Virus record (IMG/VR): IMGVR_UViG_2671180608_000003
DNA: 21,908 nt
Source of the DNA: a virus
Lineage: Duplodnaviria; Heunggongvirae; Uroviricota; Caudoviricetes
Direction: 5' to 3' (one strand)
The translations under genes were made by a program, and so were the position numbers. Below the pieces are notes generated by a model, which made no database searches, was not told the origin of the DNA, and saw nothing but the letters and a program-made list of their open reading frames with translations. Shown here in pieces: positions 1 to 21,908 of this stretch; position 1 is the stretch's first letter, and each line of letters begins with the position of its first letter.

Positions 1-16
1 GAATTACCGTCTTATA

Positions 17-343
17 TCACTGGCGCTGACACTTCATCACCTCCGGACGTAAATCACCATCCTTTGGTGCATTCAGAAACGCGTTCAGTGTCCCCGGTGC
101 ATCAGTCGGTGCCACATCAATATCCCCGACACGGGTTGGCTGCCAGCCGTTACAGTGAAGCGCAACCTCGTAATACCCCGGCTCAGCCTCAATCACATAA
201 GCACCGTTATTGTCCGTCACGCAAGTGGCAACAACGTGTGCCACAACGGTCGGACTGGTTCTTCTGGCCCGCAGTTCAATCGCACAATTTACGACAGGTT
301 TACCCGCCCCATCTTTCAGTACACCTGAAATCTTTACTGCCAT
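17..343 (-). CDS. stf: Side tail fiber (Stf)-like protein, N-terminal domain only (108 aa), truncated relative to full-length lambda-type Stf
   Basis: N-terminus MAVKISGVLKDGAGKPV matches the recalled start of lambda Stf. Start ATG at 341-343 preceded by GGGG; TGA stop at 17-19. The ORF-track start at 385 is a non-homologous extension. Lies immediately downstream of lom, as in lambda. Confidence 0.6.
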   Translation of the reverse strand: MAVKISGVLKDGAGKPVVNCAIELRARRTSPTVVAHVVATCVTDNNGAYVIEAEPGYYEVALHCNGWQPTRVGDIDVAPTDAPGTLNAFLNAPKDGDLRPEVMKCQRQ

Positions 344-351
344 ATTCACCC

Positions 352-379
352 CACAAAAAGCCCGCCTGAACCAGCGGGC
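352..379 (-). terminator. Candidate intrinsic terminator downstream of lom
   Basis: On the minus strand: 6-bp GC stem (plus 360-365 pairs with 374-379) with an 8-nt loop, followed by TTTTTGT (plus 353-359), 28 nt after the lom stop. Confidence 0.5.
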
Positions 380-406
380 AGTCATAACACTGTGTTACCT
401 GGCTAA

Positions 407-1006
407 TCAGAACTTATAACCGACACCCACGATGAAACCGTCAGTGCGCCAGTCACCACTGCCGGAACCTTCATAAGCAAGGTCAATGGCCACGGATTCG
501 GTCGGGTTAAACTGCACGCCAGCCCCCCACGCCAGAGACGTGTTGCTGTGGCGACCGCCATCACTTCCGGTCAGCACATCGTGCGTTTTCCCCTTGTTGT
601 CAGTTACGCGGAGATAATCCCCGGAGAAGGTCGACACACGGCTGTAAGCCACGCCCGCCATCGCATACGCGCTGAACCATTCATTCACGCGCACAGACGG
701 CCCCGCCATCACGCTGAACCAGCGGTTACGCACGGAATCCTCATGCCAGCGGGTATCGCTGTAATGCGTTTTTTGCTCATCTTCAGCGTTGGCATAACTG
801 AATGACGTAATCAGCCCCAGCGTGTCCGTAAACTCATAACGGTATTTCACGTTAATGCCCTTCAGGTCATCGCTGCCTGGCATATCAGTATGGGTCTGAA
901 GATACCCGGCGCTCAGCGTGGACTGATGTTCAGACGCCCATGCAGGCGCACCGGATACGGCCAGGCAAATGGCTGCGGACAAAATGGCTGCACAAACTTT
1001 ACGCAT
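407..1006 (-). CDS. lom: Lom outer membrane protein (Ail/Lom/PagC family beta-barrel)
   Basis: 199 aa with N-terminal signal peptide MRKVCAAILSAAICLAVSGAPAWA and C-terminal aromatic residue (ends GYKF). Position directly after J as in lambda. GAGAGG ribosome-binding site upstream of the ATG. Confidence 0.93.
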   Translation of the reverse strand: MRKVCAAILSAAICLAVSGAPAWASEHQSTLSAGYLQTHTDMPGSDDLKGINVKYRYEFTDTLGLITSFSYANAEDEQKTHYSDTRWHEDSVRNRWFSVMAGPSVRVNEWFSAYAMAGVAYSRVSTFSGDYLRVTDNKGKTHDVLTGSDGGRHSNTSLAWGAGVQFNPTESVAIDLAYEGSGSGDWRTDGFIVGVGYKF

Positions 1007-1027
1007 AATTACCTCTCGCTTTTCTGC

Positions 1028-1055
1028 AATAAAAAAGGCACCATTTCTGGTGCCC
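1028..1055 (-). terminator. Intrinsic terminator between J and lom (tJ-like)
   Basis: On the minus strand: hairpin GGCACC-AGAAAT-GGTGCC (plus 1037-1054) followed by TTTTTTATT, located between the J stop and the lom ribosome-binding site. Confidence 0.6.
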
Positions 1056-1073
1056 GTATCTGGGTTATAAAAT

Positions 1074-4000
1074 TCAGCTAATCGTGATGCCTGCAGTGGC
1101 TTTCTTCATCACCACAACCAGCAAATCGCTGATACTTGCTGTGGGATACCAGCCATTTACCAGCCATGCCGATACAGAAAACTCCAGCGTCATGTGACCG
1201 TGACCGGCAGGCATATCAATAACACCCGTATATATCAGCGTATTATCCAGGGTCGTTCGGTTATAAATTTCAGCACCGTTTTTCTTCACTATCAGGCGGC
1301 ATGACGAATAAATATTGTTATTCTTCCGCTCATGTTTAGCACCGCGAAACGCCACCGCGGGAATAACAATTTGCCGATCAAACGGCTGATCGTCATAAAC
1401 CCTGACGGTAATGGTCCCTGATGGCCACCTCTCCGGTGCCCGGGAGTCCCGTGGGAAAGGTTTGCCCACTGTTTTAACGAGATCGCCTTCAATCTGGTTC
1501 GCGGACAATTTTCCCAGAACCCGACAGTTCTTATTAATCGTGACGTTGTTGAGCGTCCCGGAGTTCGCGTTCACGTTACCGCTGATATCGGCATTTTTCG
1601 CCGTCAGCCGTCCGCCAGGTGTCAGGGAAAATGCCGGAGGATTACCGCCGCTGGTAATGGTCGGAGCCGTCAGGCATTTCAGGAACACGTCGTTCATGAA
1701 TATCTGATCGCCCTGACCAACAAACATCGGCTTTGTGTTGCCATTCGCAGGATTAATCATCGCAATCCTGTCTGCCGCCAGCAGCACCTGACTCTGCATT
1801 CCTGCTGGCGTATTCTCAATACCGGCACCGATACCCGCAATATAAAGGCGTCCGTCCTTCATCTGTTGCAGCTTCACAGCCCACATGCTGTTCAGGTTAT
1901 TATTTGTATCAACCTGAACTTTCTGTATCTGCTGGATTGCAGCACTCTGATTTTCCAGTTTTTTATTGACGGTTTGCGTGATTTCATTGCTGACATTCGT
2001 AATGGACGTCCTGATTTCAGTCAGGTCCGGCGCAAGCTGACCGTTATCAATCTGCGTCCACAACTCCTTGCCGAGATGCGTTTTATTGATCAACCCTTTA
2101 TAAAAATTCAGATAACCTTCTGCATCATCGCTCGCCCGACCGATGGCCTCCACAAATGCCGATTTGCCAACGGTGTTCACACTGCGAACGTAAAAATAAT
2201 AATCATGGCCCGGCCTGATATTGATACTGGCGGCTATCCAGTACAGCGCCGTGCCAAGATAGCGGGCGCTGGTTTCAACCTGCCTGATATCCGCAATCCG
2301 CTTTTCCGAGAACCAGAACTCAAACTGCACCGTCGGGTCATATNNNNNNNNNNNNNNNNNNNNNNNNNNNNNNNNNNNNNNNNNNNNNNNNNNNNNNNNN
2401 NNNNNNNNNNNNNNNNNNNNNNNNNNNNNNNNNNNNNNNNNNNNNNNNNNNNNNNNNNNNNNNTTTGTGTTGCCATTCGCAGGATTAACCATCGCAATCC
2501 TGTCCGCCGCCAGCAGCACCTGACTCTGCATGCCGTCAGGGGTGTTCTCAATACCGGCACCAATACCCGCGATATAAAGGCGTCCGTCCTGCATCTGCTG
2601 CAGCTTCACAGCCCACATGCTGTTCAGGTTATTATTTGTATCAACCTGAACCTTCTGTATCTGCTGAATTGCCGCACTCTGGTCTTCCAGTTTCTTATTG
2701 ACGGTCTGCGTGATTTCATTGCTGACATCCGTAATGGACGTCCTGATTTCAGCCAGGTCAGGCGCAAGCTGACCGTTATCAATCTGCGTCCACAGCTCCT
2801 GAGCCAGATGGGTTTTCCCTATCTCGCCTTTGAAAAAATCCAGATAACCGGATGCATCATCACTCGGCTGACCAACAGCCTCCACGAATGCCGATTTGCC
2901 AACGGTGTTCACACTGCGGATATAAAAGTAATAATCATGGCCCGGTTTGATATTGATACTGGCGGCTATCCAGTACAGCGCCGTGCCAAGATAGCGTGCT
3001 GTGGTTTCAACCTGCCTGATATCCGCAATCCGCTTTTCCGAGAACCAGAACTCAAACTGTACCGTCGGATCATAAACCGCAAGATGCGGCGTGGCGGTTA
3101 TCTGAAAATAGCCCGGCGTCAGCTCAATCCGCGACAGCGCTGCCGGTGCGGCAATCCGGAACGATACCGACGCCGGATCGCCCTGCTGCCCCCACGCATT
3201 TACTGCCCGGACTGTCAGCCTGTAGTTCCCCAGCGCCAGTTGTGTGAAGCGGTAAGTGGTTTCCGTCGTCCGGGCCGTGCTGACCAGCCGCTCACTGCCG
3301 TCATCCGCTGTTACGGTCAGACGGAGCAGGAAGCTCACGCCCTTCACCACCTTCGGCGTGTCCCAGCGCGCCAGCACCTGATATTCCCCGCTGTCTGCGG
3401 TGACTTCGGCGGTCAGATGCTGCACCGCTGGCGGCGTGACACCATTCACCGTGCCGCTCTGGTCGCCGTCAAAGTGCGCCCCGTTATCCACGATGGCTTC
3501 TTTTTCCGGCACATGCTGCACGGCGGTGATGGCATACGTGCCGTCGTCGTTCTCACGGATACTCACGCAGCGGAACAGACGCTGGCGCAGCGTCGGCAGC
3601 TTCAGCCCCCACACGCTGTATTCAGCAACACCGTCAGGAACACGGCTCACTTTTACCTTCACGCCGTCGGTGACGGACTGGACCTCCACGCTGACCGGAT
3701 TCCCCTGCCCGTCAACCAGGCTTATCAGCGTGGTGCCGGAGGATGGCAGCGTGATTTCACGGTCGAGCGTCAGCGTCCGGGTCTGGCTGTTCACCGCCAG
3801 CACGCGCCCGCCGGTGCGGATACCGGCATAGTCATCATCGCAGATTTCAATGACATCGCCCGGTACATGACGAAGCCCTTCAGCACCCACGCTGAAATCC
3901 ACGGTCTGCGTCTCCAGCAGTTCCGTTTTAATCAGCCACAGCCCGGCGCGGTGTGCCTGCCCCCGGCTGGTACAGCCAAAGGCATCCATCTTCGTGACGT

Positions 4001-5285
4001 TACGACCGTAACGGACAATGGCCTGCGTATCCTCCACAAGCTCTGTCGCCGTCTCCCAGCCGTTATCCGGGTCAATCCAGTTCACCTCAACGGCATTATG
4101 GCGGTCTTTCAGGGCGCTGAAACTGTAGCGGAACGGCGCGCCATCATCCGGCATCACCACATTACTGCGGTTATAGGCCCACACCTTATCCGACTGTCGG
4201 TCCTGCACGAACGTCAGCGTCTGCCCGTTCCATACCGGCATACAGCGCATCGCCGAGCAGAAATCACTGAGCACATCCCACGCCTTGCGCTGTGTGGTCA
4301 GCCAGGCATTACAGGTGATGCGCGGCTCCGTGCTGCCAAAGCCGTCCGGCACCGACTGGTCACAGTACTGGCCGATGACATACAGCGCCCATTTATCCAC
4401 ATCTGCCGCACCAAGACGTTTCCCCATGCCATAGCGCGGATGGGTCAGCATATCCCACAGACACCAGGCCATGTTGTTGCTGTATGCTGGCTTAAGCGTT
4501 CCGTCCCAGATACCGCTGTATTGCCGCGTCTGCGGGTTATAGTTCGACGGCACCTGCAGAATGCGCCCGCGAAGATGATAATTACGGCTCACCTGCTGGC
4601 TGCCGAACTGCTCCGAATCCACCTGTACGCCGACCAGTGCCGTGTTCGGGTAGCACTGTTTCACATCGATGATTTCGGTGTATGACGACCAGAGCGTTTT
4701 GTTCTGCAGCTGGTCTGTGGTGCTGTCCGGCGTCATTCTGCGCATCCGGATATTAAACGGGCGCGGCGGCAGGTTATCCACCACCACCGAGGCCAGATAC
4801 TGCGAGGTGGTTTTGCCCTTAATGGTGATGTCTTTTTCCGTCACCCAGCCACCGTTACGCTGTATCTGAACCAGCAGGCGAACTTCAGACGGATTCCTGT
4901 CTCCCTTTGAGGTGGTTTCCACCAGTGCCTGTACACCGAAGGTAAAACGCAGTCGGTCAATGTTTGCCGACGTGATGGTCCGGGTGATCGGCGTGTCATA
5001 TTTCACTTCCGTACCCAGCACCGTCTCGGAGCCGGAGGATTCAAATCCCTCCGGCGGTGACTGCTCCTGCTCACCTGCCCGGAACACCACCGTGACGCCG
5101 GAGATGTTGGTATTCCCCTCACTGTCCAGCACCGGCGTACTGTTCAGCAGCACGCTTTTTAATCCATCCACCGGACCTTCAACCGGCCCTTCGCTGATGG
5201 CATCGATCACACTCAGCAGCTGCGTGGACTTCAGGTTGTCCTTCGCTTCGCGCGGGGTATGCCCCTTACTGCTGCCTTTACCCAT
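1074..5285 (-). CDS. J: Tail tip / host specificity protein J (central tail fibre); reading frame passes through a 120-N run and an internal divergent repeat, so true length is uncertain
   Basis: N-terminus [24 protein letters not shown] and most of the N-terminal 900 aa are near-identical to recalled lambda J. GGAG ribosome-binding site before the ATG at 5285. C-terminal ~200 aa diverge from lambda. Confidence 0.85.
1732..2343. repeat. Copy A of a divergent direct repeat inside J (distal copy, runs into the N gap)
   Basis: Collinear with 2464-3075 at a constant offset of 732 nt; roughly 90% identical by eye at nucleotide and protein level. Confidence 0.9.
2344..2463. other. Run of 120 N (assembly gap or masked sequence) inside J
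   Basis: Directly visible in the sequence. Confidence 0.99.
2464..3075. repeat. Copy B of the divergent direct repeat inside J (proximal copy)
   Basis: Collinear with 1732-2343; same J reading frame; encodes [24 protein letters not shown]...PANGNT. Confidence 0.9.
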
Positions 5286-5345
5286 TCGTCATGCTCCATA
5301 AACGATAAAACCGCCCGGAGGCGATTTCACATAAAACATTTTGCA

Positions 5346-6017
5346 TCAGCGACCAATCACCACAACCTGACCACCGTCCCCTTCGTCTGCCGTGCTGATC
5401 TCCTGAGATACCACACGTGACCCCACGCGCATTTCACCATACAGAACAGGCATAACATTGCCCTGGGCAACCATGTTATCCAGTGAGGAGAAATAGGTGT
5501 TCTGCTTACCGTTATCCGTTGTCTGTGTGCGGGGAGTTCTGGCTTTCGGTGCCAGCATCTGAGCCACACCGCCGAGCACCATACTGGCACCGAGAGAAAA
5601 CAGAATGCCGGTCATACCACCGGCACCAATGGCAGCCCCCCATGCTGCAAGGGTGGCTCCGGCGGTAAAGAATGATCCGGCAATGGCGGCTGCTCCCAGG
5701 ACAATCTGGAATACACCACCTGACTTGGCCCCGGCGACTCTGGGAACAATATGAATCACAGCGCCGTCAGGCAGAGCCTCATGTAACTGTGCCGTTAATC
5801 CGGACGTGCTAACATCCTGCCCGGCAATACGCACCTGATACCAGCCGTCGCTCAGCTTCTGACGAAACGCAGGGAGCTGTGTGGCCATCGCCCGGATGGC
5901 TTCGGCACCCGTTTTCACACGAAGGTCGATGCGGCGGCCAAATCGTTGCAAATCCCCGTAAAGGCAGATGCGTGCCATGCCCGGTGACGCCAGAGGGAGT
6001 GTGTGCGTCGCTGCCAT
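5346..6017 (-). CDS. I: Tail assembly protein I
   Basis: 223 aa; MAATHTLPLASPGMARICLYGDL matches recalled lambda I, with a Gly/Ala-rich hydrophobic central segment. Overlaps the 3-prime end of K in another frame. Confidence 0.93.
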   Translation of the reverse strand: MAATHTLPLASPGMARICLYGDLQRFGRRIDLRVKTGAEAIRAMATQLPAFRQKLSDGWYQVRIAGQDVSTSGLTAQLHEALPDGAVIHIVPRVAGAKSGGVFQIVLGAAAIAGSFFTAGATLAAWGAAIGAGGMTGILFSLGASMVLGGVAQMLAPKARTPRTQTTDNGKQNTYFSSLDNMVAQGNVMPVLYGEMRVGSRVVSQEISTADEGDGGQVVVIGR

Positions 6018-6658
6018 TTGTCGGTATACCTCTCTCGTTTGCTCAGTTGTTCAGGAATATGGTGCAGCAGCCCGCCGTCACCGCAGTAAATGGCGGCATG
6101 ATTCGGCACCGATGAACCAAAACAGCACAGCAGCACATCGCCCGGCTGCGCCGCTGACAACGGCACCTGATACAGCCCTGTGGCCTCCAGATTATCCAGA
6201 TAGAGATTCTGACCGTGACGCCACCAGTCATCCTCACGATGAAAATCCGGCATCTCAATCCCCGCCAGATGGTAAGCATCCCGGAACAGCGTGTAACAGT
6301 CCGTCACCCCGTGCTCAAAGCGCCGCCCGGTAAGATGTGGCACACAGCGGAACTTGTGAATCGCCCCCCGGCAGACCAGCCACCACGGCAAATCACTCTG
6401 CACCTGCAGCCGCCGGTCGGCCTCACTCAGCCAGGGCAGACCACCGGGGTGGCTGTGGACCAGTGCCACAATCTCACCCTGCATCTCTGCCTGCAGCCAG
6501 TCTTCCGGCGACATACGGAAATACGCCTCCGGCTCACCGGAGATATTCACGCAGGGGAAATATCTTTCCCCCTCCGGCGTTCTTACCACGAAGCCGCACG
6601 ACTCCGCTGGAGCACATCGCCGGGCGTGCGCCAGAATCGCTGATTCTGTCTCTGTCAT
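5915..6658 (-). CDS. K: Tail assembly protein K (MPN/JAMM plus NlpC/P60-like domains)
   Basis: 247-aa ORF. JAMM-type motif HSHPGG...SEAD and an NlpC/P60-like Cys (GVTDCYTLF) and His (PNHAAIY) are visible. Position between L and I as in lambda. Confidence 0.9.
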   Translation of the reverse strand: MTETESAILAHARRCAPAESCGFVVRTPEGERYFPCVNISGEPEAYFRMSPEDWLQAEMQGEIVALVHSHPGGLPWLSEADRRLQVQSDLPWWLVCRGAIHKFRCVPHLTGRRFEHGVTDCYTLFRDAYHLAGIEMPDFHREDDWWRHGQNLYLDNLEATGLYQVPLSAAQPGDVLLCCFGSSVPNHAAIYCGDGGLLHHIPEQLSKRERYTDKWQRRTHSLWRHRAWHASAFTGICNDLAAASTFV

Positions 6659-6663
6659 GGGAT

Positions 6664-7362
6664 TTACTGCGAAAGTTTGTTAATGGAAAGGAAGCCGCCA
6701 AAGTTGCCGACGTTATTGCGAAACTTACAGCCACTCAGGCATTTGCTGCATTTATCCTTCGTGATGTCGGACGTTGGCTGGTCATATTCATCCGCGACCG
6801 CCGGACCGTGATAACCGCACTCATCGCCGCGATAGGTCCAGGTGCAGGTGTTGGCCAGCATGATACGTCCCGGAAAAACAGCGCCATCTGTTTCCGTCGG
6901 CGTGGACAGTACAAAAGAGGCACTCACCGCGCTCAGTTCGCTGCACTGCTCAATGCGCCAGCGGCTGATCACCTCCTGCTCCGGATCGGCGTCACTGTTT
7001 CCGTTGACGAAGTTCACCGCATCCAGAAAACGGGCGTAAACCTTACGCCGGACCACCGTTCCGCCGACCAGACTCTGTAGATCTTCCGCCATCCCGGTGA
7101 CCATACCGTACAGGTTAGAAACCATCAGCGTGGGGCGCGTACTGGTGCCTTTGCCATTCAGTTCAAAACCACTCCCCTGAATGGGATACGGCTGATACTG
7201 TCGCCCCTGCCAGGTGACCGGCTCACCTTTTTCGTTCTGCTCATTACAGAAAAAATAACGTTCTCCACCGACCTCTGTCAGATCGATTTCCCAGAGCACC
7301 ACGCTGGCCGACTGCTCCGCACGGGTGCATTCATTCAGTGTTTCCTGCCGGATATCCTGCAT
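6664..7362 (-). CDS. L: Minor tail protein L
   Basis: 232 aa; MQDIRQETLNECTRAEQSASVVLWEIDLTEV matches recalled lambda L. C-terminal cysteine cluster (CTWTYRGDECGYHG, DKCSKCLSGCKF) consistent with the reported Fe-S site of gpL. Confidence 0.93.
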   Translation of the reverse strand: MQDIRQETLNECTRAEQSASVVLWEIDLTEVGGERYFFCNEQNEKGEPVTWQGRQYQPYPIQGSGFELNGKGTSTRPTLMVSNLYGMVTGMAEDLQSLVGGTVVRRKVYARFLDAVNFVNGNSDADPEQEVISRWRIEQCSELSAVSASFVLSTPTETDGAVFPGRIMLANTCTWTYRGDECGYHGPAVADEYDQPTSDITKDKCSKCLSGCKFRNNVGNFGGFLSINKLSQ

Positions 7363-7691
7363 CAGTTCACCACCTGTTCAAACTCTGCGCTGAACTCAAC
7401 ACGCAGCATACTGACCCGCGACGACCATTTTGCGCAGGTCACCTTTATCTGCCGCCACTCATAAGGCGGCGTCCACAGAAAGGCTTTCCAGCCCCCGTGC
7501 TCTTCCAGAAACGACTCCAGTACCATGGCCTCCTCACGGGGGACAGAAAGCGTCACGCTGTACGTTTTCAGGTTGGCATTCAGCCCGGCAGGCGCTCGCT
7601 GGGAATAGCCATCACCAAAGCGCACCTTTCTTACAGAAGGGGCCGAAGCCACATCCATACCGGGTTTCACTTTCCAGCGGAAGGTTTTCAT
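7362..7691 (-). CDS. M: Minor tail protein M
   Basis: 109 aa; MKTFRWKVKPGMDVASAPSVRKVRFGDGYSQRAP matches recalled lambda M. Stop overlaps the L start, start overlaps the H stop. Confidence 0.93.
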   Translation of the reverse strand: MKTFRWKVKPGMDVASAPSVRKVRFGDGYSQRAPAGLNANLKTYSVTLSVPREEAMVLESFLEEHGGWKAFLWTPPYEWRQIKVTCAKWSSRVSMLRVEFSAEFEQVVN

Positions 7692-10249
7692 CGTCCACCT
7701 CCGGAGAACAGGCCACCATCACGCATCTGTGTCTGAATTTCATCACGGGCACCCTTGCGGGCCATGTCATACACGGCCTTCATCATCTGTGGACCTGGCA
7801 GACCATTCGTACCGTCGTTCTGAATCACCACGTGATTGTTCTGATTAAAATTAATGCCTTCAGCCCGCCGCATCTGCGCCGGACTTCCGGCACCGCCCAC
7901 ATAACCACCTTCCGCATAGCCGCGCATCAGCCGGTAGAGATTCCCCACGCCAATCCGGCTGGTTGCCTCCTTCGTGAAGACAAATTCACCACGGTGAACA
8001 ATCCCCGCTGGCTCATATTTGCCGCCGGTTCCCGTAAATCCCCCGGTTGCAAAATGGAATTTCACCGCAGCGGCCTGAATGGCTGTACCACCTGACGCGG
8101 ATGCGCCGCCACCAACAGCCCCGCCAATGGCGCTGCCGATACTCCCGACAATCCCCACCATTGCCTGCTTAAGCAGAATTTCTGTCATCATGGACAGCAC
8201 GGAGCGGGTGAAGCTGCGCCAGTTCTGTTCACTGCCGGTCAGCATCGCCGCCATATTCTGTGCAATACCATCAAAGGTCTGCGTGGCTGCACTTTTAACC
8301 TGTGACATACTGTCCGTGGCGCTCTCTTCCCACTCACTCCAGCCGGACTTCAGGCCTGCCATCCAGCTCCCGCGAAGCTGGTCTTCAGCCGCCCAGGTCT
8401 TTTTCTGCTCTGACATGACGTTATTCAGCGCCAGAGGATTATCGCCATACTGTTCCTTCAGGCGCTGTTCCGTGGCTTCCCGCGCTGCCTGCCGGTCAGT
8501 CAGCCCCCGGTTTTTCGCATCAATGGCTGCCCGTTTTGCCCGTTGCTGCTGTGCGAATTTATCCGCCTGCTGCGCCAGCGCATTCAGGTGCTCCTGATAC
8601 GTAACCTTGTCACCAAGTGCAGCCAGCTGGCGTTTGTACTCCAGCGTCTCGTCTTTATGCGCCAGCAGGGATTTCTCCTGTGCGGACAGCTGGCGACGTT
8701 GTGCCGCCTCCTCCAGTACCGCGAACTGACTTTCTGCCTTCCACAAATCCCGGCGCTGCTGGCTGATTTTCTCATTCGCTCCGGCATGCTTCTCCAGCGT
8801 CCGGAGTTCTGCCTGAAGCGTCAGCAGGGCCGCATGAGCACTGTCTTCCTGACGATCGCCCGCATACACCTTCACGCCGGACTGTTTCGGCTTTTTCAGC
8901 GTCGCTTCATAATCCTTTTTCGCCGCCGCCATCAGCGTGTTGTAATCTGCCTGCAGGATTTTTCCGTCTTTCAGTGCCTTGTTCAGTTCTTCCTGACGGG
9001 CGGTATATTTCTCCAGCGGCGTCTGCAGCCGTTCGTAAGCCTTCTGCGCCTCTTCGGTATATTTCAGCCGTGACGCTTCGGTATCGCTCTGCTGCTGCGC
9101 ATTTTTGTCCTGTTGACGCTGTTGATCTACCCTCTTTTGGGCTGCATCCCGCTCCAGGCGTTTTTTTTCACGATCATCCCAGTAACGCGCCCGTGCTTCA
9201 TCGTTAACGAAATAATCATCCTTGCGCAGATTCCAGATGTCGTCTGCTTTCTTAAACGCAGCCTCTGCCTTAATCAGCATCTCCTGCGCGGTATCAGGAC
9301 GACCAATATCCAGCACCGCATCCCACATGGATTTGAATGCACGTGCAGTCCTGTCTGCCCAGGTCTCCAGCGTGCCCATGTTCTCTTTCAGGCGGCGGGT
9401 CTGGTCATCAAACCCTTTCGTTGCGGCCTCGTTCGCCGCCTGCAATGCCCCGGCTTCATCGCCGGAACGCTGCAACTGAGCAACATACGCAATCTGCTCC
9501 GCCGTCACGTTATGGAACTGGCGTGCCATCGCCGTCAGCCCCGACGTCGGGTCTGTGGTCAGCTTCCCGAAGGCTTCAGCGACCTTGTCCACCTCCACGC
9601 CGGATGCATAGGAGAAACGCGCCACACTCTGGCTGATGGACGCAATCTGAGCCTCACCGCTTACCCCCGCCTTAACCAGTGCGCTGAGTGACTCGCTGGT
9701 CTGGTTAAACGTCAGCCCTGCCGCCTGCCCGGCTCTGGACAGGACCAGCATACGATCTGCCGTCAGTCCCGCCTGATTACCGGAAAGGACCAGCGTTTTG
9801 TTGAAATCGGACAGGGTTGAGTTGCCCTGATACCAGGCATACGCCAGCGCACCGGTCGCCACCGCCAGCGAGGTGGCCCCCACCATCGGCAGGGTGATCG
9901 CGCCGGCAAGCCCCCTGAACATGGGGATCATCCCGCCGAAGGAGTCCTTAACCTGACCACCCTGTTGCAGCAGGATCAGCCAGGGATTCTGCCCCCCTGC
10001 AAGCTGCGTGGCCACGTCGGTGAACTGTGCAGGCAGCATACGCATGGCGGCTTTATACTGCCCGACGGAAATCCCCGCTTTCTGTGCAGCCAGCGCCTGT
10101 CGGCTCAGCGACTGTTCAACGACTGCCGCTGTTTTTTTCGCATCACTTTCCGTACCGGAAAAATGACGCCTGACTCTGGCCATCTGCTCGTCAAATCTGG
10201 CCGCATCCAGACTCAAATCAACGACCAGATCGCCTACCGGTTCAGCCAT
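7688..10249 (-). CDS. H: Tail tape measure protein H
   Basis: 853 aa, the same length as lambda H. Long Ala/Gln/Glu-rich helical middle and Gly-rich hydrophobic C-terminal region. Start overlaps the T stop. Confidence 0.93.
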   Translation of the reverse strand: MAEPVGDLVVDLSLDAARFDEQMARVRRHFSGTESDAKKTAAVVEQSLSRQALAAQKAGISVGQYKAAMRMLPAQFTDVATQLAGGQNPWLILLQQGGQVKDSFGGMIPMFRGLAGAITLPMVGATSLAVATGALAYAWYQGNSTLSDFNKTLVLSGNQAGLTADRMLVLSRAGQAAGLTFNQTSESLSALVKAGVSGEAQIASISQSVARFSYASGVEVDKVAEAFGKLTTDPTSGLTAMARQFHNVTAEQIAYVAQLQRSGDEAGALQAANEAATKGFDDQTRRLKENMGTLETWADRTARAFKSMWDAVLDIGRPDTAQEMLIKAEAAFKKADDIWNLRKDDYFVNDEARARYWDDREKKRLERDAAQKRVDQQRQQDKNAQQQSDTEASRLKYTEEAQKAYERLQTPLEKYTARQEELNKALKDGKILQADYNTLMAAAKKDYEATLKKPKQSGVKVYAGDRQEDSAHAALLTLQAELRTLEKHAGANEKISQQRRDLWKAESQFAVLEEAAQRRQLSAQEKSLLAHKDETLEYKRQLAALGDKVTYQEHLNALAQQADKFAQQQRAKRAAIDAKNRGLTDRQAAREATEQRLKEQYGDNPLALNNVMSEQKKTWAAEDQLRGSWMAGLKSGWSEWEESATDSMSQVKSAATQTFDGIAQNMAAMLTGSEQNWRSFTRSVLSMMTEILLKQAMVGIVGSIGSAIGGAVGGGASASGGTAIQAAAVKFHFATGGFTGTGGKYEPAGIVHRGEFVFTKEATSRIGVGNLYRLMRGYAEGGYVGGAGSPAQMRRAEGINFNQNNHVVIQNDGTNGLPGPQMMKAVYDMARKGARDEIQTQMRDGGLFSGGGR

Positions 10250-11080
10250 ACCGGACTCCTCCTGCGATCCCTTCTGATACTGTCATCAGCATTACGTCAT
10301 CCTCCGTCATGTCCGCCACATCCGGGGAAGCGGGGATAACTTCATTCCCGTCCGGGCCAAAGCGGACACCTCCGGCAAGCCCTGCCGCTTTCTGCATCAG
10401 CACATCATCTTCAGGCTCTTCGTCAGCCTCGCGCCGGTTCAGCAGACTGAAATCCAGCGGATGCATCTCCGGATCGCTGAAAAACAGGCTGAGCACGGTG
10501 TACGTCAGCCCGGAAAAGTGCATATCCAGCAGAACATCATGAAAATAATGGGTACTGTAAAAGCGGTGCCAGTCGGCATACTCCGTGGATGACATCCCGG
10601 CAAGCATGGCGCGCCAGTCGGGTCGCCCCATCTCACGCGCCAGTTTCAGGGCAAAACTCAGCTCACCGTCGAACACTTTCCCGCAGAAACAGGCTCTGCA
10701 GGCCCGGCGTCCTCTGCCTGTTCAGGAGCATCATTCACCACAAACTCATACATACCGGACAGCCGGTACACCACGTTTTCAGCATGAGAAATTGCCTCTG
10801 TGGGCCAGGTGGTAAGCACTTCCTGCTCAATCTGTTTAACGGCTTCATTCATGGACGGCATCTGCGTCTTCTTCGGATGGTTATGCCACAGGGACATCGC
10901 AACCACAAAAGCGCCGGTTCTGATGGCGTCTTCCACAGTAAACTTCCGGTTGCTGTCTGACTCCGCCTGTTCTGCCTGCCGTTTCATCAGGTCGAGATGC
11001 TCAATACGCTGCAGGGCTGACAGTTCAGAAAGCGTGACGGTCACACCGTTATGTTCAAATGATTCGGTTTTCAGGAACAT
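10242..11080 (-). CDS. G-T: Tail assembly chaperone G-T fusion, made by programmed -1 ribosomal frameshift
   Basis: The G frame ends at 10658. The -1 frame continues as KVFDGELSFALKLAREMG... to a stop at 10242-10244. Slippery heptamer G_GGA_AAG lies at 10676-10682 on the minus strand. Confidence 0.85.
10658..11080 (-). CDS. G: Tail assembly chaperone G
   Basis: 140 aa; MFLKTESFEHNGVTVTLSELSALQRIEHLDLMKRQAE matches recalled lambda G and ends ...SAGKCSTVS. Confidence 0.93.
   Translation of the reverse strand: MFLKTESFEHNGVTVTLSELSALQRIEHLDLMKRQAEQAESDSNRKFTVEDAIRTGAFVVAMSLWHNHPKKTQMPSMNEAVKQIEQEVLTTWPTEAISHAENVVYRLSGMYEFVVNDAPEQAEDAGPAEPVSAGKCSTVS
10676..10682 (-). other. Programmed -1 frameshift slippery site (G GGA AAG) for the G-T fusion
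   Basis: Plus strand CTTTCCC at 10676-10682 is GGGAAAG on the minus strand, in the G frame as Gly-Lys, 16 nt before the G stop. The -1 frame stays open for another 144 codons. Confidence 0.85.
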
Positions 11081-11095
11081 CGCTGACTCTCCGGA

Positions 11096-11836
11096 TTAAC
11101 TGGCGGTGACGTTGATTTCTGCAACCGCAGCAAACTCACCATTACCAGATACGACCGGAATGTTGACCTTGCCTGCAGCAACACCTTTCACGGTGATGGT
11201 CATACCACTGACCGACACGGTGGCTTTTGTTTTATCCGCAGACACCGCACGGAAGCTCTTGTCGGTTGCGCCATCCGGCTGGAATGCCACGGTCAGCGTG
11301 GTGCTCTGCCCTTTCACTACGGAAGCACTGGCGGGTGTCACCGTCATGCCGGTCGTCGCCGTCACCGTGCTGCGATCTTCTGCCATCGACGGACGTCCCA
11401 CATTGGTGACCTTCACCGTGCGGGTAATCACCTCCTTCGCCGTCACCGCCTTACCGATACTGCTGACCCAGCCACGGAACACATCGACCGTGCCGTTCGG
11501 GAAGCGGATTTTATAGGCACGGGTATCACCTTCATTAAACCACGCCAGCAGCGCCTGCTGCCCCTGCTCTCCGGGCATCCACGCCAGCGTGAAGCTGGTA
11601 TCTCCGGCAGATTTCTGCCCCTGCCCGGTCGCAGTCCAGTCTGCATCTTCATCATCGAGATAGCTGTCGTCATAGGACTCAGCGGTCAGTTCGCCGGGCG
11701 TCAGGTCTTTAACTTTTGCCAGACGCGACCAGTCAACGTCTGAAAGCGGGTTCGCATAAGGGTCACCGCTCCCCTTATAAACCCACAGGGTGGTCCCGGC
11801 ACCTTTCACCGGCATTGTAGGATTTGGTACAGGCAT
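11096..11836 (-). CDS. V: Major tail tube protein V (with C-terminal Ig-like domain)
   Basis: 246 aa from ATG 11834-11836 ([22 protein letters not shown]), with GAGGA ribosome-binding site. The ORF-track start at 11866 is a 10-codon extension with no homology. Confidence 0.93.
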
Positions 11837-11843
11837 AGCGTCC

Positions 11844-12239
11844 TCACATTTCATAGATAATGACATAAGTCAGATCGGCTGAACTCCACAGGCCCGCATC
11901 ATCGTCGCGCCGGTAGTCATAGCCGCTGGCCACCATACTGGTGATCAAATCTGACAGTGCCGGGATATCGCTCATCACCGGATAAATCCGGGACTCCATC
12001 CACGAATCCAGCTCTGAATCCGGCACCTGAGCAGGCAGGAAAACTTCAATATGCAGCTCCGCCTGCCAGGTATCGCTGTCCAGCTCTTCGCCCGTGTATT
12101 CAGCGCCGGTGAGATAAACGGCAATTGCCGGAAAATCTTCCTCATCAAAAACAGCGGGGCGACCATCAAAAAGCGTCGCCCCGGTGTCATGCTTCTCCAG
12201 TGCATCCAGTACGGCTGCACGGAGTTCAGTATGTTTCAT
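11844..12239 (-). CDS. U: Tail terminator protein U
   Basis: 131 aa; [48 protein letters not shown] matches recalled lambda U. Confidence 0.93.
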
Positions 12240-12814
12240 CGCTTTATTACCATTCTCAGTTGATGCTGCAGCGCATAGCCCAGCTCTTTCGGAAGACGTT
12301 CACGCCGTATCCGTTCAATATTCTGTTTAAACGCCGTGGTCAGCGGCACCGCCATCGGGATTTTCACCACATCAATGGGGTAACGGTTTTTCCCGGCCAC
12401 ACGCTGCATAACATGCCACCGGCCGTTTTTCAGTTGCTGAATAAACGCGCCGGGAATACGACGGTTACCCACCACAAGCACGCTGCCGCCACCTTTCAGG
12501 GATGAACGCTGCCCCTTTTTATGACGCCTGCGGCGGGACAGGACAACCCGCGCATTACCCAGCTTGATTACGGGCAAATCCCCCCGGTTAACTTTGATTC
12601 TGGCCTGCGGATTTTTGACCGTGGCCCTTTTCAGCCTGGCCCTTTCCTTTACCAGTTTCCGGCGTACCTTTGTCTCACGGGCAACCTGTGACGCAGACTG
12701 CGATATCGCGGATGAAGCAACGCGGTTAATGGCCATTGCGGCGGCACCGGGCACCGCCGTTTTGCTGATACGGCTGAGGTTTTCAACGGCCTGCTCAAGA
12801 CCTTTTATGGCCAT
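12236..12814 (-). CDS. Z: Tail completion protein Z
   Basis: 192 aa; MAIKGLEQAVENLSRISKTAVPGAAAMAINRVASS matches recalled lambda Z. Stop overlaps the U start. Confidence 0.92.
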   Translation of the reverse strand: MAIKGLEQAVENLSRISKTAVPGAAAMAINRVASSAISQSASQVARETKVRRKLVKERARLKRATVKNPQARIKVNRGDLPVIKLGNARVVLSRRRRHKKGQRSSLKGGGSVLVVGNRRIPGAFIQQLKNGRWHVMQRVAGKNRYPIDVVKIPMAVPLTTAFKQNIERIRRERLPKELGYALQHQLRMVIKR

Positions 12815-12825
12815 ACATCCCCCTT

Positions 12826-13179
12826 TCAGCGGCGACGGTTAACGGCAGGCGGTACGCCCCGTCCAAGCCAGAGATGACAACTTCCGCCATCATCCGGCGA
12901 AACCCGATCTACCCAGAAATTTTCCTCACCGATGGTCAGCGTGTCTCCACGCCGCAGCTGCCGCACCTCATCAGTCCGGACAAACAGGGACGGGCTGGAG
13001 CCTTCAACGCGCACGCCCTGTCCGGCATAGCTGATATTTTCAGGGTCATCAAAAACACCACGTATCACCGCACCTGACTGCTCACCGGATGTCATGGTGG
13101 CTGACGTTCCCATGTACCCGCGTATCGTTTCATCGGCGCGGGCAATGGCAGCATCGAACAGGTTATCGAAATCAGCCAC
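12826..13179 (-). CDS. FII: Head-tail joining protein FII
   Basis: 117 aa; MADFDNLFDAAIARADETIRGYMGTSATMTSGEQSGAVIRGVFDDPENISYAG matches recalled lambda FII. Confidence 0.92.
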   Translation of the reverse strand: MADFDNLFDAAIARADETIRGYMGTSATMTSGEQSGAVIRGVFDDPENISYAGQGVRVEGSSPSLFVRTDEVRQLRRGDTLTIGEENFWVDRVSPDDGGSCHLWLGRGVPPAVNRRR

Positions 13180-13190
13180 AGCGCCTCCCG

Positions 13191-13589
13191 TTATTGCATT
13201 CTGGCCAGGCCGCGCTCTGTCATTTCGGCTGCCACACCGGCAGAGACACGAAACGCCGTTCCCGGCAGCACAAATGCCACAGGTTTATCCCGCGTGGCGT
13301 GAAGTGCATCAGTATGCAGCGTCACCAGTGCCACGACCGTGACCAGTTCAGCCGTATCCTGAATCACGGTATCCGGCTGCGCTGATACCACCTCATTTTC
13401 ATGCCCGGTCAGCACATTTTCCCGGCTGAGAGGGGTGTCCTGACCGGCAGTTTCATCCGTGTCATCAAGCTCTTCTTCCAGCTCTGCCACACGAAGCGCC
13501 AGTTCTTCTTTCGTTCCCGTCAAACTGACATCGCGGTTCAATTGCTCACCCAGCTCCTGAAGACGGGCAATCAGTTCATCTTTCGTCAT
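13191..13589 (-). CDS. FI: DNA-packaging protein FI
   Basis: 132 aa from ATG 13587-13589 (MTKDELIARLQELGEQLNRDVSLTGTKEELALRVAELEEELDD), with GGAGGAG ribosome-binding site. The ORF-track start at 13628 is an extension. Confidence 0.9.
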   Translation of the reverse strand: MTKDELIARLQELGEQLNRDVSLTGTKEELALRVAELEEELDDTDETAGQDTPLSRENVLTGHENEVVSAQPDTVIQDTAELVTVVALVTLHTDALHATRDKPVAFVLPGTAFRVSAGVAAEMTERGLARMQ

Positions 13590-13630
13590 GAACTCCTCCA
13601 CAGAGAGAAAATGGCCCCGAAGGGCCATGA

Positions 13631-14656
13631 TTACGCCAGTTGAACGGACACGAACTCATCAGGATCAGCCAGCAGCATCAGCGGTGCTGACTGAATCATG
13701 GTGAACTCACGCGCCGGATCGCCGGTGGTCACCCAGTTTTTCGGGTAACGGGCAGAAGCGTTAATGCCTTCGCGCTGTGCGTCCGCATCCTGAATGCAGC
13801 CATAGGTGCGCAGACCGCGAGCCTGAGTGTTCCCCAGCACCATCGTGTTGTCCGGCAGGAAGTTCTTTTTGACGCCGTTTTCCACGTACTGTCCGGAATA
13901 CACGACGATGGCCACATCGCCATACATTCCCTTATAGGACACCGCTTTGCCCAGGTCTTTTACCGCTGTCTCCAGCTCGGAATGAGAGCCGCGACGGGTA
14001 TCCAGCTTCTCCTTGACGGCTTTGAAGGAACGGAACAGCGCCCAGCCTTTCGGGTCAAACACGATGATATTCACCACACCGCTGGCGTTCAGCGCGTAGG
14101 CTTCGATATCGTCGGTCGGGTCATACGTGGACTTGTCACGCTTGCTCCACTCCGTGACGCCGGACTGTGTGATGTTGTTCGCCGCACTGCGGCCCATATC
14201 CACCTCAACCGGATCGAAGGCTTCACCGGTCATGGTGTATTTGCCCTTGAGCACGGCAGAAACTGCCTGCATCTCTTCGACCTGAGCAATGGCCAGCTCT
14301 TCGTCACGCATGTTCTGCATGATGATGCGACGGCGGCGGTAAGCCGGGTCCGCCAGATTCTGCGGATCTTCATCCGGCAGGCGACGCAGGGTCATCTGCG
14401 GATTCACCTCATGCTTGGGTTTGACATATCCCGGCGTAAATTCAGAGGTGGAGCCGCCACGGGAACGGATAACCTCACCGGAAACAATCGGCGAAACGTA
14501 CAGCGCCATGTTTACCAGTCCCGGAATTTGTGAGAGATAGACTTTCTCCGTAGTGAAGGGATAGCTCTCACGGAAAAAGAGACGCAGAAACAGCGGATCA
14601 AACTTAAATTTCTGCTCATTTGCCGCCAGCAGCTGGGCGGTTGTGTACATCGACAT
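13631..14656 (-). CDS. E: Major capsid protein E
   Basis: 341 aa from ATG 14654-14656 (MSMYTTAQLLAANEQKFKFDPLFLRLFFRESYPFTTEKVYLSQIPGLV), the same length as lambda E. Confidence 0.93.
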   Translation of the reverse strand: MSMYTTAQLLAANEQKFKFDPLFLRLFFRESYPFTTEKVYLSQIPGLVNMALYVSPIVSGEVIRSRGGSTSEFTPGYVKPKHEVNPQMTLRRLPDEDPQNLADPAYRRRRIIMQNMRDEELAIAQVEEMQAVSAVLKGKYTMTGEAFDPVEVDMGRSAANNITQSGVTEWSKRDKSTYDPTDDIEAYALNASGVVNIIVFDPKGWALFRSFKAVKEKLDTRRGSHSELETAVKDLGKAVSYKGMYGDVAIVVYSGQYVENGVKKNFLPDNTMVLGNTQARGLRTYGCIQDADAQREGINASARYPKNWVTTGDPAREFTMIQSAPLMLLADPDEFVSVQLA

Positions 14657-14711
14657 AAAAAAATCCCGTAAAAAAAGCCACACAGGCGGCCTTTAGTGAT
14701 GAAGGGTAAAG

Positions 14712-15044
14712 TTAAACGATGCTGATTGCCGTTCCGGCAAACACGGTCCGTTTTTTCGTCTCGTCGCTGGCAGCCTCCGGCCAGAGCACATCCTCATAAC
14801 GGAACGTGCCGGACTTGTAGAACGTCAGTGTGGTGCTGGTCTGGTCAGCAGCAACCGCAAGAATGCCAACGGCAGCACCGTCGGTGGTGCCATCCCACGC
14901 AACCAGCTTACGGGTGGAGGTGTCCAGCATCAGCGGGGTCATTGCAGGCGCTTTCGCACTCAATCCGCCGGGCGCGGTTGCGGTATGAGCCGGGTCACTA
15001 TTGCCCAGCGGCTGGTAATGGGTAAAGGTTTCTTTGCTCGTCAT
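14712..15044 (-). CDS. D: Capsid decoration protein D
   Basis: 110 aa from ATG 15042-15044 ([43 protein letters not shown]). A tandem in-frame ATG lies 6 nt upstream at 15048-15050; SD spacing and lambda homology favour the downstream one. Confidence 0.9.
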
Positions 15045-15053
15045 AAACATCCC

Positions 15054-15467
15054 TTACACTGGTGTGTTCAGCAAATCGTTAACGGCATCAGATGCCGGGT
15101 TACCTGCAGCCAGCGGTGCCGGTGCCCCCTGCATCAGACGATCCAGCGCAGTGTCACTGCGCGTCTGTGCACTCTGTGGTGCTGCGGCCAGAATACGGCG
15201 GGNNNNNNNNNNNNNNNNGGCCGTTTCCACGGTCATACCGGGGGTTTCGGCCAGCACGCGTGCCTGTTCTTCGCGTCCGTGAGCCTCCTCACAGTTGAGG
15301 ATCCCCATAATGCGACTGTTTTCTGCCGCAACCGCTGCGGTGATCTGCGCGTTCACGTCCGGCTGCGCCGCGCTGGCGTTCTCGCCCTCCGTCGCTTGCA
15401 CCACGCCAGTAACGTCAGCCTGCGAAGCAGTGGCTGAAACAGTTGTTGATTGAGTCTCTTTGGTCAT
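15054..15467 (-). CDS. Nu3: Scaffolding protein Nu3, nested in-frame in the 3-prime part of C
   Basis: Internal ATG at 15465-15467 (MTKETQSTTVSATASQADV...) preceded by a strong AGGAGGG Shine-Dalgarno. Lambda is known to express Nu3 from an in-frame internal start in C. Confidence 0.7.
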   Translation of the reverse strand: MTKETQSTTVSATASQADVTGVVQATEGENASAAQPDVNAQITAAVAAENSRIMGILNCEEAHGREEQARVLAETPGMTVETAXXXXXXRRILAAAPQSAQTRSDTALDRLMQGAPAPLAAGNPASDAVNDLLNTPV

Positions 15468-16371
15468 TCGCCCTCCTGAGAGACGGGATTTACGTGCATC
15501 CAGTGCATCACGCATGACGGTGATCGCATCGGTACTGTTAACAAGTTCATCAGCCAGTCCGGCATCAATGGCCTCCTGACCGCTGTACACTGCAGCCTCG
15601 GTATCCAGCACAGCCTGCACGGACAGGCCGGTATATGCCGACACCTTCTGTGCAAACATCCGGCGGGTTGCATCCATCCGGGACTGCAATGTTTCCCGGA
15701 CATCATCCGGTAGATGGCTGTAGGGGTTGCCATCCACCTTATGGCTGCCGCTGTAAATCAGCGTGATTTCCACGCCCTGTTTCTCCAGTGCAGCGCCGTA
15801 ATTACTGTGAGCCATCATGACGCCGATGGAGCCTGTCCGGGCGGTCTGCGTGACCAGACGCCGGGAGGCGGCACTGGCAAGCAGCTGACCTGCGCTGCAG
15901 TTCATGTCATTGGCCAGCGCCCATACCGGCTTTATGTCACGCACACGGGCGATGATGTCAGCGCAGTCAAATGCTCCCGCCACCATTCCGCCCGGTGTGT
16001 CCATATCGAGCAGAATGCCGTCCACCATCGGGTCGCTGGCAGCCTGTTGCAGACGGGCGATAATGCCGTTGTAACCGGTCATCCCCGAGTACGGCTGCAG
16101 CGCCCGCGTCCGGCTGACCAGCGTGCCGGACACCGGCAGCACGGCGATGCCGTTCATTACCTGATAACTGCGGGCCTGTCGTGGTCCGTCATCATCACCG
16201 GATAACGCCAGCGCCGCGGGTGCCTCTCCGGCAGTCAGGCTGTCGCCGGATACTGCATCCGTCAGGCAGCTGATCCCAAGCTGGCCTGCAAGCGCACAAA
16301 AGAAAACCCGCGCATAGGCGGGTTCAAGCATCAGCGGCTCATTAAAAGCCATGCTGGCAATATGCGGGAGA

Positions 16372-16391
<20 letters not shown>
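15054..16391 (-). CDS. C: Capsid assembly protease / minor capsid protein C (ClpP/SppA-like), frame passes through a 16-N run
   Basis: Predicted GTG start at 16389-16391 giving (M)TAELRNLPHIASMAFNEPLMLEPAYARVFF, which matches the recalled lambda C N-terminus and overlaps the B 3-prime end. 445 codons including 6 codons spanning N. Confidence 0.88.
15203..15218. other. Run of 16 N (gap or masked bases) inside C/Nu3
   Basis: Directly visible in the sequence. Confidence 0.99.
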
Positions 16392-20072
<3,681 letters not shown>

Positions 20073-20098
<26 letters not shown>

Positions 20099-20618
20099 TC
20101 AGCAACCCCGGTATCAGTTCATCCAGCGCGGCTGCTTTGTTCATGGCTTTGATGATATCCCGTTTCAGGAAATCAACATGTCGGTTTTCCAGTTCCGGAA
20201 AACGCCGCTGCACCGACAGGGGGATCCCGTCGAGAATACTGGCAATTTCACCTGCGATCCGCGACAGCACGAAAGTACAGAATGCGGTTTCCACCACTTC
20301 AGCGGAGTCTCTGGCATTTTTCAGCTCCTGTGCGTCGGCCTGCGCACGCGTAAGTCGATGGCGTTCGTACTCAATAGTCCCTGGCTGGAGATCTGTCTCG
20401 CTGGCCTGCCGCAGTTCTTCAACTTCCCGGCGCAGCTTTTCGTTCTCAATTTCAGCATCCCTTTCGGCATACCATCTTATAACGGCGGCAGAGTCATAAA
20501 GCACCTCATTACCCTTGCCACCGCCTCGCAGAACGGGCATTCCCTGTTCCTGCCAGTTCTGAATGGTACGGATACTCGCACCGAAAATGTCAGCCAGCTG
20601 CTTTTTGTTGACTTCCAT
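20073..20618 (-). CDS. nu1: Terminase small subunit Nu1
   Basis: 181 aa; MEVNKKQLADIFGASIRTIQNWQEQGMPVLRGGGKGNEVLYDSAAVIRWYAERD (winged helix-turn-helix N-terminus) matches recalled lambda Nu1. Starts about 180 bp from the cos junction. Confidence 0.95.
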
Positions 20619-20643
20619 TGTTCATTCCACGGACAAAAACAGA

Positions 20644-20698
20644 GAAAGGAAACGACAGAGGCCAAAAAGCCCGTTTTCAGCACCTGTCGTTTCCTTTC
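20644..20698. repeat. Perfect 15-bp inverted repeat (GAAAGGAAACGACAG / CTGTCGTTTCCTTTC) with 25-bp spacer; candidate gpNu1 R-site pair in cosB
   Basis: Arms at 20644-20658 and 20684-20698 are exact reverse complements. Position just upstream of Nu1 fits the cosB R3/R2 arrangement. Confidence 0.7.
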
Positions 20699-20795
20699 TT
20701 TTCAGGGGGTGTTTTAAATAAAAACATTAGGTTACGGCGAAGAAGAACGGAAACGCCTTAAACCGGAAAATTGTCATAAATAGCGAAAACCCGCG

Positions 20796-20807
20796 CGCCT
20801 TCCGCCC
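20796..20807. other. cosN-equivalent 12-mer (cohesive-end position)
   Basis: Flanks align to lambda as ...CGAAAACCCGCG [12-mer] CGTAACCTGTCGG.... The 12-mer is CGCCTTCCGCCC where lambda has AGGTCGCCGCCC. Confidence 0.55.
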
Positions 20808-21006
20808 CGTAACCTGTCGGATCGCCGGAAAGGACCCGCAAAATGATAATAATTATCATCTACATGTCACAACGTGCATCTACGCCATCAAACCACGTCA
20901 AATAATCAATTATGACGCAGGTATCGTATTAATTGATCTGCATCAACTTAACGTAAAAACAACTTCAGACAATACAAATCAGCGACACTGAATACAGGGC
21001 AACCTC

Positions 21007-21240
21007 ATGTCAACGAAGAACAGAACCCGCAGAACAACAACCCGCAACATCCGCTTTCCTAACCAAATGATTGAACAAATTAACATCGCTCTTGTTCAAA
21101 AAGGGTCCGGGAATTTCTCAGCCTGGGTCATTGAAGCCTGCCGCCGGAGACTGTGCTCAGAAAAAAGAGTTTCGCCTGAAGCAAACAAAGAAAAGAGTGA
21201 CATTACTGAATTGCTCAGAAAACAGGTTAGACCAGATTGA
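21007..21240 (+). CDS. Small basic ribbon-helix-helix-like protein (77 aa), cos-proximal
   Basis: MSTKNRTRRTTTRNIRFPNQMIEQINIALVQKGSGNFSAWVIEACRRRL: basic N-terminus, beta-strand-like RNIRFP, helix, G-x-S/N turn, second helix, which is the RHH pattern. Weak AGGG ribosome-binding site. An equivalent ORF appears to exist next to cos in lambda, from memory. Confidence 0.55.
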   Translation: MSTKNRTRRTTTRNIRFPNQMIEQINIALVQKGSGNFSAWVIEACRRRLCSEKRVSPEANKEKSDITELLRKQVRPD

Positions 21241-21297
21241 AGCAATTTAGATAATCGTGCAGACTACGCCCCCTCATATCACATGGAAGGTACTACA

Positions 21298-21708
21298 ATG
21301 GCTCAGGTTGCCATTTTTAAACAAATATTCGATAAAGTGCGAAATAATTTAAACTATCACTGGTTTTATTCTGAACTAAAACGTCACAATGTCTCACATT
21401 ACATTTACTATTTAGCCACAGAGAATATTCATCTTGTTCTTGAAAACGATAATACGGTTTTAATAAAAGGACAGGGTAAGGTTGTAAATGTAAGATTTTC
21501 AAAAAATAAATGCCTTATAGAAGCCACCTTAAAAGGATTCAAATCAGGAGAGTTATCATTTTACGAATACAGGAAAAATCTTGCTACAGCAGGGGTTTTC
21601 AGATGGATTACAAATATCCACGAAAACAAAAGGTATTACTATACCTTTGATAATTCATTACTCTTTACTGAGAACATACAGAACACTACACAAATATTTC
21701 CGCACTAA
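21298..21708 (+). CDS. Hypothetical protein (136 aa), low-GC cargo (moron-like) gene next to cos
   Basis: Open frame 21283-21708; preferred start is ATG 21298 with GGAAGG 7 nt upstream. GC is visibly far lower than in the flanking phage genes (roughly one third versus above one half, by eye). Asn/Lys/Tyr/Ile-rich. No family recognised by eye. Confidence 0.6.
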
Positions 21709-21716
21709 ATCATAAC

Positions 21717-21745
21717 GTCCGGTTTCTTCCGTGCCAGAACCGGAC
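21717..21745 (+). other. Perfect 8-bp stem hairpin (GTCCGGTT / AACCGGAC) with 13-nt loop, 9 nt after the low-GC ORF; possible transcript 3-prime structure
   Basis: Stem arms 21717-21724 and 21738-21745 are exact reverse complements. No following U-tract, so not a canonical intrinsic terminator. Confidence 0.3.
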
Positions 21746-21908
21746 TCGCTGGCATGATGAAATATGTGTACCCGGTAACCCCGGTGTGCATCGTTTTTGA
21801 TTATTCCCGCACACTCGCGCAGAAGGAGTTCCCCGTCGGGCTACGGTCTCTGTTAATACGGGAATACGGCGACGATTGGATTTGCCCCTATATTTCCAGA
21901 CATCTGTT

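Follow-up and report, generated by a model that had tools for sequence, protein, structure and literature searches.

A low-GC gene beside cos in a lambda-like phage belongs by sequence to the DUF1398 (YdfO-like) family and is a candidate lysogen-acting moron

The window, as we call the whole 21,908-nucleotide stretch of Caudoviricetes DNA analysed here (IMG/VR record IMGVR_UViG_2671180608_000003), carries a lambda-like phage in reverse orientation, with terminase A at 18173-20098 on the minus strand. The features at the cos-proximal end are listed below, with the evidence for each in brackets.

20073-20618, minus strand: Nu1, terminase small subunit and first gene of the late head operon (Pfam Phage_Nu1, E 2e-101; 98% identical to lambda Nu1)
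20796-20807, minus strand: site equivalent to the lambda 12-nt cos cohesive end, GGGCGGAAGGCG, where lambda reads GGGCGGCGACCT (aligned to the lambda junction after circularisation)
21007-21240, plus strand: YlcI/YnfO-family gene of 77 aa, DUF3950, co-oriented with the DUF1398 gene (Pfam PF13132, E 2e-20; NCBIfam YlcI_YnfO_N)
21221-21237, minus strand: PdhR-box-like inverted repeat, ATCTGGTCTAACCTGTT, matching 10 of 14 consensus positions (lambda alignment; homologous to the position of the K-12 ybcV box)
21228-21255, plus strand: candidate sigma-70 promoter-like element, TAGACC-16-GATAAT, 9 of 12 (consensus scan)
21283-21297, plus strand: in-frame extension from the first ATG, giving 141 aa (no Shine-Dalgarno sequence before 21283; frame broken in lambda)
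21286-21291, plus strand: Shine-Dalgarno-like GGAAGG (6 nt 5' of the ATG at 21298; kept in lambda)
21298-21708, plus strand: DUF1398-family coding sequence, orthologue of YdfO, YbcV and lambdap78 (Pfam PF07166, PDB 2HH8, RefSeq length of 136 aa, dN/dS)

Of the 12 bases at the cohesive-end site, 5 differ from lambda, and cosQ, cosB and Nu1 on its flanks match lambda almost exactly. The site may be a variant cosN.

We focused on the plus-strand ORF at 21283-21708, which comprises 141 codons and a stop, or 136 amino acids and a stop when read from the ATG at 21298. The second ATG is the better start of the gene, because GGAAGG lies 6 nt upstream of it, because a 1-nt indel in lambda separates the two ATGs and leaves only the frame of 21298 conserved, and because RefSeq gives the identical gene a length of 136 aa. 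The stretch 21283-21297 is probably untranslated. The ORF has a GC content of 0.314 and a GC3 of 0.307. Terminase A and Nu1 stand at 0.541 and 0.527, and the whole window at 0.551. Segments of 411 nt taken outside the cos-proximal region had a mean GC of 0.560 (sd 0.043, minimum 0.343), and the ORF falls below every one of them. Codons ending in A or T make up 69% of the ORF compared with 40% of the terminase genes. The ORF is antisense to the late operon (the ORF on the plus strand, Nu1 and A on the minus strand) and lies in the interval from cos to the lysis side, some 490 nt away from the cohesive-end position. The first-pass annotation, made from the sequence alone, had described an AT-rich 136-aa ORF opposite the late operon in the cos-to-lysis interval, and GC content, codon endings and strand all bear this out. 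Relative to the ybcV and ydfO alleles we found dN/dS values of 0.23-0.35, which point to purifying selection on the gene. Because of these values and a Pfam match with E 3e-43, a chance ORF is ruled out, and we conclude that the ORF is a true gene.

A second low-GC patch is found at about 2000-2800 (0.39-0.43), and contains the 411-nt minimum of 0.343. It lies inside the J-like tail-tip attachment gene (1074-5285, minus strand, 1403 aa), which is longer than lambda J at about 1,130 aa. Horizontal exchange or insertion may account for this patch.

The Pfam match is to DUF1398 (PF07166; YdfO-like), with 147 bits against a cut-off of 22 bits, and it spans the complete profile (positions 1-119 of 119). 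A phmmer search matched PDB 2HH8, the NMR structure of YdfO from the Qin prophage of E. coli, with E 1e-69, and the window protein is about 76-77% identical to YdfO. The earlier statement that the product resembles no nameable family is therefore overturned, as the protein is a full-length DUF1398 member and the structure of YdfO has already been solved. The profile search that had been proposed as a check did return a family, but one with no characterised function, and to that extent the earlier view stands that no well-characterised protein matches the product. A search of the window DUF1398 protein against NCBIfam gave no significant match. On the basis of these matches, we assign the ORF as the lambdoid-phage copy of the DUF1398 family, whose members include YdfO of Qin, YbcV of DLP12, YcgX, and lambdap78 of lambda.

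Modelling with AlphaFold from an alignment of 92 sequences reached a pLDDT of 89.3 and gave two consecutive helix-helix-strand-strand-strand halves; this model was used in place of a single-sequence AF2 model, which was discarded at a pLDDT of 51. The fold of YdfO in 2HH8, with its two helix-helix-three-strand halves, is thus present in the window protein, and the PDB has no convincing relative of this fold beyond 2HH8. When the two halves were compared by profile, we detected a weak match in structural register (P 0.015), and single-sequence comparison gave no significant internal repeat (z 0.9). The weak half-to-half match is consistent with an old internal duplication.

The window protein is basic (pI 9.4), has a mass of 16 kDa and a GRAVY of -0.41. 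It has no signal peptide, transmembrane segment or N-terminal hydrophobic stretch (maximum 19-residue Kyte-Doolittle score of 0.39), and is predicted to be soluble and cytoplasmic. In an alignment of 18 sequences reaching down to 21% identity, L27, T41 and G99 are invariant, and Y35, N43, A96, W103 and Y114 are also conserved; Y35, T41, N43, A96, G99, W103 and Y114 are all found in the window protein. The residues conserved across the family are of hydrophobic, aromatic, glycine or turn types, and a catalytic-type residue set was sought in the family alignment and not found. Because the conserved residues include no catalytic-looking set, the product could be a non-enzymatic binder, although an argument from absent catalytic residues and structural neighbours is a weak one. 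Our literature search for the role of any DUF1398 protein found no paper assigning one.

In lambda, the orthologue is lambdap78 (complement 47042..47575), which is 76% identical over the 136-aa core. It occupies the same place as the window gene, between bor/lysis and cos, and it points the same way with respect to the late operon; both the Shine-Dalgarno sequence and the upstream PdhR-box-like element are conserved between lambda and the window. Together with lambdap78, YbcV of DLP12 falls at 76-77% identity to the window protein. The first-pass annotation had placed a different AT-rich ORF on the other strand of lambda at this position, which proved incorrect, as lambdap78 is an orthologue at the same site and in the same orientation. 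Lambda and DLP12 do, however, carry an extra segment of about 600 bp between the YlcI-like and DUF1398 genes, which encodes lambdap79/ybcW on the opposite strand and is absent from the window (window 21187-21223 compared with lambda 47528-48100). The ORF that was meant may be lambdap79/ybcW, which is on the other strand in lambda and missing here.

The arrangement in the window is that of the Qin prophage, where the gene order is likewise Nu1-cos-ynfO-ydfO. YdfO differs from the window protein at about a quarter of its residues, mostly in a middle segment at about 58-92, and its prophage is defective, whereas the window copy sits in an apparently complete lambda-like late region. YcgX of E. 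coli K-12, encoded beside bluR and near the e14 prophage, is a DUF1398 protein with 43% identity that shares the conserved motifs. In contrast to the window gene, ycgX stands by itself on the chromosome, flanked by bluR and iraM, and neither a YlcI/YnfO partner nor cos or terminase lies nearby.

The identical protein is encoded by four phages, PhiR49_1, Kati, Chlobot and ev099. Phages 434 and ev207 keep a near-identical Nu1, the YlcI/YnfO gene and bor but lack the DUF1398 gene, and phi80 has neither the DUF1398 gene nor the YlcI/YnfO gene. Approximately 43 phage records contain the DUF1398 gene, compared with about 88 that contain Nu1 at 80% identity or more. The cos-ynfO-DUF1398 module (at least 80% of it) was found in 2,636 of 5,426 complete E. 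coli genomes, or about 49%, and the window allele at 99% nucleotide identity or above was found in 1,063 records of complete E. coli genomes. We conclude that the DUF1398 gene is accessory, being present in some phages and absent from others, and that the interval it occupies is polymorphic. The first-pass annotation had proposed an accessory gene in a variable slot and a comparison of the interval across lambdoid prophages; the proposal holds, and the interval is not uniformly conserved.

A small plus-strand ORF at 21756-21908 (beginning MMKYVYPVTPVCIVFDYSRT) starts 48 nt past the DUF1398 stop and runs off the end of the window. In ev099 and PhiR49_1 it is annotated as a hypothetical protein of 53-54 aa, and Pfam gave no match for it. 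Past this ORF, related phages have KilA-N, Rha or Bor genes, and it is this region that is the truly variable cargo.

Several properties of the DUF1398 gene are those expected of a moron: its composition is distinct from that of its flanks, its presence is variable, and, judging from the lambda homologue, it is dispensable. The lambda morons bor and lom resemble it: they are dispensable and atypical in composition, they lie inside the late region or on its opposite strand, and only some lambdoid phages have them. Bor and Lom differ from the window protein in being exported outer-membrane proteins with roles in serum resistance and adhesion, whereas the window protein is predicted to be soluble and cytoplasmic, and there is no homology between them. 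Lom is a classic lambda moron. The window also has a full-length gene for an Ail/Lom-family outer-membrane protein downstream of J (407-1006, minus strand; Pfam E 4e-129), and its GC content of about 0.55 is not low.

Existing annotation offers a different picture. PHROG 413 is annotated as "head protein", the RefSeq entry for lambdap78 likewise, and older records read "putative envelope protein"; together with the position of the gene next to cos, these labels would suggest a structural or packaging protein. The gene is, however, antisense to the late operon, it is missing from 434 and ev207 despite the same Nu1, its product has no signal peptide or transmembrane segment, and chromosomal non-phage homologues exist. 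The lambda copy is also dispensable for plaque formation: in a CRISPRi study lambdap78 had EOP values of 1.9/1.3 and was scored as non-essential, with plaquing unaffected (PMC10695390). Our literature search found no experimental source for either label. Thus, the "head protein" and "envelope protein" labels carried by lambdap78 homologues (NC_001416.1 and others) are unsupported, the window protein qualifies neither as a head or virion protein nor as an envelope or membrane protein, and the structural or packaging reading is close to refuted, with hardly any probability left to it.

The YlcI/YnfO and DUF1398 genes point the same way with 57 nt between them, the same pair appears in prophage annotations, and it is kept in many prophages, even beside different terminase types. 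These observations could indicate a two-gene module in which YnfO is a small DNA-binding repressor or antitoxin and the DUF1398 protein is the effector or toxin. The pairing is not obligatory, however, since 434 and ev207 have YlcI without DUF1398, and ybcW sits between the two genes on the opposite strand in lambda and DLP12. YcgX and the homologues from Klebsiella, Kluyvera and Salmonella have no DUF3950 neighbour, and the obligate tight pairing of a type II toxin-antitoxin system is not found across homologues. Apparent fusions of the two proteins arise from a TGA read as Trp, and the relative frames vary between alleles. Furthermore, none of the papers in our literature search described toxicity of ybcV or ydfO, and the ASKA clone of ybcV was scorable in a glycogen screen. 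We therefore regard a two-gene module as quite improbable.

In the window, the YnfO-like and DUF1398 ORFs share a frame across 21007-21708, with a lone TGA at 21238-21240 between them. We rejected a YnfO-DUF1398 fusion or programmed UGA read-through, as the fusions present in databases (P0014 and P0010 in our set) translate the TGA as Trp, and the identical allele occurs elsewhere with a spacer 1 nt shorter, showing that the frame is not conserved. The shared frame looks like a coincidence or a gene-calling artefact.

We also considered how far the family extends in bacteria. A sensitive single-sequence search yielded 189 clusters at the 50% identity level, many of them fragments. The real hosts are Escherichia, Shigella, Citrobacter, Klebsiella, Kluyvera, Pseudocitrobacter, Raoultella and Salmonella diarizonae. 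A much wider host range (Pseudomonas, Kitasatospora, Flavobacterium, Brevibacillus, Pedobacter and others) was rejected as contamination with lambda DNA. The contaminated assemblies, of which there are dozens, contain contigs of about 3.5 kb or about 48.5 kb with R-Rz-bor-lambdap78-ybcW at 100% identity (our loci L020-L043 and L052-L056); the size of about 3.5 kb would fit a sequencing-kit control amplicon. Lambda contamination also inflates the ENA protein clusters of the DUF1398 family. A remote but true member (E 1.7e-33) is found in the flavobacterium Epilithonimonas, directly 3' of an esterase gene. Beyond phages, homologues occur singly and on their own in unrelated contexts, such as bluR-ycgX-iraM or a position after a yeeE/yeeD-like pair, and no conserved neighbourhood emerged for the distant DUF1398 homologues. 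Because these contexts are unrelated, genomic context gives no clue to function.

Given that no phenotype is known and that the gene is often lost, it could be a decaying, functionless remnant that has been moved by recombination near cos. Mosaic alleles fit this idea, and in one of them (P0006) the ends are those of the window allele and the middle is lambda-like. Decay is difficult to reconcile with the dN/dS values, with a DUF1398 ORF that is intact and full-length in thousands of genomes, with conservation of the family as far as Flavobacteriia, and with regulated transcription of the paralogues. A remnant is thus very unlikely.

All of the expression data available to us come from the K-12 paralogues ybcV and ydfO rather than from the window phage. 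In a pdhR mutant, ybcV and ybcW mRNA fell approximately 10-fold, and a PdhR box lies between both genes, as found by gSELEX and RT-qPCR (PMC7660256); by extension, PdhR may bind the predicted box at 21221-21237. Expression of ybcV rose more than 1000-fold upon perturbation of H-NS repression by T4 MotB (PMC7827196), and the ionic liquid [C2mim]Cl induced ydfO 12-116-fold (PMC4077768). In a high-copy screen, over-expression of ybcV from the ASKA clone altered glycogen accumulation (PMC2853380). The ybcV::Kan Keio mutant is viable (PMC3945230). One phage-resistant APEC isolate had lost ydfO, where the gene is only listed, with its function given as "unknown" (PMC8711792).

Two published claims about ydfO were not accepted. 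Protection against oxidative stress was ascribed to YdfO in PMC4077768 with reference to Wang et al. 2010, but the cited paper names YfdK, YfdO and YfdS of CPS-53, and the claim is a gene-name mix-up with YfdO. An essential role for ydfO was reported from TraDIS only (PMC5821084), and deletion mutants of the paralogues exist; AT-rich or repeated sequence probably produced the TraDIS call as an artefact.

Taken together, we favour, with somewhat better than even confidence, the explanation that the window ORF is a DUF1398 accessory gene of the moron type whose product works in the lysogen through binding to a host component. In the mechanism that we propose, the gene would be transcribed leftward, antisense to the late transcript, and therefore would act in the lysogen or early in infection rather than in morphogenesis. 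Transcription would probably start at a promoter of its own inside the 3'-terminal part of the ynfO-like gene, for which 21228-21255 is a candidate; the region holds 4 promoter-like sites compared with 3.0 +/- 1.8 in shuffled sequences, which is no excess, and a site scan showed no canonical terminator 3' of the DUF1398 gene. Because the gene has only 31% GC, we expect H-NS to hold its expression low, a step argued from composition and from one indirect experiment. Stress or metabolic signals might then release expression, as suggested by the PdhR box, the ionic-liquid induction and the MotB perturbation. The product would most likely bind a host macromolecule and adjust host physiology; we expect neither an enzymatic role nor a place in the virion or the envelope. 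Taken jointly, the proposed parts (a leftward moron with its own promoter, silenced by H-NS, released by stress and encoding a non-enzymatic binder of a host macromolecule) remain tentative, and we place them a little short of an even chance.

The same polymorphic slot beside bor-type morons raises the question of whether the gene takes part in phage conflict, either by blocking superinfecting phages or by counteracting or triggering a host defence. Its lambda neighbour lambdap79 triggers the Vulcan NADase defence, and phages that escape Vulcan delete lambdap79 by recombining with Qin, which yields the arrangement seen in the window (bioRxiv 10.64898/2026.09.04.749371). On the other hand, PADLOC-DB 2.0 gave no significant match (the best was Csx23, E 0.023, 12.7 bits), our literature search linked none of lambdap78, ybcV and ydfO to phage resistance, and stand-alone homologues occur in non-phage chromosomal contexts, including in Flavobacteriia. 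We consider a conflict role unlikely, though it deserves some weight. A broader proposal would be that DUF1398 proteins, including lambdap78, are prophage effectors whose binding target is a specific host regulator or defence component (acting in anti-defence, in exclusion, or as a "connector" of stress and metabolism), and that the ylcI/ybcW/DUF1398 interval is a recombination hotspot at which effectors are exchanged with cryptic prophages. This proposal is speculative, and we hold it to be improbable without dismissing it.

The gene and its family are already on record, as are the structure and the lambda copy, and as a finding the locus is an ordinary one. What it means for the family is that lambdap78 is among the last lambda genes without a function, and the same is true of ybcV, ydfO and ycgX in K-12. 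Calling the family "head protein" or "putative envelope protein" is misleading, and both labels spread through automated annotation. For the phage itself, because the window has the ynfO-ydfO arrangement of the escapees, we predict from the missing lambdap79 that it would be a natural non-trigger of Vulcan. The type of cos-proximal allele that a phage carries, here the Qin type without lambdap79, may therefore predict its sensitivity to Vulcan.
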